In this document: piece after piece, positions 1 through 64,000 of the stretch
How the letters are laid out: every line of letters starts with the position of its first letter
How positions within the stretch are numbered: position 1 is the first letter of the stretch
Assembly (NCBI RefSeq): GCF_058153355.1
Contig: NZ_CM177019.1
DNA length: 64,000 nt
Reading direction: 5' to 3' (one strand)
Notes under the pieces: model-generated
Seen by the model: the letters and a program-made list of their open reading frames with translations, nothing else
The model's database searches: none
Told to the model about the DNA's origin: nothing
Translations under genes and position numbers: made by a program

Positions 1-1
1 G

Positions 2-1100
<1,099 letters not shown>

Positions 1101-1123
1101 ATAATCGCTTTCGGCGTGAAAAA

Positions 1124-1152
1124 GGGCTGACAACTGTCAGCCCTTATTTTGT
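1124..1152. terminator. bidirectional rho-independent terminator between yciU and oppF
   Basis: GGGCTGACA-AC-TGTCAGCCC hairpin flanked by an A-run upstream and TTATTTTGTTT downstream. Confidence 0.55.
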
Positions 1153-2157
1153 TTAAAGCGGATCGACTTTCAGGCAAGACACGGCGTGTCTGAAACTCCC
1201 CTCCAGCACAGGACGTGTTTTGGCACACTCTGGACCGGCAATCGGGCAACGGGTACGGAAAACACAACCGGAAGGCGGGTTGATCGGCGACGGTAATTCC
1301 CCTTCCAGTAACTGGATAGTTTTGTTCTTCTCCAGATCCGGATCAGGTATGGGGACTGCCGACATCAATGCCCTGGTGTAAGGATGTAGCGGATTGTGGT
1401 AGACCTCATCATAGGTCCCCAGTTCTACCGCATGGCCGAGATACATCACCAGCACACGATCGGAAATGTGTTTTACCACGGCCAGGTCGTGAGCGATAAA
1501 AATTAATGACAATCCCATCTCGCGTTGCAGCTGCTGGAGCAGGTTGACCACCTGCGCCTGAATTGACACGTCCAGCGCCGACACCGGCTCATCACAGATA
1601 ATCAGCTTCGGTTCAAGAATAAGAGCACGAGCAATCCCGATACGCTGGCACTGCCCACCAGAGAACTCATGCGGATAGCGGTTAATCAGGTTAGGCAATA
1701 ACCCGACTTTCAGCATCATCGCCTTCACGCGCTCGCGAACTTCCTGGCGTGACATTTTCGGATGATAAGTACGCAGTGGTTCAGCGATGATCTCGCCGAT
1801 GGTCATACGCGGGTTAAGCGATGCCAATGGATCCTGGAAAATCATCTGAATATCACTGCGAACGGCACGCCATTCATCGGGCTTCATGCCCAGCAACTCT
1901 TTACCTAACCAGGCAACATGACCGTCGGTCGCTTTAACCAGGCCAATGATGGCGCGAGCAAAGGTGGACTTACCGCATCCCGACTCCCCTACCACACCTA
2001 ATGTTTCCCCTTCATACAGGCGAAGAGTTACACCATCTACGGCTTTGAGCGTTTTCGGCGGTTGCCAGAACCACTGTTTGCCATCTTTGATTTCAAAGTG
2101 CACTTTCAGATCGGCGATTTCGAGGAGGACTTTTCTTCCTTCGGTTACAGCATTCAT
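1153..2157 (-). CDS. oppF: oligopeptide ABC transporter ATP-binding protein OppF
   Basis: 334-aa ORF with Walker A GESGCGKST and ABC signature LSGGQ; 4-bp overlap with oppD. Confidence 0.93.
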   Translation of the reverse strand: MNAVTEGRKVLLEIADLKVHFEIKDGKQWFWQPPKTLKAVDGVTLRLYEGETLGVVGESGCGKSTFARAIIGLVKATDGHVAWLGKELLGMKPDEWRAVRSDIQMIFQDPLASLNPRMTIGEIIAEPLRTYHPKMSRQEVRERVKAMMLKVGLLPNLINRYPHEFSGGQCQRIGIARALILEPKLIICDEPVSALDVSIQAQVVNLLQQLQREMGLSLIFIAHDLAVVKHISDRVLVMYLGHAVELGTYDEVYHNPLHPYTRALMSAVPIPDPDLEKNKTIQLLEGELPSPINPPSGCVFRTRCPIAGPECAKTRPVLEGSFRHAVSCLKVDPL

Positions 2158-3167
2158 AACAGTTCCTCCACCGGTTTAAAGCAAGCACGCAAACGGCCAG
2201 GCGTAAACTCTTCCAGCGGCGGTGCGCTACTACAAATTTCCATCGCATGCGGACAACGTGGCTGGAACGGGCAACCTTTCGGTAATCGCAACAGGTTTGG
2301 CGGATTACCCGGGATGGTCAACATTGTTTCACCTTCCGCATCGAGACGCGGCACCGCGTTGAGTAAACCGATAGAATAAGGATGAACGGGTTGATAAAAG
2401 ACATCGCGCGCGTTGCCATATTCCATCGTGCGCCCGGCGTACATGACCAGCACTTTGTCGCAGATCCCTGCCACCACGCCAAGATCGTGGGTGATCATAA
2501 TGATGGCGGTATTAAATTCCCGCTTCAGTTCATTCAATAGCGTCATGATCTGCGCCTGTACGGTGACGTCCAACGCAGTAGTGGGTTCATCAGCAATCAG
2601 CAGCTTAGGTCGACATAGCAATGCCATCGCAATCATGACTCTTTGACGCATGCCGCCAGAAAATTCATGCGGAAACATCTTCATGCGTTTACGCGCTTCC
2701 GGCATTTTTACCGCATCGAGCATCCGCACCGACTCTTCAAACGCCTCAGATTTGCTCATGTTCTTATGCAACATCAGCACTTCCATCAACTGCTCACCGA
2801 CGCGCATATAGGGATTCAACGAAGTCATCGGATCCTGAAAAATCATTGAGATTTGTTCAGCACGCAGTTTATTGAGTTCACGCTCTGGCAAATTGAGGAT
2901 TTCACGCCCATTGAAGGTTGCCGATCCGCCAATACGTCCGTTGGCGGCCAGCAGGCCCATCAACGCAAATGCAGTTTGCGATTTACCCGAACCAGACTCA
3001 CCTACAATGCCCAGCGTTTCTCCGGCACGTAGGGAAAAATTCAAATCATTGACCGCCGTGACGTCGCCGTCCGGGGTACTAAAGGTGACACGCAAATCTT
3101 TCACGTTCAGCAGTGCGTCAGCCTGTTGTTGTGCGAGCGGCACAGTTGCAGTTTCAATTACGCTCAT
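2154..3167 (-). CDS. oppD: oligopeptide ABC transporter ATP-binding protein OppD
   Basis: 337-aa ORF with Walker A GESGSGKS and signature FSGGMRQR; operon position. Confidence 0.93.
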   Translation of the reverse strand: MSVIETATVPLAQQQADALLNVKDLRVTFSTPDGDVTAVNDLNFSLRAGETLGIVGESGSGKSQTAFALMGLLAANGRIGGSATFNGREILNLPERELNKLRAEQISMIFQDPMTSLNPYMRVGEQLMEVLMLHKNMSKSEAFEESVRMLDAVKMPEARKRMKMFPHEFSGGMRQRVMIAMALLCRPKLLIADEPTTALDVTVQAQIMTLLNELKREFNTAIIMITHDLGVVAGICDKVLVMYAGRTMEYGNARDVFYQPVHPYSIGLLNAVPRLDAEGETMLTIPGNPPNLLRLPKGCPFQPRCPHAMEICSSAPPLEEFTPGRLRACFKPVEELL

Positions 3168-3178
3168 GGCTGCACTCC

Positions 3179-4087
3179 TTAACGATCTTTCGGGTCGAGG
3201 GCATCACGCAAGCCATCGCCGATAAAGTTGAAACAAAATAGCGTCACCACGAGGAATCCCGCTGGGAACAACAGTAACCATGGAGAGACTTCCATCGAGT
3301 TCGCGCCATCACTCAGCAATGCGCCCCAGCTGCTTAACGGCTCTTGCGTCCCCAACCCCAGGAAGCTAAGGAAAGATTCAAAGAGGATCATGCTGGGCAC
3401 CAGTAGCGATGCGTAGACCACCACCACACCGAGTACGTTCGGTACAATGTGGCGAATAACAATGCCCGGCGTCGATACACCGCCAACTTGTGCCGCCTCA
3501 ATAAACTCTTTGCGCTTCAGACTCAGGGTTTGCCCACGCACAATACGAGCCATATCCAGCCAGGAAACCATGCCTATCGCCACGAAAATCAGCAGGATGT
3601 TTTGACCGAAAAAGGTCACCAGCAAAATGACGAAGAACATGAATGGGAAGGAGTTGAGGATTTCCAGCAGACGCATCATTACCGAATCCACTTTACCGCC
3701 CAGATAACCGGAAAGCGAACCATAAAGTGTCCCGACGACCACAGCCACCAGTGCCGCAGCAACACCGACCATGAGTGAGATACGCCCGCCAATCGCAACG
3801 CGCACAAGCAGGTCGCGACCGGATGAGTCAGTACCAAAGTAGTGACCGGACTCCATATCTGGGGCGCTGGACATCATCGCCCAGTCAGTATCGTCATAGG
3901 CAAACTGCGAAAGCATCGGTGCCAGGATTACAAATAACGCGATTAGCACCAGCACTATCAGACTGGCAACCGCCGCACGGTTATGCATAAAACGTCGACG
4001 TGCGTCCTGCCACAAGCTGCGCCCTTCGACCTCCAGCTTTTCACTGAAATTTTCCAGCGTCTCGCTGTTTTTCTTACTTAACATCAT
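3179..4087 (-). CDS. oppC: oligopeptide ABC transporter permease OppC
   Basis: 302-aa hydrophobic multi-pass ORF with permease-type composition; operon position. Confidence 0.92.
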   Translation of the reverse strand: MMLSKKNSETLENFSEKLEVEGRSLWQDARRRFMHNRAAVASLIVLVLIALFVILAPMLSQFAYDDTDWAMMSSAPDMESGHYFGTDSSGRDLLVRVAIGGRISLMVGVAAALVAVVVGTLYGSLSGYLGGKVDSVMMRLLEILNSFPFMFFVILLVTFFGQNILLIFVAIGMVSWLDMARIVRGQTLSLKRKEFIEAAQVGGVSTPGIVIRHIVPNVLGVVVVYASLLVPSMILFESFLSFLGLGTQEPLSSWGALLSDGANSMEVSPWLLLFPAGFLVVTLFCFNFIGDGLRDALDPKDR

Positions 4088-4101
4088 CGCGAGCTCCAGT
4101 A

Positions 4102-5022
4102 TCAGTAACGGATTTTCGGGTCGATAACCGCATATAGCACATCGACAATGGCATTAAACAAAATGGTTAACGCGCCAACCAGAATGGTCAGACTTAACAC
4201 TAAGGAATAGTCACGATTCAATGCGCCATTAACGAACAATTGCCCAATCCCCGGTAAACCATAAATGGTTTCGATGACCATAGAACCGGTAATAATGCCG
4301 ACAAATGCAGGGCCCATATAGGAGAGCACGGGTAACAGAGCAGGTTTTAATGCGTGACGTAAAATGATCCGCCGCATAGGTAACCCTTTCGCCCGGGCAG
4401 TACGAATAAAATTGGAGTGTAATACTTCAATCATAGAGCCACGGGTAATACGCGCAATACTGGCGATATAGGCGAGTGACAACGCCACCATTGGCAGTAT
4501 CATGAATTTAAGCGCACCACCATTCCAGCCACCGCCCGGCAGCCAATGCAAAATGATCGCAAATATCATGACTAATAATGGCGCAACCACAAAACTGGGG
4601 ATAACAACCCCGGTCATTGCCAGCCCCATCACGGTATAGTCCCATTTGGTGTTTTGTTTTAATGCTGCAATAACGCCAGCACTAACACCCAGTATTACCG
4701 CAAGGAAAAATGCTGCGGCTCCCAGTTTTGCTGAAACGGGAAAACTGGATGCAACTAGGTCGTTGACCGAATAATCTTTATATTTAAACGATGGACCGAA
4801 ATCGCCATGCGCCAGTTGTTTCAGGTAGCTGAAATACTGTGTCATGATCGGATCATTAAGATGATATTTCGCTTCGATATTGGCCATCACTTCTGGCGGT
4901 AAAGTACGTTCGCCGGTAAAAGGGCTTCCCGGCGCGAGGCGCATCATGAAGAACGAAATAGTAATAAGAATAAATAGCGTCGGAATCGCTTCCAGACAGC
5001 GACGTAGAATAAATTTTAACAT
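4102..5022 (-). CDS. oppB: oligopeptide ABC transporter permease OppB
   Basis: 306-aa ORF, hydrophobic, typical DppB/OppB-family N-terminus MLKFILRRCLEAIPTLFIL. Confidence 0.92.
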   Translation of the reverse strand: MLKFILRRCLEAIPTLFILITISFFMMRLAPGSPFTGERTLPPEVMANIEAKYHLNDPIMTQYFSYLKQLAHGDFGPSFKYKDYSVNDLVASSFPVSAKLGAAAFFLAVILGVSAGVIAALKQNTKWDYTVMGLAMTGVVIPSFVVAPLLVMIFAIILHWLPGGGWNGGALKFMILPMVALSLAYIASIARITRGSMIEVLHSNFIRTARAKGLPMRRIILRHALKPALLPVLSYMGPAFVGIITGSMVIETIYGLPGIGQLFVNGALNRDYSLVLSLTILVGALTILFNAIVDVLYAVIDPKIRY

Positions 5023-5107
5023 TGCCCTACCTTCTGGCCTGTGCCTTCTGTAATGCGATAAAAATCAGACACCGTGGAGCAGGACACTCCTGCCCCACGT
5101 ATTGCCA

Positions 5108-6739
5108 TTAGTGCTTCACAATGTACATATTCCGGGTGTAGGTATTATCCAGCGGATCTTTGCCGGTATAGCCACCAACCCACGGTTTCACCAGACGCGC
5201 ATTCACGTAGTAATAAACAGGAACAATGGCCGAATCCTTATCCAGCTGTTGTTCTGCTTTAGTGTACAGAGCTGTGCGCTGCGCCTCGTCAGTCGCTTTC
5301 AGCGTTTCCGCCATAATGCTGTCAAAGGCCGGGCTCTTATAATGCGCGGTATTCATCGAGCTGTTCGACAGCATGGTGTTCAGGAAGGAAGTTGGTTCGT
5401 TGTAGTCTGCACACCAGCCTGCACGGGCCACATCAAAAGTACCCTGGTGACGGGTGTCGAGGAACGTTTTCCACTCCTGGTTAACCAGTTTGACGTTTAC
5501 ACCAATGTTTTTCTTCCATAATGAAGAGGCAGCAATCGCCAGCTTTTTATGCAGATCGGAGGTGTTATACAACAGGTTGATGGTCAACGGTTTGTCTGCG
5601 GTATAACCCGCTTCAGCCAGCAGTTTTTTCGCTTCTTCGTTACGTTTTTCCTGGCTCCAGCCAAACCATTCCGGCTGAGTCAATTTTGCGCCATCAGTAT
5701 ACGGTGGAGTGTAACCATAGGCGGGCATGTCGCCCTGCGCTTTCACTTTATTAACAATGATATCGCGGTCCATACCCAGTTTCAGTGCGGTACGCACACG
5801 TACATCGTTGAATGGCGGTTTCTGGTTGTTAATTTCGTAATAATAAGTGCACAGGTATGGATCAACGTGAACTTCGTCCGGGATCTCTTTTTTCAGCTTC
5901 TGGAACAATTCGATCGGCATGTTGTTATAAGTCATGTCGATTTCACCACTACGGTAGCGGTTGACATCGGTAACTTCAGAAGCAATAGGCAAATAGGTTA
6001 CCTGGTTAATAACGGTTTTCGCGTTGTTCCAGTAGGTTGGGCTGCGTTCAAGAACGATTCGTTCGTTTACGACCCAATCTTTTAAGGTATAGGCACCGTT
6101 GGTGATGATATTACCAGGCTGGGTCCATTTTTCGCCGAATTTCTCGATAGCGGCTTTTGGCACCGGTGAAGTTGATGGGTGAACAAGTAATTTATAGAAG
6201 TACGGAACAGGTTCACTTAAGGTGACTTCTAATGTGTGATCATCAATAGCTTTCACGCCGAGATCGGTAATCGGTTTTTTCCCTTCAAGAATTTCATCAA
6301 TACCGGCGATATGCCCATATTGCAGATAACTGGCATACGGAGAAGCGGTGTTTGGATCAACAGAACGTTGCCAGCTATACACAAAGTCTTGTGCTGTGAC
6401 TGGCGTGCCATCAGACCATTTCGCATCTTTACGCAAATGGAAGGTCCAGACTTTCGCGTCTTTATTATCCCAGGATTCAGCGACGCCAGGTGCCGGATGA
6501 CCGTCAAGATCGCTGACCAGTAAGCCTTCAAACAGGTCTCGGCTGATATTAGACTCCGGAACACCTTCAATTTTATGCGGATCTAATGACTGAACTTCTG
6601 AACCATTGTTACGTACCAGCGTTTGTTTTTCCGCCAGTGTGACGCCTGCGGGTACATCAGCTGCCAGCGCGACATTCCCTGCCATAAGCGCAGCCAGAAC
6701 GCCAGCTGCTACTAAACTTCTCTTGGTGATGTTGGTCAT
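5108..6739 (-). CDS. oppA: periplasmic oligopeptide-binding protein OppA
   Basis: ORF 5108..6811; start placed at the internal ATG giving MTNITKRSLVAAGVLAALMAGNVALA signal peptide (543 aa). Confidence 0.9.
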   Translation of the reverse strand: MTNITKRSLVAAGVLAALMAGNVALAADVPAGVTLAEKQTLVRNNGSEVQSLDPHKIEGVPESNISRDLFEGLLVSDLDGHPAPGVAESWDNKDAKVWTFHLRKDAKWSDGTPVTAQDFVYSWQRSVDPNTASPYASYLQYGHIAGIDEILEGKKPITDLGVKAIDDHTLEVTLSEPVPYFYKLLVHPSTSPVPKAAIEKFGEKWTQPGNIITNGAYTLKDWVVNERIVLERSPTYWNNAKTVINQVTYLPIASEVTDVNRYRSGEIDMTYNNMPIELFQKLKKEIPDEVHVDPYLCTYYYEINNQKPPFNDVRVRTALKLGMDRDIIVNKVKAQGDMPAYGYTPPYTDGAKLTQPEWFGWSQEKRNEEAKKLLAEAGYTADKPLTINLLYNTSDLHKKLAIAASSLWKKNIGVNVKLVNQEWKTFLDTRHQGTFDVARAGWCADYNEPTSFLNTMLSNSSMNTAHYKSPAFDSIMAETLKATDEAQRTALYTKAEQQLDKDSAIVPVYYYVNARLVKPWVGGYTGKDPLDNTYTRNMYIVKH

Positions 6740-7475
6740 TGTTTTTTGGACTCCCTCATTATAATTACTGGTATTAACCAGCATGTGTAATCCCGGATTG
6801 GGACCCTGCACAGGCTCGGAGACTTTCTGCTGTCAGGTTACTTTATCGTTACGGATTGCTATCACCGACTTTATTTATTCTGGTGATTCAGACGATCACC
6901 TTATGTCGATTCGTACTGTGTCTCCCCTGTCGAGACACATTATTCTTTTGCGACGCTCTTTAATTGTTAATTATTCTCATTACCAATAAAAATCGCCTGG
7001 CGGTTGGTCGGAAAGTACCAAATGCGCTTCTTACTCGCCAATACATTTTGCAAAATTGTTAAGCAATTCTCTTTTATTGACCGTATCAGAATCTATAGCT
7101 TGTATCCATGTCTTAACAAACATCTTTCAATTCAATCAAATAGAGATTGGTTAAGCATGTCTATCTTTTCTGATTACAGTTCCAGTAGTGAAATGCACAA
7201 TAATTTAACAATTGATTGTTATTTAGCACTTTCCTCTACCAAAGGCAGTGGAATTACTAATATCATTTCAATTATTCTTCAGCAAGCCCAGGATTATGAT
7301 GTGGCGAAAATAACATGATGGTGAGGAGAAACAGTTAAGGAAATCCTTATAACCAACTCTAATTTAAGAAGAATATTTTTACCCATTCCTATTGCTTTTG
7401 GTAACTGCACCGGAACAAAGTAAAAATAATGACGAAGTAAACGGAGCATGGCAGCTCCGTTTCATTTGAAAGGAA

Positions 7476-8123
7476 TTAATTAAGCAAGCCGGGGAAAATC
7501 CCCTTAATACCAGTAACGATAAATTCAATCCCCAATGCCATCAGCAATAGCCCCATAATACGCGTAATCACGTTGATGCCGGTCTGGCGTAAAACCCGTA
7601 CCAGCCACGGTGCCATGCGGAACAATCCCCAGCAACATAAAGCGAACAAAGCAATAGCCACAAAGAAACCAAACAGATAGCTAATGCTGTGATAACGCGT
7701 ACCCCAGACGATGGTAGAACTGATCGCCCCTGGCCCCGCCATCAACGGCAACGCCAACGGCACCACACCAATGCTTTCACGTACCGCGGTTTCTGATTTT
7801 TCTTGCTTGTTCTGTTTATCCTCGCCAAGCTTGCCGCTGATCATCGACATCGCTATTGTCACCACCAGGATGCCACCGGCGATACGGAATGAATCAATTG
7901 ATATACCAAAAAGTTGTAGAATCGTGTCGCCGAGAAAAAGCGAGATCCACAAGATAATGGCCACAGACAGGTTGGCTGTAAGGTTCGTTTTGTTTCGCGC
8001 TGCCGCTGTCTGATAACTGGTCATGCTGATAAAGACGGGAATAATCCCTACCGGGTTGACCAGCGCAAATAACCCGATGAAAAATTTGAAGTAAACGGGA
8101 AAATCAAAAAGGGTCTGAATCAC
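7476..8123 (-). CDS. ychE: MarC-family inner membrane protein YchE
   Basis: 215-aa hydrophobic ORF; position between oppA and adhE. Confidence 0.8.
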   Translation of the reverse strand: MIQTLFDFPVYFKFFIGLFALVNPVGIIPVFISMTSYQTAAARNKTNLTANLSVAIILWISLFLGDTILQLFGISIDSFRIAGGILVVTIAMSMISGKLGEDKQNKQEKSETAVRESIGVVPLALPLMAGPGAISSTIVWGTRYHSISYLFGFFVAIALFALCCWGLFRMAPWLVRVLRQTGINVITRIMGLLLMALGIEFIVTGIKGIFPGLLN

Positions 8124-8599
8124 GGTTAGCTCCGAAGCAAAAGCCGGATAATGTTAGCCATAAATAAGGTTAAAAAGACGCGCTGACAATACGCCTTTTG
8201 ACAGCATTTTTCACCTCCTAACTACTTAAAATTGCTATCATTCGTTATTGTTATCTAGTTGTGCAAAACATGATAATGTAGCCAACAAATCATACTACAA
8301 TTTATTAACTGTTAACTATAATGGCGAAAAGCGATGCTGAAAGGTGTCAGCTTTGCAAAAATTTGATTTGGATCACGTAATCAGTACCCAGAAGTGAGTA
8401 ATCTTGCTTACGCCACCTGGAAGTGACGCATTAGAGATAATAACTCTAATGTTTAAACTCTTTTAGTAAATCACAGTGAGTGTGAGCGCGAGTAAGCTTT
8501 TGATTTTCATCGGTTAAGCAAATCATCACCGCACTGACTATACTCTCGTATTCGAGCAGATGATTTACTAAAAAAGTTTAACATTATCAGGAGAGCATT

Positions 8600-11275
8600 A
8601 TGGCTGTTACTAATGTCGCTGAACTTAACGCACTCGTAGAGCGTGTAAAAAAAGCCCAGCGTGAATATGCCAGTTTCACTCAAGAGCAAGTAGACAAAAT
8701 CTTCCGCGCCGCCGCTCTGGCTGCTGCAGATGCTCGAATCCCACTCGCGAAAATGGCCGTTGCCGAATCCGGCATGGGTATCGTCGAAGATAAAGTGATC
8801 AAAAACCACTTTGCTTCTGAATATATCTACAACGCCTATAAAGATGAAAAAACCTGTGGTGTTCTGTCTGAAGACGACACTTTTGGTACCATCACTATCG
8901 CTGAACCAATCGGTATTATTTGCGGTATCGTTCCGACCACTAACCCGACTTCAACTGCTATCTTCAAATCGCTGATCAGCCTGAAGACCCGTAACGCCAT
9001 TATCTTCTCTCCGCACCCGCGTGCAAAAGATGCAACCAACAAAGCAGCTGATATCGTTCTGCAGGCTGCTATCGCTGCCGGAGCTCCGAAAGATCTGATC
9101 GGCTGGATCGATCAACCTTCGGTTGAACTGTCTAACGCACTGATGCACCACCCAGACATCAACCTGATCCTCGCGACCGGTGGTCCGGGCATGGTTAAAG
9201 CCGCATACAGCTCCGGTAAACCAGCTATCGGTGTAGGCGCGGGTAACACGCCAGTTGTTATCGATGAAACTGCTGATATCAAACGTGCAGTTGCATCTGT
9301 GCTGATGTCCAAAACCTTCGACAACGGCGTAATCTGTGCTTCTGAACAGTCTGTTGTTGTTGTTGACTCTGTTTATGACGCAGTACGTGAACGTTTCGCA
9401 ACCCACGGCGGCTATCTGTTGCAGGGTAAAGAGCTGAAAGCTGTTCAGGATGTTATCCTGAAAAACGGTGCGCTGAACGCGGCTATCGTTGGTCAGCCAG
9501 CCTATAAAATTGCTGAACTGGCAGGCTTCTCTGTACCAGAAAACACCAAGATTCTGATCGGTGAAGTGACCGTTGTTGATGAAAGCGAACCGTTCGCACA
9601 TGAAAAACTGTCCCCAACTCTGGCAATGTACCGCGCTAAAGATTTCGAAGACGCGGTAGAAAAAGCAGAGAAACTGGTAGCTATGGGCGGTATCGGTCAT
9701 ACCTCTTGCCTGTACACTGACCAGGATAACCAACCGGCTCGCGTTTCTTACTTCGGTCAGAAAATGAAAACGGCTCGTATCCTGATTAACACCCCGGCTT
9801 CTCAGGGTGGTATCGGTGACCTGTATAACTTCAAACTCGCACCTTCCCTGACTCTGGGTTGTGGTTCCTGGGGTGGTAACTCCATCTCTGAAAACGTTGG
9901 TCCGAAACACCTGATCAACAAGAAAACCGTTGCTAAGCGAGCTGAAAACATGTTGTGGCACAAACTTCCGAAATCTATCTACTTCCGCCGTGGCTCTCTG
10001 CCAATCGCGCTGGATGAAGTGATTACTGATGGCCACAAACGTGCGCTCATCGTGACTGACCGCTTCCTGTTCAACAATGGTTATGCTGATCAGATCACTT
10101 CCGTACTGAAAGCAGCAGGCGTTGAAACTGAAGTCTTCTTCGAAGTAGAAGCTGACCCGACCCTGAGCATCGTTCGTAAAGGTGCAGAACTGGCAAACTC
10201 CTTCAAACCAGACGTGATTATCGCGCTGGGTGGTGGTTCCCCGATGGACGCCGCGAAGATCATGTGGGTCATGTACGAACATCCAGAAACTCACTTCGAA
10301 GAACTGGCGCTGCGCTTTATGGATATCCGTAAACGTATCTACAAGTTCCCGAAAATGGGCGTGAAAGCGAAAATGATCGCTGTCACCACCACTTCTGGTA
10401 CAGGTTCTGAAGTCACTCCGTTTGCGGTTGTAACTGACGACGCTACTGGTCAGAAATATCCGCTGGCAGACTATGCGCTGACCCCGGATATGGCGATTGT
10501 CGATGCCAACCTGGTTATGGACATGCCGAAGTCCCTGTGTGCTTTCGGTGGTCTGGACGCAGTAACTCACGCCATGGAAGCTTATGTTTCTGTACTGGCA
10601 TCTGAGTTCTCTGATGGTCAGGCACTGCAGGCACTGAAACTGCTGAAAGAATATCTGCCAGCGTCCTACCACGAAGGATCTAAAAATCCGGTAGCGCGTG
10701 AACGTGTTCACAGTGCAGCAACTATCGCGGGTATCGCGTTTGCGAACGCCTTCTTGGGTGTATGTCACTCAATGGCGCACAAACTGGGTTCCCAATTCCA
10801 TATTCCGCACGGTCTGGCAAACGCCCTGCTGATTTGTAACGTTATTCGCTACAACGCGAATGACAACCCGACCAAGCAGACTGCATTCAGCCAGTATGAC
10901 CGTCCGCAGGCTCGCCGTCGTTATGCTGAAATTGCTGACCACCTGGGTCTGAGCGCACCGGGCGACCGTACTGCTGCTAAGATCGAGAAACTGCTGGCAT
11001 GGCTGGAAACGCTGAAAGCTGAACTGGGTATTCCGAAATCTATCCGTGAAGCTGGCGTTCAGGAAGCAGACTTCCTGGCGAATGTGGATAAACTGTCTGA
11101 AGATGCATTCGATGACCAGTGCACCGGCGCTAACCCGCGTTACCCACTGATCTCCGAGCTGAAACAGATTCTGCTGGATACCTACTACGGTCGTGATTAT
11201 GTAGAAGGGGAAACTGCAGCGAAAAAAGAAGCCGCTCCGGCTAAAGCTGAGAAAAAAGCGAAGAAATCCGCTTAA
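8600..11275 (+). CDS. adhE: bifunctional aldehyde/alcohol dehydrogenase AdhE
   Basis: 891-aa [29 protein letters not shown]... with C-terminal iron-containing ADH domain; preceded by RBS AGGAG. Confidence 0.97.
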
Positions 11276-11305
11276 TAAGTAGCGCTGTCTGGCAACATAA
11301 ACGGT

Positions 11306-11316
11306 CCCTTCTGGGG
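11306..11316. repeat. IS4 target-site duplication, left copy (CCCTTCTGGGG)
   Basis: identical 11-mer directly flanks both ends of the IS4 element. Confidence 0.85.
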
Positions 11317-12742
11317 TAATGCCGATCAGTTAAGGATCAGTTGACCGATCCAGTGGCTGTGTAAGAATCCGGAAACGCTCACTTGTTTCCGGATTTTTTT
11401 ATGCACATTGGACAGGCTCTTGATCTGGTATCCCGTTACGATTCTCTGCGTAACCCACTGACTTCTCTGGGGGATTACCTCGACCCCGAACTCATCTCTC
11501 GTTGCCTTGCCGAATCAGGTACTGTAACGCTACGCAAGCGCCGTCTTCCCCTCGAAATGATGGTCTGGTGTATTGTTGGCATGGCGCTTGAGCGTAAAGA
11601 ACCTCTTCACCAGATTGTGAATCGCCTGGACATCATGCTGCCGGGCAATCGCCCCTTCGTTGCCCCCAGTGCCGTTATTCAGGCCCGCCAGCGCCTGGGA
11701 AGTGAGGCTGTCCGCCGCGTGTTCACGAAAACAGCGCAGCTCTGGCATAACGCCACGCCGCATCCGCACTGGTGCGGCCTGACCCTGCTGGCCATCGATG
11801 GTGTGTTCTGGCGCACACCGGATACACCAGAGAACGATGCAGCCTTCCCCCGCCAGACACATGCCGGGAACCCGGCGCTCTACCCGCAGGTCAAAATGGT
11901 CTGCCAGATGGAACTGACCAGCCATCTGCTGACGGCTGCAGCCTTCGGCACGATGAAGAACAGCGAAAATGAGCTTGCTGAGCAACTTATAGAACAAACC
12001 GGCGATAACACTCTGACGTTAATGGATAAAGGTTATTACTCACTGGGACTGTTAAATGCCTGGAGCCTGGCGGGAGAACACCGCCACTGGATGATACCTC
12101 TCAGAAAGGGAGCGCAATATGAAGAGATCAGAAAACTGGGTAAAGGCGATCATCTGGTGAAGCTGAAAACCAGCCCGCAGGCACGAAAAAAGTGGCCGGG
12201 ACTGGGAAATGAAGTGACAGCCCGCCTGCTGACCGTGACGCGCAAAGGAAAAGTCTGCCATCTGCTGACGTCGATGACGGACGCCATGCGCTTCCCCGGA
12301 GGAGAAATGGCGGATCTGTACAGTCATCGCTGGGAAATCGAACTGGGATACAGGGAGATAAAACAGACGATGCAACTGAGCAGGCTGACGCTGAGAAGTA
12401 AAAAGCCGGAGCTTGTGGAGCAAGAGCTGTGGGGTGTCTTACTGGCTTATAATCTGGTGAGATATCAGATGATTAAAATGGCGGAACATCTGAAAGGTTA
12501 CTGGCCGAATCAACTGAGTTTCTCAGAATCATGCGGAATGGTGATGAGAATGCTGATGACATTGCAGGGCGCTTCACCGGGACGTATACCGGAGCTGATG
12601 CGCGATCTTGCAAGTATGGGACAACTTGTGAAATTACCGACAAGAAGGGAAAGGGCCTTCCCGAGAGTGGTAAAGGAGAGGCCCTGGAAATACCCCACAG
12701 CCCCGAAAAAGAGCCAGTCAGTTGCTTAACTGACTGGCATTA
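11317..12742 (+). mobile_element. IS4 insertion sequence, complete (1426 bp)
   Basis: imperfect terminal inverted repeats TAATGCCGATCAGTTAAG (left) and TAATGCCAGTCAGTTAAG (reverse complement of right end), 16/18 identical; length 1426 bp; single transposase ORF; 11-bp direct repeats. Confidence 0.9.
11401..12729 (+). CDS. IS4-family DDE transposase
   Basis: 442-aa ORF from ATG 11401 (track ORF starts at alternative TTG 11383); C-terminal Y(2)R(3)E(6)K signature [15 protein letters not shown] typical of the IS4 family. Confidence 0.9.
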
Positions 12743-12753
12743 CCCTTCTGGGG
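12743..12753. repeat. IS4 target-site duplication, right copy (CCCTTCTGGGG)
   Basis: identical to 11306..11316. Confidence 0.85.
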
Positions 12754-13014
12754 CCGTTTTTTTGTTTTACCCAAAGCAACTTTCCCATAAACCGACAGCA
12801 TTTGCCTTCATCATATTTACGGCGATGTATAACGCCTACACACAGCGATATTGTACTTTACAGGTCACAAGTCAACGTCACTGTAAAAGCGATCTGTGAG
12901 GGGTATAGTGGCGTTAAAGAACTGTCGAGAAGGGTATATACACCGGATGAAGTGCGTAAAATGAACTGACAGGATAAAAGCGCCCTGCTCACCCTGTCAG
13001 TAAAGAAATTCTTA

Positions 13015-13632
13015 TTAATCGTGGCGATGCCTTTCCTGAATAGCCGTTAATGAGCCGACTTCTAACGCCTCTTTATAGTGTTTGCGGCATACAGAAACGT
13101 AGCGTTCATTACCACCAATAACCACCTGCTCACCTTCGTTATAAGGTCTGCCTGCTTGATCAAGACGCAGCACCATGCTTGCTTTACGGCCACAAAAACA
13201 GATGGTTTTTAATTCAACCAGTTTGTCGGACCATGCCAGTAAGTATTGGCTGCCAATAAATAATTCACCTCGAAAATCGGTACGTAAACCATAACAAAGT
13301 ACGGGTATATCGAGTTGATCTACAACCTCCGATAATTCATATACTTGTTGTCTGGTTAAAAACTGGCATTCATCAACCAGTACGCAATGAATTGCCTGCT
13401 GTTCATGTTCCGCACGAATCTCATCAAATAATGATGAATTTTGGTTAAATAATTTTGCAGGCGATGACAAACCTATACGCGAGCTGACTTTCCCGGCACC
13501 AAAGCGATCATCAATTTCTGCCGTATATACGACAGTGCGCATGCCGCGTTCCTGGTAATTGTATGAAGATTGCAACAATGCTGTAGACTTACCCGCATTC
13601 ATTGCGGAATAGTAGAAATATAGCTGTGCCAT
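13015..13632 (-). CDS. tdk: thymidine kinase
   Basis: 205-aa [24 protein letters not shown]... with P-loop; divergent from hns. Confidence 0.93.
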
Positions 13633-14235
13633 CAGCCACAGGCCCTCAATGATATGAATTAAAGTTGGCTGGAGTTTATCATAATTCGTCAGTTTTTCAG
13701 CTCAACAGTATGCATAGAAGTGGTATATGCGTTCTCCCTTACGAAGCCTTGCATAATCCTTCTGAGCTATCATTACAACTGCCTCGCTTGTTATAAGCGG
13801 GTAAATGACTGCTGGTAACTATTCACAATCTTTAACCTGTTGCGCAAGTAATAGCCCTCTGTTGACCTCCTGGAGATAGTGCAATACTAAGTCCCTGCTC
13901 TTATTGCGACTGTTCTACTTTTCATCATTCGCTTAATAGGGAATTCTCGTAAACACGACTAATACAGAAGACTGAAAGGTCGTCAGCCTACGATAATCTC
14001 CCCATAAAATGTGACATGAATCAGGAAGTTTTAACCTCACGTGCTGCGAAATCATCGGCGCAAATAGGGCTATATGCCGCGTCTTTTCTGGCTAATTTTA
14101 TGAAAAGATATTTATTGGCGGCACAAAATAAAGAACAATTTTGAATTCCTTACATTCCTGGCTATTGCACAACTGAATTTAAGGCTCTATTATTACCTCA
14201 ACAAACCACCCCAATATAAGTTTGAGATTACTACA

Positions 14236-14649
14236 ATGAGCGAAGCACTTAAAATTCTGAACAACATCCGTACTCTTCGTGCGCAGGCAAGAGAATGTAC
14301 ACTTGAAACGCTGGAAGAAATGCTGGAAAAATTAGAAGTTGTTGTTAACGAACGTCGCGAAGAAGAAAGCGCGGCTGCTGCTGAAGTTGAAGAGCGCACT
14401 CGTAAACTGCAACAATATCGCGAAATGCTGATCGCTGACGGTATTGACCCGAACGAACTGCTGAATAGCCTTGCTGCCGTTAAATCTGGCACCAAAGCTA
14501 AACGCGCTCAGCGTCCGGCAAAATACAGCTACGTTGACGAAAACGGCGAAACTAAAACCTGGACTGGCCAGGGTCGTACTCCAGCTGTAATCAAAAAAGC
14601 AATGGATGAGCAAGGTAAATCCCTCGACGATTTCCTGATCAAGCAATAA
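14236..14649 (+). CDS. hns: nucleoid-associated DNA-binding protein H-NS
   Basis: 137-aa [44 protein letters not shown]...; AT-rich upstream region. Confidence 0.97.
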
Positions 14650-14672
14650 TCTTTTGTAGATGACACTTGCTT

Positions 14673-14702
14673 AAAATCCCGCCATTGGCGGGATTTTTTA
14701 TT
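14673..14702 (+). terminator. hns rho-independent terminator
   Basis: ATCCCGCC-ATTG-GGCGGGAT hairpin followed by TTTTTTA. Confidence 0.6.
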
Positions 14703-14739
14703 GTCCGGTTTAAGACAATTTAATAAGAATAAGCTATAA

Positions 14740-14775
14740 AAAAACGGCGTCGATTGCTCAACGCCGTTTCGTGGA
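14740..14775 (-). terminator. galU rho-independent terminator
   Basis: on minus strand AACGGCGT...ACGCCGTT hairpin followed by a run of seven T, directly downstream of galU stop. Confidence 0.5.
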
Positions 14776-14792
14776 TAACACCGATACGGAAG

Positions 14793-15701
14793 TTACTTCT
14801 TAATGCCCATCTCTTCTTCAAGCCAGGCTTTAAATTCCGTGCCAAGGGTGTTATGACGAATACCGTATTCAACGAAGGCCTGCATGTAACCTAATTTATT
14901 ACCGCAGTCATGGCTCTTCCCTTTCATATGATAGGCTTCCACCGTTTCTTTTTCGATCAGCATATCAATTGCGTCGGTGAGCTGAATTTCATCACCAGCA
15001 CCCGGAGGGGTTTTTGCCAGCAACGGCCAAATATCCGCGCTAAGAACGTAACGACCCACAATAGCGAGATTAGACGGCGCAACATCCGCTTTTGGTTTTT
15101 CAACCACGCCAACCATCGGTACGCTTTCACCCGGCGCTAATTCAACGCCTTTGCAATCCACAACGCCATATGCGGTCACATCAGCAACCGGTTCAACCAT
15201 GATCTGGCTATGACCCGTTTCATCAAAGCGGCGGATCATCTCTGCCAGGTTATCCTGTGACAAATCGGATTCATATTCATCCAGAATAACGTCAGGCAAA
15301 ATAACAGCCACAGGTTCATCACCCACTACCGGGTGAGCACACAATACCGCGTGTCCCAGGCCTTTCGCCAGCCCCTGACGAACTTGCATAATAGTCACGT
15401 GCGGCGGACAAATAGACTGCACTTCATCAAGCAGTTGACGTTTTACACGTTTTTCCAGCATTGCTTCCAGTTCAAAACTGGTATCAAAGTGGTTTTCAAT
15501 AGAGTTTTTAGATGAGTGAGTAACCAGCACAATTTCAGTAATGCCAGCCGCAATACATTCATTCACGACGTATTGAATTAATGGCTTATCGACAAGTGGC
15601 AACATCTCTTTCGGGATGGCTTTCGTCGCCGGCAACATCCTGGTTCCTAATCCCGCAACGGGGATAACGGCTTTTTTGACTTTCGTATTAATGGCAGCCA
15701 T
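14793..15701 (-). CDS. galU: UTP-glucose-1-phosphate uridylyltransferase
   Basis: 302-aa [38 protein letters not shown]... nucleotidyltransferase motif. Confidence 0.95.
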
Positions 15702-15902
15702 TTAAATTCTCCTGGACTGTTCGTGTTTTGAACGTGTTCATATTTCTGTATCGCATCCCAGTATATCAGCACCCCGAAGGGGCTAAGTTCTGAAAAGGAG
15801 GCGAGTTAGCATAATTAAGACAATTACTTATACGAATGGCGACGATAGTACCACCAGCCGACATTAGCAGGTAATGCAAATTTAGCCCGCGTTATCGTTT
15901 GC

Positions 15903-16916
15903 TCATTCTGCAGACAACATCAAGCGAAGCCGACCACCGGTTCCCCATATTTGGCATTGCCAGGCATCGCATCGCTGGCTCAATTGATTCAAATAAGCGT
16001 TACCTAAAGTGCCTAACGGAACACCATTACTGATTTGCACCTGGTGTTCGCCAGTATTTAACGTCGCATTCAGACCCGCAGAAACCAGAATGAGATTTTT
16101 CAGTTCGCGATGATAATAGCCAACTAATAGCGGAAACTGCCCCGGCAGATTGGCCTGACGGAGTAAATGGTTTACCTGCTTCAATAACGCGCCCAACTCT
16201 GGCAACCGTTGATTTTGATGTGCAAGCTGTTCCTGTAATAATCCGTTAAACAATGCGCGTAATAACAAGGCAGCAAGTACGCCATTATGTCCAGCTCTGG
16301 TGACATCAAGGCAATAAAATGCAAGATCGTTTTCCGAAAGTGCGGCAATATCAAGCACCAGGCCGGGTTTGTCCGCGGCAACCAATTGACGATAATTAAC
16401 CCGGCAATGGGAAATCACCTGCTGAACCGGCGGTTGCAATTCCTGTAATAATTTCGCCGCTGCGGCAGGGTTATCAACCATTGCATCCCAGTCGCGAAAA
16501 AGCCTCTCCTCTTCCTCAACGCGGGAATTAAACATGCTGGGATAGAGACAGGCAAAAACCATCTCGCGCAAGCGATTCAGATCTTTAACTGGTTTCAGCA
16601 AAACATCTTCAACGCCCAGACGTAACGCTTTGGCAATATCTGCCATATTTTCAGTGGCAGATATCACCAGAACCGGTGTCTGGTCACCTCTGTTGCGTAT
16701 ATGTTCCAGCAGTTTAAGCCCGTTCATTCGTGGCATCGCGATATCACATATCATCAGGTCTGGAGTGAAACCTCCCAGCAACTCAAGGGCATCCACCCCA
16801 TCAGCCGCCAGTACCGTTGTCGCTCCCAATGAGGAAAACCACGAATCCAGAAGCGAGCGAAATACCTGCTCATCTTCAACAATGAGAATCTGTTTTCCGA
16901 CCAATGGCTGCGTCAT
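15903..16916 (-). CDS. rssB: RpoS-degradation adaptor response regulator RssB
   Basis: 337-aa ORF with N-terminal receiver domain (ILIVEDEQVFRSLL, conserved Asp) and PP2C-like C-terminus. Confidence 0.9.
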   Translation of the reverse strand: MTQPLVGKQILIVEDEQVFRSLLDSWFSSLGATTVLAADGVDALELLGGFTPDLMICDIAMPRMNGLKLLEHIRNRGDQTPVLVISATENMADIAKALRLGVEDVLLKPVKDLNRLREMVFACLYPSMFNSRVEEEERLFRDWDAMVDNPAAAAKLLQELQPPVQQVISHCRVNYRQLVAADKPGLVLDIAALSENDLAFYCLDVTRAGHNGVLAALLLRALFNGLLQEQLAHQNQRLPELGALLKQVNHLLRQANLPGQFPLLVGYYHRELKNLILVSAGLNATLNTGEHQVQISNGVPLGTLGNAYLNQLSQRCDAWQCQIWGTGGRLRLMLSAE

Positions 16917-17007
16917 GTTCTCTCCCCTGACTGGCTTTACTCAATAGTGGCATGCTATTGCCACCTGCGCCTGTCAGAATTAACTTAAGTGTAGATAAAA
17001 ATTCTGG

Positions 17008-17913
17008 TCAAATGTTGGTGCGTACCAACGGCAAAAGTTCGTCCATTTTCTTTTCCACTGCCAGCTGCCCAGCCGCAATGGCAGCGTGCGCGCGATGGAA
17101 ATCAAGCGTAGATATTTGCGGGCAAACAGGTTGAATCAGAATATCGGGCGGATCACCTGCCATGCGGTTCCTTTTAAGGCGGTTCTCCAGCACCTGGATA
17201 GAAGTGGTCATAATCTCTGTTGCCGTTGGCGCTGTCACCGCCCGACGTGTCGTTATGCTGCCCAACCTTTCTTTCAGACGCGCATGCCACGGCAGAGAAT
17301 CACCATTCTCGCTATTTTCTTCACTGACATTAAAGGAGAGCAGATCTTGTTGCATCAAATGAGCATCGTGCTGCAGGTCGACCGCTATCACAATATCAGC
17401 ACCCAATGCACGCGTGAGCGAAATAGGAATTGGGTTAACTACTGCCCCATCAACCAGCCAGTAGCCGTTATGCGCAACGGGTGCCATTAGTCCTGGAATA
17501 CTGCATGATGCACGAATAGCAAGATGGAGATCGCCTTCAGTAAACCATAATTCGCGCCCAGTACTTAAATTGGTGGCAACAGCCGCGAAGCGACGGGAAC
17601 AATTTTCGATCTCTGTTTCCGGCATTATTTCGCGATATTGATTGAAGACACGCTCGCCGCGCAGTAACCCACCGCGCTGCCAGGAGAGATCCATCAGGCG
17701 TAAAACATCCCAATAACTGAAAGAGGTTACCCAATCTTCCAGCGCAGATAATCGATCGCATGCATAGGCCGCGCCCACCAGCGAACCAATTGAGCATCCT
17801 GCAACGATATCAATTTCAATACCCACTTTTTTTAGCGCATTAATAACGCCAATATGCGACCAACCTCTCGCCGCGCCAGATCCCAGCGCCAGCCCTATTT
17901 TTATCTTTCTCAT
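17008..17913 (-). CDS. rssA: patatin-like phospholipase RssA
   Basis: 301-aa ORF with GxGxxG (GSGAARG) and GxSxG (GCSIGS) patatin motifs; upstream of rssB. Confidence 0.9.
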   Translation of the reverse strand: MRKIKIGLALGSGAARGWSHIGVINALKKVGIEIDIVAGCSIGSLVGAAYACDRLSALEDWVTSFSYWDVLRLMDLSWQRGGLLRGERVFNQYREIMPETEIENCSRRFAAVATNLSTGRELWFTEGDLHLAIRASCSIPGLMAPVAHNGYWLVDGAVVNPIPISLTRALGADIVIAVDLQHDAHLMQQDLLSFNVSEENSENGDSLPWHARLKERLGSITTRRAVTAPTATEIMTTSIQVLENRLKRNRMAGDPPDILIQPVCPQISTLDFHRAHAAIAAGQLAVEKKMDELLPLVRTNI

Positions 17914-18025
17914 TATTCCCGCAAGATTCCCCTGGAATGCAATCGTAGCAACATCGCTACTGCTCGGTTAACATAGTGCTACTCAGGCGGTTAATACGCC
18001 GTTATTGTTTCCAGGGAGATTATTT

Positions 18026-18484
18026 GTGTCTCAGCTTTGTCCCTGTGGTAGTGCTGTCGAGTATAGCCTATGTTGCCACCCTTATGTGTCTGGTGAAAAG
18101 GTTGCACCTGATCCAGAACATCTCATGCGTTCGCGTTACTGCGCTTTTGTGATGCAAGACGCAGATTATTTAATAAAGACCTGGCATCCATCTTGTGGAG
18201 CGGCGGCGTTACGTGCCGAATTGATTGCCGGATTTGCGCATACTGAATGGTTGGGATTGACCGTATTTGAACATTGTTGGCAGGACGGCGACAATATCGG
18301 ATTTGTCAGTTTTGTTGCTCGATTTACCGAAGGTGGCAAAACAGGTGCAATAATTGAACGTTCGCGATTTTTGAAAGAAAACAGTCAATGGTACTATATT
18401 GACGGTACACGTCCGCAGTTTGGCCGCAACGATCCCTGCCCTTGTGGTTCAGGTAAAAAATTTAAAAAGTGCTGCGGCCAATAA
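18026..18484 (+). CDS. ychJ: SEC-C motif protein YchJ
   Basis: ORF 18005..18484; probable GTG start at 18026 after GGGAG; CPCGS near N-terminus and C-terminal [18 protein letters not shown] metal-binding motif. Confidence 0.8.
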
Positions 18485-18533
18485 TGGTTGACGGTACGGT
18501 TTAGCAAACACTCTCAACAAGGTTTTTCCAGCA

Positions 18534-19376
18534 ATGCATTCACTCCAACGTAAAGTTCTGCGTACTATTTGTCCGGACCAAAAAGGTCTGATCGCACGTA
18601 TTACCAATATTTGCTACAAGCACGAGTTAAATATCGTGCAGAACAATGAATTTGTTGATCACCGTACCGGGCGCTTTTTTATGCGCACGGAACTGGAAGG
18701 AATTTTTAATGATTCCACCCTGCTGGCGGATCTCGACAGCGCATTGCCAGAAGGCTCCGTACGTGAGCTGAATCCTGCCGGTCGTCGCCGGATAGTGATT
18801 CTGGTCACTAAAGAGGCGCATTGCCTTGGCGATTTGTTGATGAAAGCCAATTACGGCGGCCTGGATGTCGAAATCGCGGCAGTTATTGGTAACCACGATA
18901 CTTTACGTTCTCTGGTTGAGCGTTTTGATATTCCGTTTGAGCTGGTAAGTCATGAAGGATTAAGTCGCAACGAGCACGATCAAAAGATGGCGGATGCCAT
19001 TGATGCTTATCAGCCTGACTACGTGGTGCTGGCGAAGTATATGCGGGTATTAACGCCAGAATTTGTGGCACGCTTCCCGAATAAGATCATCAATATTCAC
19101 CATTCATTCCTGCCAGCGTTTATCGGCGCACGTCCTTATCACCAGGCCTATGAACGTGGCGTGAAGATTATTGGCGCAACCGCTCACTATGTGAATGACA
19201 ATCTGGACGAAGGTCCAATCATCATGCAGGACGTTATTCATGTCGATCATACCTACACAGCTGAAGATATGATGCGCGCAGGTCGTGACGTCGAGAAAAA
19301 CGTCTTAAGTCGCGCACTCTACAAAGTACTGGCGCAGCGCGTCTTTGTTTACGGTAATCGGACGATTATTCTTTAA
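18534..19376 (+). CDS. purU: formyltetrahydrofolate deformylase
   Basis: 280-aa ORF with N-terminal ACT domain and formyltransferase domain. Confidence 0.93.
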   Translation: MHSLQRKVLRTICPDQKGLIARITNICYKHELNIVQNNEFVDHRTGRFFMRTELEGIFNDSTLLADLDSALPEGSVRELNPAGRRRIVILVTKEAHCLGDLLMKANYGGLDVEIAAVIGNHDTLRSLVERFDIPFELVSHEGLSRNEHDQKMADAIDAYQPDYVVLAKYMRVLTPEFVARFPNKIINIHHSFLPAFIGARPYHQAYERGVKIIGATAHYVNDNLDEGPIIMQDVIHVDHTYTAEDMMRAGRDVEKNVLSRALYKVLAQRVFVYGNRTIIL

Positions 19377-19458
19377 TCGCCAGCAAAATAGAACTGGTTG
19401 CCTTTAATCCGTTACGGATGAAAATTACGCAACCAGTTCATTTTTCTCAACGTAACCC

Positions 19459-19494
19459 TTTACAGCGGCGTGTCATTTGATATGATGCGCCCCG
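19459..19494 (+). promoter_or_regulatory. tyrT promoter (-35 TTTACA, 16-bp spacer, -10 TATGAT, GC-rich discriminator GCGCCCCGC)
   Basis: consensus-like sigma70 hexamers about 45 bp upstream of the mature tRNA 5' end; GC-rich discriminator characteristic of stringently controlled stable-RNA promoters. Confidence 0.7.
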
Positions 19495-19536
19495 CTTCCC
19501 CACAAGGGAGCAGGCCAGTAAAAAGCATTACCCCGT

Positions 19537-19621
19537 GGTGGGGTTCCCGAGCGGCCAAAGGGAGCAGACTGTAAATCTTCCGTCATCGACTTCGAAGGTT
19601 CGAATCCTTCCCCCACCACCA
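19537..19621 (+). tRNA. tyrT: tRNA-Tyr (anticodon GUA), variant copy with G-to-T change in the 3' strand of the anticodon stem at 19579
   Basis: 85-nt sequence ending CCA; identical to the second copy except one base (UCUUC instead of UCUGC). Confidence 0.85.
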
Positions 19622-19655
19622 TCTCAAGCATTACATCAAAATTTGAATTATCCCT

Positions 19656-19740
<85 letters not shown>

Positions 19741-19985
19741 TCACTTTCAAAAACCCCTGTATTCTCCAACGAATCCGTAACTGAATATTCTGCCCATACG
19801 GGGAAGGATGAGAAGCTTCGACTAAGGTTCGACTCGAGCGCCAGCGAGAGAGCGTTGCCGCAGGCAACGACCCGTAGGGCGAAGCGCGCAGCGCTGAGTA
19901 ATCCTTCCCCCACCACCATCACTTTCAAAAACCCCTGTATTCTCCAACGAATCCGTAACTGAATATTCTGCCCATACGGGGAAGG

Positions 19986-20075
19986 ATGAGAAGCTTCGAC
20001 CAAGGTTCGACTCGAGCGCCAGCGAGAGAGCGTTGCCGCAGGCAACGACCCGTAGGGCGAAGCGCGCAGCGCTGA
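19986..20075 (+). CDS. tpr: protamine-like Arg-rich 29-aa peptide (tpr-type ORF, repeat unit 2)
   Basis: [38 protein letters not shown] inside the repeat unit. Confidence 0.45.
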
Positions 20076-20163
20076 GTAATCCTTCCCCCACCACCATCAC
20101 TTTCAAAAGTTCCTGAAATCCCCAACAAATCCGCAATTAAATATTCTGCCCATACGGGGAAGG

Positions 20164-20253
20164 ATGAGAAACTTCGACCAAGGTTCGACTCGAGCGCCAG
20201 CGAGAGAGCGTTGCCGCAGGCAACGACCCGTAGGGCGAAGCGCGCAGCGCTGA
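20164..20253 (+). CDS. tpr: protamine-like Arg-rich 29-aa peptide (tpr-type ORF, repeat unit 3)
   Basis: [32 protein letters not shown]; same frame and position within the repeat unit. Confidence 0.4.
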
Positions 20254-20341
20254 GTAATCCTTCCCCCACCACCATCACTTTCAAAAGTTCCTGAAATCCC
20301 CAACAAATCCGCAATTAAATATTCTGCCCATACGGGGAAGG

Positions 20342-20431
20342 ATGAGAAACTTCGACCAAGGTTCGACTCGAGCGCCAGCGAGAGAGCGTTGCCGCAGGCA
20401 ACGACCCGTAGGGCGAAGCGCGCAGCGCTGA
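20342..20431 (+). CDS. tpr: protamine-like Arg-rich 29-aa peptide (tpr-type ORF, repeat unit 4)
   Basis: identical to the unit 3 ORF. Confidence 0.4.
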
Positions 20432-20620
20432 GTAATCCTTCCCCCACCACCATCACACCTTTAAATACTCAAAACCTGTTACTTCAAGCTAATTTGCCCC
20501 GTGGCACCGCGTTTTCCGGACCTACAATATCCTCCCCTGTAGGTCAGATAAGCGAATCACTCCGCACCGTGCCCATAAAAAAACCCCGCCGAAGCAGGGT
20601 CTATGTGAACTAAAATTCGC

Positions 20621-21298
20621 TTAGTGGCGAGCACGCACCAACTGATATTTCCGTGTCAGATACTCCACCGGTACGCTCCAGATGTGCACCAGACGCGAGA
20701 ACGGGAACAGCAGGAATAACGTCATCCCCAGCACCAGGTGCAGACGGAAGATAAACGCCACACCATCAAGATGCTGGGACGCACCACCGTGGAAGGTCAC
20801 CACCGACTGTGCCCAGCCAACCAGTTTCATCATCTCGCTACCGTCCATATGCTGGGCGGAGAACGGAATGGTCAGTAGGCCCAGTGCGCACTGGATAACG
20901 AGTAGCGACAGGATCAGGATGTCCGCCCCAGTAGTCGTTGCTCGTACGCGTGGGCTGGTCAAACGACGCTTCAGCAACAGCACGCCGCCAATCAGGCACA
21001 GCACGCCGCTGGCACCACCAGCAAACATCGCCATTTTCTGTTTCACTTCAATTGGCAGCCACGCTTCATACATCCAGTGCGGCGTCAGCATACCGAAGAA
21101 GTGGCCGACAAAAATCCCCAGAATTCCGATATGGAACAGGTTCGACGCCAGGTTCATCCCTTTGCGATCCAGCATCTGGCTGGATGCCGCGCGCCAGGTG
21201 TACTGCCCGTAGTCATAGCGCAGCCAGCTACCAATCAGGAAGACCGCCCCGGCTATGTACGGGTAGATATCAAAGAAGAACATATTCAGGAATTGCAT
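20621..21298 (-). CDS. narI: respiratory nitrate reductase A gamma subunit (cytochrome b)
   Basis: 225-aa hydrophobic ORF; last gene of narGHJI. Confidence 0.95.
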
Positions 21299-22008
21299 TA
21301 GTGCTGTCCTCCGGTGGTGATATTCAGATATTGCGGCGCGACGGCACCGGCAAAGCGACGCTGATGAGCAGTGATTGCTGAATCACCGCAGCCTTTGTCA
21401 GCAAAGAATTTAACCTGCTCTTCTTCCCAGACGGCATCCAGCGCCTGTGGCGTATCGTCGCGCGCTTCATCAGCAATTTTTTCCGCCACTTTGTCGCTGT
21501 CGATAGCGGTATTCGCCAGTTTCAGCAGCAGATCAAACAGCACGGCATAACGGCTTTCACGTTGTTGCAGACGCGCGCTCAGCAATGCCAGAATCGGCGC
21601 AATATCTTTCAAACCCTCCACTGCTTCGCTTTGCGGAAGCTGCGCCAGATACTCCAGATACAGTGGCAAATGGTCTGGCAATTCGCGGCTGTTTAACTGC
21701 AAACCGTGCTGCTCATACTGTGCCAGCAGGTCCACCATCGCCTGACCGCGATCGCGGGATTCCCCGTGAACGTGTTCAAACAGCAACAGCGACGTTGCGC
21801 GACCACGATCGAACAGTTCGCTGTACTGCGCCTGGGCATCGAGCGGATCCATCGTCGTTAAATCGCGCAGGAAAATGCCCAGCGCATGGGCATCTTCTTT
21901 CGACAGATTTTTCGACGCAGCAATCGCCTCAAACATCTCTTGTTGATGCTGCCATAAGGCAGCATCCGGATATTCAAGGAGACGCGATACAATCACGAGT
22001 TCGATCAT
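21298..22008 (-). CDS. narJ: nitrate reductase assembly chaperone NarJ
   Basis: 236-aa [29 protein letters not shown]...; overlaps narI start by 1 bp. Confidence 0.95.
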
Positions 22009-23543
22009 GGGTGCGGCTCCGTTTTACTGGTCACGTCGATGGCATCGATACGACGGCTGTTAAACAGATTGAATTTGGTATCTGAACCGTGGCAGCCATC
22101 ACCAAAGGTAAAGCCGCAGCCATTTTTCTCCGGGAAGGCTTCCCGCGCCAGTTCACGATGACTGCTCGGCACCACAAAGCGATCTTCGTAGTTAGCAATC
22201 GCCAGATAACGGTACATCTCCTGTGCCTGCGCTTCTATCAGGCCGACCTCTTCCAGCGCACGGGTATCAGCTTTACCGTCAACGGTTTCAGCACGTTTGT
22301 AATGACGCATCGCCAACATACGTTTCAGTGCGCGCAGTACCGGTTGGGTGTCGCCTGCGGTCAGCAGATTCGCCAGATACTGTACCGGAATACGCAGGCT
22401 TTCGACGTCTGGCAGAATGCCATTGCTGCCCAGCTCACCCGCATCTGCCGCAGACTGAATCGGCGACAGAGGTGGCACGTACCAGACCATCGGCAGTGTG
22501 CGATATTCCGGATGCAGCGGCAGCGCCAGTTTCCATTCCATTGCCATTTTATAAACCGGCGACTGCTGTGCGGCTTCAATAACGCTCAGCGGAATACCGT
22601 CTTTAATCGCCTGCTCGATGACTTTCGGATCGTTCGGATCGAGGAACACGTCCAGCTGACGCTGGTAGAGATCTTTCTCGTTCTCGGTGCTGGCTGCACG
22701 TTCAATCGCGTCGGCATCGTACAGCAGCACGCCAAGATAACGGATACGACCGACACAGGTTTCAGAGCACACCGTCGGCTGACCGGCTTCAATACGCGGA
22801 TAGCAGAAGATGCACTTCTCAGACTTACCGCTCTTCCAGTTGAAGTAGATTTTTTTGTACGGGCATCCGGTGATGCACATACGCCAGCCACGGCATTTGT
22901 CCTGGTCGATCAGGACGATGCCATCTTCTTCACGCTTGTAAATCGCACCGCTCGGGCAGGTCGCCACACATGCCGGGTTCAGGCAGTGTTCGCACAGGCG
23001 TGGCAAATACATCATGAAGGTGTTTTCGAACTGGCTATACATCGCCTTCTGGATGTTGTCGAAGTTCTTGTCTTTCGCCAGTTTGTCAAACTCGCCGCCC
23101 AGGTCATCTTCCCAGTTTGGCCCTTTTTCGATTTTCGCCATCCGTTCGCCGGTAATCAGCGAACGTGGACGGGCAATCGGCTGCGATTTGCTGCCTTCCG
23201 GCGCGGTATGCAGGTTCTGATAGTCAAAATCGAACGGCTCGTAATAATCGTCGATCCCCGGCAGATGCGGGTTAGCGAAAATTTTACCCAGCAGCATGGC
23301 GCGGTTACCCATGCGCGGTTGCAGTTTGCCGTTGATTTTACGGATCCAGCCGCCTTTGTATTTTTCCTGGTTTTCCCAGTCTGTCGGGAAGCCCTGGCCC
23401 GGCTTGGTTTCCACGTTGTTGAACCACGCGTATTCCACGCCTTCACGGCTGGTCCAGACGTTTTTACAGGTCACTGAACAGGTGTGGCAACCGATGCACT
23501 TATCCAGATTCAGCACCATGCCGACTTGTGAACGAATTTTCAT
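22005..23543 (-). CDS. narH: respiratory nitrate reductase A beta subunit (Fe-S)
   Basis: 512-aa ORF with multiple ferredoxin-type Cys clusters (CIGCHTCSVTC, CEHCLNPACVATCP). Confidence 0.97.
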   Translation of the reverse strand: MKIRSQVGMVLNLDKCIGCHTCSVTCKNVWTSREGVEYAWFNNVETKPGQGFPTDWENQEKYKGGWIRKINGKLQPRMGNRAMLLGKIFANPHLPGIDDYYEPFDFDYQNLHTAPEGSKSQPIARPRSLITGERMAKIEKGPNWEDDLGGEFDKLAKDKNFDNIQKAMYSQFENTFMMYLPRLCEHCLNPACVATCPSGAIYKREEDGIVLIDQDKCRGWRMCITGCPYKKIYFNWKSGKSEKCIFCYPRIEAGQPTVCSETCVGRIRYLGVLLYDADAIERAASTENEKDLYQRQLDVFLDPNDPKVIEQAIKDGIPLSVIEAAQQSPVYKMAMEWKLALPLHPEYRTLPMVWYVPPLSPIQSAADAGELGSNGILPDVESLRIPVQYLANLLTAGDTQPVLRALKRMLAMRHYKRAETVDGKADTRALEEVGLIEAQAQEMYRYLAIANYEDRFVVPSSHRELAREAFPEKNGCGFTFGDGCHGSDTKFNLFNSRRIDAIDVTSKTEPHP

Positions 23544-26500
23544 TTTACGCTCTCCTGTACCTGGTCATTGCCTTCGCCATCTAACCAGTCAATGTTCTTC
23601 ATCTTACGCACTACAACAAATTCATCGCGGTTAGAACCTACAGTGCCGTAGTAGTTAAAGCCGTATGCCAGATGGGCATAGCCACCGATCATATGCGTCG
23701 GTTTCGGCGTGATACGGGTGACCGAGTTATGAATACCGCCGCGCTGACTGGTGATTTCTGAACCAGGCAGGTTAACGATACGTTCCTGCGCGTGGTACAT
23801 CATGGTCATCCCTGCCGGAACACGCTGGCTGACAACCGCACGGGCAGTCAATGCACCGTTGCTGTTGAAGACTTCAATCCAGTCGTTATCGGCGATACCC
23901 AGCTCTTTGGCATCGGCTTCACTCAACCAGACCACCGGACCACCGCGACCTAAAGTCAGCATCAGCAGGTTGTCGCTGTAGGTGGAGTGGATACCCCACT
24001 TCTGGTGCGGTGTCAGGAAGTTGAGCGCTTTTTCCGGATTACCGTTAGATTTCTGGCCCATCACTTCTTTCACCGAACGGGTGTCGATCGGCGGACGATA
24101 AACCAGCAGGCTTTCACCGAAATCACGCATCCACTGGTGATCCTGATACAGCTGCTGACGGCCAGAGAGCGTACGCCACGGGATCAGCTCGTGAACGTTG
24201 GTGTAACCGGCGTTGTAAGAAACATGTTCATCTTCAAGGCCAGACCAGGTCGGGCTGGAGATGATTTTGCGCGGCTGCGCCTGAATGTCACGGAAGCGGA
24301 TCTTCTCCTCTTCTTTATTCAGCGCCAGATGCGTATGGTCACGACCGGTAAACTCACTCAATGCCGCCCAGGCTTTCACGGCCACCTGGCCGTTGGTTTC
24401 TGGTGCCAGCGTCAGGATCATCTCTGCTGCATCAATTGCGGTGTTGAGCATCGGCTGGCCTTTTGCCGGACCTTCCGCTTTGGTGTAGTTGAGCTTACGC
24501 AGCAGATCCATCTCGCTCTGGGTGTTCCAGGCAATCCCTTTACCGCCGTTACCGATTTTCTCCATCAGCGGACCGATAGAGGTAAAGCGTTCGTAAGTTG
24601 CCGGATAATCGCGCTCAACGACCATAATGTGCGGTGCAGTTTTACCTGGGATCAGGTCGCATTCGCCTTTTTTCCAGTCTTTCACATCCAGCGGCTGCGC
24701 CAGTTCAGCGGCAGAGTCGTGCTGGATCGGCAGCGTAACGATGTCGGTTTCTTTGCCCAGATGACCAACGCACACTTCGGAGAATTTCTTCGCGATGGCT
24801 TTGTAGATTTCCCAGTCGCTTTTCGCTTCCCAGGCCGGATCGACCGCCGCAGACAGCGGGTGAATAAACGGATGCATATCCGAAGTATTCATGTCGTCTT
24901 TTTCGTACCAGGTCGCCGTCGGCAAAATGATGTCGGAATAGAGACAGGTGCTCGACAGACGGAAGTCCAGCGTCACCACCAGATCCAGCTTGCCTTCCAG
25001 ACCGTTGTCCTGCCAGTCCACTTCTTCCGGCTTCACGCCGCCCTGCTGACCCAGGTCTTTACCCTGGATACCGTGCTCCGTCCCCAGCAGGTACTTGAGC
25101 ATAAACTCATGACCTTTACCGGAAGAACCGAGCAGGTTAGAACGCCAGATGAACAGGTTACGCGGGTGGTTTTTACCGTTTTCTGGTTGTTCTGCCGCAA
25201 AACGGATAGAACCCTCTTTCAGGGATTTCACCGTATAGTCCACCGGATTCATCCCGGCTTTTTCTGCTTCGCGAGCGATAGTCAGCGGGTTAGTGCCTAA
25301 CTGCGGCGCAGACGGCAGCCAGCCCATGCGTTCCGCACGGACGTTAAAGTCGATCAGATGTCCGGTATAGCGGGATTTATCCGCCATCGGCGACAGCAAC
25401 TCTTCCGCAGTCACGGTTTCATAACGCCACTGGCTGGAGTGGTTATAGAAATAAGAGGTGCTGTTCATGTGACGAGCCGGACGCTGCCAGTCAAGGGCAA
25501 ACGCCAGCGGCTGCCAGCCGGTTTGCGGACGCAGTTTTTCCTGACCTACATAGTGCGCCCAGCCACCACCGCTCTGACCGACGCAGCCGCAGAAAATCAG
25601 CATGTTGATCAGACCGCGATAGTTCATATCAAGGTGATACCAGTGGTTCAGACCTGCACCAACGATGATCATTGAACGACCGTGGGTCTTATCAGCGTTG
25701 TCAGCAAATTCACGGGCAATGCGGATAATCTGGCTGCGAGAAACGCCAGTGATCTGCTCGGCCCATGCAGGGGTGTAGGCTTTCACGTCGTCATAGCTGG
25801 TTGCGCAGTTAACGTCGTTCAGACCACGTTCCAGACCGTAGTTTGCCAACGTCAGATCATAAACGGTCGTCACCAGTGCAGTGCTGCCATCAGCCAGTTG
25901 CAGGCGTTTCACCGGCAGCTTGTGCAGCAGCACGTTTTCCAGTTCCACTTTGTTGAAGTGTTCCGTGCCGTCGCCACCAAAGTATGGGAAGCCCACTTCA
26001 GCGATCTCATCCTGGCTACCCAGCAGGCTCAGTTGCAGCTCGGTTTCTTCGCCAGTTTTGCCGTCGCGCTGCTCAAGATTCCATTTGCCCTTCTCGCCCC
26101 AGCGGAAGCCAATAGAACCGTTCGGCGCAACCATTTCTCCATTGGTATTAAAGGCGACAGTTTTCCATTCCGGATTGTTTTCCTGGCCCAGCGCATCAAC
26201 CAGATCAGCAGCGCGCAGCATACGACCTGCGGCGTAGTAACCGTCGCGTTCTTCCAGCATCACCAGCATCGGCATGTCGGTGTAGCGACGCACATAGTCG
26301 GTGAAATACTGGCTTGGGTTGTCGAGGTGGAATTCACGCAGCATCACGTGGCCCATCGCCAGCGCCATTGCTGCGTCGGTGCCCTGCTTCGGTGCCAGCC
26401 ACAGATCGCACAGTTTGGCGATTTCAGCGTAGTCCGGCGTGACGGCAACGGTTTTGGTGCCTTTGTAGCGCACTTCAGTAAAGAAGTGAGCATCCGGGGT

Positions 26501-27283
26501 ACGCGTCTGCGGCACGTTAGAGCCCCAGGCGATGATGTAGCTGGAGTTGTACCAGTCAGCGGATTCCGGTACGTCAGTCTGCTCACCCCAGGTTTGTGGA
26601 GATGCAGGAGGCAGATCGCAGTACCAGTCGTAGAAGCTTAAGCAAGTACCGCCAAGCAGCGAGAGATAACGCGCACCCGACGCGTAAGAAACCATCGACA
26701 TTGCCGGAATTGGCGAGAAGCCAGCGACACGGTCCGGGCCGTAGTTTTTGATGGTGTAAACGTTAGATGCGGCGATCAGTTCGTTCACTTCCTGCCAGGA
26801 AGAACGAACAAAACCACCGCGTCCACGCGCCTGCTTAAAGCTTTTCGCTTTATCGGCGTCTTCAATGATAGAAGCCCATGCCTCAACCGGATCGCTATGC
26901 AGTGCCTTCGCTTCACGCCACATTTTCATCAGGCGTTTGCGCATCATCGGGTATTTCAGACGGTTGGCGCTGTAAAGATACCAGGAGTAGCTGGCACCGC
27001 GCGGGCAGCCGCGAGGTTCATGGTTTGGCAGATCCGGGCGAGTACGCGGATAGTCAGTCTGCTGGGTTTCCCAAGTGACCAGACCGTTTTTAACGTAGAT
27101 TTTCCAGCTGCAGGAGCCGGTGCAGTTTACCCCATGGGTAGAGCGGACGATTTTGTCATGCTGCCAACGCTGGCGATATCCATCCTCCCAGTCACGGTTG
27201 GTATTGAGAAGCTGGCCATGCCCATCGGCAAAGGTTTCGCCCTTCTGTTTGAAGTAGCGAAACCGGTCCAGGAATTTACTCAT
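23540..27283 (-). CDS. narG: respiratory nitrate reductase A alpha subunit (molybdopterin)
   Basis: 1247-aa ORF MSKFLDRFRYFKQKGETFADGHGQ...; N-terminal HxxxCxxxC cluster motif. Confidence 0.97.
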   Translation of the reverse strand: MSKFLDRFRYFKQKGETFADGHGQLLNTNRDWEDGYRQRWQHDKIVRSTHGVNCTGSCSWKIYVKNGLVTWETQQTDYPRTRPDLPNHEPRGCPRGASYSWYLYSANRLKYPMMRKRLMKMWREAKALHSDPVEAWASIIEDADKAKSFKQARGRGGFVRSSWQEVNELIAASNVYTIKNYGPDRVAGFSPIPAMSMVSYASGARYLSLLGGTCLSFYDWYCDLPPASPQTWGEQTDVPESADWYNSSYIIAWGSNVPQTRTPDAHFFTEVRYKGTKTVAVTPDYAEIAKLCDLWLAPKQGTDAAMALAMGHVMLREFHLDNPSQYFTDYVRRYTDMPMLVMLEERDGYYAAGRMLRAADLVDALGQENNPEWKTVAFNTNGEMVAPNGSIGFRWGEKGKWNLEQRDGKTGEETELQLSLLGSQDEIAEVGFPYFGGDGTEHFNKVELENVLLHKLPVKRLQLADGSTALVTTVYDLTLANYGLERGLNDVNCATSYDDVKAYTPAWAEQITGVSRSQIIRIAREFADNADKTHGRSMIIVGAGLNHWYHLDMNYRGLINMLIFCGCVGQSGGGWAHYVGQEKLRPQTGWQPLAFALDWQRPARHMNSTSYFYNHSSQWRYETVTAEELLSPMADKSRYTGHLIDFNVRAERMGWLPSAPQLGTNPLTIAREAEKAGMNPVDYTVKSLKEGSIRFAAEQPENGKNHPRNLFIWRSNLLGSSGKGHEFMLKYLLGTEHGIQGKDLGQQGGVKPEEVDWQDNGLEGKLDLVVTLDFRLSSTCLYSDIILPTATWYEKDDMNTSDMHPFIHPLSAAVDPAWEAKSDWEIYKAIAKKFSEVCVGHLGKETDIVTLPIQHDSAAELAQPLDVKDWKKGECDLIPGKTAPHIMVVERDYPATYERFTSIGPLMEKIGNGGKGIAWNTQSEMDLLRKLNYTKAEGPAKGQPMLNTAIDAAEMILTLAPETNGQVAVKAWAALSEFTGRDHTHLALNKEEEKIRFRDIQAQPRKIISSPTWSGLEDEHVSYNAGYTNVHELIPWRTLSGRQQLYQDHQWMRDFGESLLVYRPPIDTRSVKEVMGQKSNGNPEKALNFLTPHQKWGIHSTYSDNLLMLTLGRGGPVVWLSEADAKELGIADNDWIEVFNSNGALTARAVVSQRVPAGMTMMYHAQERIVNLPGSEITSQRGGIHNSVTRITPKPTHMIGGYAHLAYGFNYYGTVGSNRDEFVVVRKMKNIDWLDGEGNDQVQESVK

Positions 27284-27374
27284 CGGTTTTCTCCTGTGGG
27301 AGCCTGTCGGCTCTCTGATAAATCAACATTGCTAATGTTTAAGGGCAAGGTAACGCTCTGAAACAGCGTGGGAA

Positions 27375-27388
27375 TTGATAACGATCAA
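27375..27388. promoter_or_regulatory. FNR box TTGAT-AACG-ATCAA in narG promoter
   Basis: perfect match to FNR consensus TTGATnnnnATCAA about 95 bp upstream of the narG start codon. Confidence 0.7.
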
Positions 27389-27675
27389 GAGTGATGGGGA
27401 TGAAAAATAAAGTAAATTCCTAAGATACCCCTTAAGGATAATTAATAAATTCAACATAAATCACTGTAAATTAAGATATTTTGCATCCATAGTTATTTAG
27501 ACTATTGAGATTTTTATGCAGATGGGTATTAAGGAGTATTCCCCATGGGTAACATATTAATGGCTCTTAATGAAAACCGGCGAAATACGCCACACTTCAT
27601 AAGGATGTTGTAACTAAATGACAGGTAAAAAAAGCGCGACATCATGCCGCGCAAAGGATAATCAAATATTAAGAT

Positions 27676-29067
27676 TTATTTTTTAGAATGCCGACCATAT
27701 ACCGCCCAGGTAATCACTACGCAGGCGATATAGAAAATCAAAAATACTTTCATTGCGCCGACTGGCGAACCCGTTAATGCCAGCGAGCTACCGAACGCTT
27801 TCGGGATAAAGAAGCCACCAATCGCGCCAATCGCAGAGATGAAACCCAGCGCCGCCGCCGTGTCGGTTGCCGCTTCACGCATCGCACGTTCGTCAGAGCC
27901 CCCTTCTGCTTTCACGCGATCCATTGTCAGTTTACGGAAGATCACGGAAATCATCTGAAAAGTGGAACCACTACCCAGCCCAGCTGTCAGGAACAGCGCC
28001 AGGAAGACTGCGAAGAACGCCATGAAGCTTCCGCCCTGTCCGTCAGTCGGTAAGGTCAGGAACAGCAGGCCGCTGAAAATCGCCATCAGGATAAAGTTCA
28101 CCAGTGTGACACGAGTTCCGCCCAGACGGTCAGATAATGCACCACCTGCAGAACGCGCCAGCGCACCAATAAACGGCCCGAAGAAAGCGTATTGCAGAAT
28201 CTGAACATCCGGGAACTGCGTTTTTGACAGCATCGCAAAGCCCGCGGAGAAGCCGATGAAGGAGCCGAAGGTTGCCAGATACAGCAGGCTCATAATCCAC
28301 AGATGACCCCGTTTGAGTACCGGCAACTGCTCCTTGATGGAGGCTTTCGAGGTAGCAAGATCGTTCATGCCAAACCACGCCGCAATGGTGAAGATGGCAA
28401 GGAACGGCACCCATACCCAGGACGCATTCGCCAGATACAGCTCAGTCCCATCCGGCTGTTTGACACCCTGGCTACCAAATACTGCGAAAATCGACAGTGA
28501 TACCACCAGCGGAGCAACCAACTGCATGACGCTGACGCCCATGTTGCCCAGACCACCATTCAGACCCAGCGCGCCACCCTGCTTCTGTTTCGGAAAGAAG
28601 AAGCTGATGTTTGCCATACTGGATGCGAAGTTCGCGCCAGCAAAGCCGCACAGCAGAGAGATGATGATGAAGACGCTATAAGGCGTGGAGGTATCCTGCA
28701 CGGCAAAACCCAGCCAGACACAAGGAATAATCAGAATACCAGTGCTGAACGCCGTCCAGCGACGACCACCGAAGATAGGAACCATAAAGGAGTATGGAAC
28801 ACGTAATAACGCGCCAGAAACCGAAGGCAGCGCAGTCAACATAAATAGCTGATCGGTCGTAAAATTAAAACCGACTTTCGGTAAGTGCACCGCAACAGCG
28901 CTGAACAACATCCATACGCAAAACGCCAGCAGCAGACAGGGAACGGAAATCCACAGGTTGCGGCTGGCAATACGTTGACCGCGTTGTTGCCAGAACGCAG
29001 GATCTTCCGGTCGCCAATCTGTAATGACAGCTCCAGTAGCCCTTTCGGGGGCGGATGAGTGACTCAT
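27676..29067 (-). CDS. narK: nitrate/nitrite antiporter NarK (MFS)
   Basis: ORF 27676..29073; second ATG gives 463 aa MSHSSAPERATGAV...; hydrophobic MFS-like. Confidence 0.92.
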   Translation of the reverse strand: MSHSSAPERATGAVITDWRPEDPAFWQQRGQRIASRNLWISVPCLLLAFCVWMLFSAVAVHLPKVGFNFTTDQLFMLTALPSVSGALLRVPYSFMVPIFGGRRWTAFSTGILIIPCVWLGFAVQDTSTPYSVFIIISLLCGFAGANFASSMANISFFFPKQKQGGALGLNGGLGNMGVSVMQLVAPLVVSLSIFAVFGSQGVKQPDGTELYLANASWVWVPFLAIFTIAAWFGMNDLATSKASIKEQLPVLKRGHLWIMSLLYLATFGSFIGFSAGFAMLSKTQFPDVQILQYAFFGPFIGALARSAGGALSDRLGGTRVTLVNFILMAIFSGLLFLTLPTDGQGGSFMAFFAVFLALFLTAGLGSGSTFQMISVIFRKLTMDRVKAEGGSDERAMREAATDTAAALGFISAIGAIGGFFIPKAFGSSLALTGSPVGAMKVFLIFYIACVVITWAVYGRHSKK

Positions 29068-29126
29068 AGACACCTCTGATACTCGTTTCGATGTCTGCCA
29101 CCTTAGTGTCTGTAGCTAAAGGCAAT

Positions 29127-29140
29127 TTGATGTAAATCAA
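29127..29140. promoter_or_regulatory. FNR box TTGAT-GTAA-ATCAA in narK promoter (proximal)
   Basis: perfect FNR consensus about 65 bp upstream of the narK start. Confidence 0.65.
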
Positions 29141-29164
29141 ACGATAAGATAACTTTATCTATCA

Positions 29165-29178
29165 TTGATATTTATCAT
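29165..29178. promoter_or_regulatory. second FNR-like box TTGAT-ATTT-ATCAT in narK promoter (distal)
   Basis: 9/10 match to FNR consensus, centred 38 bp upstream of the proximal site. Confidence 0.55.
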
Positions 29179-29405
29179 TACCCATAGTGAGTACAGTGAT
29201 TTCATAAAAATTATGAGATTTTTCACGGTGCTGTAAAATCCCTACTCTTACCGATGTAAAGCGACTAACCACGCGGCAAATAAGGAGTAACTCTTTCCGG
29301 GTATGGGTATACTTCAGCCAATAGCCGAGAATACTGCCATTCCAGAATGTATCGTCACATTCATTAAGGTTATTGCTCATTTAAAGCCTGAAGGAAGAGG
29401 TTTAC

Positions 29406-31202
29406 ATGCTTAAACGTTGTCTCTCTCCGCTCACCCTGGTTAATCAGGTTGCGCTTATTGTGTTGCTTTCTACTGCTATTGGACTGGCGGGGATGGCGGT
29501 TTCTGGCTGGCTGGTACAAGGCGTTCAGGGCAGCGCCCATGCGATCAACAAAGCGGGATCGCTGCGCATGCAAAGTTACCGTCTGTTGGCGGCAGTGCCA
29601 TTAAGCGAGAAAGACAAGCCCTTAATTAAAGAGATGGAACAAACGGCATTTAGCGCCGAGTTAACCCGAGCAGCAGAACGAGACGGACAACTGGCGCAAC
29701 TACAGGGTTTACAAGATTACTGGCGTAATGAGCTGATCCCTGCGCTGCTGCGTGCACAAAACCGCAAAACGGTGTCAGCGGATGTCAGCCAGTTTGTTGC
29801 CGGGCTTGATCAACTGGTATCTGGTTTTGACCGCACCACGGAAATGCGCATTGAGACAGTGGTGCTGGTCCATCGGGTAATGGCGGTATTTATGGCACTT
29901 TTACTGGTGTTCACTATTATCTGGTTGCGGGCGCGACTGCTACAACCGTGGCGGCAGTTGTTGGCAATGGCGAGTGCCGTCAGCCATCGCGATTTTACCC
30001 AACGCGCGAACATCAGCGGGCGCAACGAAATGGCTATGCTTGGAACTGCGTTGAACAATATGTCTGCAGAACTGGCGGAAAGTTACGCCGTACTTGAGCA
30101 GCGGGTTCAGGAGAAAACCGCCGGGCTGGAACATAAAAATCAGATCCTCTCTTTTTTATGGCAGGCCAACCGCCGTTTGCATTCCCGCGCCCCGCTGTGT
30201 GAACGCCTGTCACCTGTACTCAACGGCTTACAGAATTTAACCCTGCTACGTGATATCGAACTGCGGGTGTATGACACTGATGATGAAGAGAATCATCAGG
30301 AGTTTACCTGCCAGCCAGATATGACCTGCGATGATAAAGGCTGTCAGCTCTGCCCGCGCGGTGTACTCCCCGTTGGCGATCGCGGCACAACCCTGAAGTG
30401 GCGGCTGGCTGACTCTCATACGCAGTACGGTATTTTGCTGGCAACCCTGCCGCAGGGGCGTCATCTTAGTCATGATCAACAACAACTGGTGGATACCCTG
30501 GTTGAACAACTCACCGCCACGCTTGCGCTGGATCGCCATCAGGAACGTCAGCAACAGTTGATCGTGATGGAAGAGCGTGCCACCATTGCGCGCGAACTGC
30601 ATGATTCTATTGCCCAATCTCTCTCTTGCATGAAGATGCAGGTGAGTTGTTTACAGATGCAGGGCGATGCGCTGCCAGAAAGCAGCCGCGAACTGTTAAG
30701 TCAGATCCGTAACGAACTGAATGCATCCTGGGCGCAGTTGCGTGAATTGCTCACCACATTCCGCTTGCAGCTCACCGAGCCTGGATTACGTCCGGCGCTG
30801 GAGGCGAGTTGCGAAGAGTACAGCGCCAGGTTTGGCTTCCCGGTGAAGCTGGATTATCAATTGCCGCCTCGTCTGGTGCCTTCGCATCAGGCAATCCATC
30901 TGTTGCAAATTGCCCGTGAGGCATTAAGTAACGCCCTCAAACATTCGCAAGCGAGTGAGGTCGTGGTGACAGTGGCGCAAAACGATAATCAGGTCAAACT
31001 GACCGTCCAGGATAACGGCTGCGGCGTGCCTGAAAATGCCATCCGCAGCAATCACTACGGCATGATAATAATGCGCGACCGTGCGCAAAGTTTACGGGGC
31101 GATTGCCGCGTCCGCCGTCGTGAATCAGGTGGCACCGAAGTGGTGGTCACCTTTATTCCCGAAAAAACTTTCACAGACGTCCAAGGAGATACCCATGAGT
31201 AA
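29406..31202 (+). CDS. narX: nitrate/nitrite sensor histidine kinase NarX
   Basis: 598-aa ORF with N-terminal transmembrane/periplasmic sensing region and C-terminal HATPase-like region. Confidence 0.95.
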
Positions 31203-31845
31203 TCAGGAACCGGCTACTATCCTGCTGATTGACGATCACCCGATGCTGCGAACTGGCGTAAAACAGCTTATCAGTATGGCACCAGATATCACCGTGGTTG
31301 GCGAAGCGAGTAATGGCGAACAGGGTATTGAACTGGCGGAGTCTCTTGATCCCGATTTGATCTTGTTAGATCTCAATATGCCCGGCATGAACGGTCTGGA
31401 AACGCTGGATAAACTGCGCGAAAAGTCCCTCTCCGGGCGCATTGTGGTATTCAGCGTCTCTAACCATGAAGAAGATGTGGTCACCGCACTGAAACGCGGC
31501 GCGGATGGCTATCTGTTAAAAGATATGGAACCGGAAGATCTGCTGAAAGCATTGCATCAGGCTGCTGCTGGCGAAATGGTATTAAGCGAAGCATTAACGC
31601 CTGTTCTGGCCGCCAGCTTGCGCGCTAACCGTGCCACTACTGAACGCGATGTTAACCAGTTAACCCCACGCGAGCGCGATATTCTCAAGCTGATTGCCCA
31701 GGGTTTGCCGAACAAGATGATTGCCCGCCGCCTGGACATCACCGAAAGCACAGTAAAAGTGCACGTCAAGCACATGCTGAAGAAAATGAAGCTCAAGTCT
31801 CGCGTGGAAGCAGCAGTATGGGTGCATCAGGAGCGCATTTTCTGA
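31195..31845 (+). CDS. narL: nitrate/nitrite response regulator NarL
   Basis: 216-aa product from ATG 31195 ([22 protein letters not shown]...), receiver domain plus LuxR-type HTH; overlaps narX end by 8 bp. Confidence 0.95.
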
Positions 31846-33303
<1,458 letters not shown>

Positions 33304-33314
33304 ACTTTTGTCGC

Positions 33315-33367
<53 letters not shown>

Positions 33368-33425
33368 TTGCAGAAGCAGTAAGATAGAAGATAAGTGTCT
33401 AATTCCCTGAATACAGGAGTAAATA

Positions 33426-33779
33426 ATGCAAAAAATCGTGATCGTTGCCAATGGCGCACCTTACGGGAGCGAATCCTTGTTTAACAGCTTGCGGCTGGCC
33501 ATTGCGTTACGAGAGCAGGAGAACAATCTGGATCTGCGTCTGTTCCTGATGTCTGATGCGGTCACAGCCGGGTTGCGCGGGCAAAAACCAGGGGAAGGCT
33601 ACAACATTCAGCAAATGCTGGAGATCCTTACCGCTCAGAATGTACCGGTGAAATTGTGCAAAACCTGTACCGACGGGCGCGGGATTAGTACACTTCCTCT
33701 GATTGATGGGGTGGAAATCGGTACTCTTGTGGAACTGGCGCAATGGACGCTGTCAGCCGATAAAGTGCTCACATTTTAA
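33426..33779 (+). CDS. ychN: DsrE/DsrF-like family protein YchN
   Basis: 117-aa ORF MQKIVIVANGAPYGSESLFNSLRLAIAL... Confidence 0.85.
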   Translation: MQKIVIVANGAPYGSESLFNSLRLAIALREQENNLDLRLFLMSDAVTAGLRGQKPGEGYNIQQMLEILTAQNVPVKLCKTCTDGRGISTLPLIDGVEIGTLVELAQWTLSADKVLTF

Positions 33780-33822
33780 TGTTTGAGGGGGCGTCTGACG
33801 CCCCACTATGAGGGAAGTTTAC

Positions 33823-34518
33823 TCAGACGAATCCCGGCCGTAACACACCATCCGGATAATTCTCCGCCAGCAGTTTTTTTACCGATACCAGCAAATCATT
33901 CAGCCCATCGTCCTGCATTCCCAGTTTGATAAGCTCCTGTTCCAGTGAAAACAGGTATTGTGCGTTGGTTCCCAGTGGACCGCTCGCCGCCGCAATCAAC
34001 GGCGCGATGACCTGAGCGCGAGTGTCAGATTCATATTCTGGATGTCGTGGGTCCATAATAAACACAATGGCGTTTACTGTGCGTCCATCATCAAGATCAA
34101 GCTGACACCAGGTTGGCAGATAACAGCCGGTAATCATCTCGCGCTTCCACAACAGGGTTAGTTCCTGCTCCAGCGTCTCTTCTGGCAGTCGATAGGCGAC
34201 GCCTGTGGTGCGTCCGCCCTCTTTCAGTGCAAGCATCCGTCCCGGCTGGTGCGCAGTCCCGCGCCCGGCGGTCAGGCGCAGGCAAAACGCGCGATGCCAT
34301 CCAACCAGTGTACCGGTGCACGACTCGGTAAACTCCAGTGCCGGATTCCACATCAACGATCCATAACCGAAGATCCACACCGGTCCCTCATCAGGTCGAC
34401 AAGCCAGCGTCGCCGCCAGCGAAGCCGCCCGTTGCTCTGCTGACCATAAGAGTGATTCTTCAATGGCACCAAATGCCGTTTTACAATCGGCATTCATCAA
34501 GAAATCACGCGTTATCAC
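33823..34518 (-). CDS. chaC: glutathione-specific gamma-glutamylcyclotransferase ChaC
   Basis: ORF 33823..34554; GTG at 34518 gives 231 aa; contains the FGYGSL motif typical of the ChaC family. Confidence 0.8.
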   Translation of the reverse strand: MITRDFLMNADCKTAFGAIEESLLWSAEQRAASLAATLACRPDEGPVWIFGYGSLMWNPALEFTESCTGTLVGWHRAFCLRLTAGRGTAHQPGRMLALKEGGRTTGVAYRLPEETLEQELTLLWKREMITGCYLPTWCQLDLDDGRTVNAIVFIMDPRHPEYESDTRAQVIAPLIAAASGPLGTNAQYLFSLEQELIKLGMQDDGLNDLLVSVKKLLAENYPDGVLRPGFV

Positions 34519-34674
34519 CTTACACCTCCGCCACTGCATACTTCCCTGCGACAACTTTTTGGTGTCTTCCGGACATTTTACTGCTCATTTTGAAACCATT
34601 AACGGGACAATATGCAATCCACGGACCACTTGCAAGGCAACACCGCACGAATAGCTTTAACTAAGCTACCGGTT

Positions 34675-34905
34675 TTACGATTTTTTATGCCATTTATCAT
34701 CATCCCCTTTGGCATATTCATGCTTCACAGCAGCCCAGGCCACTTTATGCGCGGTTTCTTCGCGACTGGCGTCATCACGCCGATCTTCTTTATCTTTATA
34801 TTGATCCCATGCGCTGTTGAACGCTTCTTTATAGATATCCTGAGCATGAGACGGTAGCACGTGCTTTACGCTTTCCGGCAGATCGCTTTTCGTTTTATAC
34901 GGCAT
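34675..34905 (-). CDS. chaB: cation transport regulator ChaB
   Basis: 76-aa ORF MPYKTKSDLPESVKHVLPSHAQDIYKEAFNSAWDQYKD... Confidence 0.9.
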   Translation of the reverse strand: MPYKTKSDLPESVKHVLPSHAQDIYKEAFNSAWDQYKDKEDRRDDASREETAHKVAWAAVKHEYAKGDDDKWHKKS

Positions 34906-35174
34906 CGTTGACTCCTTTTACAAAGTTGAACATTAAGTGTGGTCAACAATATCCACTCTTGCCAAAACATAAGAATTTTCATGTCAGACTCTTCTTAAGA
35001 AACGCTAAAACAAACATTGTCTAAACGCATTGCTTATTTTTATGGCCCGATGAGTAAAAAATCGACAGCGGGGTAAAAATTCGTAAAATGTTGCCGATAT
35101 CCAGACACTTTCTGTTATTTTTCCTACCTATTTTTTACATTTTCGATAAATTCATCTGCAAAGGGATAACCATA

Positions 35175-36275
35175 ATGTCAAATGCTCAAGAGGCGGTAAA
35201 AACCCGCCACAAGGAGACTTCGCTTATTTTCCCGGTTCTGGCGCTGGTAGTGCTGTTCCTGTGGGGAAGCAGTCAGACACTACCAGTGGTCATTGCCATC
35301 AACCTTCTTGCACTTATTGGTATTTTAAGTAGCGCCTTTAGTGTTGTCCGTCATGCGGACGTATTAGCCCATCGCCTGGGAGAACCTTACGGTTCGCTTA
35401 TTCTTAGCCTTTCAGTGGTTATTCTTGAAGTCAGTTTGATTTCAGCTCTAATGGCAACTGGCGACGCCGCACCGACGCTAATGCGTGATACGCTCTATTC
35501 AATCATTATGATTGTTACCGGTGGGCTGGTTGGCTTTTCATTATTGTTGGGCGGTCGTAAGTTTGCCACCCAATATATGAATCTGTTTGGTATCAAGCAG
35601 TATTTAATTGCGCTGTTCCCCCTGGCGATAATCGTACTGGTATTTCCAATGGCTCTGCCTGCGGCGAATTTTTCAACCGGTCAGGCGTTACTGGTAGCAT
35701 TAATTTCTGCGGCAATGTATGGTGTATTTTTGCTGATCCAGACCAAAACGCATCAAAGTTTGTTTGTCTACGAGCACGAAGATGACAGTGATGATGACGA
35801 CCCGCATCACGGTAAACCGTCTGCCCATAGCAGCCTGTGGCATGCTATCTGGTTGATTGTCCATCTGATTGCTGTTATTGCAGTCACCAAAATGAACGCC
35901 AGCCCGCTGGAGACTTTGCTCGACAGCATGAATGCCCCTGTCGCCTTTACTGGCTTCCTGGTGGCACTGTTGATTCTGTCGCCGGAAGGTTTAGGTGCGT
36001 TAAAAGCAGTGTTGAACAACCAGGTCCAGCGCGCGATGAATCTGTTCTTTGGTTCAGTGTTAGCAACCATTTCGCTTACCGTACCTGTCGTCACGCTAAT
36101 TGCCTTTATGACGGGTAACGAATTGCAGTTTGCACTTGGTGCGCCAGAAATGGTGGTGATGGTGGCCTCTTTAGTGCTGTGCCATATCTCCTTCTCCACC
36201 GGACGTACTAACGTGCTCAATGGCGCAGCGCATCTGGCACTGTTTGCCGCCTATTTGATAACGATATTTGCCTGA
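35175..36275 (+). CDS. chaA: Ca2+/H+ (Na+/H+) antiporter ChaA
   Basis: ORF 35088..36275; internal ATG at 35175 gives 366 aa MSNAQEAVKTRHKETSLIFPVLALVV...; multi-pass membrane protein. Confidence 0.9.
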   Translation: MSNAQEAVKTRHKETSLIFPVLALVVLFLWGSSQTLPVVIAINLLALIGILSSAFSVVRHADVLAHRLGEPYGSLILSLSVVILEVSLISALMATGDAAPTLMRDTLYSIIMIVTGGLVGFSLLLGGRKFATQYMNLFGIKQYLIALFPLAIIVLVFPMALPAANFSTGQALLVALISAAMYGVFLLIQTKTHQSLFVYEHEDDSDDDDPHHGKPSAHSSLWHAIWLIVHLIAVIAVTKMNASPLETLLDSMNAPVAFTGFLVALLILSPEGLGALKAVLNNQVQRAMNLFFGSVLATISLTVPVVTLIAFMTGNELQFALGAPEMVVMVASLVLCHISFSTGRTNVLNGAAHLALFAAYLITIFA

Positions 36276-36567
36276 CAGTTATATCTCCTCCGATGACGAA
36301 AATCGGGGGAGATAATATAAATTCCTGCTTATTGTATTTCTTCATACTACCTGAACAGGTCGTTAATCAGAATTGCGAGCCTGTACCACAACCTGCACTA
36401 AACCACTGCAACAGCTGTTGAAAAGCCGGAATGTACTCTTTATTGCAAACATTTCAGGGATGAAGTGAAGATGAATTGAGACGTAATATCCACACCAAGC
36501 CGGCGTTATCCGGTGAGGCGCAATGTTGCGGGGGCTTTATCCCTGGTGGCATTGGTTGCTGGAAAGA

Positions 36568-36633
36568 GAAAACCCCCGCACGTTGAGAGGTAAAACCTGA
36601 CAACAGAACGGGGGCTAATCTTGAACCATCAAC
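36568..36633 (-). ncRNA. rdl: Rdl-type antisense RNA (antitoxin of ldr), copy 1, approximate coordinates
   Basis: placed by the known ldr/rdl geometry (rdl lies antisense in the ldr 5' leader, about 48 bp upstream of the ldr start); region contains a GC-rich hairpin CCCCCGCACG...; no ORF. Confidence 0.45.
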
Positions 36634-36680
36634 AATTCAAGAATAGCCGCAAAATGTTGTCATTACAACAAGGCGGCTAT

Positions 36681-36788
36681 ATGACGCTCGCGCAGTTTGC
36701 CATGACTTTCTGGCACGACCTGGCAGCACCGATCCTGGCGGGGATTATTACCGCAGTGATTGTCAGCTGGTGGCGTAACCGGAAGTAA
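36681..36788 (+). CDS. ldr: Ldr-family small toxic membrane peptide (35 aa)
   Basis: ATG..TAA ORF MTLAQFAMTFWHDLAAPILAGIITAVIVSWWRNRK, followed by hairpin and T-run terminator. Confidence 0.8.
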   Translation: MTLAQFAMTFWHDLAAPILAGIITAVIVSWWRNRK

Positions 36789-37102
36789 GGTGAAAACGGG
36801 CGTCAGGCTGCCGTGATGGCAATATGCGCCCGAAACCGGCCGCAGGGGTAACAGCCTGCGGCCCTTTTTGTCTTTATCTCTTCTGCAAATAAATATTGGC
36901 AACCCGAGCTGGAAGCATCATCCAGAGCACTCATGAAACGACTGTAACAACTGTTGAAAAACCGGAATGCACTCTTCATTGCAAACATTTCAGGGATGAA
37001 GTGAAGATGAATTGAGACGTAGTATCCACACCAAGCCGGCGTTATCCGGTGAGGCGCAATGTTGCGGGGGCTCTATCCCTGGTGGCATTGGTTGCTGGAA
37101 AG

Positions 37103-37168
37103 AGAAAACCCCCGCACGTTGAGAGGTACAACCTGACAACAGAACGGGGGCTAATCTTGAAACCAGAC
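37103..37168 (-). ncRNA. rdl: Rdl-type antisense RNA, copy 2, approximate coordinates
   Basis: same position within LDR unit 2 as copy 1. Confidence 0.45.
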
Positions 37169-37215
37169 ACTTCAAGAATAGCCGCAAAATGTTGTCATTA
37201 CAACAAGGCGGCTAT

Positions 37216-37323
37216 ATGACGCTCGCGCAGTTTGCCATGACTTTCTGGCACGACCTGGCAGCACCGATCCTGGCGGGAATTATTACCGCAGCGATTGTCA
37301 GCTGGTGGCGTAACCGGAAGTAA
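37216..37323 (+). CDS. ldr: Ldr-family small toxic membrane peptide (35 aa), copy 2
   Basis: ORF MTLAQFAMTFWHDLAAPILAGIITAAIVSWWRNRK (V27A relative to copy 1). Confidence 0.8.
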   Translation: MTLAQFAMTFWHDLAAPILAGIITAAIVSWWRNRK

Positions 37324-37486
37324 GGTGAAAACGGGCGTCAGGCTGCCGTGATGGCAATATGCGCCCGAAACCGGCCGCAGGGGTAACAGCCTGCGGCCTT
37401 TTTTGTATCCGGCCCCATGAAAAAAGCCTTAACGCAGAATGGACTGACCCATAACGCTAAGGCTTTTGTTTTCAAACAAAAAAAGA

Positions 37487-38350
<864 letters not shown>

Positions 38351-38376
38351 TTAATCTTGAGTAAAATGTCGATTAA

Positions 38377-39186
38377 TTAATGCAGCACAATATGTTTATG
38401 CGCGATGTTATTTATTTGCGCACGGATCATTTCGCTGATCGGGTCTTCCGGACACTGTTCAACGAAATAACTTAAATCGTTCAACGCAACGTGTTCGCAA
38501 TCCAGTTGCGCATAAATCAACCCGCGATCGCGAATTTCATAGGGATCTTCCGGGTTGAATTGTAATAATGCTTCGCTGGTACGTAGCGCCAGCTCCATCT
38601 GATTTTCTTCCATCAACGAAGCTTTGAGTGTATCCAGCAATTTGCGGATTACCTCAATGTTATCAGCTTCATCAAGGTCTTCATAAAACAGTTCCGCCGA
38701 CGGGCTGATATTTCCCTTTAACCATACGTCCAGCATATGTTCGCTTAACGATTCACCGTTAAAAGGATTAATCAGCCAAATTTCGCCATCCGGACATTCA
38801 ATGCGCAATATCAGCTGCGTAGGGAAAATCACCGGCAGCAGCGGCAAATCGAGACGATTCGCGACCCATAATAAAACGGCACCTAATGATACGGCACTGC
38901 CCTGTCGATTCTTTAACACCTGGTCCAGCCATAATGCATCGGAAAGACGATAAACGCCGCGTGAGGCTTTAAATCCCCAGTCGCCGTAAAACAGCGCGAT
39001 CAGTTTTTCCAGCTGCTCTTCTAAAGGCAGAAGCTGGCTGATTTCTTCCTTCGCCAGAGTAACGAGACGCTCCAGTTCGTCGTAAACATCTTGCGAGGGA
39101 AAATCGCGGCGGATTGCTTCGCAAGCCAGGATCATGCCTTCGCACAATGGCGCTTTATTAAATTCGAAATCAGCTAACGATCTCAT
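38377..39186 (-). CDS. sirB1: SirB1/YchA, transglutaminase-like/TPR protein
   Basis: 269-aa ORF; position between kdsA and sirB2. Confidence 0.8.
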   Translation of the reverse strand: MRSLADFEFNKAPLCEGMILACEAIRRDFPSQDVYDELERLVTLAKEEISQLLPLEEQLEKLIALFYGDWGFKASRGVYRLSDALWLDQVLKNRQGSAVSLGAVLLWVANRLDLPLLPVIFPTQLILRIECPDGEIWLINPFNGESLSEHMLDVWLKGNISPSAELFYEDLDEADNIEVIRKLLDTLKASLMEENQMELALRTSEALLQFNPEDPYEIRDRGLIYAQLDCEHVALNDLSYFVEQCPEDPISEMIRAQINNIAHKHIVLH

Positions 39187-39189
39187 GAC

Positions 39190-39582
39190 TTACCCCAGTA
39201 ACGGTACTTTTGTGGTGGCGAGTTTAATGATGATGTACAGCACCACCAACGCCAGCGGGAAGGCAATAATGCGCGCCTGCTGACTGTGCATACGACGATA
39301 ATCGAGTGCAATAAAACCCAAAACGATATAAATGATAACTCCAAACAGCTTTTCAGTCAGCCACTGTGCCTGCCCGGAAAATGGCAGGATGTGCGCTTTA
39401 GCCATCAACGCAATGCCGCTTAACAATAACACCGTATCGACAACCGGCGGCACAATGCGCGTCCAACGAGCAAATGCCTGTGGATGCTTCTGATAACGTA
39501 GCCAGAAACGTAAGGTTAATAGCCCTACAGAAAGCGCAATGCTAATGAGATGAACGCTAAGCAGTGTAGAAAAACTTGTCAT
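39190..39582 (-). CDS. sirB2: SirB2/YchQ small inner membrane protein
   Basis: 130-aa hydrophobic ORF. Confidence 0.8.
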   Translation of the reverse strand: MTSFSTLLSVHLISIALSVGLLTLRFWLRYQKHPQAFARWTRIVPPVVDTVLLLSGIALMAKAHILPFSGQAQWLTEKLFGVIIYIVLGFIALDYRRMHSQQARIIAFPLALVVLYIIIKLATTKVPLLG

Positions 39583-40412
39583 TGATAATAGCGGCCGAGC
39601 GTTACGCGCTCGTTATCACCATAGTCCCGACAGGTTTCGACGTCATGATATCCCGCGTGGATAAATGCCTGTCGCACCGCTTCGCCCTGCTGCCAGCCAT
39701 GTTCCAGAAGCAGAAAGCCGCCGGATACCAGCGCGTTACGCGACTGTTCAATGATATGCACGATGTCTGCCATTCCACTGTCTGCCGCAACCAGCGCAGT
39801 GAGTGGCTCAAAGCGGACATCGCCTTGTTGAAGATGTGGGTCCTGCTCGTCAATATACGGCGGATTACTGACAATCATCGCAAACTGCTGCCCGGCTAGC
39901 GCGCTAAACCAGTCGCTTTGCAGAATATGGATATTTTTGATCGCCAGATGCCGGGCATTACGTTGCGCCAGAGAGACAGCATCTGGCATACGATCTACAG
40001 CGGTAATTTCAGAGTCCGGGCGCTCGCTAGCCAGCGCCAGCGCAATCGCCCCGGTACCCGTCCCGAGATCGAGAATACGGCAAGGCTGTTCAGGCAACCG
40101 CGCCAGTGCCTGCTCCACCAGACACTCCGTATCCGGGCGCGGAATTAAGGTCGCTGGCGAAACAAATAACGGCAGCGACCAGAATTCTCGCACCCCGGTT
40201 AAATGAGCAATAGGTTCACCATCGCGACGACGCGTCAGTAGCGCATCAAGTTGCTGACATTGTTCGTCAGTCAGCTGCGTTTCACCAAAGGCGAGAATAA
40301 AAGTACGCCCTTTGCCGGTAACATGCTCCAGCAGGATTTCAGCATCACGCCGCGGGCTTTCGCTCGCCTGAAGTTGGCTTATTGCTTCACGTAACCAGTG
40401 TTGATATTCCAT
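39579..40412 (-). CDS. prmC: release factor glutamine N5-methyltransferase PrmC (HemK)
   Basis: 277-aa ORF with SAM-binding GTGTG motif and NPPY catalytic motif. Confidence 0.93.
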   Translation of the reverse strand: MEYQHWLREAISQLQASESPRRDAEILLEHVTGKGRTFILAFGETQLTDEQCQQLDALLTRRRDGEPIAHLTGVREFWSLPLFVSPATLIPRPDTECLVEQALARLPEQPCRILDLGTGTGAIALALASERPDSEITAVDRMPDAVSLAQRNARHLAIKNIHILQSDWFSALAGQQFAMIVSNPPYIDEQDPHLQQGDVRFEPLTALVAADSGMADIVHIIEQSRNALVSGGFLLLEHGWQQGEAVRQAFIHAGYHDVETCRDYGDNERVTLGRYYQ

Positions 40413-41494
40413 TATTCCTGCTCGGACAACGCCGCCAGTTGGTCGGCCTGATGTTCCTGGATAATCGGTTCAATCAGCATATCCAGCTTACCTTCCATCA
40501 CTTCATCCAGACGGTAGAGCGTCAGGTTGATGCGGTGATCGGTAACGCGCCCCTGCGGGAAATTGTAAGTACGGTTACGGTCGCTGCGATCGCCACTCCC
40601 CAGCAGGTTACGACGGGTAGACGCTTCGGCCTGTTGCCGTTTTGCCATTTCTGCAGCGTGGATGCGAGCACCAAGTACAGAAAGTGCTTTAGCTTTGTTT
40701 TTATGTTGTGAACGTTCGTCCTGACATTCAACAACAATCCCGGTCGGCAAGTGAGTAATACGAATTGCCGAATCGGTGGTGTTAACGTGCTGACCACCCG
40801 CCCCTGACGAGCGGAAAGTATCAATGCGCAAATCTGCTGGGTTGATGTCCGGCAGTTCTGCGTCAGGCAGTTCTGGCATTACCGCAACGGTACAAGCAGA
40901 AGTATGAATTCGACCCTGCGATTCCGTAGCAGGCACACGCTGCACGCGATGACCGCCAGATTCGAATTTCAAACGACCATATACACCATCACCGCTAATT
41001 TTGGCGATGATCTCTTTATAGCCACCATGTTCACCCTCGCTGGCGCTCATGATTTCTACACGCCAGCGGCGGGCTTCGGCGTAACGGCTGTACATACGGA
41101 ACAGATCGCCAGCGAAGAGCGCCGCTTCGTCGCCGCCGGTTCCGGCACGGACTTCGAGGAAGGCGTTACGTTCGTCATCAGGATCTTTTGGTAGTAACAG
41201 AACCTGTAATTGCTGTTCCAGTTGCTCGCTTTTTTCTTTAGCTTCGCGCAGTTCATCCTGCGCCATCTCACGCATTTCAGGATCGTCGAGCATCATCTGT
41301 GCGGTTTCGATATCTTCCTGAACCTGTTGCCAGTCGGTAAAACAGCGCGAAACATCACTTAACTGCGCATATTCGCGTGATAATGCGCGAAAACGTTCCT
41401 GGTCGGCGATAGTTTGCGCGTCACCCAGCAATGCCTGAACTTCTTCATGGCGTTCATGCAGGGCTTCCAGTTTGGCAACGATAGAAGGCTTCAT
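40412..41494 (-). CDS. prfA: peptide chain release factor 1
   Basis: 360-aa ORF with GGQ motif ([15 protein letters not shown]) and PxT-type recognition region. Confidence 0.97.
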
Positions 41495-41535
41495 AGGCGT
41501 AAATGCACCCTGTAAAAAAAGAAAATGATGTACTG

Positions 41536-42792
41536 CTACTCCAGCCCGAGGCTGTCGCGCAGAATATTCAGGCGTTCGTTATCCCCATCACGGGCAGCCT
41601 GTTGAAGTGATTTCGTTGGCGCATGGATCAGGCGGTTAGTCAGTTTCCATGCCAGATCCTGCATAATGGCTTGCGCGTCGCCGCCCTGCTCAAGGGCTGC
41701 TAACGCTTTGGCGGTTAACTCATCGCGAACTTGCTCTGCCTGGCTGCGATACTCGCGAATGGTTTCGCTGGCACTTTGTGCACGCAGCCAGGCCATAAAT
41801 TCGCTGGTTTCCTGAGCGACGATAGTTTCCGCCTCAACTGCGGCAGCTTTACGTTGCGCCAGGTTATGCGAAATAATGCTTTGCAGATCGTCAACACTAT
41901 AAAGGTAAGCATTCGCCAGTTTGCCAACTTCCGGCTCAACATCGCGCGGAACGGCAATATCTACCAACAGCATCGGTTGGTTGCGACGGCTTTTTAATGC
42001 GCGCTCCACCATGCCTTTACCGATAATCGGCAACGGACTGGCGGTAGAACTAATGATGATATCGGCTTCGCGCAGACGTTCGTCAATATCGCTCAAGGCA
42101 ATCACTTCTGCGCCGACTTCATCTGCCAGAATTTGGGCGCGTTCGCGAGTACGGTTGGCGATAATCATCTTCTGTACTTTGTGTTCACGTAGATGACGCG
42201 CCACCAGCTCGATGGTTTCGCCCGCACCCACCAGCAGTACCGTCACCGTAGAGAGCGATTCAAAGATCTGACGCGCCAGCGTACAAGCCGCAAAAGCGAC
42301 AGACACAGCGCTGGCACCGATATCGGTTTCAGTGCGAACGCGTTTCGCGACAGAGAAAGATTTCTGGAACATGCGTTCCAGTTCGCTGGCCTTCATATGG
42401 CCTTTTTGCGAATCGGCAAACGCCTTTTTAACCTGACCGAGGATCTGCGGTTCCCCCAGAACCAGTGAATCCAGGCCGCTGGCAACACGCATTAAATGGC
42501 TAACTGCATCGTTATCCTGATGCCAGTAGAGGCTTTTACGCAGATCGTCTTCATTGAGATTATGGTAATCGCAAAGCCAGCGGATTAACGCCTCTTGCAG
42601 GTTATCCTGCTCTTCAACGCTAAGATAAAGTTCTGTGCGGTTACACGTCGACAGTACCACGCCGCCCTGCACCATCGGCTGCGCAAGCAGGCTGTCAAGC
42701 GCCTGATCGAGCTTATCCGGCGAAAACGATACACGTTCTCGCAGCGATACAGGAGCCGTTTTATGGTTGATACCGAGTGCTAAAAGGGTCAT
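41536..42792 (-). CDS. hemA: glutamyl-tRNA reductase
   Basis: ORF 41536..42990; ATG at 42792 gives 418 aa [21 protein letters not shown]... Confidence 0.93.
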
Positions 42793-42936
42793 GTCTGCGG
42801 GAAATAATACCAACGTTGATAGGGTTAGTCTGCTCGCATCATACAGGATGCGCGAGATCAATAAAAGAGAGTGCCCCCTTTTGGAGTAATTGCCGAAAGC
42901 CGTTAGATTCTGGCAATTAAGACAACTTGAACATAG

Positions 42937-43628
<692 letters not shown>

Positions 43629-43629
<1 letters not shown>

Positions 43630-44480
43630 TGCGGACACAGTGGCCCTCTCCGGCAAAACTTAATCTGTTTTTATACATTACCGGTCAGCGTTCGGACGGT
43701 TACCACACGCTGCAAACGCTGTTTCAGTTCCTGGATTACGGCGACACCATCAGCATTGAGCTTCGTGACGATGGGGATATTCGTCTGTTAACCCCCGTTG
43801 AAGGCGTGGAACATGAAGATAACCTGATCGTTCGCGCAGCACGGTTGCTGATGAAAACAGCAGCCGCCAGCGGGCGTCTTCCTACGGGAAGCGGTGCAGA
43901 AATCAGTATTGACAAGCGTTTGCCGATGGGCGGCGGTCTGGGTGGTGGTTCATCCAATGCCGCGACGGTGCTGGTGGCATTAAACCATCTCTGGCAATGC
44001 GGGCTAAGCATTGATGAACTGGCGGAAATGGGGCTGACGCTGGGCGCAGATGTTCCTGTCTTTGTTCGGGGGCATGCCGCGTTTGCCGAAGGCGTTGGTG
44101 AAATACTAACGCCGGTGGATCCGCCAGAGAAGTGGTACTTGGTGGCGCACCCTGGTGTAAGTATTCCGACACCGGTGATTTTTAAAGATCCTGAACTCCC
44201 GCGCAATACGCCAAAAAGGTCAATAGAAACGTTGCTAAAATGTGAATTCAGCAATGATTGCGAGGTTATCGCAAGAAAACGTTTTCGCGAGGTTGATGCG
44301 GTGCTTTCCTGGCTGTTAGAATACGCCCCGTCGCGCCTGACTGGGACAGGGGCCTGTGTCTTTGCTGAATTTGATACAGAGTCTGAAGCCCGCCAGGTGC
44401 TAGAGCAAGCCCCGGAATGGCTCAATGGCTTTGTGGCGAAAGGCGTTAATCTTTCCCCATTGCACAGAGCCATGCTTTAA
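43629..44480 (+). CDS. ispE: 4-diphosphocytidyl-2-C-methyl-D-erythritol kinase
   Basis: 283-aa ORF with GHMP kinase motif [14 protein letters not shown]. Confidence 0.95.
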
Positions 44481-44504
44481 GCCGGGCAAGCTGAGTTTCG
44501 GTGA

Positions 44505-45578
<1,074 letters not shown>

Positions 45579-45595
45579 TCGAACCCGGCTCAAAG

Positions 45596-45618
45596 ACCCG
45601 CTGCGGCGGGTTTTTTTG
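45596..45618 (+). terminator. prs rho-independent terminator
   Basis: CCCGC-TGCG-GCGGG hairpin followed by TTTTTTTG. Confidence 0.6.
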
Positions 45619-45702
45619 TCTGTAATATCCATTTGTATGACCTATGCCTCCTTCACCTGCCATTTAGTTGACAGATGATGCGCTCACGGATGAAACATTA
45701 TT

Positions 45703-47382
45703 GTGAACAAAATATTTTCCTCACATGTGATGCCTTTCCGCGCTCTGATCGACGCTTGCTGGAAAGAAAAATATACTGCCGCACGGTTTACCCGTGACCT
45801 GATTGCCGGGATAACCGTCGGGATTATTGCTATCCCGCTGGCAATGGCGTTAGCTATTGGTAGTGGTGTGGCACCCCAGTACGGTTTATATACCGCAGCT
45901 GTTGCGGGGATTGTCATTGCTCTGACGGGGGGGTCACGCTTTAGCGTTTCCGGTCCGACTGCGGCATTTGTGGTAATTCTCTATCCCGTTTCGCAACAGT
46001 TTGGACTGGCAGGACTGCTGGTCGCGACACTCATGTCAGGTGTCTTTTTGATCCTGATGGGGCTGGCACGTTTTGGACGCTTGATTGAATATATTCCGGT
46101 TTCCGTGACCTTAGGTTTCACCTCGGGTATCGGGATCACCATCGGTACCATGCAGATTAAAGATTTTCTCGGTCTGCAAATGGCCCATGTCCCGGAGCAT
46201 TATCTACAAAAAGTCGGCGCATTATTTATGGCGTTGCCGACCATTAATGTGGGTGATGCTGCCATTGGCATTGTGACGCTTGGCATTCTGGTTTTCTGGC
46301 CGCGTCTGGGCATTCGTTTGCCTGGTCACCTTCCGGCCTTGCTGGCTGGTTGCGCGGTGATGGGAATTGTTAACCTGCTCGGCGGACATGTTGCTACCAT
46401 CGGTTCGCAATTCCACTACGTCCTGGCCGATGGTACTCAGGGTAACGGTATTCCGCAACTGCTGCCACAGCTGGTACTGCCGTGGGACCTGCCTAATTCA
46501 GAATTCACGCTAACCTGGGATTCTATTCGCACACTGCTGCCTGCGGCATTCTCAATGGCAATGCTCGGCGCAATCGAATCTCTGCTCTGCGCCGTGGTAC
46601 TGGATGGTATGACCGGAACGAAACACAAAGCGAACAGCGAACTGGTTGGACAGGGACTGGGGAATATCATCGCCCCGTTCTTTGGTGGTATTACCGCTAC
46701 AGCTGCCATCGCGCGTTCTGCCGCTAACGTCCGTGCCGGGGCAACTTCCCCTATCTCGGCGGTGATTCACTCTATTCTGGTTATTCTTGCCCTGCTGGTA
46801 CTGGCACCGCTGCTCTCCTGGCTACCACTTTCCGCTATGGCTGCCCTGTTATTGATGGTGGCGTGGAACATGAGTGAAGCGCATAAAGTGGTCGATTTGC
46901 TTCGTCATGCGCCAAAAGATGACATCATCGTCATGCTACTGTGTATGTCATTGACTGTGCTGTTTGATATGGTTATTGCCATCAGTGTGGGGATCGTGTT
47001 GGCATCGCTGCTGTTTATGCGTCGTATCGCGCGTATGACTCGCCTGGCCCCAGTAGTCGTAGACGTTCCAGACGATGTCCTGGTTCTGCGCGTTATTGGC
47101 CCGCTGTTCTTTGCTGCGGCTGAAGGCCTGTTCACGGACCTCGAGTCACGCCTCGAAGGCAAGCGGATTGTCATTCTGAAGTGGGATGCCGTTCCGGTGC
47201 TTGATGCTGGTGGCCTTGATGCGTTCCAGCGTTTTGTGAAGCGTCTGCCCGAAGGATGTGAACTCCGCGTGTGTAACGTGGAATTCCAGCCGCTGCGCAC
47301 TATGGCTCGCGCAGGGATTCAACCGATCCCGGGACGCCTGGCGTTCTTCCCGAATCGTCGCGCGGCGATGGCGGATTTATAA
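45703..47382 (+). CDS. dauA: SulP-family C4-dicarboxylate transporter DauA (YchM)
   Basis: 559-aa ORF, SulP-type membrane domain plus C-terminal STAS domain. Confidence 0.9.
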
Positions 47383-47436
47383 GTACGAAATTGACCAGTC
47401 AGCGCAAACTGACTGGTCAGCAAAAGGCATTATTTG

Positions 47437-47715
47437 TTAGCTATGACGGCGATTGTCGCTACGGCGGCAACGTTTGTCATAGTGGCGAACCCACCAGTAA
47501 CGGTCGCACACCTGTTCATGCCCGCCAACACGGGCACCCGCCAGCCAGAGAATGGCACCGACGAAAATACTTAGCACTGCACCATGTGCGAAATACTGGG
47601 GCATATTAAACTGTGGTAACTGGTTGAGGATTGAATACCCCACACCAACTACCATCACCACCAGACCCAACCCCATGAGCACGTTACCGAGTAACGAAGC
47701 GTTTTTGCGTTTCAT
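47437..47715 (-). CDS. ychH: small inner membrane protein YchH
   Basis: 92-aa ORF with two hydrophobic helices; between dauA and pth. Confidence 0.75.
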   Translation of the reverse strand: MKRKNASLLGNVLMGLGLVVMVVGVGYSILNQLPQFNMPQYFAHGAVLSIFVGAILWLAGARVGGHEQVCDRYWWVRHYDKRCRRSDNRRHS

Positions 47716-47992
47716 ATGTCACCTCCGGAACTTTCTGGGTTGTAACAGGGAATACCCCTCTTCCTTATGTGTAAAGTATAGACAACACCCTGTGGGTTAT
47801 GTGCGGGTGTGATCACAATTACAACCCTTATTTCAACAAAACTTTACAAATAAACGCCTGAACACCTTGACTTTCTAATAGTCCACTTAGGCAATTATTG
47901 CGTTATCTGCATTTGATACGCAGTTTTTTGTCAAGCGGGGCCGCAACCAGTAAACTACGCGCCAGTTATGTACACACTCAGGACAAAAAAAC

Positions 47993-48577
47993 GTGACGAT
48001 TAAATTGATTGTCGGCCTGGCGAACCCCGGCGCTGAATACGCCGCAACGCGACATAATGCTGGTGCCTGGTTCGTTGACTTACTGGCAGAGCGATTGCGC
48101 GCTCCGCTGCGCGAAGAGGCTAAATTCTTTGGTTATACTTCGCGAGTCACCCTTGGAGGCGAAGATGTCCGCCTGTTAGTCCCGACTACATTTATGAATC
48201 TCAGCGGCAAAGCCGTTGCGGCGATGGCCAGTTTTTTCCGCATTAATCCGGACGAAATTCTGGTGGCCCACGACGAACTGGATCTGCCTCCTGGCGTCGC
48301 CAAATTTAAGTTGGGCGGTGGCCATGGTGGTCACAATGGACTGAAAGACATCATCAGTAAATTGGGTAATAACCCTAACTTTCACCGTTTACGCATCGGA
48401 ATTGGTCATCCAGGCGATAAAAATAAAGTTGTCGGTTTTGTGTTAGGCAAACCGCCTGTTAGTGAACAGAAGTTAATTGATGAAGCCATCGACGAAGCGG
48501 CACGTTGTACTGAAATATGGTTTACAGATAGCTTGACCAAAGCAACGAACCAATTGCACGCCTTTAAAGCGCAATAA
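47993..48577 (+). CDS. pth: peptidyl-tRNA hydrolase
   Basis: 194-aa [32 protein letters not shown]... Confidence 0.95.
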
Positions 48578-48693
48578 GTCGTTGTCTGCGGCATTTTTGC
48601 CGAGTGCCGTGTATAATAGGCAAAGTTATTTCCATTTCTGCAATCTGTTAGCAATAACAGGTTGATTATTAAGATATTAAGGTGATTTAAATC

Positions 48694-49785
48694 ATGGGAT
48701 TCAAATGCGGTATCGTCGGTTTGCCCAACGTCGGGAAATCTACCCTGTTCAACGCGCTGACCAAAGCCGGTATTGAAGCGGCCAACTTTCCATTCTGTAC
48801 CATTGAGCCGAACACAGGCGTCGTACCAATGCCTGACCCTCGCCTGGATCAACTGGCTGAAATCGTAAAACCGCAGCGTACGCTTCCCACGACCATGGAA
48901 TTTGTCGATATCGCCGGTCTGGTAAAAGGCGCATCGAAAGGCGAAGGTCTGGGTAACCAGTTCCTGACCAACATCCGTGAAACCGAAGCGATCGGTCACG
49001 TTGTTCGCTGCTTTGAAAATGACAACATCATTCACGTTTCCGGCAAAGTTAACCCGGCTGATGATATTGAAGTTATCAACACCGAACTGGCGCTGGCAGA
49101 CCTCGACACCTGCGAACGTGCGATTCATCGCGTACAGAAGAAAGCCAAAGGTGGCGATAAAGACGCGAAAGCCGAGCTGGCGGTACTGGAAAAATGCCTG
49201 CCGCAGCTGGAAAACGCAGGTATGCTGCGCGCGCTGGATTTAAGCGCTGAAGAGAAAGCGGCTATTCGTTACCTGAGCTTCCTGACGCTGAAACCAACAA
49301 TGTACATCGCCAACGTCAACGAAGACGGTTTTGAAAACAACCCGTATCTTGACCAGGTGCGTGAAATCGCGGCGAAAGAAGGTTCTGTTGTGGTTCCGGT
49401 TTGTGCTGCTGTTGAAGCAGACATTGCCGAACTGGACGACGAAGAACGTGACGAGTTTATGCAGGAGCTTGGGCTGGAAGAGCCGGGTCTGAACCGCGTG
49501 ATCCGTGCCGGTTATAAGCTGCTGAACCTGCAAACTTACTTCACCGCTGGGGTGAAAGAAGTGCGTGCATGGACCATTCCGGTTGGTGCAACCGCGCCGC
49601 AGGCCGCTGGCAAAATCCATACTGATTTTGAAAAAGGCTTTATCCGCGCACAAACTATTTCGTTCGAAGATTTCATCACTTACAAAGGTGAACAAGGCGC
49701 GAAAGAAGCAGGCAAAATGCGTGCAGAAGGTAAAGATTACATCGTTAAAGATGGCGATGTAATGAACTTCCTGTTCAATGTCTAA
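48694..49785 (+). CDS. ychF: ribosome-binding ATPase YchF (Obg-family)
   Basis: 363-aa ORF with G1 motif GLPNVGKST and C-terminal TGS domain. Confidence 0.95.
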
Positions 49786-49842
49786 TTAATTTGTTGTCTC
49801 ATGAGGTTTCGCTAAATCTCATGAAGAGCGCAAAAGTATATA

Positions 49843-49868
49843 AAATCCACGCAATTGCGTGGATTTTT
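49843..49868 (+). terminator. ychF rho-independent terminator
   Basis: ATCCACGC-AATT-GCGTGGAT hairpin followed by TTTTTC. Confidence 0.55.
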
Positions 49869-50030
49869 CATTTCACCGAGTCCTAACCATTCTTATAACA
49901 TCCTACACTTTTGTGCTTATTGCCTATAGTGAACCACGAGAATAATTAAAGACATAAGTGTTCAGATGAGGGATATCTCATTAGCAATGAGATCACGTAA
50001 GTTTGTGTTCCACTGCACATCAGACACCTT

Positions 50031-50285
50031 TTACAGCTGATCAATATTGATCACGCTCCAATATGCTGGCGAGAAAAGGACTTGCCTGAAGGGCAATATC
50101 CAGCAGATAAAGCCCCCGAATAACGTGATTACGTGCGATCCTGACAAGATGAAAATGATAACCAGTATCACGATAATAACGATATGCCAGAAAATCCATT
50201 GATCAAAAATGAATATCGATGTTTTTTGCTTTTTCTTATTAGTAATGCAAAAATGGCTCATATTGTTTTTGTTATGCAGATACAT
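50031..50285 (-). CDS. hypothetical small membrane protein (84 aa from ATG); doubtful
   Basis: ORF with two predicted hydrophobic helices (WIFWHIVIIVILVIIFILSG, VITLFGGFICWILPF) in an AT-rich intergenic region; no clear Shine-Dalgarno. Confidence 0.2.
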   Translation of the reverse strand: MYLHNKNNMSHFCITNKKKQKTSIFIFDQWIFWHIVIIVILVIIFILSGSHVITLFGGFICWILPFRQVLFSPAYWSVINIDQL

Positions 50286-50629
50286 CAAGCGAAAATCCCA
50301 TAACTAATTAGGATTATTACCAAAAATATTCACCAAATTATTTAAACGCTGTTTGTTGTAATGTTTTTGTCATATTCATAGTAACGAATTGGAATAAGTA
50401 ACGACAACTTAGGGAATAACTCGATCTAAACTCACCTTTGTAAGGGGGATGTTAAATATATATTAATTCATGTGTTCCTGATTTTGCCCGGTAATAGAGA
50501 ATTATTCTCAGAGCAGCTCATCATGATTGCACCATACAAATATCATGATGATAAGAGGATATTATTCATTGACTTAAACAAAATGACAAAATCCATAGAC
50601 CCATAGCCTGGGTACTATATAGGAGTGGT

Positions 50630-53497
50630 ATGGGCATCAAACAACACAATGGGAATACCAAAGCCGATCGTCTCGCTGAATTAAAAATCCGTTCGCCCTC
50701 CATTCAACTGATAAAATATGGCGCTATTGGTTTGAATGCAATTATCTTTTCCCCCCTGCTGATAGCTGCTGATTTAGGAAGTCAAAATGGCACCAATATT
50801 ACTATTAATGATGGTGACAGAATTACAGGAGATACCGCCGATCCATCAGGAAACCTCTATGGTGTAATGACCCCAGCAGGAAACACGCCTGGCAATATCA
50901 ACCTGGGTGATGATGTCACCGTCAATGTCAACGACGCCTCTGGATATGCAAAGGGAATCATTATTCAGGGCAAGAACAGCTCTCTGACAGCTAACCGACT
51001 TACAGTAGATGTTGTTGGTCAAACCTCTGCCATCGGCATTAATTTAATTGGTGACTATACACATGCTGACTTAGGCACAGGCAGCACCATTAAGAGTAAC
51101 GATGACGGCATCATTATTGGGCATAGCTCAACACTAACAGCCTCTCAATTCACCATTGAAAACTCGAACGGTATAGGCCTAACCATCAATGACTATGGCA
51201 CCAGTGTCGATCTTGGAAGCGGTAGTAAAATCAAGACCGATGGAAGTACAGGTGTTTATATCGGTGGTCTCAACGGCAATAACGCCAACGGTGCTGCGCG
51301 TTTTACGGCGACAGACCTGACAATCGATGTTCAGGGCTACAGCGCCATGGGAATAAACGTACAGAAAAACTCTGTTGTCGATCTCGGAACAAACAGTACC
51401 ATTAAAACCAATGGCGATAATGCACACGGCCTCTGGAGCTTTGGCCTGGTGAGCGCGAATGCACTCACTGTTGATGTAACTGGAGCCGCTGCCAATGGCG
51501 TCGAAGTTCGTGGTGGTACAACCACTATCGGTGCTGATAGCCATATTTCTTCCGCGCAGGGCGGTGGCCTCGTAACCAGTGGTTCAGACGCGACAATCAA
51601 TTTTTCTGGCACGGCAGCGCAACGAAACAGCATCTTTTCCAGCGGTTCTTATGGTGCCTCAGCCCAGACGGCAACGGCTGTTATCAACATGCAAAATACC
51701 GATATTACGGTTGATCGTAATGGCAGTCTGGCGCTGGGTTTGTGGGCGCTCAGCGGCGGTAGAATAACCGGAGACAGTTTGGCTATCACCGGCGCGGCAG
51801 GAGCCAGGGGGATTTATGCCATGACCAACAGCCAGATCGATCTCACGAGCGATCTGGTCATTGATATGAGTACACCCGACCAGATGGCCATCGCAACGCA
51901 ACATGACGATGGTTATGCCGCCAGCCGCATCAACGCTTCGGGTCGTATGCTTATCAACGGTAGCGTTCTTTCTAAAGGTGGGCTAATCAATCTGGATATG
52001 CACCCTGGGTCGGTTTGGACAGGTTCTTCCCTCAGCGATAATGTCAATGGCGGGAAACTGGACGTTGCAATGAATAACAGCGTCTGGAACGTAACAAGTA
52101 ATTCTAATCTCGACACGCTGGCGCTGAGCCATTCAACTGTCGATTTTGCCAGCCACGCGTCAACTGCCGGCACATTTACCACATTAAACGTAGAGAACCT
52201 TAGCGGTAACAGTACCTTTATTATGCGTGCTGATGTTGTTGGCGAGGGTAATGGCGTTAATAATAAAGGAGATTTATTGAATATCTGCGGGAGTAGTGCT
52301 GGTAATCACGTATTGGCTATCCGTAACCAGGGCAGCGAGGCCACAACGGGAAATGAAGTTCTGACAGTGGTAAAAACCACTGACGGCGCGGCCTCGTTCA
52401 GCGCGTCTTCTCAGGTTGAGTTGGGGGGATATCTGTATGATGTGCGTAAAAATGGCACTAACTGGGAGCTTTATGCTTCCGGGACAATTCCGGAGCCGAC
52501 TCCTAATCCAGAGCCCACACCAGCTCCCGCTCAGCCCCCCATAGTCAACCCCGATCCTACGCCTGCCCCCGCTCCCACGCCTAAACCCACCACGACCGCA
52601 GATGCTGGCGGCAATTATCTCAATGTCGGTTACTTATTGAACTATGTTGAAAACCGTACGCTGATGCAACGGATGGGTGACCTGCGAAATCAGGGTAAAG
52701 ACGGTAATATCTGGTTGCGCAGTTATGGGGGAAGCCTGGACTCCTTTGCCAGTGGCAAACTGAGCGGCTTTGACATGGGTTACAGCGGTATCCAGTTTGG
52801 TGGGGATAAACGTCTCTCTGATGAAATGCCGTTGTATGTCGGTCTGTATATTGGCTCAACACATGCATCGCCGGACTATAGCGGAGGCGACGGTACCGCA
52901 CGTTCAGACTACATGGGAATGTACGCCAGTTACATGGCACACAACGGTTTTTACAGCGATCTCGTTGTAAAAGCATCGCACCAGAAAAATAGTTTCCACG
53001 TACTGGACAGTCAGAACAACGGCGTTAACGCCAACGGCACTGCGAATGGATTGAGCATCTCCCTGGAAGCCGGGCAGAGGTTCAACCTGACCCCTACTGG
53101 TTATGGGTTCTATATAGAGCCGCAAACCCAGCTCACATACAGCCACCAGAATGGGATGGCTATGAAGGCGAGTAATGGTCTCAATATACATCTGAATCAC
53201 TACGAATCGCTGCTGGGGCGTGCCAGCATGATACTGGGATATGACATCACCGCAGGCAACAGCCAGCTGAATGTCTATGTGAAGACTGGCGCTATCCGCG
53301 AGTTTTCAGGGGATACCGAATATCTGTTGAACAACTCCCGGGAGAAGTACAGTTTCAAAGGTAATGGCTGGAATAACGGCGTGGGAGTCAGTGCACAGTA
53401 TAACAAACAGCACACATTCTATCTCGAAGCGGATTACACGCAGGGTAACCTCTTTGATCAGAAGCAAGTCAACGGAGGATATCGCTTCAGCTTTTAA
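50630..53497 (+). CDS. ycgV: AIDA-I-like autotransporter adhesin YcgV
   Basis: 955-aa ORF with Gly/Thr/Asn-rich beta-helical passenger repeats, Pro-rich linker (PEPTPNPEPTPAPAQPPIVNPDPTPAPAPTPKP) and C-terminal beta-barrel ending in F. Confidence 0.85.
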   Translation: MGIKQHNGNTKADRLAELKIRSPSIQLIKYGAIGLNAIIFSPLLIAADLGSQNGTNITINDGDRITGDTADPSGNLYGVMTPAGNTPGNINLGDDVTVNVNDASGYAKGIIIQGKNSSLTANRLTVDVVGQTSAIGINLIGDYTHADLGTGSTIKSNDDGIIIGHSSTLTASQFTIENSNGIGLTINDYGTSVDLGSGSKIKTDGSTGVYIGGLNGNNANGAARFTATDLTIDVQGYSAMGINVQKNSVVDLGTNSTIKTNGDNAHGLWSFGLVSANALTVDVTGAAANGVEVRGGTTTIGADSHISSAQGGGLVTSGSDATINFSGTAAQRNSIFSSGSYGASAQTATAVINMQNTDITVDRNGSLALGLWALSGGRITGDSLAITGAAGARGIYAMTNSQIDLTSDLVIDMSTPDQMAIATQHDDGYAASRINASGRMLINGSVLSKGGLINLDMHPGSVWTGSSLSDNVNGGKLDVAMNNSVWNVTSNSNLDTLALSHSTVDFASHASTAGTFTTLNVENLSGNSTFIMRADVVGEGNGVNNKGDLLNICGSSAGNHVLAIRNQGSEATTGNEVLTVVKTTDGAASFSASSQVELGGYLYDVRKNGTNWELYASGTIPEPTPNPEPTPAPAQPPIVNPDPTPAPAPTPKPTTTADAGGNYLNVGYLLNYVENRTLMQRMGDLRNQGKDGNIWLRSYGGSLDSFASGKLSGFDMGYSGIQFGGDKRLSDEMPLYVGLYIGSTHASPDYSGGDGTARSDYMGMYASYMAHNGFYSDLVVKASHQKNSFHVLDSQNNGVNANGTANGLSISLEAGQRFNLTPTGYGFYIEPQTQLTYSHQNGMAMKASNGLNIHLNHYESLLGRASMILGYDITAGNSQLNVYVKTGAIREFSGDTEYLLNNSREKYSFKGNGWNNGVGVSAQYNKQHTFYLEADYTQGNLFDQKQVNGGYRFSF

Positions 53498-53596
53498 GTG
53501 CGGGATAGACAAGCCCTTAAACGATGCTGAAAATTGTTAGCGTGCGCCGGAATGAAATACAGATCACTCTGATGTATCAGAAATCGTCTCTGTCTT

Positions 53597-55516
53597 TCAT
53601 ACCCGGCGCTTAAACTGCCCTGCATCAATGCCATGTTGCTTCATTTTCCGCCACAGCGTAGTGCGGCCGATTCCAAGTAAAGCCGACATTTCCTGAATGC
53701 GACCGCCTGTGACCTGGGCTGCGTTAATAATTGCCTCTTTTTCAACTTCCGCAAATGACAGACTGGTGGAAAGGCGAGTGGCGCTGACATCATCTGTCGC
53801 CTGCTCGGTAAACAGATGTTCAGGCAAATCACTGACGCGAATGCGCCCGTTATCACTACTCAGAGCAAGATTCTCGATGACGCTGTAAAGTTCAAAATCG
53901 TTGCCTGGCCATGCACAAGAAACCAGGCGAGCGAGGGCATCGTCATCAATTTTCAGACGCGTAGAGAAGCGTTTTTCAAGACTGCGTAATTTGTTATTCA
54001 CCAGCGCCGGAATGCTGCCACGCCGCATACGCAGAGGCGGGATGGTAATTTCAAATGCATGCAGCGCGTAATACAGCTGGCGACTAAAGCGATTTTGTTC
54101 CACCAGCATTGCCAGGTCCGCGGTCGTTGTGGCAATCACTTTGACATCAATTGGTATTAAACGCCGCGCATCCAGTCGCGTGATAACACCCTGCTTGATA
54201 ACCTGAAGCAAAGCAGACTGTAACTCCACCGCCAGATATTCAATCTTTTCAAGAAACAGCGTGCCGCCGTGCGCCAGTTCCAGTCGACTCAGACGACCAT
54301 TTTCATTGTCCGTGCGATCGCCGCCAATAAATTCTTCCGCCAGCGCCGCATCACCATATAACTCACAATTGACGGCGATGTAGGGACCTGCTGCACGCTC
54401 ACTTTCATTATGAATTGCCTGACTTAGCAGTGCCTTGCCTACGCCCTCTTCGCCACAAAGCAAAACAGGAAAGCTACTACGCGCCGCCTGGCGGCCAAAA
54501 TGAATCAAGCGGCGAGTTTGCGGATCGTCCTGTGGCATATGAGCGAAGGTATGGCTGACTTTTCCCAATTGACTGGTCATCAACTGCCGCATCTGTTCCA
54601 CGGGATGGAGCAACAAAATAAAGCTGGTTCCCTGCGTTTCTATTATCGGTTTAAGGGTTATCACAGCATCAATAAACTGGTGCTGACTTTCAAAGGTTGC
54701 TTCTACGTGTTTGAGCGGATGTGCCTGTTTTATTGCTTGTTGCAATACAGCGGGTAACGTTAAGAGTTCAGTGATCGCCCTTCCCTGACTTGCCGTCGCG
54801 TCAAGGCGCAAGACTCGCGCCGCCTGGGCATTGATAAATTGCAAATTACCCTGCTCGTCCCAGCTAATCACGCCATCGTCCATACTTTCCAGCAAGGCGT
54901 TAAGTTGATTTAAATGTCGGTTTGTTTCAGCCAGTAAATTGTCGGTCAGCAGTAAGTTTCCTACCTCGCGTGCAATTGCCAGCGTCAACGGCAAATCAGC
55001 TGCGGTGGTTTGCTTAACCGGACACGCCAAAGCTATCGTTCCCGTTAATCGGCCCTTGCTGTCAAACAGTGGCGTTGCACAAAATGCCCAATCCCAGAGC
55101 GCCTGTTTGAAATGTTGATCGGCCATCGTTTTCACTGCCTGACCAGAAATAGCCGCTAACGATAGCGCACAGGTACCAATAATTCCCTCTGCGCAATACG
55201 TGCCGTCATTGAATCCCAGGACACTAAGCTGGTGCAGCGTTTGTGGATCACCAAAACGACTAAGGATGCAGGCGGTTTCATCAAGGATGAACAGTCCGCA
55301 CGCCCGCGATTCCATATATTCCCAGGCATCTTCCAGCGCAGCCTGCCCGAGCGTCAGCATCGCTTTCTTACGCCGATAGATAGAAGCAAATGTCACGCCC
55401 TGGGCCTGGTGCGGTACGCTCCATGTCTCCCGTTTCATCAGTTTATTGCATCGCTCCCAGGAGGCTGCAATTAAGGGAGATATGCCCCGTTCATCGTTGT
55501 TAAAAGCGCCACTCAT
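53597..55516 (-). CDS. dhaR: dha operon transcriptional activator DhaR
   Basis: ORF 53597..55597; ATG at 55516 gives 639 aa MSGAFNNDERGISPL...; AAA+ central domain (GEEGVGK) and C-terminal Fis-type HTH. Confidence 0.9.
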   Translation of the reverse strand: MSGAFNNDERGISPLIAASWERCNKLMKRETWSVPHQAQGVTFASIYRRKKAMLTLGQAALEDAWEYMESRACGLFILDETACILSRFGDPQTLHQLSVLGFNDGTYCAEGIIGTCALSLAAISGQAVKTMADQHFKQALWDWAFCATPLFDSKGRLTGTIALACPVKQTTAADLPLTLAIAREVGNLLLTDNLLAETNRHLNQLNALLESMDDGVISWDEQGNLQFINAQAARVLRLDATASQGRAITELLTLPAVLQQAIKQAHPLKHVEATFESQHQFIDAVITLKPIIETQGTSFILLLHPVEQMRQLMTSQLGKVSHTFAHMPQDDPQTRRLIHFGRQAARSSFPVLLCGEEGVGKALLSQAIHNESERAAGPYIAVNCELYGDAALAEEFIGGDRTDNENGRLSRLELAHGGTLFLEKIEYLAVELQSALLQVIKQGVITRLDARRLIPIDVKVIATTTADLAMLVEQNRFSRQLYYALHAFEITIPPLRMRRGSIPALVNNKLRSLEKRFSTRLKIDDDALARLVSCAWPGNDFELYSVIENLALSSDNGRIRVSDLPEHLFTEQATDDVSATRLSTSLSFAEVEKEAIINAAQVTGGRIQEMSALLGIGRTTLWRKMKQHGIDAGQFKRRV

Positions 55517-55603
55517 ATCCCGCATCCTTTGTGACAAAAGGTGTTCCGGCTCGCAATTTTTAGTATTAAAACGCGTAAAAGTTTCAATATGGAACATTCA
55601 TTA

Positions 55604-55628
55604 AAACATATGTTTCACCATGAAACAT
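55604..55628. promoter_or_regulatory. overlapping inverted repeats AAACATATGTTT and ATGTTTCA-CCA-TGAAACAT in the dhaR/dhaK divergent region; candidate DhaR operator
   Basis: perfect palindromes seen directly in sequence between divergent dhaR and dhaKLM. Confidence 0.4.
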
Positions 55629-55743
55629 AATTTGGGCTAATTTTCTTTTCCCTTACCTGATGCACAATGGATTTATCGGCAGTCAGTGGTCGCCGTGTCG
55701 TTGAACATCATCCATGCCCTACCGTAATTGCTGGAGCAAGATA

Positions 55744-56814
55744 ATGAAAAAATTGATCAATGATGTGCAAGACGTTCTGGACGAACAACTGGCGGGTCTG
55801 GCGAAAGCGCATTCATCGCTGACACTGCATCAGGATCCGGTGTATGTCACCCGAGCTGATGCCCCCGTTGCAGGAAAAGTCGCCCTGCTGTCGGGCGGCG
55901 GCAGCGGACACGAACCGATGCACTGCGGTTATATCGGTCAAGGGATGCTTTCGGGAGCCTGTCCGGGCGAAATATTCACCTCACCGACGCCCGATAAAAT
56001 TTTTGAATGCGCCATGCAAGTTGATGGCGGCGAAGGTGTACTGCTGATTATCAAAAATTACACCGGCGATATTCTTAACTTCGAAACAGCAACAGAATTA
56101 CTGCACGATAGCGGCGTAAAAGTGACCACCGTGGTCATTGATGACGACGTTGCAGTAAAAGACAGTCTTTATACCGCTGGGCGGCGCGGCGTTGCCAACA
56201 CCGTATTAATCGAAAAACTCGTAGGCGCAGCGGCAGAACGTGGCGACTCGCTGGAGGCTTGTGCACAACTGGGGCGTAAGTTGAACAATCAGGGCCATTC
56301 TATTGGGATCGCCCTCGGTGCCTGTACCGTTCCTGCCGCGGGAAAACCTTCTTTTACGCTGGCAGATAATGAGATGGAGTTTGGCGTCGGCATTCATGGT
56401 GAGCCAGGTATTGACCGCCGTCCCTTCTCTTCCCTTGATCAAACCGTCGATGAAATGTTCGACACCCTGCTGGAAAATGGCTCATACCATCGCACTTTGC
56501 GTTTCTGGGATTATCAACAAGGCAGCTGGCAGGAAGAATCACAAACCAAACAACCGCTCCAGTCTGGCGATCGGGTGATTGCGCTGGTTAACAATCTTGG
56601 CGCAACTCCGCTTTCTGAGCTGTACGGCGTCTATAACCGCCTGACCACACGTTGCCAGCAAGCGGGATTGACTATCGAGCGTAATTTAATTGGCGCGTAC
56701 TGCACCTCACTGGATATGACCGGTTTCTCAATCACCTTACTGAAAGTTGATGACGAAACGCTGGCACTCTGGGACGCCCCGGTCCACACCCCGGCGCTTA
56801 ACTGGGGTAAATAA
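55744..56814 (+). CDS. dhaK: dihydroxyacetone kinase, dihydroxyacetone-binding subunit DhaK
   Basis: ORF 55714..56814; ATG at 55744 gives 356 aa MKKLINDVQDVLDEQLAGL... Confidence 0.95.
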   Translation: MKKLINDVQDVLDEQLAGLAKAHSSLTLHQDPVYVTRADAPVAGKVALLSGGGSGHEPMHCGYIGQGMLSGACPGEIFTSPTPDKIFECAMQVDGGEGVLLIIKNYTGDILNFETATELLHDSGVKVTTVVIDDDVAVKDSLYTAGRRGVANTVLIEKLVGAAAERGDSLEACAQLGRKLNNQGHSIGIALGACTVPAAGKPSFTLADNEMEFGVGIHGEPGIDRRPFSSLDQTVDEMFDTLLENGSYHRTLRFWDYQQGSWQEESQTKQPLQSGDRVIALVNNLGATPLSELYGVYNRLTTRCQQAGLTIERNLIGAYCTSLDMTGFSITLLKVDDETLALWDAPVHTPALNWGK

Positions 56815-56824
56815 GGAGATAACC

Positions 56825-57457
56825 ATGTCACTGAGCAGAACTCAAATTGTTAACTGGCTCACTCGCTGTGGAGAAATTTTCAGCACCGAGAGCGAGTATC
56901 TTACCGGACTGGATCGCGAAATTGGCGACGCTGACCACGGGCTAAATATGAACCGTGGCTTTAGCAAGGTGGTAGAAAAACTCCCTGCTATCGCAGATAA
57001 AGATATCGGTTTCATTCTCAAGAATACCGGCATGACGCTACTTTCCAGCGTCGGAGGTGCCAGTGGTCCGCTGTTCGGTACCTTCTTTATCCGCGCCGCA
57101 CAGACAACCCAGGCACGGCAAAGCCTGACGCTGGAAGAACTGTATCAGATGTTCCGCGATGGTGTAGACGGCGTAATCAGTCGCGGGAAAGCCGAACCTG
57201 GCGATAAAACCATGTGTGATGTCTGGGTGCCGGTGGTGGAATCGTTACGTCAGTCCAGCGAGCAAAATCTCTCTGTTCCGGTGGCGCTCGAAGCCGCCAG
57301 TAGCGTCGCTGAATCCGCTGCACAAAGTACGATTACGATGCAAGCCCGCAAAGGCCGCGCCAGTTATCTCGGTGAACGCAGTATTGGTCACCAGGATCCC
57401 GGCGCGACCTCCGTGATGTTTATGATGCAAATGCTGGCGTTAGCCGCAAAAGAGTAA
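56825..57457 (+). CDS. dhaL: dihydroxyacetone kinase, ADP-binding subunit DhaL
   Basis: 210-aa product from ATG 56825 MSLSRTQIVNWLTRCGEIF... Confidence 0.93.
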   Translation: MSLSRTQIVNWLTRCGEIFSTESEYLTGLDREIGDADHGLNMNRGFSKVVEKLPAIADKDIGFILKNTGMTLLSSVGGASGPLFGTFFIRAAQTTQARQSLTLEELYQMFRDGVDGVISRGKAEPGDKTMCDVWVPVVESLRQSSEQNLSVPVALEAASSVAESAAQSTITMQARKGRASYLGERSIGHQDPGATSVMFMMQMLALAAKE

Positions 57458-57467
57458 GGAAATGGTG

Positions 57468-58886
57468 ATGGTAAACCTGGTCATAGTTTCACATAGCGCC
57501 CGACTGGGAGAAGGTGTCGGTGAATTAGCCCGTCAGATGTTAATGAGTGATAGCTGTAAAATCGCCATTGCCGCGGGAATTGACGATCCCCAAAATCCCA
57601 TTGGTACCGATGCCGTCAAAGTGATGGAGGCCATCGAGTCCGTTGCCGATGCCGACCATGTGCTGGTGATGATGGATATGGGTAGCGCATTATTGAGTGC
57701 TGAAACTGCACTGGAGTTGCTGGCCCCCGAGATCGCCGCAAAAGTACGTTTGTGTGCGGCACCGTTAGTCGAAGGTACACTGGCAGCAACAGTCAGCGCG
57801 GCCTCGGGAGCAGATATCGACAAAGTTATCTATGACGCCATGCATGCGCTGGAAGCCAAACGTGAACAACTGGGTTTACCGTCCTCCGACACCGAAATCG
57901 CTGACACATGTCCTCCGTACGATGAAGAAGCCCATTCTCTGGCCGTGGTCATTAAAAACCGTAACGGCCTTCATGTACGTCCGGCCTCCCGGCTGGTTTA
58001 TACCTTATCGACATTTAATGCCGATATGTTGCTGGAGAAAAACGGTAAATGCGTCACGCCGGAGAGTATTAACCAGATCGCGCTACTACAAGTCCGCTAT
58101 AACGATACGCTGCGCCTGATTGCGAAAGGGCCAGAAGCTGAAGAGGCGCTGGTTGCTTTCCGTCAGCTGGCTGAAGATAACTTTGGTGAAACGGAAGAAG
58201 TTGCTCCGCCTACTCAGCGGCCCATTCCGCCTGTTTCGGGTAAAGCCTTTTATTATCAACCAGTTTTATGTACGGTACAGGCAAAATCAACTCTGACCGT
58301 GGAAGAAGAACAAGAACGATTACGTCAGGCAATTGACTTCACGTTATTAGATCTGATGACGTTAACAGCGAAAGCAGAAGCGAGCGGGCTTGACGATATT
58401 GCCGCAATCTTTTCTGGTCACCATACACTGTTAGATGATCCAGAACTGCTGGCGGCGGCAAACGAATTTCTTCAGCATGAGCATTGCACAGCAGAATATG
58501 CCTGGCAGCACGTTCTTAAAGAACTAAGCCAGCAATACCAACAACTGGATGATGAATATTTACAGGCTCGCTATATCGATGTGGACGATCTTCTACATCG
58601 CACCCTAATCCACCTGACGCAAACGAAAGAAGAACTCCCGCAATTTAACTCGCCAACCATTTTACTGGCGGAGAACATTTATCCGTCCACGGTTCTGCAA
58701 CTGGATCCGGCGGTTGTAAAAGGGATCTGCCTTAGCACCGGAAGTCTGGTATCCCACAGTGCCCTAATCGCCCACGAACTGGGGATTGGCTGGATTTGCC
58801 AGCAGGGTGAGAAACTGTATGCGATACAACCTGAAGAAACGTTAACGCTGGACGTTAAAACGCAACGTTTCAGCCATCAGGGATAA
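57468..58886 (+). CDS. dhaM: dihydroxyacetone kinase phosphotransfer subunit DhaM (EIIA-HPr-EI fusion)
   Basis: ORF 57462..58886; 472 aa from second ATG; EIIA-Man-like N-terminus, HPr-like middle and EI-like C-terminus. Confidence 0.9.
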   Translation: MVNLVIVSHSARLGEGVGELARQMLMSDSCKIAIAAGIDDPQNPIGTDAVKVMEAIESVADADHVLVMMDMGSALLSAETALELLAPEIAAKVRLCAAPLVEGTLAATVSAASGADIDKVIYDAMHALEAKREQLGLPSSDTEIADTCPPYDEEAHSLAVVIKNRNGLHVRPASRLVYTLSTFNADMLLEKNGKCVTPESINQIALLQVRYNDTLRLIAKGPEAEEALVAFRQLAEDNFGETEEVAPPTQRPIPPVSGKAFYYQPVLCTVQAKSTLTVEEEQERLRQAIDFTLLDLMTLTAKAEASGLDDIAAIFSGHHTLLDDPELLAAANEFLQHEHCTAEYAWQHVLKELSQQYQQLDDEYLQARYIDVDDLLHRTLIHLTQTKEELPQFNSPTILLAENIYPSTVLQLDPAVVKGICLSTGSLVSHSALIAHELGIGWICQQGEKLYAIQPEETLTLDVKTQRFSHQG

Positions 58887-59635
58887 ACCACCGTTCGGAT
58901 GGCATCGTTCTGATGCCATCCGGCAATTTACTCTGCTCTGATATTTTTTAACTACCTGTTATATTTTTTACCAAATCATGATGATTTTTTCTGCGCTAAT
59001 CGCAAACCAAACGTCGCTGGCTGGCTAATAAACAGACGTTATTTAATCACTCTATTTCACCCTTATTTATCCCTTTAATCTCCTTTTCCAAAATGCCTGA
59101 CAGTTCGCAGAATGAGATTTCGATCATGCAGTTAGTGCGATCCTGAACTAAGGTTTTCTGATACTTGAATACCGTTTTGTTCGGTTTCGCCCAAGGAGAA
59201 TGATTGATGAAAGCCACCGCCCCTCCTCGCCCGCAAAAAATAGCGTTAATTCCCGCCTGCGTTTTGTTGTGTTTCGCTGCGCTAGCGGTGCAGGCAGAAG
59301 AAACGCCAGTAACGCCACAGCCGCCTGATATTTTGTTAGGGCCGCTGTTTAACGATGTGCAAAACGCCAAACTTTTTCCGGACCAAAAGACCTTTGCTGA
59401 TGCCGTGCCGAACAGCGATCCGCTAATGATCCTTGCAGATTATCGAATGCAGCAAAACCAGAGCGGCTTTGATCTGCGCCATTTCGTTAACGTCAATTTC
59501 ACTCTGCCGAAAGAGGGAGAGAAATATGTTCCGCCAGAAGGGCAGTCGCTGCGCGAACATATTGACGGACTTTGGCCTGTATTAACGCGTTCTACCGAAA
59601 ACACCGAAAAATGGGATTCTCTGTTACCGCTGCCG

Positions 59636-59643
59636 GAACCTTA
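59636..59643. repeat. IS66-family target-site duplication, left copy (GAACCTTA)
   Basis: same 8-mer flanks the other end at 62113..62120. Confidence 0.85.
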
Positions 59644-59673
59644 GTAAGCGGCTCGCCAGAACCGTATTGATAT

Positions 59674-61245
59674 TTACTGAGAGCTCAGATCAACTTTCCA
59701 GGGCAACAGATCGCGTACCCGGTTTGCCGGCCAGTCCTGGATATGTTCAATGACGTAACGCAGCCACTTTTCTGGCTCCACATTGTTCAGACGGCATGTG
59801 CCGATCAGCGAGTACAACACCGCAGCATGTTCACCACCGCTGTCAGAACCCGCGAAGAGCCAGTTTTTCCGGCCTACGGCCACTCCCCGTAAGGCGTTCT
59901 CTGCGATGTTGTTGTCGATTTCCACCCAGCCATTACTGCAGTACACGTTCAGTGCATCCCACTGTTTCAGCAGGTATGCGAACGCTTTTGCCGTGTCCGA
60001 GTGACGCGACAGTGTTTTCATCTGTTGCTGTATCCAGTCATACAGTGACTGCATCAGTGGCGCGGCTCTGGCTTTTCTTGCCGCCAGACGCTGTTCTGCT
60101 GAACAGCCCCGGACCTCTGCCTCGATGGCATACAGTTCACCGATACGCTGCAGGGCTTCCGTGGTGATGTCGGTGGGCACTCTTGCATGCACATCGTGGA
60201 TTTTTCTCCGGGCATGAGCCATACATGCGGCTTCCGTTATTCTGCCGGATTCGTACAACGCCCGGTAACCACCGTAAGCATCGGCCTGAAGCACTCCGCT
60301 GTAACCGGCCAGATGATTCTGTGGATGGATACCTTTCCGGTCCGGGCTGTACGCGAACCAGACCGCCGGAGGCATTTCCGAACCGGCGTTACGGTCATCA
60401 CGAACGTAGACCCACAGCCGGGCAGTCCTTGTTTTACCGCTGCCCGGCTCCTGGACCGGAACGGGGATATCATCGGCATGGACTTTACCGGGCATCAGCA
60501 CATACTGGCGCAGGATGTCATACAGCGGTTCCAGCAGTTCAGCAACAGCACCTGTCCAGCGCCCCAGTGTGGCACGGCTCAGCTCCACGCCCTGACGACG
60601 GTATATTTCTGACTGGCGGTATAACGGCAGATGGTCTGCATATTTTCCAGCGACAACATGGGCCAGAAGCCCCGCTCCGGCATAACTGCGTGCAATGGGT
60701 TTTGAAGGCACCGGAGCCTGCACGATATGGTCGCACCGGCAACAGGCCAGTTTCGGACGTTGTGTTTCGATAACCTTAAAGGCGCTGCTGATAAGCTCCA
60801 GTTGCTCTGACACATCACATCCCAGAGAACTGAGTTCGCCACCACAGGCCGGGCAGCATTCCTCTTCCGGACGGATGACCCGGGTTTCACGGGGAAGTGA
60901 GGCAGGTAACGGTTTACGGGCTGAAGACTGGCGCAGGGGAGATGGCAGTACCGGGTCATATTGCTCACCCAGCGTTTCCGCCATTTCTTCCTGAAGAGCG
61001 CTGATTCGCTCCTGTGCTTCCTGTATCTGCCGTTCGGTTTTTGCACGAAGTTTTTCTGAGCTTTTACCGAACTGCATGCGCTGCAGTTTTGCAACCAGCG
61101 CCTTCAGCCGGTTGATTTCGGAAGCATAAGCCGCCACCCGCTGTGAGAGCAGGCGGTTGTATTTCGCCATCTGGCGGATGGTGTCCTGTTGCGTCTGCAA
61201 CAGTGCCCGCAGGCGGGCATTCTCATGAGCAAGTGAGGTGTCCAT
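59674..61245 (-). CDS. IS66-family transposase (TnpC/orf3)
   Basis: 523-aa ORF with N-terminal coiled-coil/leucine zipper, CxxC...CxxC zinc-finger-like motif (CCPACGGEL...ACCRCDH) and DDE region. Confidence 0.9.
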
Positions 61246-61264
61246 ATCCTCACTTTACAACGGG

Positions 61265-61612
61265 TTATATGCGGATGCCAGCGCGTTCCGTTCGTTTCGG
61301 GTGTTTCCAGTCGATGCCCTCAAGAAGCATGGATAACTGGGCCGGAGTAAGGTGCACCTTGCCGTCACGGGTGACCGGCCAGACGAAGCGGCCCCGCTCC
61401 AGGCGTCTGGTGAAGAGGCACAGTCCGTCACTGTCAGCCCACAACACTTTTATCTGGTCACCCCGGCGTCCGCGGAAGATGAACAGATGCCCGGAGAACG
61501 GGTCATCCTTCAGGACGTTCTGAACTTTTGAGGCCAGGCCGTTAAAGCCATTTCGCATATCGGTGATACCTGCAACCAGCCAGATACGCGAACCTGCAGG
61601 GAGAGATATCAC
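61265..61612 (-). CDS. IS66 Orf2 (TnpB) accessory protein
   Basis: 115-aa ORF MISLPAGSRIWLVAGITDMRNGFNGLASKV... typical of IS66 orf2. Confidence 0.85.
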   Translation of the reverse strand: MISLPAGSRIWLVAGITDMRNGFNGLASKVQNVLKDDPFSGHLFIFRGRRGDQIKVLWADSDGLCLFTRRLERGRFVWPVTRDGKVHLTPAQLSMLLEGIDWKHPKRTERAGIRI

Positions 61613-62037
61613 CGTCTCAGCTCCTGTATAAGCAAGGACAGCAGATTTTCATTCACTGCCCCGTTCAACCGAAGGGTGCCGTTTCTGAACGTAATCTCAC
61701 AGGAGATGCTGTGTATTTCCGGTGTTACTGACGGTCTTGCGGTCAGTGGCTCATTAGCCGGAGCAGTTGGGAGTTGGGCATCAATAGTGACAGGAATTAA
61801 CTGAGATTCTCTGCCTGATTCTGATGATGGCAATTTTATCTTCCCCTGCCGCCATTTCTGACGCCATTTGAACAACAGATTGGCATTAATACCATTGTCC
61901 AGGGCCAGTCTGGAAATTGAAACACCTGGCTGGAATGATGCTTCTATGAGTCGTTGTTTGAATTCAGGAGGATAATTCAGGCACCCTTTAGGCCTTCCCG
62001 GAGAGGCATTTTTTTGTATATCTGACATTTTTATCAC
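61609..62037 (-). CDS. IS66 Orf1 (TnpA) HTH accessory protein
   Basis: 142-aa ORF; ATGA overlap with orf2 typical of IS66-family translational coupling. Confidence 0.8.
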   Translation of the reverse strand: MIKMSDIQKNASPGRPKGCLNYPPEFKQRLIEASFQPGVSISRLALDNGINANLLFKWRQKWRQGKIKLPSSESGRESQLIPVTIDAQLPTAPANEPLTARPSVTPEIHSISCEITFRNGTLRLNGAVNENLLSLLIQELRR

Positions 62038-62112
62038 CCACTATTAATTTAGTGGTGGATACTTTGTCCAAAGCATCGGGAATTTGCCAGACGGTCCTGA
62101 TAAGACGCTTAC

Positions 62113-62120
62113 GAACCTTA
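62113..62120. repeat. IS66-family target-site duplication, right copy (GAACCTTA)
   Basis: identical to 59636..59643. Confidence 0.85.
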
Positions 62121-63710
62121 TGTCGTGCCGGGCGGACGTTTTCGCGAGGTATATTACTGGGACAGTTACTTCACCATGTTAGGGCTTGCCGAAAGCGACC
62201 ACTGGGATAAAGTTGCGGATATGGTGGCCAATTTTGCTCATGAAATAGACACTTACGGGCATATTCCCAACGGCAACCGCAGTTACTATTTAAGCCGCTC
62301 GCAACCGCCCTTCTTTGCCCTGATGGTAGAGTTACTGGCGCAGCATGAAGGCGATGCCGCGTTGAAGCAATACCTGCCGCAAATGCAAAAAGAATATGCT
62401 TACTGGATGGACGGTGTTGAAAACCTGCAAGCCGGACAACAGGAAAAACGCGTTGTCAAACTTCAGGATGGTACCCTTCTCAACCGCTACTGGGACGATC
62501 GCGATACGCCACGACCAGAGTCATGGGTGGAAGATATTGCCACCGCCAAAAGCAATCCGAACCGGCCTGCCACTGAAATTTACCGCGACCTGCGCTCTGC
62601 CGCTGCGTCTGGCTGGGATTTCAGCTCGCGCTGGATGGACAATCCGCAGCAGTTAAACACCTTACGCACCACCAGCATCGTACCGGTCGATCTGAACAGC
62701 TTGATGTTCAAAATGGAAAAAAACCTCGCCCGCGCCAGCAAAGCTGCCGGAGATAACGCGATGGCAAACCAGTACGAAACGCTGGCAAATGCCCGTCAAA
62801 AAGGGATCGAAAAATACCTGTGGAACGATCAACAAGGCTGGTATGCCGATTACGACCTGAAAAGTCATAAAGTGCGCAATCAGTTAACCGCTGCCGCCCT
62901 ATTCCCGCTGTACGTCAATGCGGCAGCGAAAGATCGCGCCAACAAAATGGCAACGGCAACGAAAACACATCTGCTGCAACCCGGCGGCCTGAACACCACG
63001 TCGGTGAAAAGTGGGCAACAATGGGATGCACCAAATGGCTGGGCACCGTTGCAGTGGGTCGCGACGGAAGGATTACAAAACTACGGGCAAAAAGAGGTGG
63101 CGATGGACATTAGCTGGCACTTCCTTACCAATGTTCAGCACACCTATGACCGGGAGAAAAAGCTGGTGGAAAAATATGATGTCAGCACCACCGGAACAGG
63201 GGGCGGCGGTGGCGAATATCCATTACAGGATGGCTTTGGCTGGACCAATGGCGTGACGCTGAAAATGCTGGATTTGATCTGCCCGAAAGAGCAACCGTGT
63301 GACAATGTTCCGGCGACGCGTCCACTCAGTGAATCAACAACACAGCCGCTAAAACAAAAAGAGGCGGAACCTACGCCTTAACTTTACTGTATATCGAGCA
63401 ATGCCATTACGTGCATAAAATTGGCATTGCTCTTTCTTCATCACGAAATACCACTCTTTCTACAGTCTATGCCTTTATTTTCTTTTATTAGGGAAGATTT
63501 TAATTTTATTTTATCAACTTGTTAATCATTACACCTCTATTTATATTTTCCCCCACTCCCCATTCTCCCTGACAATTTTCTTGTGGAACAAAGTGTTATT
63601 TAAGAAACAAGCAAATCATTCTGTCTCTTTAGACAAATTTTGACATCAAACATGATCTTTTTCGCTATATGTGTAAGTATATAGCGGTTTTAATTATCAG
63701 GATATTACTT

Positions 63711-64000
63711 ATGTCACTAACCAGACGGAGGTTTACACAGATTCTTGCGTCGACATTGTTCCTGCATCATCTGCCGTCCTTTGCACAATCAGTCAAATTC
63801 TGGGCCTCACTGACGCTTCCCGAAGCCCAAAACATTACACGCATCGTCAGCGCAGGCGCGCCCGCCGATTTACTATTGCTGGCTGTCGCGCCAGAAAAAA
63901 TGGTCGGTTTTTCCTCTTTTGATTTTGCCCGTCAGGCATTAATTCCATTGCCAGAGCACATTCGCCAGTTCCCCAGGCTGGGACGACTCGCCGGGCGCGC
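63711..64000 (+). CDS. hypothetical secreted protein, N-terminal part (3' end outside window); possibly a periplasmic substrate-binding protein
   Basis: own translation: MSLTRRRFTQILASTLFLHHLPSFAQS... (RRxF twin-arginine-like signal, AxA-like cleavage region) then ITRIVSAGAPADLLLLAVAPEKMVGFSSF resembling cluster-A binding proteins; open to window end. Confidence 0.4.
   Translation, partial: MSLTRRRFTQILASTLFLHHLPSFAQSVKFWASLTLPEAQNITRIVSAGAPADLLLLAVAPEKMVGFSSFDFARQALIPLPEHIRQFPRLGRLAGR

Follow-up and report, generated by a model that had tools for sequence, protein, structure and literature searches.

This analysis focused on a small open reading frame (ORF) in the spacer between oppA and ychE, within a 64,000-nucleotide stretch of DNA (contig NZ_CM177019.1) that is referred to here as the window. 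According to the ORF list of the window, oppA (5108–6739) and ychE (7476–8123) are both encoded on the minus strand and adhE (8600–11275) on the plus strand, a gene set that marks the window as part of an Escherichia chromosome. The spacer separating oppA from ychE is 736 bp long and has a G+C content of 37%. The ORF occupies 7004–7318 of the plus strand, antisense to both flanking genes as had been recognised from the sequence alone, and can be read from TTG 7004 (104 aa), ATG 7022 (98 aa) or ATG 7157 (53 aa), in each case up to the stop codon TGA at 7316–7318. It was the 53-aa form that the sequence-only reading had singled out, and the peptide quoted there matches the translation exactly. 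Two further ORFs are found on the minus strand of the spacer, one of 51 aa upstream of the oppA promoter P1 (7294–7449) and one of 30 aa within the oppA leader (7031–7123), both in poorly conserved stretches. Just upstream of ychE, also on the minus strand, is the 17-aa YchT (MLSKGVLSARLFNLIYG; 8154–8207), which has a strong Shine-Dalgarno sequence (AGGAGGTG) and is annotated in RefSeq, including MG1655 (b4771).

The P1/P2 promoter region and long 5′ UTR of oppA (oppABCDF) in E. coli were reportedly described by Igarashi in 1997. Two oppA transcription starts, P1 (+1) and P2 (+246), have been confirmed, the former 'P3' (+341) has been shown to be an RNase E site, and pairing of the small RNA MicF with the leader has been mapped to +372–393 (Carrier, Lalaouna & Masse 2023, PMC9988348). 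These landmarks were placed in the window by aligning the published primers of that study. Aligned with the minus strand, primer EM4528 (T7 template, specifying RNA from +341, ATCGACATAAGG) begins at 6910, so that +1 falls at about 7250 and the AUG at +512; EM5064, the reverse primer that closes the P1 promoter fusion, has its end at 7249, and the P2-only construct starts at 7246. Located in this way, the oppA 5′ leader from P1 spans 6740–7250 on the minus strand, with transcription starting at about 7250/7249 and some 511 nt preceding the AUG at 6739. The start positions are carried over from K-12 numbering and may be in error by 1–2 nt, there being one indel between the window and K-12. The window spacer differs from that of K-12 by about 2–3%, including this single 1-nt indel, and is the same locus, with primers, RNase E site and MicF site all mapping at the expected spacing.

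Promoter-like elements are present on the minus strand at the correct distance from both starts. At P1 (7257–7285, as positioned from the P1 start), a −35 hexamer TTGCTG (7285–7280) is followed after a 17-nt spacer by an extended −10 element, TGATATTAG (7265–7257). The −35 reads TTGCTG in 48 of 80 aligned sequences and TTGCCG in 21, and the extended −10 is TGATATTAG in 55 and TGTTATTAG, one base off, in 23. For P2 (7012–7041, start at about 7005), the −35 hexamer TTGGCG (7041–7036) and an extended −10, TGgTACTTT (7020–7012), are separated by 18 nt, and the two hexamers, TTGGCG and TACTTT, occur in 76 and 74 of the 80 sequences, respectively. Each of the P1 and P2 elements differs by no more than one base in at least 74 of the 80 and, given their spacing from the published starts, we infer that they are the functional elements of these promoters. 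The P1 core falls inside the 53-aa ORF on the opposite strand, and P2 overlaps ATG 7022 of the 98-aa form. Altogether, the 53-aa ORF covers the P1 core promoter, the P1 upstream region and leader positions +1 to +94, and the 98-aa form reaches P2, such that the leader from +1 to about +246 is antisense to the ORF.

The coding potential of the ORF was assessed by comparing ychE neighbourhoods of GTDB species representatives, in 72 of which oppA adjoins ychE, together with seven RefSeq E. coli loci that were fetched separately. Only E. coli sensu stricto has the frame open; stop codons, loss of the ATG or length changes interrupt it in five sister lineages of Escherichia and in 71 further Enterobacteriaceae species. 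Length changes in the homologous segments of these 76 species are not multiples of three (+1, +7, +8 or +10 nt). The closest of the sister lineages (L004; 94% nucleotide identity) has ATA in place of ATG 7157 and an in-frame stop before that position, while in the four others (77–82% identity) the frame meets several stops and gains one nucleotide near the C-terminus; across the sister lineages ATG 7157 is replaced by ATA, AAG or other codons. In other genera the equivalent segment is longer by 7, 8 or 10 nt and full of stops. Plus-strand frames of up to 116 codons do occur in distant species (Raoultella, Citrobacter amalonaticus), and a shared protein was considered, but the central conserved block is read there in a different frame from that of E. 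coli.

Within E. coli the picture is one of neutral evolution. One point against a chance frame is that no stop breaks the 53-aa part in any of the 12 sampled E. coli sequences that are uninterrupted. Variants among 11 E. coli sequences were 5 synonymous and 15 non-synonymous, of which two were nonsense, giving a dN/dS of about 0.74, a value with low power as it rests on just 20 variants; the other two reading frames gave scores similar to that of the ORF frame in the same comparison. The nonsense alleles are TAA at 7128, found in O157-like strains, and TAG at 7149, found in AR_0058. Across 80 sequences, variability by codon position is flat (0.304, 0.328 and 0.315; permutation p = 0.52). The sequence-only reading had judged the ORF most likely spurious, had named frame conservation across close relatives as a check, and had held that absence of such conservation would speak against a gene. 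The frame turned out not to be conserved: none of the five sampled Escherichia lineages outside E. coli retains it, nor does any other genus, and this, together with the neutral pattern and nonsense alleles within E. coli, bears that judgement out.

Composition and initiation signals can be set beside these results. The GC3 of the ORF is 0.32, compared with 0.50–0.58 in oppA, ychE and adhE, and its codon log-likelihood is 0.06 bits per codon, where the minimum among the 30 long ORFs of the window is 0.18. No plus-strand sigma-70-like promoter was found upstream of either ATG (6900–7160, at 9 of 12 matches), in a consensus scan of a kind that can miss weak signals. The Shine-Dalgarno context is weak, ATG 7022 being preceded at 9–10 nt by GGAAAG and ATG 7157 by no convincing match.

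The ORF is nonetheless annotated in many genomes. By megablast, the spacer was matched in 5,423 of 5,426 complete E. coli genomes at 95–99% identity, and 21 of 30 evenly sampled E. coli records (about 70%) carry a 'hypothetical protein' from the NCBI pipeline PGAP at the ORF. The product is the 98-aa form (WP_024044064.1 and WP_001211520.1), and both accessions represent the same ORF, at 97–98% identity, which many RefSeq E. coli genomes carry as an annotated feature of the oppA–ychE spacer. The PGAP call is purely ab initio and inconsistent, missing from five loci (L085–L088 and L090) in spite of an equally intact frame, and the curated MG1655 record has no CDS at the ORF. Searches of Pfam and NCBIfam profiles with the 98-aa product gave no match, and a search of 5.8 billion proteins returned matches that were almost all from Escherichia/Shigella or unnamed metagenome sequences, one being labelled Enterobacter hormaechei. 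An Rfam covariance-model scan of 5000–9000 found nothing real, the sole match, to SCARNA7, being a chance hit that scored 18 bits where the gathering score is 65. The annotation of the ORF is an ab initio call without support.

How often such a frame would arise by chance was estimated from dinucleotide shuffles of the 736-nt spacer. ORFs of 53 aa or longer that begin with ATG arose in 48% of these shuffles, and chance alone is thus fully sufficient to account for the 53-aa ORF. Those of 98 aa or longer arose in 1.8% of shuffles, and stop-free runs of 115 codons or more in 3.5%. The longer frame thus exceeds the expectation for a single spacer (P = 0.018–0.035), which is a point against the chance reading, although the 98-aa form is only mildly unusual for one spacer and is unremarkable genome-wide.

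A young, E. coli-specific protein of 53 or 98 aa, arisen de novo and translated from a plus-strand transcript running antisense through P1 and the leader, would be in keeping with this somewhat unusual length, and with a frame that is open in most of the E. coli sampled, annotated by PGAP, and preceded at ATG 7022 by the weak GGAAAG. It would have to be reconciled with the lack of purifying selection and the nonsense alleles of O157-like strains and AR_0058, with disruption of the frame by IS5 in MG1655, with the missing match to a plus-strand sigma-70-like promoter and the poor Shine-Dalgarno context of ATG 7157, and with an AT-rich codon content unlike that of host genes. The product has no hydrophobic or other recognisable feature and belongs to no matched family, and elements of the minus strand already explain the nucleotide conservation. 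Such a protein is highly improbable. As a short frame opposite a region of regulatory RNA, it resembles antisense-encoded small proteins and type I toxins, but it differs from them in having no hydrophobic helix, no promoter match of its own in the consensus scan and no convincing Shine-Dalgarno sequence, no conservation and no cognate structured antitoxin arrangement. A related idea, that the ORF is a newly born, E. coli-restricted proto-gene translated at a low level from pervasive antisense transcription through an H-NS-bound oppA control region, and interfering with the firing of P1, we regard as extremely improbable. If true, it would add a species-specific layer to the control of oppA and might relate to the difference between E. 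coli and Salmonella in OppX and MicF.

Insertion sequences have repeatedly targeted the oppA–ychE spacer. In the MG1655 reference, IS5U is inserted at a site corresponding to window positions 7223–7226, with a TTAG duplication, and splits the 53-aa ORF; the site equals leader positions +25 to +28, so that the insertion separates P1 from oppA. The spacer of the window does not have this insertion. Other examples are ISSen4 in NCTC122 and IS1A in TUM22767, and about 83 of the 5,423 genomes holding the spacer contain no contiguous copy of it.

Strong nucleotide conservation is seen within the ORF because it contains minus-strand promoter and leader elements, not because of a protein. In each of the 72 GTDB species representatives in which both genes were located, the order ychE–oppA and the spacer length are maintained, and across the Enterobacteriaceae species compared the spacer measures 664–878 bp, mostly 730–800 bp, a constancy of length and gene order that indicates a long, conserved control region. 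Two blocks, 7010–7078 and 7195–7316, are 80–100% conserved from Escherichia to Buttiauxella and Cedecea. Nested in these, and common to about 20 genera, are near-invariant minus-strand blocks at 7195–7235, corresponding to leader +16 to +55 (AGAGGAAAGTGCTAAATAA..CAATTGTTAAATTATTGTGC), and at 7036–7078, corresponding to −30 to −75 of P2. RNA structure was considered as the cause of conservation in the parts antisense to the ORF and set aside, as RNAalifold gave no conserved structure over leader +1 to +111 and just a 4-bp helix over +141 to +256. Also rejected was a minus-strand upstream ORF in the +16 to +55 block (22 codons from GTG in E. coli, ATG-TGC-TAA elsewhere), the start and frame of which vary by genus and which shows no periodicity. 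The block at 7195–7235 is probably a protein operator or a single-stranded RNA site, and the unstructured conserved blocks in general, including the region upstream of P2, appear to be sites of one or other of these kinds. A strong Lrp ChIP signal is on record at the oppA promoter, and H-NS is listed within the oppA–ychE spacer, making these two proteins candidate binders of the near-invariant blocks. A putative, conserved CRP-like palindrome, TGTTA-N6-(T/C)CACA, lies on the minus strand upstream of P1 (7300–7315), overlapping the last codons of the ORF. Its TCACA half is CCACA in E. coli, and its centre, at about −57.5 from P1, would be unusual for class I CRP activation.

The sequence-only reading had also placed the ORF in a region where oppA is under small-RNA control, and this holds for the region but not for the coordinates of the ORF, both the MicF site (6858–6879, minus strand, from the published +372 to +393 of PMC9988348) and the GcvB/RBS site being downstream of it in the oppA leader. 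Pairing of the MicF 5′ end with the inferred leader (RNAduplex) was predicted at −22.7 kcal/mol over leader +350 to +394 (6857–6901), with a core at 6858–6879; because this independent prediction falls at the published site, it supports the placement of the leader landmarks. The core of the site, GTCGGTGATAGC, is identical in the alignment variants listed, representing at least 52 of the 80 sequences. Two leader hairpins on the minus strand, at 6917–6939 and 6882–6900, flank the RNase E site (+341, 6910) just upstream of the MicF site, and also lie outside the ORF. They show compensatory changes, with 3–6 standard pair types per base pair in the first and 2–5 in the second, and 74–96% of sequences paired. 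The hairpin at 6917–6939 was called as a plus-strand terminator-like site as well, with a T tract that is not conserved.

In Salmonella, the orthologous leader is the source of the MicF sponge OppX, in forms L, M and S of 410, 190 and 109 nt (Matera et al. 2022, as summarised in PMC9988348), and the sequence complementary to MicF is conserved among Enterobacteriaceae, the window included. E. coli differs from Salmonella in that no stable OppX-like fragment has been detected and MicF activates oppA translation (PMC9988348). Of the OppX source leader, the ORF overlaps only the 5′ part (the OppX-L region) and leaves the MicF site clear. RNA-seq in E. coli reportedly revealed an Hfq-dependent 'ychE-oppA' RNA (Raghavan et al. 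2011, as cited elsewhere), which is probably the same oppA leader. The studies of Shinhara (2011), Rau (2015), Melamed (2016) and Adams (2021) make no mention of the oppA–ychE spacer.

At the ychE end of the spacer is a hairpin on the minus strand at 7439–7462, with a 9-bp stem (AAACGGAGC / GCTCCGTTT), a 6-nt loop and symmetric A/T flanks. It had been noticed in the sequence-only reading, where it was placed at 7440–7465; the hairpin is real and only these coordinates needed correction. Its folding energy is −14.9 kcal/mol for the minus strand and −16.6 kcal/mol for the plus strand (z about −4). It begins 14 nt past the ychE stop codon and 121 nt beyond the stop of the ORF, and its stem pairs are kept in 60–91% of the 80 aligned sequences, with GC/AT/CG exchanges. 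The minus-strand U tract that follows is short (UUUACUU), and a terminator scan made no call at the site. The stem is strong and, in line with the earlier suggestion, the hairpin is best read as the ychE terminator, which would be of the intrinsic type. The flanks being symmetric in A and T, it could act on either strand.

This symmetry bears on another explanation, namely that a non-coding antisense RNA is transcribed from the plus strand and exerts control over P1 or the oppA leader, through either transcriptional interference or pairing, with the ORF incidental and the hairpin at 7439–7462 as its terminator. The hairpin does fold slightly better on the plus strand, where it is followed by TTTCATTT, and the Hfq-dependent 'ychE-oppA' RNA reported by Raghavan et al. 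(2011) could be taken as such a transcript. That RNA is more simply explained as the oppA leader, an OppX-like species binding Hfq and MicF; the hairpin abuts the ychE stop codon, as expected of a ychE terminator; no plus-strand promoter match was found in 6900–7160; and conservation fits minus-strand hexamers that are correctly spaced from the published starts. We consider an antisense RNA of this kind very unlikely.

The preferred reading, to which we assign a probability of roughly 0.9, is that the ORF is a fortuitous stop-free frame, restricted to E. coli, and antisense to the known regulatory DNA of oppABCDF. On this reading, what is conserved beneath the frame is cis-regulatory DNA of the minus strand, comprising promoter P1 (start at about 7250), which has an extended −10 and one or more upstream sites, the first 250 nt or so of the leader of about 511 nt, and the internal promoter P2 (start at about 7005). 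Transcripts from P1 and P2 carry the long oppA 5′ UTR, in which RNase E cuts at +341 and which MicF pairs with at +372–393 and GcvB at the RBS; its Salmonella counterpart is the source of the OppX sponge RNAs. All of the functional elements at the coordinates of the ORF belong to the described oppABCDF promoter and leader (the OppX locus).

Thousands of E. coli genomes have acquired this 'hypothetical protein' from the NCBI pipeline, and it is most likely an artefact of annotation that covers the P1 and P2 promoters and the leader of oppA. Mutation or deletion of this 'gene' would actually change the regulation of oppA and OppX. The near-invariant blocks, at leader +16 to +55 and upstream of P2, could guide work on the control of oligopeptide uptake by Lrp, H-NS or CRP.

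What the first reader, a model, noticed from the sequence alone, without database searches (positions are those of the whole stretch)
11306..12753. Intact IS4 inserted in the adhE transcription terminator hairpin
A complete 1426-bp IS4 (18-bp imperfect inverted repeats, 442-aa transposase with Y(2)R(3)E(6)K signature) is flanked by an 11-bp direct repeat CCCTTCTGGGG. Removing the element and one repeat copy restores AACGGTCCC-TTCT-GGGGCCGTT followed by TTTTTTTG, a textbook intrinsic terminator directly after the adhE stop codon. The insertion therefore separates the hairpin from its U-tract, so adhE transcripts may read into IS4. From memory, K-12 carries only a transposase pseudogene (insZ) at this site; if so this copy would be the intact form of that element.
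Basis: partly seen in the sequence, partly recalled or inferred. Interest (0 to 1): 0.45.

Follow-up and report, generated by a model that had tools for sequence, protein, structure and literature searches.

The report
IS4 in the adhE terminator hot spot
An ordinary, intact copy of the well-known jumping gene IS4 sits in the stop-signal hairpin behind the adhE gene, a spot that IS4-type elements have hit repeatedly in E. coli, and the element most likely supplies its own replacement stop signal.

Summary
Window 11317-12742 is a complete 1426-bp IS4, 3 nt different from the K-12 IS4. It has 16/18 terminal inverted repeats, an intact 442-aa transposase and an 11-bp target duplication (CCCTTCTGGGG). 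Removing the element and one repeat copy gives a sequence 100% identical to real empty-site E. coli genomes, with a strong hairpin plus U7 terminator after adhE.

It is not unusual. Among 5426 complete E. coli genomes the site is empty in 2206, holds IS4 in this orientation in 1137, holds IS4 inverted in 190, and holds the K-12-type ISZ in 1885. Repeat lengths of 10, 11 and 12 bp and both orientations show several independent insertions. IS4 generally targets A-tract/hairpin/T-tract sequences, which is the shape of a terminator.

The K-12 idea is wrong in detail. insZ/ISZ lies in the same hairpin but is a different IS4-subgroup element (31% amino-acid identity, internally deleted), not a decayed copy of this IS4.

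The read-through idea is only partly right. IS4 has its own hairpin plus U7 (11363-11400) directly before the transposase ATG. Published K-12 3'-end mapping places the adhE-side 3' end at the equivalent ISZ hairpin, and another 3' end at the IS4 right-end hairpin. adhE transcripts here probably end about 123 nt after the stop codon. Low novelty.

The parts
8600..11275 (+). adhE coding sequence (891 aa), whose terminator is the insertion target
   Evidence: ORF; annotated as adhE in matching genomes
11300..11316 (+). Left remnant of the adhE terminator (AACGGTCCC-TTCT-GGGG). It now lacks its 3' arm end and its U-tract.
   Evidence: Sequence. The remnant folds at only -8 kcal/mol, z 0.15.
11306..11316 (.). 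Left copy of the 11-bp target-site duplication CCCTTCTGGGG
   Evidence: family D18
11317..12742 (+). Complete IS4, 1426 bp
   Evidence: 99.8-99.9% identical to reference IS4 copies
11317..11334 (+). Left terminal inverted repeat (IRL), TAATGCCGATCAGTTAAG
   Evidence: pair I1
11341..11368 (+). Promoter-like site (TTGACC, 16-nt spacer, TG-AAGAAT). It is the candidate transposase promoter. Its -10 box overlaps the 5' arm of the hairpin.
   Evidence: consensus match only. The TTGACC box is conserved in ISZ.
11363..11400 (+). IS4-internal hairpin plus U7, immediately before the transposase ATG. Predicted replacement terminator for adhE transcripts and insulator of the transposase gene.
   Evidence: I5; -19.3 kcal/mol, z -5.2. 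The equivalent ISZ hairpin coincides with a Term-seq 3' end in K-12.
11401..12729 (+). IS4 transposase gene (442 aa, intact; stop codon included)
12705..12738 (-). Inward-facing hairpin plus U-run at the right end of IS4 (minus strand). It stops transcription entering from the tdk side.
   Evidence: 11-bp stem; -32 kcal/mol for the 61-nt minus-strand stretch 12700-12760 that contains it, flanking pairs included. K-12 Term-seq places a 3' end at 4502126/7, position 37-38 of the IS4 right end.
12725..12742 (+). Right terminal inverted repeat (IRR)
   Evidence: pair I1
12743..12753 (.). Right copy of the 11-bp target-site duplication
   Evidence: family D18
12754..12764 (+). Displaced 3' end of the adhE terminator: stem end CCGTT and the T-run (12757-12763)
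   Evidence: empty-site reconstruction
12969..12988 (-). tdk's own terminator-like hairpin (context only). tdk termination does not depend on the adhE hairpin.
   Evidence: K-12 Term-seq places a 3' end at 1294198(+) at the homologous hairpin.
13015..13632 (-). tdk coding sequence (context; convergent with adhE)

Best explanation
An active-looking copy of insertion sequence IS4 has transposed into the rho-independent terminator hairpin of adhE and duplicated the 11 bp centred on the hairpin loop. This is not a chance location. IS4 and its close relatives select targets of the form A-tract, about 20 bp (usually a GC-rich hairpin), T-tract, which is the shape of a bidirectional intrinsic terminator. 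The adhE terminator is a recurrent hot spot that has been hit independently several times in E. coli.

The insertion destroys the native terminator. However, IS4 carries inward-facing hairpin/U-run terminators just inside both ends. In this orientation adhE transcripts are predicted to run 47-84 nt into the element and stop at the IS4 hairpin (11363-11400) right before the transposase start codon. That would give an adhE 3' UTR of about 123 nt and keep the transposase insulated from adhE transcription. The transposase's own promoter-like site would start transcription inside the 5' arm, so its transcripts could not form the hairpin.

Shown: the element's identity, the repeats, the empty-site allele, the population frequencies, the independent insertions and the target consensus. 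Supported by published K-12 data on homologous or identical hairpins: terminator activity. Inferred: termination at 11363-11400 in this strain, and the promoter/hairpin logic.
For: Identity and intactness.

Empty allele: the reconstruction is 100% identical to 8 real genomes, and 2206 genomes have an empty site.

Junction census: IS4 forward 1137 (1133 with the long query), IS4 inverse 190 (checked in FDAARGOS_497, 1426 bp with the same 11-bp repeat), ISZ 1885. Together with the empty sites this accounts for 5418 of 5426 genomes.

Independent events: forward alleles carry 11-bp repeats (window, EC17CM2, O158:H23, AR_0077) or 12-bp repeats on two hairpin backgrounds (TCCC... in IAI39; CCCC... 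in A37 and 789). There are also the inverse orientation and ISZ with a 10-bp repeat. The genomes nearest to the window over 25 kb have empty sites.

Target preference: 22 of the 28 left flanks counted have AAA at -21..-15, against 11.6% of random positions (p = 5e-16), followed by a C-rich then a G-rich stretch, with G at -1 in 24 of 28. Three of the 28 are the adhE hairpin itself (ISZ, IS4 forward, IS4 inverse), so about 26 are distinct sites. Other E. coli IS4 copies sit in the aroA and typA terminators and in similar hairpins, with the repeat centred on the loop.

Terminators: IS4 left-end hairpin -19.3 kcal/mol, z -5.2, plus U7. The native terminator is -18.8 kcal/mol, while its left remnant is -8 kcal/mol, z 0.15. 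ISZ has the same layout with an unrelated stem sequence. Term-seq supplement of Adams et al. 2021 (PMC7815308): a 3' end at 1295324(-) in three data sets, 4 nt after the ISZ hairpin and 122 nt after the adhE stop, with none at 12954xx. The same supplement gives a 3' end at 4502126/7(+), at the U-run of the IS4 right-end hairpin.
Against: No 3'-end data exist for this strain or for any strain with IS4 at adhE. No Term-seq 3' end was listed at the left-end hairpin of the K-12 IS4 copy, though little transcription may enter it there. The simple terminator scan did not list the 11363-11400 hairpin, because A-U pairing of the stem consumes part of the U-run. The K-12 3' end at the ISZ hairpin is labelled 'orphan' in the source table. 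Its assignment to adhE transcripts is my inference from position, strand and signal strength. The transposase promoter is only a consensus match (2 found, 1.6 expected by chance). The A-tract/T-tract rule from the older literature (AAA-N20-TTT) is recalled from memory; I could not retrieve the paper.
Confidence: 0.8

Rival explanations
1. Read-through activation: with the terminator split, the strongly expressed adhE promoter transcribes through IS4 and drives transposase expression, making this copy unusually active under fermentative conditions.
For: The left remnant of the hairpin has no U-tract and folds no better than shuffled sequence. adhE and the transposase gene are on the same strand, 125 nt apart.
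Against: A 12-15-bp hairpin plus U7 ends exactly at the transposase ATG. The architecturally equivalent ISZ hairpin coincides with a strong 3' end in K-12, and the IS4 right-end hairpin also coincides with a 3' end. The window holds only this one IS4 copy in 64 kb, and the median E. coli genome with IS4 has one place, which does not suggest runaway activity.
Confidence: 0.12
2. Single ancient insertion: one IS4 insertion occurred in an ancestor, was inherited or spread by recombination, and decayed to insZ in K-12.
For: The same hairpin is occupied in 59% of genomes. ISZ shares 33 of 35 bp at the left end and most of the last 18 bp with IS4.
Against: The ISZ interior has no significant DNA similarity to IS4 and only 31% protein identity. 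ISZ matches a separate 1406-bp element at 87% identity with a ~390-bp internal deletion. IS4 occurs here in both orientations and with 11-bp and 12-bp repeats. Flank haplotypes identical to the window's occur with an empty site.
Confidence: 0.02
3. Adaptive 3'-UTR remodelling: the insertion is kept because the new IS-derived 3' UTR or terminator changes adhE mRNA stability or expression in a beneficial way.
For: Occupied alleles are very frequent, in four different forms. The 3' UTR is predicted to grow from about 85 nt to about 123 nt with a different terminal hairpin.
Against: Strong target specificity alone explains recurrent insertion. 41% of genomes keep the empty site. No Rfam family or other regulatory RNA signal was found in the region. 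No expression data are available.
Confidence: 0.06

Closest known systems
IS4 of E. coli K-12 (insG, annotated 'insertion sequence:IS4', NC_000913 4502090-4503515)
   Same: Same length (1426 bp) and same ends. There are 3 nucleotide and 2 amino-acid differences (A304G, L326R). The internal hairpins at both ends are the same.
   Different: The chromosomal site differs: adhE terminator here, yjgZ-nanX spacer in K-12. The repeat is 11 bp here and 12 bp there.
IS4 at the adhE-tdk site in E. coli IAI39, CE10 and about 1130 other complete genomes (RefSeq 'IS4-like element IS4 family transposase')
   Same: Same element, same hairpin and same orientation. IAI39 differs at 1 nt within the IS.
   Different: IAI39, A37 and 789 have a 12-bp repeat where the window has 11 bp. 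The flanks differ by 0.6-5.6%, so at least some of these are separate insertion events.
ISZ / insZ pseudogene of E. coli K-12 (b4573)
   Same: It sits in the same adhE terminator hairpin. It belongs to the same IS4 subgroup (ends -AATG...), with 33 of 35 identical bases at the left end. It has the same layout: inverted repeat, TTGACC box, hairpin/U-run, then ATG.
   Different: It is a different element: 31% protein identity, 989 bp because of a ~390-bp internal deletion, a 10-bp repeat, and a disrupted ORF. It was reported as never transposing in mutation-accumulation lines (PMC5009759).
IS4 family, IS4 subgroup as defined by De Palmenaer, Siguier and Mahillon 2008 (PMC2266710)
   Same: [quoted passage not shown]
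   Different: Nothing conflicts. The terminator-like nature of the target and the element-borne terminators are my reading of the data. I did not find them stated in that text.
Protection from outside transcription in IS10 and IS50 (from my own knowledge of the field, not checked here)
   Same: Transcripts entering from outside are prevented from expressing the transposase by RNA structure near the start codon. The element's own transcript starts inside the structure and escapes.
   Different: In IS10 and IS50 the structure masks the ribosome-binding site. In IS4 and ISZ it looks like a full intrinsic terminator, and 3' ends are seen at such hairpins.

Membership tests
IS4 (the element; ISfinder-style isoform criterion of near-identity) | Nucleotide sequence nearly identical to the reference IS4 over its full length | tested here: met
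   1423 of 1426 identical to the K-12 element annotated as IS4; 99.9% to many RefSeq IS4 copies. ISfinder itself could not be queried.
IS4 family / IS4 subgroup | Single-ORF DDE transposase without a frameshift | tested here: met
   One uninterrupted 442-aa ORF; Pfam DDE_Tnp_1 8.7e-32 and Nterm_IS4 3e-33; NCBIfam transpos_IS4_1 at 304 bits against a cut-off of 115.
IS4 family / IS4 subgroup | Y-(2)-R-(3)-E-(6)-K signature in region C1 | tested here: met
   [15 protein letters not shown] at residues 307-321; criterion taken from PMC2266710.
IS4 family / IS4 subgroup | Terminal inverted repeats with the -AATR start; size 1400-1650 bp | tested here: met
   TAATG... at both ends, 16 of 18 matching; 1426 bp; criteria from Table 1 of PMC2266710.
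IS4 family / IS4 subgroup | Target-site duplication of 10-13 bp | tested here: met
   Perfect 11-bp repeat (D18); other copies have 11-13 bp.
IS4 family / IS4 subgroup | Ability to transpose | not testable with these tools
   The ORF and ends are intact. K-12 IS4, which differs by 2 aa, gave 8 new insertions in mutation-accumulation lines (PMC5009759). The effect of A304G and L326R is unknown.
Rho-independent (intrinsic) terminator: native adhE terminator, reconstructed | GC-rich hairpin immediately followed by a U-tract, downstream of the stop codon | tested here: met
   10-bp stem, 4-nt loop, U7; -18.8 kcal/mol, z -5.1; about 24 nt after the adhE stop.
Rho-independent (intrinsic) terminator: native adhE terminator, reconstructed | Transcript 3' ends map to the U-tract in vivo | not tested
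   No 3'-end data set for an empty-site strain was examined.
Rho-independent (intrinsic) terminator: IS4 left-end hairpin 11363-11400 | GC-rich hairpin immediately followed by a U-tract | tested here: met
   -19.3 kcal/mol, z -5.2, seven U at 11394-11400. It was not listed by the simple scan, because the stem's A-U extension uses part of the U-run.
Rho-independent (intrinsic) terminator: IS4 left-end hairpin 11363-11400 | Transcript 3' ends map there in vivo | tested here: inconclusive
   No 3' end is listed at the K-12 IS4 left end. The positionally equivalent ISZ hairpin has a strong 3' end, and the IS4 right-end hairpin has one too. There is no direct test for this hairpin or this strain.

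The most novel reading that the evidence does not exclude
IS4-subgroup elements are 'terminator-homing, terminator-replacing' insertion sequences. They recognise the A-tract/hairpin/T-tract geometry of intrinsic terminators, insert at the loop, and carry inward-facing terminators at both ends that take over termination of the host gene in either orientation. Insertion would then be nearly neutral, and the same terminator (adhE) could be colonised at least four or five separate times and be occupied in 59% of E. coli genomes. I did not find this stated as a general strategy in the literature I could search.
Probability: 0.55. Interest if true: 0.35.

Novelty: already known. Interest (0 to 1): 0.2.

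Why it matters
For this window it matters little. It is a standard IS4 copy at a site where RefSeq already annotates IS4 in more than a thousand genomes, with no evidence of harm to adhE or tdk.

The modest wider value has three parts. First, K-12's insZ should not be read as a remnant of IS4 proper. Second, the adhE-tdk spacer is a four-state marker (empty, IS4 forward, IS4 inverse, ISZ) with recurrent insertions, so it is unreliable as a simple phylogenetic character. Third, the adhE 3' UTR and terminator differ between common laboratory and wild strains, and are IS-derived in K-12. That is relevant to anyone engineering or quantifying adhE expression or annotating 3' ends.

Tried and rejected
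- **Rfam.** A scan of 10800-13300 at E-value up to 1 gave no RNA family.
- **Literature on IS4 at adhE/tdk or insZ.** Nothing relevant turned up beyond tables that list ISZ.
- **Older literature on the target rule.** I could not retrieve the paper I recall for the AAA-N20-TTT rule, nor the 1998 IS review. That rule is therefore cited only as memory, and I derived the consensus from data instead.
- **The simple terminator scan.** It missed the IS4 left-end hairpin, so I relied on folding.
- **The species-representative genome scan.** It gave no Escherichia loci apart from contaminant contigs. It did give 16 or more IS4 left flanks from Kosakonia, but only left flanks, because those contigs break inside the IS.
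- **Assembly artefact.** Considered and rejected, because the identical structure is present in more than 1100 complete genomes.
- **K-12 insZ as the same element.** Considered and rejected.
- **Source strain.** I did not try to identify it further after finding only 98.4% identity to the best complete E. coli genome.

Full report

Yes. The sequence shows adhE ending at 11275 (ORF 8600-11275). It is followed by ...CATAAACGGTCCCTTCTGGGG, then TAATGCCGATCAGTTAAG..., and 1426 bp later by ...CTTAACTGACTGGCATTA, then CCCTTCTGGGGCCGTTTTTTTG.

The repeat finder gives a perfect 11-bp direct repeat at 11306-11316 and 12743-12753 (D18). It also gives terminal inverted repeats (I1), 16 of 18 matching within the element.

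The ORF from ATG 11401 to the stop at 12729 encodes 442 aa. It matches Pfam Nterm_IS4 and DDE_Tnp_1 and NCBIfam transpos_IS4_1 well above cut-off. It carries the YREK signature at residues 307-321. My first translation attempt was one base out of frame.

The element is 99.9% identical to many annotated IS4 copies. It differs from the K-12 element annotated 'insertion sequence:IS4' at 3 nucleotides and 2 amino acids, A304G and L326R.

**2. The empty site is a real allele and a real-looking terminator.**

Deleting the element and one repeat copy gives AACGGTCCC-TTCT-GGGGCCGTT followed by seven T. This folds at -18.8 kcal/mol (z -5.1 against shuffles). A 612-bp construct of the two flanks joined this way is 100% identical to 8 complete E. 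coli genomes. In all, 2206 of 5426 genomes hold at least 80% of it in one piece, meaning they have an empty site.

**3. The insertion is common and recurrent.**

I ran junction-specific 360-nt queries against 5426 complete E. coli genomes:

| State of the adhE hairpin | Genomes |
|---|---|
| Empty | 2206 |
| ISZ (K-12 type) | 1885 |
| IS4, orientation as in the window | 1137 (1133 with the 2426-nt query) |
| IS4, inverse orientation | 190 |
| Total | 5418 of 5426 |

I checked the inverse orientation in strain FDAARGOS_497. It has a 1426-bp IS4, reversed, with the same 11-bp repeat.

Among forward alleles the repeat is not uniform:
- 11 bp in the window, EC17CM2, O158:H23 and AR_0077.
- 12 bp in IAI39 (TCCCTTCTGGGG).
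- 12 bp in A37 and 789 (CCCCTTCTGGGG).
- JNE23-011 is a hybrid of the two 12-bp forms.

Two orientations, two IS4 repeat lengths on two hairpin backgrounds, and a different element (ISZ, 10-bp repeat) together mean at least four or five independent insertions into one hairpin. The genomes closest to the window over 25 kb of flank (98.3-98.4% identity) have the empty site. The window's copy is therefore probably one of the younger events. The window itself is not in the complete-genome collection.

**4. Why this site?**

I collected IS4 junctions from other E. coli loci and from a scan of species-representative genomes. The scan returned mostly Kosakonia oryziphila, plus Photorhabdus and Enterobacter.

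Reconstructed targets include the following:
- the aroA terminator (AAAACGTCGGCA-CAT-TGCCGGCGTTTTTTTT, 13-bp repeat)
- the typA terminator (AAAAAACCTGCCA-TCGC-TGGCAGGTTTTTTTTT, 12-bp repeat)
- similar hairpins in strains 2452 and NCTC86

In each case the duplicated bases are centred on the loop.

One search counted 28 left flanks as separate. Three of them are the adhE hairpin itself (ISZ, IS4 forward, IS4 inverse), so about 26 are distinct sites. Of the 28, 22 have AAA starting 15-21 nt before the junction, against 11.6% of random positions (binomial p = 5e-16). This is followed by a C-rich and then a G-rich stretch, with G at -1 in 24 of 28.

The K-12 IS4 site and the ygeA site are not hairpins but still fit AAA, about 20 nt, TTT. 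[quoted passage not shown] It also agrees with an AAA-N20-TTT rule that I recall from the 1980s literature but could not retrieve. Intrinsic terminators flanked by an A-tract fit this rule naturally.

**5. K-12 insZ is not a decayed copy of this element.**

In K-12 the annotated ISZ/insZ lies between tdk and adhE. Alignment shows it occupies the same hairpin. The left side reads AACGGCCCCTTCTGGG, then CAATGCC...; the right side reads ...GGCATTG, then CCCTTCTGGGGCCGT.

Only the first 35 bp (33 of 35 identical) and the last 18 bp resemble IS4. The roughly 940-bp interior gives no significant BLASTN match. The encoded protein fragment is 31% identical to IS4 transposase residues 23-243.

ISZ matches, at 86-87% identity, a 1406-bp element on an E. 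coli plasmid. That element has its own 10-bp repeat in an A-tract/T-tract target. Relative to it, K-12 ISZ has lost about 390 bp internally. ISZ is thus a separate, defective member of the IS4 subgroup that chose the same target.

**6. What happens to adhE transcription?**

The left remnant of the terminator (11300-11316 plus IS4 sequence) folds at only -8 kcal/mol, no better than shuffles, and has no U-tract. Transcripts should therefore enter IS4.

Forty-seven nucleotides inside the element lies a hairpin (11363-11398; 12-15 bp; -19.3 kcal/mol; z -5.2) followed by seven U (11394-11400). The transposase ATG comes at 11401 (I5, 16). A second hairpin (12738-12713 on the minus strand, 11-bp stem, then UCUUUUU) faces inward from the right end.

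ISZ has the same layout with an unrelated stem sequence: AACGGCTTCC-ACAACA-GGGAGCCGTT-TTCTT-ATG.

The Term-seq tables of Adams et al. 2021 (PMC7815308, supplementary file 1) provide the experimental link:
- A strong 3' end at K-12 1295324 on the minus strand appears in all three data sets. This is 4 nt after the ISZ hairpin and 122 nt after the adhE stop codon. No 3' end is listed at the remnant of the original terminator.
- A 3' end at 4502126/7 (+) lies at the U-run of the right-end hairpin of the K-12 IS4 copy.

No 3' end is listed at that copy's left-end hairpin. This is uninformative if little transcription enters from that side.

I therefore infer that in the window adhE transcripts end near 11398-11401, giving a 3' UTR of about 123 nt, and do not express the transposase. 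In the 190 inverse-orientation genomes the right-end hairpin would do the same job.

A promoter-like site (TTGACC, 16-nt spacer, TG-AAGAAT; 11341-11368) would start transcription inside the 5' arm of the hairpin. The element's own mRNA would then escape termination. This last step is only a consensus match plus analogy with IS10 and IS50, which I cite from my own knowledge.

tdk has its own terminator-like hairpin (12988-12969), and the homologous K-12 site has a Term-seq 3' end (1294198). tdk termination is therefore not affected.

**7. Comparison with what is known, and novelty.**

Every defining feature of the IS4 subgroup that I could test is met; see the membership table. The element is an isoform of IS4 itself. 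The same insertion is already annotated in RefSeq genomes such as IAI39 and CE10. The finding is therefore already known in kind and in instance.

What I did not find stated in the searchable literature are two things: the four-state polymorphism of the adhE terminator, and the reading that IS4-type elements both target terminators and bring replacement terminators. That is a modest synthesis rather than a surprise.

**8. Verdict.**

The insertion site and the terminator disruption are right. The K-12 relationship is wrong in detail. Read-through is probably limited to about 85 nt.
- Interest is low, about 0.2.

Noticed in passing
L003 (241-bp contig NZ_GG667584.1) and L004 (265-bp contig NZ_BPQU01000128.1): A tiny contig filed under Corynebacterium striatum ATCC 6940 carries the E. 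coli K-12-type adhE/ISZ junction. Another, filed under Methylobacterium mesophilicum NBRC 15688, carries the K-12 IS4 junction of the yjgZ-nanX site. Both look like E. coli DNA contamination of draft assemblies.
   Followed up: partly
L006-L021 (Kosakonia oryziphila REICA_142 contigs): At least 16 IS4 left ends identical to E. coli IS4 over the 35 bp searched, most of them about 340 bp from contig ends. This is an IS4 expansion outside Escherichia that fragments the assembly.
   Followed up: partly
window 12754-37753: This 25-kb core-genome stretch (tdk, hns, galU ... narGHJI, narK, narXL, ychO) is only 98.4% identical to the best of 5426 complete E. coli genomes. The 612 bp around the IS site, by contrast, are 100% identical to some of them. 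This suggests a divergent or mosaic lineage that is absent from the collection.
   Followed up: no
L025 (E. coli JNE23-011) and L026 (AR_0077), adhE-tdk locus: JNE23-011 has a hybrid 12-bp repeat (CCCC... on the left, TCCC... on the right), suggesting recombination between occupied alleles or a later point mutation. AR_0077 carries the IS4 with a 17-bp deletion and a frameshifted transposase.
   Followed up: partly
window 12754-13014 (spacer between IS4 and tdk): This spacer is unusually variable between strains: 91% identity to K-12 over 390 bp and 94-99% among IS4-bearing alleles. The adhE side is 98-99.4% identical among IS4-bearing alleles and 94.9% to K-12 over 176 bp.
   Followed up: no
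L039 1500-2905 (plasmid pVTB777v-1 of E. coli VTB96777v): A full-length (1406 bp) relative of K-12 ISZ with a 10-bp repeat CGGCATAGCG and a frameshifted transposase. It shows that K-12 ISZ is an internally deleted copy of this kind of element. L022 (Enterobacter chuandaensis) starts with an ISZ-like left end too.
   Followed up: partly
window 11383-11400: RefSeq annotates the IS4 transposase in two ways: 448 aa from a TTG that lies inside the hairpin, or 442 aa from the ATG. The ATG version matches K-12 insG.
   Followed up: no

Follow-up and report, generated by a model that had tools for sequence, protein, structure and literature searches.

The first of the two tandem tRNA-Tyr genes in this stretch of DNA differs from the second at one base, and the question is whether that base is a real mutation and, if so, what it does to a tRNA that is otherwise ordinary. 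The whole stretch that was analysed, referred to here as the window, is 64,000 nucleotides long. Megablast against 5,426 complete E. coli genomes, together with the RefSeq annotation of the best matches, identifies it as a segment of the E. coli chromosome with the order rssB-rssA-ychJ-purU, two tRNA-Tyr genes, four RtT repeats and narIJHG. ARAGORN finds only two tRNA genes in the 64 kb, and both are tRNA-Tyr with the anticodon GTA.

Copy 1, the promoter-proximal gene (tyrT in K-12 naming), lies at 19537–19621 on the plus strand and carries the change, G42U. Copy 2 (tyrV in K-12 naming) lies at 19656–19740 on the same strand and has the normal sequence; both genes are called by ARAGORN and by Rfam RF00005. 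The 34-nt spacer between them (19622–19655, plus strand) is identical in GCA_043012465.1, a close relative of the window, and in the strain EC42405. Upstream, at 19459–19486 on the plus strand, the promoter of the operon consists of TTTACA, a 16-nt spacer and TATGAT, followed by the GC-rich GCGCCCCGC; a promoter scan scores it at 10 of 12 matches, with TG ahead of the -10 hexamer. We take this to be the classical tyrT promoter, and its sequence is unchanged among the window, GCA_043012465.1 and EC42405. The operon continues downstream with four tandem RtT repeats (19787–20452, plus strand; Rfam RF00391, 133–134 bits each), whose units at 19787–19918, 19965–20096, 20143–20274 and 20321–20452 follow a 178-bp period. 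Each repeat terminates in the 3' end sequence of tRNA-Tyr, and their equivalents in EC42405 are annotated by RefSeq as 'RtT sRNA, processed from tyrT transcript'. The number of repeats differs among relatives (one in JNE23-011, four in EC42405), and short-read contigs of the window's lineage break at them.

Base-by-base comparison of the two genes shows a single difference in 85 nt, at window position 19579 (plus strand), which is T in copy 1 but G in copy 2 and in the other tRNA-Tyr genes examined. Copy 1 is thus the normal tRNA-Tyr gene at 84 of 85 positions. The variant base is U42 of the tRNA (linear position 43). It pairs with C28 (linear position 29; window 19565, plus strand), which is unchanged, and the two form Sprinzl pair 28:42, the second pair of the 5-bp anticodon stem. 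This pair is C-G in copy 2 and C.U in copy 1, while the remaining four pairs of the stem are standard. The anticodon loop, CUGUAAA, is the same in both copies, with GUA in a 7-nt loop flanked by U33 and A37. The sequence-only reading of this DNA had reported a one-base difference at 19579 that replaces C-G by C.U in the anticodon stem and leaves the GUA anticodon intact; the base comparison bears out the first statement, and the listing of stem pairs together with cmscan bears out the second.

Scoring both copies with Infernal, which that reading had proposed as a check, gives the lower score to the variant. Against RF00005, whose gathering score is 29, copy 1 reaches 47.6 bits and copy 2 reaches 53.4 bits, a drop of 5.8 bits with both copies above the threshold. 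The only non-standard pair flagged by cmscan is 28:42, in copy 1, and all pairs of copy 2 are standard. According to cmscan, the variable region of copy 1 contains an 11-nt insertion, corresponding to a long variable arm, and the 3' end of the gene (...CCACC-A-CCA) retains the discriminator A73 and the encoded CCA. Its acceptor, D and T arms, leader, promoter and anticodon are all intact and there is no second lesion, so that copy 1 has the features of a tRNA-Tyr gene that we looked for, except five standard pairs in the anticodon stem. We considered whether copy 1 is a tRNA pseudogene and rejected this, as the gene has one substitution, is of full length, keeps its promoter and scores above threshold. 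A nonsense suppressor of the supF/su3 type, which would have CUA, UUA or UCA, was likewise rejected, as the anticodon is GTA.

How rare is the allele? No gene identical to the variant was found in 5,425 complete E. coli genomes with 15,757 tRNA-Tyr places (5,425 of the 5,426 genomes matched in each of these searches, even with the universal tRNA-Tyr gene as query). With copy 1 as query, the best identity in all 5,441 matching complete-genome records is 98.8% (84/85). Among the fetched loci that cover 19579, 31 have G and T occurs only in L034, which is of the same lineage as the window. The closest sequences at the locus come from EC42405 and three other strains, at 99.8% identity over a 421-bp query (one mismatch); in the alignment with EC42405, the nearest outgroup, there is one mismatch in 418 bp, with G at the variant site. 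A compensated A28:U42 allele was also absent from the complete E. coli genomes. The possibility that T is a common polymorphism, raised in the sequence-only reading, is contradicted by these counts, since the allele occurs in none of the 5,425 complete genomes and is confined to the window and its close relative GCA_043012465.1. The comparison of tyrT across related genomes that had been suggested gives the same picture, with G in EC42405 and the 31 fetched loci and T in GCA_043012465.1.

Searches beyond complete E. coli genomes point in the same direction. A 39-mer across the site, GGGAGCAGACTGTAAATCTTCCGTCATCGACTTCGAAGG, has no match in 100,044 GTDB species representatives, in a search run without a positive control for the normal allele. 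A 19-mer across the site has five GTDB matches (one in Gluconobacter and four in Acinetobacter), none of which is a tRNA gene. The 39-mer and a 22-mer have no match in JGI metagenomes, again without a normal-allele positive control, and there is no exact variant match in the phage collection or in the plasmid collection that we searched. In Salmonella and Klebsiella records of the plasmid collection, the gene differs from the variant only at the variant base, where it has G. Taken together, these sequence comparisons show G42 to be strongly conserved, across genera. Exact-protein look-ups with PurU, NarJ and AdhE returned 30 loci, none with the variant; these proteins are too conserved to serve as lineage markers (13,000–94,000 blocks each). 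A partial spurious open reading frame over the tRNA region, looked up as a lineage marker, is not on record.

Other single-base variants of tyrT/tyrV do exist in public assemblies. In a tally of 58 tRNA-Tyr genes from 44 loci, which includes the variant copy of L034, two of the 57 genes outside the lineage carry one. A14C, at position 4121 (plus strand) of L003, an ENA metagenome scaffold, alters the conserved A14. C76T, at position 20938 (plus strand) of L027 (GCA_049393445.1), gives a G.U pair in the acceptor stem.

A base seen in one assembly, in a gene that is repeated (two copies here, a median of three per genome), could be an error of sequencing, assembly or consensus, as repeats are error-prone in assemblies, and the sequence-only reading had kept this option. 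Repeat collapse could not have produced T, however, because no other copy has T. More directly, GCA_043012465.1 has a contig, DAXYJU010000129.1, that matches window positions 15526–19933 at 100%, including the T of copy 1 and the G of copy 2. GCA_043012465.1 is an independent short-read assembly and the only other assembly in which T was seen directly. The YchJ allele of the window is found on four contigs, DAXYJU010000129.1 among them. The NarG allele is lineage-specific and is found on five contigs; the short-read contigs end at narI or at the RtT repeats and do not contain tyrT. Logan assemblies of SRR28786219 and SRR8656992 fall in the same lineage as the window.

GCA_043012465.1 is not simply a second copy of the same genome. 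Aligned over 40,246 bp, its other contigs and the window disagree at three sites. At 21377, the G of the window is ancestral, as 31 other loci agree, and the relative has T, which changes NarJ (A211E). At 29732, the window has G while the relative and JNE23-011 have A, so that the window is probably the derived one, judging from this single outgroup. At 54665, the A of the window is derived; four other loci have C. As each carries its own derived alleles, the window and GCA_043012465.1 are distinct genomes; as both nevertheless have T in the first copy and G in the second, the mutation is therefore real and older than their split. We regard an error at 19579 as effectively refuted by this closely related yet distinct and independently assembled genome. 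The comparisons indicate that T at 19579 is a genuine mutation inherited within a small E. coli clade, and that the U42 allele is derived and has a single origin.

What could the mismatch do to the tRNA? We folded both sequences with ViennaRNA, which here treats the RNA as unmodified and leaves out tertiary contacts and Mg2+; the values below are upper bounds on the real damage. The canonical cloverleaf has an energy of -30.3 kcal/mol with G and -23.6 kcal/mol with T, a predicted loss of about 6.7 kcal/mol in the variant. The minimum-free-energy structure of the G copy is a cloverleaf (-31.7 kcal/mol) and that of the T copy is not (-28.0 kcal/mol). Predicted pair probabilities in the anticodon stem are 0.82–0.89 for the G copy and 0.08 or less for the T copy, and the isolated anticodon stem-loop has about -4.1 to -4.3 kcal/mol with G and 0 with T. 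The anticodon stem of the variant is thus predicted to be mostly open. An alternative helix between the freed UCUUC and the T-stem strand GAAGG was considered as the dominant competitor and rejected, as its probability of about 0.08 makes it a minor effect. Real tRNAs tolerate some stem mismatches, which tempers the predicted loss of stability. Reduced stability or processing, one of the consequences suggested in the sequence-only reading, stands in part: what speaks for it is computation and the analogy with supF and tRNA quality control.

We argue that U42 probably takes away part of the function of a redundant gene, and that the allele is tolerated and would be drifting in a small clade. 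G to T at tRNA position 42 would have arisen once, in the promoter-proximal gene. The U42 copy is likely to be transcribed, because the promoter, the leader, the GUA anticodon and the encoded CCA are kept. Its transcript, lacking C28-G42, would have an internal C.U beside the terminal pair of a 5-bp stem, and folding predicts a largely open stem. Less mature tRNA could then come from this copy, as poorly folded precursors would be misprocessed and removed by poly(A)-dependent quality control, and/or the U42 tRNA could perform worse on the ribosome. The loss would be buffered by the normal neighbour of copy 1 in the operon, which supplies the same tRNA-Tyr, and by tyrU, which we assume from K-12 to be a further source of tRNA-Tyr elsewhere in the genome, outside the window. 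That tyrV (and tyrU) make the same tRNA-Tyr would explain why the U42 allele is tolerated. The allele may be slightly deleterious or nearly neutral and may have drifted in one lineage, where gene conversion from the neighbouring copy would not yet have erased it.

Published work on the same tRNA and on tRNA turnover is consistent with this proposal. In supF, which is this tRNA with a CUA anticodon, substitutions at 74 of 85 mature positions detectably impair function (PMC9584611, citing Kraemer and Seidman 1989), and mutations at central positions of a stem typically abolish only part of it (PMC7510118). In E. coli, tRNA precursors that are unstable receive poly(A) tails and are then degraded by exonucleases (PMC5824355, citing Li et al. 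2002). We found no published record or measurement of the exact G42U substitution, supF mutation spectra included.

How small the cost would be is suggested by the history of the allele. It persisted while about three SNPs per 40 kb accumulated, which argues that the cost of U42 is small. The same persistence is equally compatible with a fully silent change. In supF, the variant site presumably corresponds to position 141 of pZ189, or position 103 in the numbering of the Kamiya laboratory.

Two other readings place the effect of U42 on either side of partial loss. It is possible, but unlikely, that the change is a silent polymorphism, with tertiary structure, Mg2+ and modifications holding the arm so that maturation, charging and decoding are essentially normal. 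The allele was kept while at least three other substitutions arose between the two genomes that carry it; its 47.6 bits are well over the gathering threshold of 29; mutations at central stem positions of supF impair only partially (PMC7510118); and public assemblies contain further single-base variants of tyrT/tyrV, namely A14C in L003 and C76T in L027. However, G42 is invariant in 15,757 E. coli tRNA-Tyr genes and in the Salmonella and Klebsiella copies, an invariance that argues for purifying selection on pair 28:42. The predicted loss of 6.7 kcal/mol with near-complete opening of the stem is also large, and most mature positions of supF are phenotypically sensitive (PMC9584611). At the other extreme, copy 1 could have lost its function completely, as a transcribed pseudogene in effect, with a product that is fully degraded or unusable. 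That the anticodon stem essentially never forms in silico (0.08 or less) and that the minimum-free-energy structure is not a cloverleaf would fit this, as would the existence in E. coli of quality control for unstable tRNA precursors (PMC5824355). We consider complete loss quite improbable, as the promoter, the acceptor, D and T arms, the anticodon and CCA are intact with no second lesion, and central stem substitutions in supF are published as partial rather than null (PMC7510118).

It is also conceivable that the allele is adaptive, either because a loosened stem alters decoding (near-cognate read-through of UAA/UAG, or miscoding) or because it makes copy 1 a poor substrate of a nuclease that acts on tRNA-Tyr, which would spare part of the pool when a toxin or phage attacks. 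Pairs of the anticodon stem, 27:43 among them, affect how accurately a tRNA decodes. The allele was kept in more than one genome, and there is a circumstantial precedent for the nuclease: the PtuAB of retron-Eco7 targets and depletes tRNA-Tyr, and phages counter it with a tRNA-Tyr of their own (PMC11555353). Against this, the allele has one origin and does not recur in the 5,425 complete genomes, the 100,044 species representatives or the metagenomes searched; the clade is very small, with the YchJ allele on four contigs and the NarG allele on five; and one altered copy of three would not protect a cell when the nuclease depletes the rest. We therefore give the adaptive reading very little weight. 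In its explicit form, that U42 was selected because a residual tRNA-Tyr pool would survive an attack of the PtuAB type or by colicin, or because the near-cognate GUA tRNA would allow low-level read-through of UAA/UAG, it seems scarcely credible. Resistance to colicin E5 was rejected as an explanation, since this colicin acts through recognition of the anticodon loop and has tRNA-His, tRNA-Asn and tRNA-Asp as further targets.

Comparison with known systems helps to place the allele of partial function that we propose. Relative to the E. coli tyrT-tyrV operon between purU and narI, the locus, the gene order, the promoter, the spacer and the RtT repeats are the same here, copy 2 has the standard sequence throughout, and copy 1 departs from it at one of 85 positions. 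The difference is that the promoter-proximal copy has U42 instead of G42, which breaks pair 28:42, a state found in none of the 5,425 complete genomes. The nearest precedents in kind are the laboratory stem-mismatch mutants of su3/supF, in which one substitution in the same tRNA backbone creates a mismatch in a stem, as here; A31 is a classical anticodon-stem mutant of this tyrosine suppressor tRNA. Those mutants were selected in a suppressor with a CUA anticodon, on phage or plasmids, whereas the allele in the window is natural and chromosomal, has the wild-type GUA anticodon and is inherited in a wild lineage. By analogy, a destabilised U42 precursor would be an expected substrate of bacterial RNA quality control by poly(A) polymerase with PNPase/RNase R (PMC5824355). 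The published case cited there (Li et al. 2002) concerned another tRNA and another mutation.

U42 is a new point allele of the well-known tyrT-tyrV-RtT operon, a real, rare and probably mildly damaging variant of an ordinary gene. If it is hypomorphic, it would illustrate in nature how a damaging mutation in one tRNA gene is buffered by the further copies, and how long such a lesion can last with an intact template beside it, until gene conversion or selection clears it. As the U42 and G42 genes share one operon and one promoter, the main use of the pair would be as a natural internal control for allele-resolved tRNA sequencing, by which the effect of a single anticodon-stem mismatch on maturation and charging could be followed in vivo. 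Otherwise, our understanding of tRNA-Tyr, the tyrT operon and translation in E. coli is unchanged, and the allele is a minor curiosity.

We would like to point out several observations on the surroundings of the operon. Relatedness shifts sharply at the tRNA/RtT locus, between 15900–19376 and 19377–23543. On the purU side, identity to ordinary E. coli is 99–100%; for narI, narJ and narH, identity to fetched loci outside the lineage is only 95–97.6%, and the best 24-kb match among complete genomes is 98.4%. The pattern of identities suggests a recombination junction at the repeats. A different downstream arrangement of the tRNA locus is seen in the metagenome scaffold L003 (3844–6843), where genes for fatty-acid desaturase, hydroxylase and PAP2 come after purU in the place of narIJH.

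Mobile elements and repeats are found further away in the window. At 11365–12729, between adhE and tdk, lies an inserted open reading frame for a transposase of the IS4 family (NCBIfam NF033592, E = 9e-91); an IS4-family transposase is found at the same place in JNE23-011, and most other loci have none. An insertion of about 2.5 kb at 59644–62112, with a transposase reading frame of the IS66 family on the minus strand (59674–61245; NF033517, E = 9e-144), disrupts the trehalase gene adjoining dhaM, which is intact (565 aa) in two other loci (L041 and L042), and short-read contigs of the lineage end at this insertion. Two matches to the antitoxin RNA rdlD, of 83.6 and 90.1 bits, lie on the minus strand at 36567–36632 and 37103–37168, in a region of tandem ldr/rdl toxin-antitoxin repeats, where Ldr_toxin reading frames are called in the contig of the relative.

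Follow-up and report, generated by a model that had tools for sequence, protein, structure and literature searches.

The window, as I call the whole analysed stretch of 64,000 nucleotides, carries two tRNA-Tyr genes and a tandem array of RtT units between purU and narI, in the same order as in K-12 and other E. coli. The top promoter-like site of this region lies on the plus strand at 19459-19486 (TTTACA, a 16-nt spacer and TG-TATGAT, which includes an extended -10; it matches at 10 of 12 positions). It precedes the first tRNA-Tyr gene by 50 nt, and I take it to be the classical tyrT promoter. ARAGORN places two tRNA-Tyr(GTA) genes on the plus strand, at 19537-19621 (the tyrT position) and at 19656-19740 (the tyrV position), separated by a spacer of 34 nt (19622-19655). 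The first of them, which scores 47.6 bits with the Rfam tRNA model against 53.4 bits for the second, has a T at 19579. A G is found at this place in the second copy and in nine other E. coli strains; the T replaces G42 of the anticodon stem, resulting in a C28.U42 mismatch. The interval 19500-19660 has a 100% match in none of the complete E. coli genomes (best 99.4%), and T19579 may be either a mutation private to this strain or a mistake in base calling.

Directly after tyrV, four 178-bp units follow each other in register (19741-20452, plus strand). Four full units had been noted in a preliminary description of this DNA, and the observation is confirmed, as Tandem Repeats Finder (array 19722-20456, period 178, 4.1 copies, 97% matches, 0% indels), a repeat search with start-to-start spacings of 178, 178 and 178, and the in-register cut all agree. 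Each unit consists of a 46-nt C-rich leader followed by a full RtT RNA of 132 nt (Rfam RF00391). Unit 1 (19741-19918, with RtT RNA at 19787-19918) and unit 2 (19919-20096, RtT RNA at 19965-20096) are of type A, unit 3 (20097-20274, RtT RNA at 20143-20274) and unit 4 (20275-20452, RtT RNA at 20321-20452) of type B. The array had been described as two sequence variants in two copies each; units 3 and 4 are identical, and units 1 and 2 show a single difference at 19823 (T vs. C, respectively; unit 1 is written A' below). Between the two types there are 11 differences: 10 fall within the first 46 nt, and the remaining one is AGC/AAC in codon 3 of the small reading frame discussed below. Four C-rich, G-poor stretches of 79 nt each recur on the plus strand (19722-19800, 19900-19978, 20078-20156 and 20256-20334), with 36.7-38% C and 6.3-7.6% G, while the RtT cores have 37-38% G; going by composition only, these stretches look as Rho-utilisation sites would be expected to look.

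A unique tail (20453-20620) leads from the last unit to the convergent narI, the open reading frame of which runs from 20621 to 21298 on the minus strand and is annotated as narI in relatives. The tail holds the narI terminator (20602-20581, minus strand), and no intrinsic terminator was found on the plus strand after the array. Antisense open reading frames of 190, 129 and 117 amino acids (19473-20045, 19925-20314 and 20103-20456, minus strand) cross the tRNA genes and repeats; they are repeat artefacts, of the same kind as the ychS annotation in K-12. Further downstream, the best match to the nar operon (21000-27000) among 5,426 complete E. coli genomes has 98.4% identity, so that the lineage of the window is without a representative in that set.

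The locus shares with the tyrT-tyrV-rttR/tpr locus of K-12 the flanks purU and narI, the promoter, the two tRNA-Tyr genes and the 178-bp period, and the units of both differ at 7-15 of 178 positions. In K-12 MG1655 the order is tyrT, a divergent RtT unit of 175 nt, tyrV and three 178-bp units, with rttR (171 nt as annotated) and tpr (b1229, PRTL_ECOLI) both on the first unit after tyrV. The figure of about 3.14 units previously given for K-12 agrees with these three full units, as the same way of counting yields 3.14 there and 4.13 here. After tyrV there are thus four units here versus three in K-12, whereas the RtT unit between tyrT and tyrV, present in K-12, is absent here; including the spacer unit, both loci come to four. 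The tyrT-tyrV spacer measures 209 nt in K-12, in O157:H7 and in ET846, where it contains the divergent RtT unit (with a GTG start and TAA as codon 6), compared to the 34 nt seen here, and the presence or absence of this unit looks like a gain or loss via recombination between 19-nt tRNA-type ends. Elsewhere in the window, two rdlD-family antitoxin RNAs (36567-36632 and 37103-37168, minus strand; 83.6 and 90.1 bits) belong to two ldr/rdl toxin-antitoxin modules in tandem. As K-12 presumably has three such modules at the corresponding locus, this is another tandem copy-number difference.

A structured RNA in each unit

All four units match RF00391 over its full length (model positions 1-130 of 130), with 133.0 bits for unit 1 and 134.4 bits for each of the other three at a gathering score of 45, and no deviation from the family is seen in the window. 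The first RtT begins 47 nt after tyrV, on the same strand. I also rejected a mobile element or a CRISPR-like array as the nature of these repeats, on the grounds of the full-length match to the RtT family and the conserved chromosomal context.

The RNA is closed by a 10-bp stem P1 (GGGGAAGGAU / AUCCUUCCCC), the 3' strand of which is copied from tRNA-Tyr, and which leaves a single-stranded ...ACCACCA tail as in tRNA-Tyr itself. Some 110 loci, drawn from the species representatives available for the Enterobacterales, hold 143 arrays of 1-6 units and yield 159 distinct full-length units, and the alignment comprises 149 units. The tested composite structure consists of P1, the long-range pairing P2 of Rfam and three hairpins P3, P4 and P5; in unit 2, P1 corresponds to 19978-19987/20079-20088, P3 to 20014-20017/20022-20025, P4 to 20031-20036/20042-20047 and P5 to 20061-20065/20069-20073. 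Over the 149 units, 89.7% of the cells of this structure are paired. Doubly changed cells number 167, versus 25.7 +/- 4.2 in shuffles and 5-26 in controls with slid partners, and none of 500 shuffles reached any of five covariation measures. Compensatory changes are found in five of the six pairs of P4 and in all five pairs of P5.

Hairpin P5 (AGCGC/GCGCU; alignment columns 106-110/121-125) covaries, yet it is unpaired in the RF00391 consensus. Its two middle pairs are replaced by tandem G.A/A.G in 55 units; in P3, G.A/A.G is the usual state (140 units), with Watson-Crick pairs in the other 9. The RNAalifold consensus contains a local TCGA/TCGA hairpin instead of the long-range pairing of Rfam, and as the columns concerned are nearly invariant, neither is preferable. 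The conserved part of the unit is the G-rich core with its three covarying hairpins, rather than the C-rich leader. Judged from the alignment, the conserved feature of this array is thus a structured RNA, its predicted fold backed by strong covariation.

Whether the freed RNA does anything by itself is a different matter. The units could be cis-acting modules for termination and processing only, with a functionless RtT RNA as their product, which I regard as possible though doubtful. Rfam indeed places RtT in its cis-regulatory class, and each unit offers a C-rich, G-poor stretch in a transcript with no intrinsic terminator; the number of units varies from 0 to 9 among genomes, 14% of which lack the array, as detailed below, and overexpression of RttR gave no phenotype in one screen for biofilm formation and motility (PMC4606813). 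A Rho site, on the other hand, needs less than a conserved G-rich core with three covarying hairpins, and RtT has been kept beside tRNA-Tyr across many genera: among the arrays located away from a contig edge, 119 of 126 lie 40-82 nt 3' of a tRNA-Tyr(GTA). A preprint (10.1101/2024.07.17.603846) finds the coverage of the locus raised in exonuclease-resistant DNA under stress, and gives no mechanism.

Copy number and the tRNA-type ends

The preliminary description had suggested comparing the repeat number across E. coli genomes, and this number varies widely, from 0 to 9 unit places per genome. Of the 5,426 complete E. coli genomes, 4,684 contain matches to a single-unit query, with a median of 2 and a maximum of 9 places per genome and 10,010 places in total, while the remaining 742 genomes (14%) show zero megablast match to the unit. 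In a systematic sample of 60 genomes, 1, 2, 3, 4, 5 and 7 places occur in 18, 19, 16, 4, 2 and 1 genomes, respectively. All these counts derive from the single-unit query, as BLAST with the full locus merges pieces and is therefore unsuited to counting. RefSeq records at the locus carry one to eight annotations of 'RtT sRNA, processed from tyrT transcript', with three in an O157:H7 strain, four in Z0117EC0005, EC42405 and 2020CK-00188, five in B20105 and eight in ET846. Four units are a common, ordinary allele. The ST131 strain EC958 presents a different arrangement: at the corresponding place it has a single tRNA-Tyr and no RtT unit, no tyrV, array or narI, and genes of the fatty-acid and sterol desaturase families begin 17 nt after the tRNA (L125, 1737-2929). 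This arrangement probably represents many of the 742 genomes without a match.

The three strains with four annotated RtT sRNAs have two tRNA-Tyr genes and a 34-nt spacer, as seen here, and differ in the order and mix of their units, those of Z0117EC0005 being four identical type-B units and those of EC42405 and 2020CK-00188 being mutually different. The exact combination A', A, B, B is absent from the 5,426 complete genomes (best match 98.2%). Together with the identity of units 3 and 4, the single base between units 1 and 2 and the inability of short reads to fix a copy number in such an array, this could indicate that the copy number or the order of the units is an artefact of assembly, caused by expansion or collapse of the repeat. 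I consider this unlikely. The four units keep perfect register and pass cleanly into both unique flanks, and the finished genomes of Z0117EC0005, EC42405 and 2020CK-00188 likewise have four units between these flanks. Both unit types occur in such genomes, and elsewhere among complete genomes, type B being found at 100% identity (in Z0117EC0005 among others) and type A at 98.9-99.4%. A novel combination of units is moreover to be expected in a lineage whose nar operon is no more than 98.4% identical to that of any complete genome. The count of identical type-B units does rest on the assembly.

The 3' end of each unit repeats that of the tRNA. In the species representatives, RtT and the upstream tRNA-Tyr agree over their final 18 nt in 127 of 140 units. 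The length of 18 nt previously given for this shared end therefore applies family-wide, but in the window it amounts to 19 nt (AATCCTTCCCCCACCACCA). In species with variant tRNA-Tyr ends the RtT end matches the variant in all 37 units (20/20, 13/13 and 4/4), and where the tRNA ends in CCUUCUCC, the 5' strand of RtT reads GGAGAAGG. As the RtT ends follow the tRNA-Tyr variant of their own species, the tRNA and its trailing units appear to evolve in concert.

The resemblance extends to the T arm. With a 69-nt insert between them, AAGGTTCGA and ATCCTTCCCCCACCACCA together make up the T arm and the acceptor 3' strand of tRNA-Tyr; the whole RtT can be written as AAGGUUCGA, the 69-nt insert and AUCCUUCCCCCACCACCA, the T arm being split inside the T loop. 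The degenerate T-arm-like segment of the preliminary description is thus present, and it completes a T arm with the 3' end. Taken alone, the internal piece does not stand out: when the tRNA is locally aligned with the RtT core after removal of its terminal 19 nt, the score is 17, and 116 of 1000 shuffles score as high. It takes the shared 3' end as well to make the resemblance convincing. An origin of the array by recombination on tRNA 3' ends, which had been proposed on the basis of these features, gains from the way in which RtT ends track the tRNA-Tyr variants, and the array was plausibly both built and resized in this manner. Runs of identical neighbouring units occur in this array (units 3 and 4), in Z0117EC0005 (four) and in ET846 (four), and together with the variable spacer unit they support the upkeep of the array by recombination on tRNA-type ends.

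The tpr reading frame

Units 2, 3 and 4 each contain an ATG-started open reading frame of 29 codons (19986-20075, 20164-20253 and 20342-20431, respectively; MRNFDQ... in units 3 and 4), nine of which encode arginine. These frames were found with the peptide sequences reported earlier, and 28 or 27 of their 29 residues are identical to Tpr of K-12. The corresponding frame of unit 1 begins with the ATG at 19808 and stops after five codons at the TAA of 19823-19825, also as reported. Three intact frames are thus seen here versus one in K-12, and after tyrV the TAA is located in the first unit here, in the second unit in K-12. The initial interpretation was that unit 1 carries a nonsense variant of the small reading frame.

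The family places this the other way around. The TAA state (CGACTAAGG) is that of the majority, as TAAG is found in 84 of the 149 distinct units and CAAG in 37, and the family consensus reads ...CTTCGACTAAGGTTCGA...; to call unit 1 the nonsense variant is to read the change backwards. Within E. coli, CGACTAAGG is also present in unit 2 and in the spacer unit of K-12, and in unit 1 of O157. The first units of EC42405 and 2020CK-00188 carry the same TAA and differ from unit 1 of the window by 1-2 nt, so that the type-A unit probably had T at 19823 to begin with and changed to C in unit 2.

Nor does the frame behave as a coding sequence elsewhere in the alignment. An ATG is present at the tpr start in 134 units, and 72 of these stop after five codons; 37 run for at least 25 codons, in different frames, and the residues after codon 11 come from three different frames in different genera. 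Column entropies at the three codon positions are 0.479, 0.434 and 0.430 (p = 0.60), no third-position excess being found over the span of the frame in the 149-unit alignment, and length differences that are not a multiple of three break the frame in 90 of the 149 units. Within E. coli alone the frame is stopped at codon 6 (TAA), codon 10 (TGA) or codon 25 (TAG). It is intact in 16 of the 29 E. coli units inspected, and O157:H7 strain N8B7-2 has zero intact copies. In short, the frame, the entropy and the stops across some 150 units give no sign of selection on the 29 codons as a coding sequence.

The annotation of the peptide is uneven. 'Protamine-like protein' is the name given in K-12, in UniRef and in the records of some submitters, and the exact peptide of the window is recorded for two public contigs; public records have the window's peptides under this submitter-given name only. 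The current NCBI pipeline annotates RtT sRNA at this locus in E. coli genomes, and no coding sequence. No Pfam or NCBIfam matches to the tpr peptides were found, and a literature search for evidence of Tpr translation returned matches to 'true positive rate' and to tetratricopeptide repeats only. A paper from 1981 reportedly described a small basic protein from this region.

In the RNA structure, the C/U site of codon 6 lies opposite a near-invariant G, with which it forms a U.G pair (87 units) or a C-G pair (50 units), so that the T/C change should be neutral for the RNA; the fold predicted for unit 1 is also that of unit 2, with minimum free energies of -49.6 and -49.7 kcal/mol, respectively. 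The only purine-rich stretch, GGGGAAGG, abuts the AUG without a spacer, and both are inside P1, which is predicted as well as covarying, even though a nascent transcript could still be open at the AUG. On this reading, T19823 is a structure-neutral C/U polymorphism and not a gene-killing mutation.

A real gene for a 29-residue arginine-rich peptide, with three working copies and one inactivated by the nonsense codon, is accordingly a very improbable reading of this locus, as the near-identity of the frames to K-12 Tpr, their annotation as b1229 and as protamine-like, the full frames in just over half of the inspected E. coli units and the 1981 report of a small basic protein are outweighed by a stop codon that is the commonest state of the family, independent stops within E. 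coli, a strain without an intact copy and 742 genomes without a unit match, the missing third-position signal, the frequent frame-breaking length changes and the change of frame between genera, a start codon buried in a conserved stem with its only purine-rich stretch and no spacer, and a current annotation as sRNA. The 29-codon frame rather looks like a fortuitous one in the RtT RNA, a by-product of a structured RNA, as far as comparative sequence data can tell.

Proposed working of the locus

In K-12, transcription proceeds from the tyrT promoter through both tRNAs and ends in a Rho-dependent manner in the second unit, and a 171-nt rtT RNA is released by processing. The response to amino-acid starvation reportedly changed when this RNA was overexpressed, and a role there has been proposed; RtT is not known to have a function in trans.

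With high confidence, I regard the locus in the window as the distal part of a tyrT operon with four RtT modules in an A', A, B, B allele, in which the tpr frame is fortuitous. A strong promoter would drive two tRNA-Tyr genes and, behind them, the tandem array, which is probably co-transcribed with the tRNAs if K-12 is a guide. The RtT RNAs would then be freed by the same 3'-end maturation that produces the CCA end of the tRNA. Rather than stop at an intrinsic terminator, transcription may fade as Rho terminates it at one C-rich leader after another, and distal units would be expressed at a lower level than proximal units. The gain, loss and homogenisation of units would be due to slippage or unequal homologous recombination, either between 178-bp units or between the 18-19-nt tRNA-type ends, and the array A', A, B, B may be the product of recent duplications.

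The 3'ETS of the glyW-cysT-leuZ transcript is a known sRNA sponge that derives from a tRNA operon. By analogy, it and RtT would be alike in being stable RNAs freed from a tRNA precursor by the processing machinery. RtT differs from it in its tandem repeats, in its copy of the tRNA 3' end and in having no demonstrated partner.

An improbable but more far-reaching idea is that RtT, with its continuous GGGGAAGG/CCUUCCCC helix and its ...ACCACCA tail, mimics the acceptor/T-arm half of tRNA-Tyr and is kept identical to the local tRNA-Tyr in each of the species covered, and that the copy number of the units, which in E. coli goes from none to at least eight per genome, acts as a fast-changing dosage knob. 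If true, RtT would titrate a factor that is specific for tRNA-Tyr or that binds CCA ends, and processing nucleases, a starvation sensor or a tRNA-targeting toxin would be candidates for it. As a lesser variant, the CAA/TAA state of a unit might set how far the ribosome reaches behind the polymerase, and hence the site at which Rho stops transcription.

The repeats of the distal tyrT operon, their RtT RNA and the tpr frame have all been known for decades, and public genomes already include annotated arrays of four units. As a discovery the locus therefore carries little weight, and the useful outcome is a curatorial one. Of the two interpretations given in the preliminary description, the one centred on the peptide is not supported, while the one that derives the array from recombination is. 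A TAA in the tpr frame should not lead to a pseudogene call, as this frame, still listed as a gene in K-12, behaves in some 150 distinct units like one that arose by chance. Curators of RNA families may find two by-products of interest, namely hairpin P5, which covaries but has no place in the Rfam consensus, and the strict match of the RtT 3' ends to the tRNA-Tyr of each species.

Follow-up and report, generated by a model that had tools for sequence, protein, structure and literature searches.

Known, intact FNR sites at narG and narK, and a second narK box confined to Escherichia coli and E. albertii

FNR is an oxygen-sensing regulator that activates the nitrate-respiration genes narG and narK of E. 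coli. Its sites upstream of the two genes in the DNA analyzed here are already known from textbooks, intact and ordinary; the new detail is that a second box upstream of narK is confined to E. coli and E. albertii. The whole stretch under analysis (the window) comprises 64 kb, and the span considered here represents the ordinary narXL/narK/narGHJI regulatory stretch of a chromosome of the E. coli/Shigella type. narG (ATG at 27283) and narK (27676..29067) are encoded on the minus strand, and narX (ATG at 29406) is encoded on the plus strand, separated from narK by an intergenic region of 338 bp. The narK coding sequence (463 aa) is intact, with two amino acid changes relative to K-12 and zero internal stops. 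All seven nar genes (narGHJI, narK and narXL) are full length and carry 0–7 amino acid changes relative to their K-12 counterparts, and the fnr gene itself lies outside the window. The boxes, the NarL heptamers, a terminator, the seed complementarity of a small RNA and the intact genes are all directly visible in the sequence. The result serves mainly as a positive control, in that three real boxes were placed from raw sequence.

The FNR consensus TTGAT-N4-ATCAA was scanned across the whole 64 kb window, allowing either zero or at most one mismatch. Two perfect boxes were found against 0.11 expected, two or more were obtained in 0 of 100 shuffles, and both sit in nar intergenic regions. One is the narG box, TTGATAACGATCAA (gene strand TTGATCGTTATCAA; 27375..27388, minus strand; centre 27381.5, putative position -41.5). 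The first-pass annotation had described this box as a perfect consensus, and it indeed contains no mismatches. The other is the proximal box of narK, TTGATGTAAATCAA (gene strand TTGATTTACATCAA; 29127..29140, minus strand; centre 29133.5, putative position -41.5), which is likewise free of mismatches. Each is identical to its K-12 counterpart, base for base. Shuffling at local composition produced a perfect box at frequencies of 0.14% for the narK-narX intergenic region and 0.18% for the narK-narG region. At one mismatch or fewer, the window showed no enrichment (six boxes found, 3.18 expected). Two matches from this relaxed scan, at 19000 (inside purU) and 53454 (inside ycgV), were taken as chance, as the count fits expectation; the Myers 2013 table entries consulted give no FNR peak at either gene.

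In K-12, FNR ChIP-seq peaks cover both the narG and the narK proximal 14-mers, which score 14.78 and 17.06, respectively, by PWM in the data tabulated by Myers 2013. Table 1 of the same study classes the narG and narK operons as FNR-'Activated' and places the top site at -41.5 for both, in agreement with the positions given above (Myers 2013). Conservation points in the same direction. Of 41 narX-narK-narG loci, 40 have a perfect narG box and the remaining one has a single mismatch, and the narK proximal box is free of mismatches in each of the 46 database loci with adjoining narX and narK genes. More than 15 enterobacterial genera were sampled, including Escherichia, Citrobacter, Klebsiella/Raoultella, Enterobacter, Kluyvera, Kosakonia, Cedecea and Pluralibacter, among others; across them, the half-sites of both boxes are invariant while the flanks diverge. 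No FNR box is present at the narU paralogues. The assignment of the narG box and the narK proximal box as known class II FNR sites is supported; occupancy by FNR, dependence on it and placement at -41.5 are K-12 results carried over to the window by sequence identity.

The elements downstream of the two boxes are consistent with this assignment. At class II CRP/FNR promoters, a 29-bp rule relates the FNR or CRP centre to the -10 element (PMC9314961). A -10-like hexamer, TACCTT (27347..27352, minus strand), probably serves narG and starts 29 bp downstream of the FNR centre; the surrounding GTTACCTT is conserved across genera. Its narK equivalent, TAAGGT (29105..29100, minus strand), lies 29 bp from the proximal centre in a -10 region, TAAKGT, that is also conserved across genera. 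With FNR set at -41.5, transcription of narG would start at 27340, giving a 57-nt leader (27284..27340, minus strand), and that of narK at 29092, giving a 25-nt leader. A generic sigma-70 consensus scan found a promoter at neither FNR site, an outcome to be expected of class II promoters lacking a -35 element and one that does not count against them. Its one strong match, TTTACA-16-CATAAT (29237..29210), was set aside as chance, as it is not conserved outside Escherichia. The narG leader contains a conserved hairpin, GAGCC-GACA-GGCTC, ahead of the Shine-Dalgarno sequence; the leader is near-invariant in 30 sequences, and covariation is absent.

Heptamers matching the NarL consensus TACYYMT were positioned relative to the starts set by FNR at -41.5. 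Upstream of narG, a perfect heptamer, TACCCCT, lies at -89 (27426..27432, plus strand) and is conserved across genera, and three further perfect heptamers, TACCCAT (-185), TACTCCT (-195) and TACCCAT (-208), occupy 27522..27551 on the minus strand. The -195/-185 pair is invariant across genera. Footprints of NarL-P at narG have been described for a '-89 region' and a '-195 region' (PMC4549865), and all four heptamers fit these published regions. Upstream of narK, an inverted heptamer pair, TACCCAT (-90) and TACTCAC (-98), occupies 29179..29193, and its CTACTCAC..GGGT arrangement is conserved across genera. Two candidate upstream heptamers, TACTCCT (-194) and TACCCAT (-214), lie at 29283..29309 on the minus strand, in a layout that appears to parallel the -195/-208 cluster of narG.

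IHF is required at narG, as stated in Myers 2013 and PMC4549865. An IHF-like element, TTACAGTGATTTA (27460..27472, minus strand), is centred at about -126 of narG, a weak candidate with three mismatches to WATCAANNNNTTR. The K-12 element matches WATCAANNNNTTR equally weakly, and the region varies among strains and genera. IHF acts at about -125 of the K-12 narG promoter, and an IHF consensus scan of the window at one mismatch or fewer returned nothing near this position.

In comparison with the K-12 narGHJI promoter, no change is found in the FNR box, in the -10-like hexamer or in the heptamers at -89, -185, -195 and -208, and identity is continuous from about -105 to +15. The differences from K-12 form a substitution cluster at about -106 to -150, in and around the IHF region, where the changes inside the IHF-like element fall in degenerate spacer positions. 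Two further substitutions relative to K-12 fall in the leader, C->T at +16 and G->A at +29. A megablast search with a 50-bp leader query carrying the T allele, limited by its 28-base word size, found zero complete E. coli genomes at 100%. The K-12 narK promoter, whose inputs are FNR, NarL, IHF and Fis, is identical in both boxes, in their 38-bp spacing and in all of the sequence from -109 to the ATG. Three substitutions distinguish the 338-bp narK-narX intergenic region from that of K-12, at 29273 (-181), 29246 (-154) and 29200 (-108). That at 29246 converts TACCCTT to TACTCTT, and none of the three falls in an FNR box.

As a whole, the nar boxes are very probably explained by class II FNR activation at narG and narK, combined with a NarL/IHF module and the small RNA NarS. 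Under anoxia, a [4Fe-4S] FNR dimer would occupy the two perfect TTGAT-N4-ATCAA boxes, one upstream of narG and one upstream of narK, both at -41.5. In the class II manner, FNR would overlap the -35 region and recruit RNA polymerase to the weak -10 hexamers TACCTT and TAAGGT. Nitrate induction would proceed via phospho-NarL acting on TACYYMT heptamers at about -89/-90 and from about -185 to -214, and an IHF bend at about -125 would draw the distal NarL cluster toward the promoter. The narK transcript would stop at a Rho-independent terminator, and processing of its 3' end would yield NarS, predicted to pair with the ribosome-binding site of nirC.

The second narK box calls for a more graded reading. 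This distal FNR-like box, TTGATATTTATCAT (gene strand ATGATAAATATCAA; 29165..29178, minus strand), has one mismatch and is centred at 29171.5, which would place it at -79.5. The two narK centres (29133.5 and 29171.5) are 38 bp apart, exactly as had been annotated. Of the classical -41.5/-79.5 arrangement to which they had been assigned, the proximal position holds, being the K-12 position of -41.5 (Myers 2013); for the distal box, the spacing holds, but recognition as a site in independent genome-scale data and conservation across genera do not. Only three of 48 loci carry the distal box, namely the window, E. coli and E. albertii, and the same position in the other 45 has 3–10 mismatches. Outside E. 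coli/E. albertii, every genus carries a T-run in place of the right half-site ATCAA, as does even Escherichia sp. MOD1-EC7003. The -79.5 box is most reasonably viewed as an auxiliary or low-importance FNR site specific to one lineage. Because it is confined to E. coli and E. albertii, the '-79.5' box should not be carried to other genera untested.

There is about an even chance that the distal box is a neutral chance likeness, arisen in the Escherichia lineage from a conserved A+T-rich ATGA...TTTT segment beside the NarL heptamer pair. Other genera keep the left ATGA and the T-run at this position (3–6 mismatches), so few substitutions would suffice to make ATGATAAATATCAA. Matches with one mismatch or fewer are not enriched across the window, as noted above, and support for the distal box therefore comes from its position. 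Consistent with a chance origin, the 'number of FNR binding sites' at narK is tabulated as 1 (Myers 2013). Against it, a box with at most one mismatch occurs within 60 bp upstream of the proximal box in just ~1.6% of local shuffles, and the box is kept in both E. coli and E. albertii.

The same position argues for a rival reading, to which we assign a lower, though appreciable, probability. In this case, the distal box would be a fully functional second FNR site, with a dimer at -79.5 co-activating or dampening narK as part of a tandem-FNR promoter. A single mismatch, a spacing of exactly 38 bp from the proximal box and the low shuffle frequency favor this reading. The 52-mer spanning both narK boxes also occurs unchanged in 5391 of the 5417 E. 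coli records, but the intergenic sequence around it is about as invariant in E. coli, and conservation within the species carries little weight for this reason. In K-12 databases, narK is reported to have FNR sites at both -41.5 and -79.5, attributed to Kolesnikow 1992 and Bonnefoy & DeMoss 1992, and such entries would likewise favor a second site. A full-text literature search for narK with '79.5' or 'two FNR' found nothing relevant, the primary 1992 papers being beyond its reach. The center of the K-12 FNR ChIP peak falls between the two boxes in the Myers 2013 data, at a ChIP-seq resolution too coarse to split two sites 38 bp apart. Against a functional second site stand the single site counted in that study, the absence of the distal box from its stringent PWM predicted-site list (Myers 2013) and the T-run that replaces ATCAA outside E. 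coli/E. albertii and in MOD1-EC7003. Helical phase also counts against it: the spacing corresponds to 3.62 turns, so that the boxes are not on the same face of the DNA. The favored upstream FNR position is -82.5, not -79.5.

Natural tandem-FNR promoters are known at yfiD (-40.5/-93.5) and ndh. Like these, narK has two FNR-type boxes before one start, and its downstream box occupies the class II position; unlike them, its upstream spacing is 38 bp and its upstream box is lineage-specific. The literature searched documents no effect of the upstream narK box. A further, tentative proposal, which we consider rather unlikely, is that the distal box is a recent gain in E. coli/E. albertii, made by few substitutions in an ancestral ATGA...TTTT, and that a second FNR dimer tunes narK or the divergent narXL unlike in other enterobacteria. 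If true, such a gain would be a small, datable instance of binding-site turnover in a textbook promoter.

CRP and FNR sites are related inverted repeats, but the notion that the boxes are chance palindromes or sites of a CRP-family protein other than FNR, such as CRP, is already effectively refuted: the half-sites are of the FNR type TTGAT/ATCAA and not TGTGA/TCACA, the chance probability is ~0.001–0.002 per region, the identical K-12 sequences are FNR-bound in vivo at operons listed as FNR-activated (Myers 2013), and the half-sites are invariant across genera with divergent flanks.

The regulatory architecture had also been described as intact next to IS-disrupted loci. The first part of this description stands, as the boxes, heptamers, -10-like hexamers, IHF-like element and full-length genes are all present, and in this IS-bearing strain both the nar control region and the nar genes look fully functional. 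'Next to' is imprecise. The closest IS belongs to the IS4 family (11351-12725), occupies an intergenic position and is separated from narI by about 8 kb, and treA, the only disrupted gene found, is split by an IS66-family element some 30 kb away. As a separate observation, the NarX protein allele is common, and loci carrying the same protein differ from the window at 16–26 positions in 3.8 kb.

The span also contains NarS, a small RNA derived from the narK 3' UTR that the first-pass annotation left unmentioned. Mapped from K-12 narS (b4813), it occurs in the window in a short, 61-nt form (27627..27687, minus strand) that includes the Rho-independent terminator of narK (stem 27652..27634 followed by the U-run, minus strand). 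An Rfam 15 scan did not match NarS. The RNA sits at the same place as the NarS described by Wang et al., at the narK stop codon and terminator, with 61 nt here vs 63 nt in Salmonella (Wang 2020, PMC7038943). That work defined a seed at nt 21-33 forming a 14-bp duplex with nirC; in the window, NarS nt 21-35 form a 15-nt perfect Watson-Crick match to K-12 nirC -13..+2, which covers the ribosome-binding site. By analogy with the described sRNA, the NarS of the window is predicted to be RNase E-processed and Hfq-dependent. K-12 NarS is 184 nt as annotated and ~230 nt according to Wang et al.; it is lengthened by a 128-bp insertion in the narK 3' UTR, upstream of the narG promoter, that is missing from the window. 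The long K-12 NarS is one allele of a polymorphism, and the short, Salmonella-like form is found in ~54% of complete E. coli genomes as well as in the window.

Two perfect copies of the FNR box (TTGAT-N4-ATCAA), the inverted repeat of the oxygen-sensing regulator FNR, are present in the window. One lies upstream of narG at 27375-27388 (TTGATAACGATCAA), and the other, the proximal narK box, lies at 29127-29140 (TTGATGTAAATCAA). A distal FNR-like box with one mismatch occupies 29165-29178 (TTGATATTTATCAT). The two narK box centres (29133.5 and 29171.5) are separated by exactly the 38 bp proposed in the first-pass annotation, which had also correctly recognized the perfect narG consensus. On the basis of the start positions and strands of narG (27283, minus), narK (29067, minus), and narX (29406, plus), the span carrying these boxes takes in the narG promoter, all of narK including the 3′ UTR, and the control region between the divergent narK and narX. 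FNR sites at narG and narK are textbook biology, already known, and the boxes serve as a positive control. The first-pass observation is confirmed, its interpretation is supported, and two small additions emerge: lineage restriction of the distal (-79.5) box and a length polymorphism of the small RNA NarS.

The 64 kb window holds no further perfect box (0.11 expected), and none of 100 shuffles contained two. When each intergenic region was dinucleotide-shuffled alone, a perfect box arose by chance in 0.14% (narK-narX) and 0.18% (narK-narG) of trials. Window-wide, boxes with at most one mismatch show no excess (six observed vs. 3.18 expected), and the distal narK box is remarkable for its position only; approximately 1.6% of local shuffles gave such a box in the 60 bp immediately ahead of the proximal box. 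Another one-mismatch box, at 8363-8376 (TTGATTTGGATCAC), precedes the adhE ATG by 224 bp and is the reverse complement of GTGATCCAAATCAA, the K-12 adhE/ychE site under an FNR ChIP-seq peak (Myers et al., 2013; PMC3688515). The remaining two, within purU and ycgV, were taken as chance occurrences.

Around the boxes, the narG and narK promoter regions align without gaps to those of E. coli K-12 MG1655, and all three boxes are identical. In Myers et al., TTGATTTACATCAA (narX/narK; PWM score 17.06) and TTGATCGTTATCAA (narG; 14.78) are high-stringency predictions coinciding with FNR ChIP-seq peaks, and both operons belong to the directly FNR-activated class, with the top-scoring site at -41.5 (PMC3688515); the coordinates tabulated there agree with the aligned sites after a 777-bp offset between two K-12 genome versions. 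Transfer of the K-12 -41.5 position to each perfect box would place the narG start at 27340, with a 57-nt leader, and the narK start at 29092, with a 25-nt leader. Both putative starts are supported by the positions of NarL heptamers and by hexamer spacing. Counted from 27340, perfect heptamers (TACYYMT) occur at narG -89, -185, -195, and -208, and NarL-P footprints have been described in the “-89 region” and “-195 region” (PMC4549865). A TAnnnT hexamer follows each FNR centre by 29 bp (TACCTT at narG, TAAGGT at narK), the class II spacing given in PMC9314961. The narK layout parallels that of narG, with heptamers at -90/-98, -194, and -214. The K-12 start data are compatible with the positions of the FNR boxes. 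Substitutions relative to K-12 in the narG promoter are concentrated from approximately -106 to -150, around the IHF region, which differs among strains and genera; the window keeps a weak IHF-like core (TTACAG-N4-TTA) with its centre at -126. At 29246, approximately -154 of narK, a window-specific G-to-A change on the gene strand converts the NarL-heptamer-like TACCCTT to TACTCTT; K-12, strain JNE23-011, and five other assemblies carry G.

A NarK-based scan limited to a single genome of each species gave 80 loci. A perfect FNR box precedes narK in all 46 database loci with a divergent adjoining narX, at 64.5-68.5 bp from the ATG where the protein match reaches residue 1, with distances of 87.5-88.5 bp for Rahnella and Limnobaculum; in a few loci the offset looks larger because the match begins inside NarK. 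Among the 41 loci also holding narG, a perfect box lies 93.5-113.5 bp ahead of that gene in 40, the sole exception being a Limnobaculum locus with a one-mismatch box. The genera covered include Escherichia, Citrobacter, Pseudocitrobacter, Trabulsiella, Kluyvera, Enterobacter, Lelliottia, Leclercia, Klebsiella/Raoultella, Kosakonia, Cedecea, Pluralibacter, and Phytobacter, among others. In the alignments, the half-sites are invariant, and the -10 hexamers and NarL heptamers are conserved, while the remaining DNA is divergent. The narU paralogues in the scan (approximately 72-76% identity), located immediately upstream of a narG-like gene that is presumably narZ, have no FNR box.

The distal narK box has a much narrower distribution. 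Only the window and the E. coli and E. albertii loci have a box with at most one mismatch at the exact 38-bp spacing on the upstream side; the other 45 loci, including Escherichia sp. MOD1-EC7003 (ATAATAAATATTCA), show 3-10 mismatches at this position. Genera lacking the box conserve the left ATGA and a T-run, and the right half-site ATCAA is absent. Within E. coli, 5391 of 5417 records share an identical 52-mer across both narK boxes, which adds little given a similar degree of invariance throughout the intergenic region. K-12 databases describe narK FNR sites at -41.5 and -79.5, citing Kolesnikow (1992) and Bonnefoy and DeMoss (1992). We accept that the distal box is real as an annotated feature of the sequence. 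The match to this arrangement suggested by the first-pass annotation holds for the 38-bp spacing and for the -41.5 site as placed by Myers et al.; the second site is uncounted in that study, where the “number of FNR binding sites” is 1 for narK and the distal box is missing from the stringent list (PMC3688515). As 38 bp corresponds to 3.62 helical turns, two FNR dimers would not lie on the same DNA face. Neutral resemblance to an FNR site is a reading to which we give about even credence. A real regulatory role, with the position of the box and its database annotation on its side, is entertained more tentatively.

The first-pass view that the regulatory architecture is intact was borne out at the sequence level, for the promoters as well as for seven full-length genes: narG, narH, narJ, narI, narK, narX, and narL are as long as their K-12 counterparts, are free of internal stops, and differ from them by 0-7 amino acids. 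Nearly all nucleotide differences from K-12 are synonymous. Nucleotide identity to K-12 is 94.4-97.2% for narGHJI (20621-27283) and 97.7-98.9% for narK, narX, and narL, a step that may mark the edge of an ancient recombination event close to the narK-narG spacer. The 57-nt narG leader (27284-27340, minus strand) is almost invariant in more than 15 genera and contains a hairpin (GAGCC-N4/5-GGCTC), without covariation, just before the Shine-Dalgarno sequence. At leader position +16 (27325), the window has a C-to-T change in a column with conservation of 90% or more, and a 100% match to 27296-27345 was not found in any complete E. coli genome.

The window is part of a chromosome of the E. coli/Shigella type. 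Over its narK region (query 27000-29700), identity is 98% with the majority of complete E. coli genomes and 99.6% with two human isolates from Japan. The genes are ordered opp-adhE-tdk-hns-galU-rssAB-purU-tyrTV-narIJHG-narK-narXL-ychO-cha-kdsA-prfA-hemA-prs-ychF-ycgV-dha-treA. The nar cluster is untouched by its nearest IS elements. The first, an intact IS4-family element (11351-12725; 448-aa transposase), is intergenic between adhE and tdk, at a site where K-12 has only a degenerate ISZ/insZ remnant. The second, a 2.47-kb IS66-family element (59643-62113; ORFs of 523, 115, and 142 aa), splits treA; the K-12 coordinates on its two sides share 8 bp, which fits a target-site duplication. Unlike K-12, the window lacks IS5U in the ychE-oppA interval. 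Four RtT repeats stand in tandem after two tRNA-Tyr genes (19537-20452) vs. one annotated in JNE23-011, and two ldr/rdl toxin-antitoxin modules are present (36567-37168) vs. three in K-12.

The first-pass annotation, right about the boxes, did not mention that the same span encodes NarS, an sRNA from the narK 3′ end (Wang et al., 2020; PMC7038943) annotated in K-12 as b4813. Here NarS is a 61-nt short form (27687..27627, minus strand) ending in the intact narK terminator. Its nucleotides 21-35 are perfectly complementary over 15 nt to the K-12 nirC ribosome-binding site, in agreement with the published seed (PMC7038943). K-12 carries a 128-bp insertion directly after the narK stop codon (NC_000913.3 1279349-1279477) that the window lacks (junction 27670/27675). 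We take this insertion to resemble an ERIC/IRU repeat. By junction query, 2457 of the 5386 complete E. coli genomes carry it. The narK-narG spacer in other genera is approximately 390-397 bp, as in the window. Given the short form in other genera and the mixed junction counts, short NarS is ancestral and the long K-12 NarS is one allele of a polymorphism.

Follow-up and report, generated by a model that had tools for sequence, protein, structure and literature searches.

Two tandem ldr/rdl type I toxin-antitoxin units between chaA and kdsA, very probably a natural two-copy allele of the LDR locus

Introduction

The interval between chaA and kdsA carries tandem LDR units, each of which pairs a small toxin gene (ldr) with an antisense RNA gene (rdl). 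K-12 has three such units at this position, and only two are found in the 64,000-nucleotide stretch of contig NZ_CM177019.1 (RefSeq assembly GCF_058153355.1) analysed here, hereafter the window. This raises the question of whether the window holds a natural two-copy allele or an array shortened in assembly, and whether both of its units are complete type I modules.

LdrD and LdrA are toxic if overproduced, LdrA is located in the inner membrane and causes a rapid drop in ATP, and RdlD represses the translation of ldrD, with RNase III cutting the ldrD/rdlD duplex (PMC4147584, PMC7373196, PMC8309996, PMC12643268). How Rdl blocks translation is described as unresolved in reviews up to 2021, the leading idea being that a leader ORF, ldrX, is linked to ldr by translational coupling, in the manner of mok and hok. 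The locus, the peptides, the Rdl RNAs and the copy-number variation described below are all known already from public annotation or the literature.

Results

Repeat architecture

Two LDR units, U1 and U2, lie head to tail in the chaA-kdsA interval (36365-37406) with a period of 536/535 bp (Table 1). The direct repeat pair formed by 36365-36625 and 36901-37161 has a spacing of 536 and a 90% match, and that formed by 36632-36871 and 37167-37406 has a spacing of 535 and a 98% match, the shift in spacing being due to one indel near 36628. Core limits were set by aligning U1 and U2 with the LDR units present in K-12, UTI89 and strain 2020CK-00188; the two cores, of 476 nt each, show 22 differences including one 1-nt indel, or about 95% identity. 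The preliminary description of near-identical units of about 536 bp is therefore accurate as to the period but overstates the identity. A spacer of about 60 nt (36874-36933) separates the cores and is missing at the outer edges of the array. The longest period handled by Tandem Repeats Finder is 500, so that the array is out of its range. Head-to-tail units of about 500-540 bp flanked by chaA and kdsA are the arrangement that marks an LDR locus, and the earlier assignment of two ldr/rdl type I units to this interval is upheld by Pfam, Rfam, homologous loci in RefSeq and alignment to K-12. The alignment to ldrA-C/rdlA-C, which had been proposed as a check, confirms the identity of the units.

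Table 1. Features of the chaA-kdsA region, with positions as numbered in the window
Feature	Position	Strand	Basis
chaA, Na+/K+:H+ antiporter, left flank	35175..36275	+	366-aa ORF (from MSNAQEAV); named chaA in homologous loci
LDR unit 1 (U1), chaA-proximal; conserved core 36398-36873	36365..36900	+	direct repeats, unit alignment
ldr-1 -10 box TAATAT (inferred), mRNA start near 36496	36484..36489	+	conserved hexamer
Putative ldr-1 mRNA, ~375 nt: 184-nt 5′ UTR, CDS, structured 3′ UTR, terminator	36497..36871	+	MFE; predicted ends
rdl-1 antisense RNA gene, 66-67 nt	36567..36633	-	Rfam RF01813 83.6 bits; hairpin fold; own minus-strand terminator
Predicted rdl-1 promoter: -35 TTGTAA 36668-36663, 17-nt spacer, -10 TATTCT 36645-36640	36640..36668	-	read from sequence
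GUUGUCA, Shine-Dalgarno (36672-36676) and start codon; predicted partner 36797-36825	36654..36690	+	MFE, pair counts
ldr-1 CDS, 35 aa, MTLAQFAMTFWHDLAAPILAGIITAVIVSWWRNRK (T9, V26)	36681..36788	+	ORF; Pfam PF13940 E 1.7e-25
3′ UTR segment complementary to SD/start region (predicted anti-SD)	36797..36825	+	MFE, pair counts
ldr-1 intrinsic terminator	36838..36871	+	9-bp GC stem and T run
LDR unit 2 (U2), kdsA-proximal; conserved core 36934-37408	36901..37408	+	direct repeats, unit alignment
ldr-2 -10 box TAGTAT (inferred), mRNA start near 37032	37020..37025	+	conserved hexamer
rdl-2 antisense RNA gene, 66 nt	37103..37168	-	Rfam RF01813 90.1 bits; fold z -4.55
ldr-2 CDS, 35 aa, MTLAQFAMTFWHDLAAPILAGIITAAIVSWWRNRK (T9, A26)	37216..37323	+	ORF; Pfam PF13940
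ldr-2 intrinsic terminator	37373..37406	+	9-bp GC stem and T run
kdsA, right flank	37487..38341	-	284-aa ORF; annotation in homologous loci

Between the U2 terminator and the kdsA stop codon (37420-37486), the window has additional bases relative to K-12 and UTI89. These are a 15-nt AATGGACTGACCCAT-type insertion inside a hairpin downstream of kdsA, which is common to the window and strain 2020CK-00188 and accounts for the alignment of most E. coli genomes just to query position 1207-1240 of 1301.

Copy number among complete genomes

The annotation of K-12 (NC_000913.3) bears out the three units expected there, in the order kdsA, ldrA/rdlA, ldrB/rdlB, ldrC/rdlC, chaA; in every unit the rdl gene is found 48-114 nt upstream of the toxin gene. 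By the order of the units, U1 is the positional counterpart of LDR-C and U2 that of LDR-A. To count units per locus, the K-12 chaA-kdsA interval was used as query and the 5,440 matching records were sampled at even steps down their ranking. Among the resulting 59 complete E. coli chromosomes, three units are found in 27, two in 17, one in 14 and four in 1, and the match spans agree with these counts (about 2001, 1466, 931 and 2193 bp for three, two, one and four units, respectively). The two-unit loci include all three O157:H7 chromosomes in the sample. The RefSeq annotation likewise lists one to four Ldr-family toxin genes between chaA and kdsA, depending on the complete E. coli genome. The two-unit interval of the window was rejected as a query for copy number as it undercounts three-unit genomes, giving two units for strain 720632 versus three with the K-12 query. 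The two-copy state is thus one of several common alleles of the LDR locus, an ordinary copy-number variant present in about three in ten of the sampled genomes.

These counts bear on the concern, raised in the preliminary description, that the assembler collapsed three or more true units to two. Such a collapse could be imagined for 535-bp units that exceed the length of short reads and share about 95% identity, at a locus where K-12 and about 46% of the sampled complete genomes have three units, but the comparison speaks against it. Strain 2020CK-00188, the closest complete genome at the locus, has exactly two units with matching unit-specific variants, at 4 differences from U1 and 2 from U2. 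Over 18 kb (28000-46000), the best match among 5,426 complete E. coli genomes has 99.0% identity, and the three best matches are colinear with the window and of the same length. The 22 differences between U1 and U2 suffice to keep the units apart in assembly, and neither unit looks chimeric beyond the mosaicism found in all strains compared. As two-unit loci are common in finished genomes and the closest genome has the same two units, a collapse is very improbable.

The variable sites are shared between the units of the window and those of K-12 in a mosaic pattern, such as gene conversion and unequal crossing-over within a tandem array would produce. Copy numbers of two and three would differ by the gain or loss of a 535-bp unit through unequal recombination between units, and gene conversion would shuffle the polymorphic sites among them, including residues 9, 26 and 29 of the peptide and the loop and 5′ tail of Rdl.

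Tandem two-unit LDR arrays also occur in Escherichia whittamii (spacing about 539 bp), Escherichia sp. E1V33 (about 518 bp) and Kluyvera cryocrescens (about 465 bp), which indicates that tandem duplication of LDR happened, or was kept, in several lineages. An LDR-D-like fragment on a 503-bp contig (coverage 0.66) labelled Bacillus sp. EB106-08-02-XG196 is almost certainly enterobacterial contamination of that assembly. A second tandem array lies elsewhere in the window, at 19537-20456. Two tRNA-Tyr(GTA) genes (19537-19621 and 19656-19740) precede a 178-bp unit that is repeated 4.1 times in tandem, and its copies match Rfam RtT with 133-134 bits each. The whole is the tyrT-tyrV-rtT operon. K-12 has about three rtT repeats, and the operon may be a second copy-number-variable array in the window.

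Ldr peptides

Both peptides match the Ldr toxin family (Pfam PF13940, Ldr_toxin) over residues 1-35 of 35 (89.2 and 89.9 bits, cut-off 27; E about 1e-25), and a search of NCBIfam with the two peptides returned no model match. Both also align over their whole length (residues 1-35; E 5e-11 for ldr-1) with LdrD, whose NMR structure is PDB 5LBJ. The signature of the Fst/Ldr peptides is a transmembrane helix with PXXXG, a conserved tryptophan and a charged C-terminus (PMC7472228), and both window peptides carry it as P17-I-L-A-G21 within the helix, W30-W31, and R32-N-R-K35.

The peptide sequences given in the preliminary description hold, whereas its placing of a V/A difference at residue 27 does not; the sole difference is at residue 26, encoded by GTG at 36756-36758 in ldr-1 and GCG at 37291-37293 in ldr-2. 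The coding sequences also have one synonymous difference (36743 G in ldr-1 versus A in ldr-2). Both peptides are widespread in the public protein collection, with exact matches to ldr-1 on at least 1000 contigs, named from Shigella sonnei and Enterobacteriaceae, and to ldr-2 on at least 999. With this naming, and with no more than 99.0% identity to the best-matching complete E. coli genome over 18 kb, the window may derive from a Shigella or from an E. coli lineage that has been sparsely sampled. Five other complete genomes with the T9/V26 peptide have two-unit loci and V26 in both units (I9/V26 followed by T9/V26). Residues 9 (I/T), 26 (A/V) and 29 (S/G) occur in varied combinations across the units compared, and a comparison between genera shows A, V, L or M at position 26. 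The V26/A26 difference thus appears to be a conservative and common polymorphism of the transmembrane helix, which is probably neutral and would not be expected to change function.

Rdl antisense RNAs

The GC-rich hairpin upstream of each ldr ORF, where the preliminary description expected the antisense RNA, is a minus-strand rdl gene. Rfam RF01813 (rdlD) matches both units over its full length (1-66 of 66; gathering score 50; E 1e-16 to 1e-19), and rdl-1 and rdl-2 are the only rdlD matches within the 64-kb window. The rdl genes lie opposite the region 49-114 nt upstream of the ldr ATGs and do not overlap the Shine-Dalgarno sequence or start codon, an arrangement that matches rdlA-C of K-12 in its geometry. 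Each predicted Rdl RNA forms a long hairpin (z -4.9 for rdl-1 and about -4.6 for rdl-2) and ends in its own terminator. The hexamers of the predicted rdl-1 promoter match the consensus at 8 of 12 positions, which is under the threshold of the promoter scanner.

U1 has a 1-nt insertion in the region encoding the Rdl 5′ end, by which the first ~7 nt of Rdl-1 are altered. The lower Rfam score of rdl-1 (83.6 versus 90.1 bits) is due to the first 5-6 nt, which differ, and to the inserted base. The U1 and U2 mRNAs differ mainly in two parts of the Rdl region, the apical loop of the hairpin (36593, A in U1 and C in U2) and the 5′ tail (36626-36635), both of which are typical recognition determinants of antisense RNAs.

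A second Rfam family, RF01794 sok (CssrC), gave sub-threshold matches to the ldr 5′ UTR at 36530-36683 and 37066-37218 on the plus strand. They cover the full 157-nt model with E about 0.002 and many non-canonical pairs, and with 27-28 bits against a gathering score of 59 they were rejected as probably due to chance.

Transcription signals and candidate leader ORFs

A scan of 36200-37550 for sigma-70 consensus promoters found nothing above threshold, and promoters are accordingly proposed from conservation and from the 8/12 hexamer matches read by eye. A TA[GA]NAT hexamer is kept in 42 of 42 units from six genera, the sequence upstream of it diverges, and the similarity of LDR-D to LDR-A/B/C begins at its position; the hexamer would fit the -10 box of the ldr promoter. 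Intrinsic terminators were found for all four predicted transcripts, two ldr and two rdl. The ldrD mRNA, as reportedly described by Kawano in 2002, is about 370 nt long, matching the length of the putative ldr-1 mRNA.

A conserved coding frame corresponding to ldrX was sought among the window and K-12 units and was not found. Within the Rdl target, these units share an invariant TTG with GGGGG in front of it; its reading frame varies. In U2 the TTG (37157) starts a 20-codon uORF of its own, and the stop codon of this uORF overlaps the ATG of ldr (ATGA). The same holds for K-12 ldrA, ldrB and ldrC, where a distinct 20-codon uORF also has ATGA at its end. In U1 the 1-nt insertion near 36628 brings the TTG (36621) into the ldr frame, by which a 55-aa N-terminally extended product becomes possible, and in K-12 ldrD it is in frame with the toxin through an indel different from that of U1. 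A GTG ORF reaches an ATGA overlap with ldr in U2 and K-12 ldrA, is interrupted by TAA in U1, ldrB and ldrC, and in ldrD forms an in-frame fusion with the toxin.

The in-frame TTG and the lower Rdl score of U1 are the features that would mark one unit, most plausibly U1, as a decaying or regulatory-variant copy that is no longer a working toxin-antitoxin pair, and an N-terminal His-tag is known to abolish the toxicity of LdrA (PMC8309996). This reading is most unlikely, since the experimentally toxic ldrD also has a TTG in frame with the toxin, and since the ORF, Rdl hairpin, terminators and mRNA fold of U1 are intact and the same as in U2. Moreover, UTI89 has the U1-type allele as its sole unit, and several complete genomes have it as their first. 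Taken together, the data indicate that the chaA-kdsA region of the window is very probably a natural two-copy allele of the LDR locus, with two complete ldr/rdl type I modules.

Predicted fold of the ldr mRNA

The ldr-1 mRNA has a minimum free energy of -165.9 kcal/mol (z -6.07 versus shuffled controls), and the ldr-2 mRNA fold has a z of -6.3. In the ldr-1 MFE fold, the region from the GUUGUCA element to the start of the coding sequence is predicted to pair with the 3′ UTR in three long-range helices: helix A (36654-36666 with 36813-36825), helix B (36672-36678, the Shine-Dalgarno, with 36806-36812) and helix C (36682-36690, from the start codon onward, with 36797-36805). Sequestration of the ldr ribosome-binding site by the 3′ UTR is thus predicted in both window units.

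For comparison, LDR-like units were found with a search pattern that covered just the base of the Rdl hairpin, and 35 distinct units from six genera were aligned, with sources including Citrobacter, Kluyvera, Pseudocitrobacter, Salmonella enterica subsp. arizonae and diarizonae, and Escherichia whittamii. The tested structure was itself derived from one member of this alignment. In every one of the 35 units, the 3′ UTR is able to pair with the Shine-Dalgarno and start codon (36672-36690 with 36797-36812 in the window). Across the 35 units, 88.5% of the pair cells of the whole fold are kept, versus 35-48% in controls with slid partners. For the three long-range helices (7-9), 87-92% of the cells are paired and six pairs are changed on both sides, for example C-G/U-G/U-A at one position and A-U/G-U/G-C/U-A at another; as the aligned units are related, these pair counts overstate the number of independent events.

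The GUUGYCA element (GUUGUCA at 36656-36662 in the window) has three mutually exclusive candidate partners: the 3′ UTR within 36813-36825; UGRCAAC (36598-36604), which lies within the Rdl target and is 98% paired (G-C 19, A-U 14); and a local RCAAC at 36665-36669 (98% paired; C-G 19, U-A 13). All three follow the same Y/R change. An RNAalifold consensus did not return the long-range helices and chose the upstream partner for GUUGYCA, and as it picked one partner, the three alternatives were counted separately. The segment 36663-36668, within the region of predicted mRNA pairing, coincides with the putative -35 box proposed for rdl. The presence of three mutually exclusive, covarying partners suggests that the ldr mRNA may adopt alternative conformations.

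Discussion

The organization of the two units suggests how each would function. The plus strand would give rise to a stable and highly structured ldr mRNA of about 375 nt, encoding a 35-aa single-pass inner-membrane peptide that in excess would lead to a collapse of ATP synthesis and to cell arrest or death. The minus strand would give rise to an Rdl of about 66 nt, with full complementarity to the part of the 5′ UTR that lies 49-114 nt ahead of the start codon. This RNA would prevent the translation of Ldr, and its duplex with the mRNA would be a substrate of RNase III. For the window units, toxicity, repression by the antisense RNA and cleavage by RNase III may be expected from their near-identity to the K-12 systems.

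As to how Rdl could act on translation from outside the ribosome-binding site, a tentative and rather doubtful reading of the modelled pairings is that the ldr mRNA is controlled by an RNA structural switch, instead of or besides the ldrX leader ORF. With such a switch, binding of Rdl would take away the upstream partner of GUUGYCA (36598-36604), upon which the ribosome-binding site could be locked closed. The conserved fold with its alternative pairings could guide work on the translation block by Rdl, and is the only part of the present analysis that might repay further work. The 35-aa ldr ORFs and the rdl genes are frequently overlooked by gene callers, and the practical value of the remainder lies in annotation; the tandem LDR repeat also deserves a flag in assembly comparisons.

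Among known systems, LDR-A/B/C of K-12 are like the window units in locus, flanks, unit architecture and period (535-536 bp), with 10-20 of 476 core positions differing. Unlike K-12, the window has two units, of which U1 carries V26, absent from K-12, and the 1-nt insertion in the Rdl 5′ region. The U2 peptide is one residue, and the U1 peptide two residues, apart from K-12 LdrA/C and LdrB. The T9 of LdrB and the S29 of LdrA/C are both present in the window peptides, and neither of the resulting combinations (T9/V26/S29 and T9/A26/S29) equals that of LdrA, LdrB or LdrC. The experimentally characterised ldrD-rdlD of K-12 has a 5′ UTR, Rdl region, 3′ UTR hairpin and terminator almost as in the window. 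It differs in its locus (bcsG-yhjV), its single copy and its clearly diverged peptide (phmmer E 5e-11), and shows no similarity to the window units upstream of the -10 box.

The hok/sok system of plasmid R1 and aapA1/IsoA1 of H. pylori are without sequence or family relationship to ldr/rdl, and the outline of regulation is alike. [quoted passage not shown] A further likeness to hok/sok-type regulation is the conserved long-range pairing predicted in the ldr mRNA, by which the 3′ UTR would sequester the Shine-Dalgarno and start codon. A mok-like coupled uORF is not conserved in frame in the ldr units. Within the Fst/Ldr superfamily, the window peptides share with Fst, the toxin of the par system of pAD1, the PXXXG motif (P17-G21), tryptophan after the transmembrane helix (W30/W31) and a basic C-terminus (RNRK). 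The two differ in the position of the antisense RNA, which overlaps the 3′ end of the toxin gene in Fst and the 5′ UTR in Ldr (PMC2887945).

Follow-up and report, generated by a model that had tools for sequence, protein, structure and literature searches.

The AT-rich spacer between ychF and ycgV of Escherichia coli, a probable H-NS-silenced control region

Promoter islands of Escherichia coli are stretches of DNA to which RNA polymerase is bound and from which essentially no full-length transcripts arise (PMC3661553). One of them, the 301-bp island 1255333_301 (numbered on U00096.2), has been placed in the K-12 spacer between ycgV and ychF (Panyukov & Ozoline 2013, PMC3661553). In that catalogue it carries the mark "A", which denotes H-NS binding according to all of the ChIP studies compared, and it is tied to a gene predicted to be foreign (PMC3661553). 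The spacer of another adhesin gene, yfaL, is also a listed promoter island (PMC3661553). In avian pathogenic E. coli, the repressor YbdO was found to shift a 126-bp EMSA probe, which corresponds to positions 50504-50629 of the DNA studied here, and deletion of ybdO raised the ycgV transcript about fourfold (PMC11681634). Genomic SELEX, in turn, gave a weak RpoH peak in the ycgV/ychF spacer and, for RpoD, no constitutive promoter there.

Here we analysed the same spacer in the window, by which we mean the whole 64-kb stretch of DNA under study. We consider it probable that the spacer is an H-NS-silenced, AT-rich control region of ycgV, that the open reading frame (ORF) inside it is unselected and drifting, and that a palindrome with two GATC sites is a chance feature. 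An H-NS-bound ycgV control region is already catalogued for K-12, and there is nothing new in this reading; the region is textbook AT-rich, H-NS-bound DNA before a cryptic, horizontally acquired adhesin gene and has little wider importance. It does carry a caution: a hydrophobic ORF on a T-rich strand and a perfect 16-bp GATC palindrome look meaningful and fail population and chance controls.

Layout and distribution of the spacer

The window has the E. coli chromosomal gene order prs-dauA-ychH-pth-ychF-spacer-ycgV-dhaR. With the end of ychF at 49785 and the start of ycgV at 50630, the spacer is 844 bp long and not 845 bp, as an earlier note on this DNA had stated. The coordinates of its features are given in Table 1. 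Neither K-12 MG1655 nor any of the 30 listed RefSeq E. coli genomes has an annotated feature under the spacer, and a repeat search of the region returned the terminator hairpin and short chance repeats only.

Table 1. Features of the ychF-ycgV spacer (window coordinates)
Feature	Position	Strand	Remarks
ychF-ycgV intergenic region	49786..50629	.	844 bp, GC 0.35
ychF intrinsic terminator	49842..49867	+	Perfect 13+13 hairpin, A-tract before, T-tract after
84-codon orphan ORF	50031..50285	-	Lys/Asn-rich N-terminus, hydrophobic helices at residues 24-47 and 52-66
Perfect 16-bp palindrome TGATCAATATTGATCA	50038..50053	.	Two GATC sites; within ORF codons 78-83
75 bp missing in K-12-type strains	50070..50144	.	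25 codons, including the second hydrophobic segment
Codon 68 of the ORF	50082..50084	-	CAA (Gln) in the window; TAA stop elsewhere via G>A at 50084 on the + strand
AT-rich core, counterpart of K-12 promoter island 1255333_301	50172..50472	.	Placed by coordinate mapping and the GC minimum
Proximal 126 bp upstream of ycgV	50504..50629	+	Equals the YbdO EMSA probe; PMC11681634 primers matched to the sequence
Shine-Dalgarno AGGAG of ycgV	50621-50625	+	Precedes the ATG at 50630

On the ychF side, the spacer opens with a bidirectional terminator, an arrangement as found between convergent genes. The hairpin is flanked by both an A-tract and a T-tract, and because of this a terminator was flagged on both strands. 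An Rfam search at a permissive threshold returned only sub-threshold Leu-leader-like matches on this terminator and a spurious miRNA match.

The terminator is also the last stretch in common with B2-type strains without ycgV, in which the first ~89 bp of the spacer are retained and an island with an integrase and IS follows. In the B2-type strain that we inspected, homology to the window ends ~89 bp past ychF, beyond the terminator (window 49786-49874), and an island with a tyrosine integrase and ISEc24 (locus L012, 4001-5386) replaces both the spacer and ycgV. The presence of an alternative island beyond the terminator suggests that the latter is a junction for alternative genomic islands.

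Among the 5,426 complete E. coli genomes, 4,087 matched the spacer at a query coverage of at least 80%, in most cases with 90-95% identity. Roughly one genome in four is without the region, and ycgV is an accessory gene. In K-12 the spacer measures 768 bp and is without 75 bp inside the ORF. We also observed that the spacer of the window is ~5% diverged from that of K-12, as against ~2% for ychF, pth and ycgV. Its most polymorphic stretch, with 16 variable sites per 100 bp, runs from the ychF terminator to the stop of the ORF (49871-50030) and holds several 1-2-bp indels among 12 haplotypes. Damage to ycgV or its promoter is frequent: in strain 1506 an IS1 element sits 34 bp before the ATG, whereas O145 RM11626-C1 has a truncated ycgV and PT62 a frameshifted one.

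Two further motifs were spotted by eye. A Fur-box-like sequence, TGATAACCAGTATCA, lies at 50156-50170 and is not retained in K-12. A 13-bp palindrome, GAGAATTATTCTC, at 50497-50509 stands at the border of the probe used in the published YbdO EMSA. Palindromes this long are common: the window has 15 perfect ones of at least 12 bp.

Outside E. coli, a scan of one genome per species found no YcgV ortholog in the representatives of other Escherichia species. An ortholog with 80% amino acid identity is present in a 'Citrobacter sp.' (Citrobacter-like) gut MAG, where it stands behind a porin gene in a different context. About 430 bp upstream of the MAG gene (locus L013, 3460-4008) align with window positions ~50200-50629. 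As this upstream stretch is shared despite the other context, the control region appears to travel with ycgV. Two conserved blocks of the MAG and the window, CTGATT..CCCGGTA..AGA.ATTATTCTC and GGGTACT.TA.AGGAGTGGTATGG, are candidate ycgV control elements.

The YcgV scan also matched distant paralogs in Pragia and Leminorella and two contaminant contigs. Near-identical E. coli ychF-ycgV DNA occurs in an 'Actinomycetes bacterium' MAG and in Nocardioides malaquae (L016, L018), most likely as contamination. In Pragia fontium and Leminorella grimontii, ycgV-like autotransporter genes stand in tandem, each behind a spacer of ~590-830 bp (L014, 3311-3898; L017, 3150-3976). These spacers have no similarity to that of E. 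coli, and a divergent small membrane ORF analogous to the one described below is absent at both loci.

The AT-rich core and the silencing of ycgV

The earlier note had described the gap as AT-rich, and this proved true beyond chance. The 300 bp of lowest GC in the entire window are located here (50174-50473), with a GC content of 0.283 compared with 0.502 overall. For mapping of the K-12 promoter island, we used an offset of +777 between U00096.2 and U00096.3, which agrees with the published spacer labels. The gap-free alignment of K-12 with the window then placed the island at 50172-50472, where it coincides with the GC minimum. This core overlaps approximately the first 38 codons of the ORF.

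When we scanned crudely for the sigma-70 consensus, 2 promoter-like sites turned up, compared with 5.3±2.4 in shuffled sequences, so that this method does not reproduce an island of promoters; the published island call had used another algorithm. A good match to the high-affinity H-NS motif TCGATAAATT is missing from the core, and the window shows no enrichment of the motif. Given so few sigma-70 sites and no H-NS motif in the core, the claim of silencing rests on base composition and on published data from other strains.

In the mechanism that we propose, the spacer would serve as the upstream control region of ycgV, an accessory autotransporter-adhesin gene. H-NS would coat its AT-rich, xenogeneic-type DNA and keep it transcriptionally silent, as in the 'promoter island' state of K-12, and YbdO would act as a further repressor on the last 126 bp. 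The ORF, which is partly inside the core, would drift as the non-coding DNA around it does; most strains carry it in truncated or deleted form. That this silencing operates in the window's own strain we infer from papers on other strains, from which both the H-NS occupancy and the YbdO binding come. The proposal of an H-NS-silenced ycgV promoter region, raised in the earlier note, is supported by the GC minimum together with the published K-12 ChIP results, and for K-12 it had already been in print.

The minus-strand open reading frame

The minus-strand ORF to which the earlier note had drawn attention does have the coordinates and the length of 84 aa given there, counted from the ATG; from a TTG at 50288 it would encode 85 aa. 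Its predicted layout is protein-like: the N-terminus is basic and is followed by a transmembrane segment and, after a short loop, by another segment. Both segments had been called strongly hydrophobic, which holds for the first (residues ~24-47, very strong, Kyte-Doolittle up to 3.55) and not for the second, which is only moderate (residues 52-66, Kyte-Doolittle 2.15). We likewise found no Shine-Dalgarno sequence at a usable distance from the start, the sole candidate being GGGA at -14..-11, in agreement with the remark that no convincing ribosome-binding site is present.

The length of the ORF is not beyond chance. In simulated composition-matched 844-bp sequences, an ATG-initiated ORF of at least 84 codons appeared in 9% of cases, and the share rose to 43% when 59 codons sufficed.

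Codon composition gave a different result. The ORF has GC1/2/3 values of 0.31/0.26/0.54, that is, a three-base periodicity in phase with the frame. The difference between GC3 and the mean of GC1 and GC2 is 0.25, a value attained by 0.13% of 1,501 ORFs that were simulated with a length of 70 codons or more (p≈0.001). T occupies codon position 2 in 48% of the codons, which was reached in 1% of simulations (p≈0.01). Both the GC3 and the T2 excess are confined to the ORF and do not extend to its surroundings. A chance ORF alone does not predict such frame-locked periodicity, and the signal is unexplained. The T-rich codons, on the other hand, account in part for the membrane-protein look of the ORF.

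These observations bear on the possibility that the ORF is, or recently was, a gene confined to E. coli that encodes a small inner-membrane protein with two helices, convergent with ychF and either a young orphan or decaying. We regard this as unlikely. Besides its periodicity and its T2 content, such a gene would have the bidirectional terminator shared with ychF to end its transcript, and a promoter-like site lies on the minus strand (50589-50561, 10 of 12 positions matched). Several gene callers predict the ORF, and hydrophobic small ORFs in intergenic regions are reported to be common in Enterobacteriaceae (PMC11188072). Against a gene speak the missing ribosome-binding site, the lack of annotation in RefSeq K-12 and the other RefSeq genomes listed, and the reported transcriptional silence of this DNA.

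Comparisons with other sequences argue in the same direction. Scans of Pfam and NCBIfam with the ORF gave only noise and no family. A homolog search with the 84-aa sequence, suggested earlier as a check, returned nothing from elsewhere, either in a word-indexed search of 5.8 billion proteins or in an exhaustive HMMER search of 1.84 billion representatives. All protein matches are length variants (84, 81, 77, 67 or 59 aa) of the same E. coli/Shigella locus. Nor was a homolog of the ORF found among the ycgV-bearing loci of the Citrobacter-like MAG, Pragia, Leminorella and the contaminant contigs. Upstream of the nearest ycgV ortholog, that of the MAG, the ORF is not conserved: 3-, 4- and 5-nt indels run across the stretch homologous to its N-terminus, and the alignment ends before its C-terminal half and the palindrome. 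In the accessible part of the PIRT-Seq and 'Cryptic microproteome' supplements, the locus is not mentioned.

We then surveyed the alleles of the ORF in the 5,426 complete genomes by exact-haplotype searches, with a 70-nt haplotype standing for the intact form. It was present in 231 genomes (~4%, or ~6% of the region carriers); strains 118UI and 2017-02-2CC are examples of the intact allele. The codon-68 TAA is the commonest undeleted haplotype, found exactly in 1,546 genomes and within 1-3 mismatches in another 298 (~1,850), and the junction of the 75-bp deletion was found in 1,991. Placement of this deletion is ambiguous by a few bases owing to microhomology (CTGGCGAGA / CTGACAAGA). Overall, the ORF is broken in about 94% of the region-carrying strains.

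In an alignment of 20 DNA sequences, four independent disrupting alleles were seen, namely the codon-68 stop, the in-frame 75-bp deletion, an additional G in a run of five and the loss of one A. The earlier note had named frameshifts or stops in close relatives as evidence against a coding sequence, and breaks of this kind occur in four forms. The first 48 codons, in turn, are open in all 20 sequences, a count partly biased toward an intact N-terminus because 7 of the 20 were found through protein hits. It also favours a gene that the 75-bp deletion is in frame, leaving 59 aa with one helix, and that the codon-68 stop leaves 67 aa with both hydrophobic segments spared. As a separate observation, haplotype blocks from the two ends of the ORF are found in recombinant mixtures; three loci (L023-L025), for example, combine K-12-like N-terminal substitutions with an intact C-terminus.

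Substitutions in the ORF are compatible with neutrality and far from the pattern of the neighbouring genes. In a set of 12 haplotypes chosen by DNA similarity, we counted 24 substitutions, distributed over codon positions 1/2/3 as 14/5/5; 17 are nonsynonymous (including the stop) and 7 synonymous, where neutrality predicts about 19% synonymous. In the comparison of the window with K-12, the corresponding counts are 1/0/22 for ychF (all synonymous), 1/1/9 for pth and 15/10/40 for ycgV. The ORF has 9.0 variable sites per 100 bp and the ycgV-side flank (50286-50629) has 8.4. The check on coding conservation that had been suggested for this ORF gave no pattern of purifying selection. As judged from the sequences compared, the ORF appears not to be a gene under selection in present-day E. 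coli and to lack detectable constraint.

The idea of an unannotated small membrane protein, also put forward in the earlier note, goes mostly unsupported in view of the broken alleles and the unselected substitutions, while the coding-like periodicity leaves room for a young or decaying gene. This periodicity is the sole reason for hesitating to dismiss the ORF entirely. Taken with the protein-like layout, the open N-terminus and the in-frame deletion, it is easier to reconcile with a gene that existed formerly, or has only just arisen, and is now drifting than with mere accident, an interpretation to which we give limited credence. The ORF would on that account be a species-restricted gene in birth or decay, encoding a two-helix membrane protein and truncated or deleted by at least four independent routes, which we find doubtful. 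If the intact allele is indeed translated, the allele set (intact, nonsense, in-frame deletion and two frameshifts), spread over thousands of genomes, could be a small worked example of the birth or decay of an orphan gene.

A more specific variant would make the ORF the toxin of a type I toxin-antitoxin module, in which a small hydrophobic peptide is held in check by an antisense RNA. The ORF is indeed small, hydrophobic, intergenic and variable between strains. At 84 aa, however, it is long for the class, it is single-copy and without homologs, it has no ribosome-binding site and it lies within H-NS-silenced DNA. No antisense RNA features were found, and Rfam offers no relevant match, only the sub-threshold ones on the terminator. 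We consider this variant extremely unlikely and retain the reading of an unselected, drifting ORF inside a probable ycgV control region.

The GATC palindrome and comparison with described systems

The perfect 16-bp palindrome was reported correctly in the earlier note, in coordinates and sequence as well as in its two GATC sites, which start at 50039 and 50049, exactly 10 bp apart. Such a palindrome is expected by chance. Simulated 64-kb windows contain on average 1.06 perfect 16-bp palindromes, and at least one is present in 63% of simulations; the window has two, the other being the ychF terminator. GATC itself is not significantly enriched in the spacer, where 6 sites compare with an expectation of 3.6 (p≈0.15); pairs of GATC spaced by at most 12 bp number 17 in the window.

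The palindrome varies at 3 of its 16 positions (50038, 50045 and 50051) and is thus conserved no more than the sequence on either side. In K-12 it is imperfect, the centre being changed in K-12-type strains (TGATCAAAATTGATCA), and in the O157:H7 strain 319 the second GATC reads GACC. Its position, within the ORF and 577-592 bp before the ycgV ATG, puts the AT-rich core between it and the gene, and we recognised no regulator motif at its GATC sites. The palindrome is an accident of sequence, and nothing indicates that it is under constraint.

The earlier note had proposed a methylation-sensitive switch at this place. In its full form, the palindrome with its two GATC would be a Dam-methylation-sensitive binding site for a protein that makes ycgV phase-variable, as OxyR and Dam do for Ag43. 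The exact 10-bp spacing within a perfect palindrome and the kinship of ycgV with Ag43 would suit such a switch, and ycgV is named among the genes with differentially methylated GATC in evolved clones, with sites given without positions (PMC10653831). The available part of the supplements of that paper mentions neither ycgV nor ychF, and in the published literature searched we found nothing on the methylation state of these two sites. The chance-level frequency of the palindrome, the ordinary density of GATC and of close GATC pairs, the distance from the ATG beyond the AT-rich core, the poor conservation with a GATC lost in the O157:H7 strain, and the absence of a counterpart at the MAG ortholog all argue against the proposal. 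We consider a switch of this kind very unlikely.

At the agn43 (flu) promoter, the OxyR site contains three GATC sites. The likeness to the present locus is that a related autotransporter adhesin gene, ycgV, lies downstream and that GATC sites are clustered. The difference is that here two GATC sites are placed ~580 bp upstream, inside an ORF, are not conserved and have no known binding protein.

The ORF resembles the orphan and hydrophobic small ORFs described in Enterobacteriaceae (PMC11188072; PMC12315717) in being intergenic, AT-rich, hydrophobic, free of homologs and limited to a single species. The catalogued families, however, were selected for purifying selection, and the ORF shows none; in the accessible part of the catalogue's supplementary text it was not found.

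Closer parallels to the probable control region are found among H-NS-silenced cryptic adhesins, such as yfaL and the cryptic chaperone-usher fimbriae. Like ycgV, they combine AT-rich upstream DNA, low or cryptic expression in the laboratory and an accessory or acquired gene. For ycgV, the evidence for silencing comes from the ChIP summary and the YbdO study (PMC11681634).

The closest system is the K-12 island 1255333_301 itself (PMC3661553). It represents the same locus, aligns to the window without gaps across the island, coincides with the GC minimum and stands next to a predicted-foreign gene. The spacer of the window differs in being ~5% diverged and 76 bp longer, and it is for the K-12 counterpart that H-NS binding is reported.
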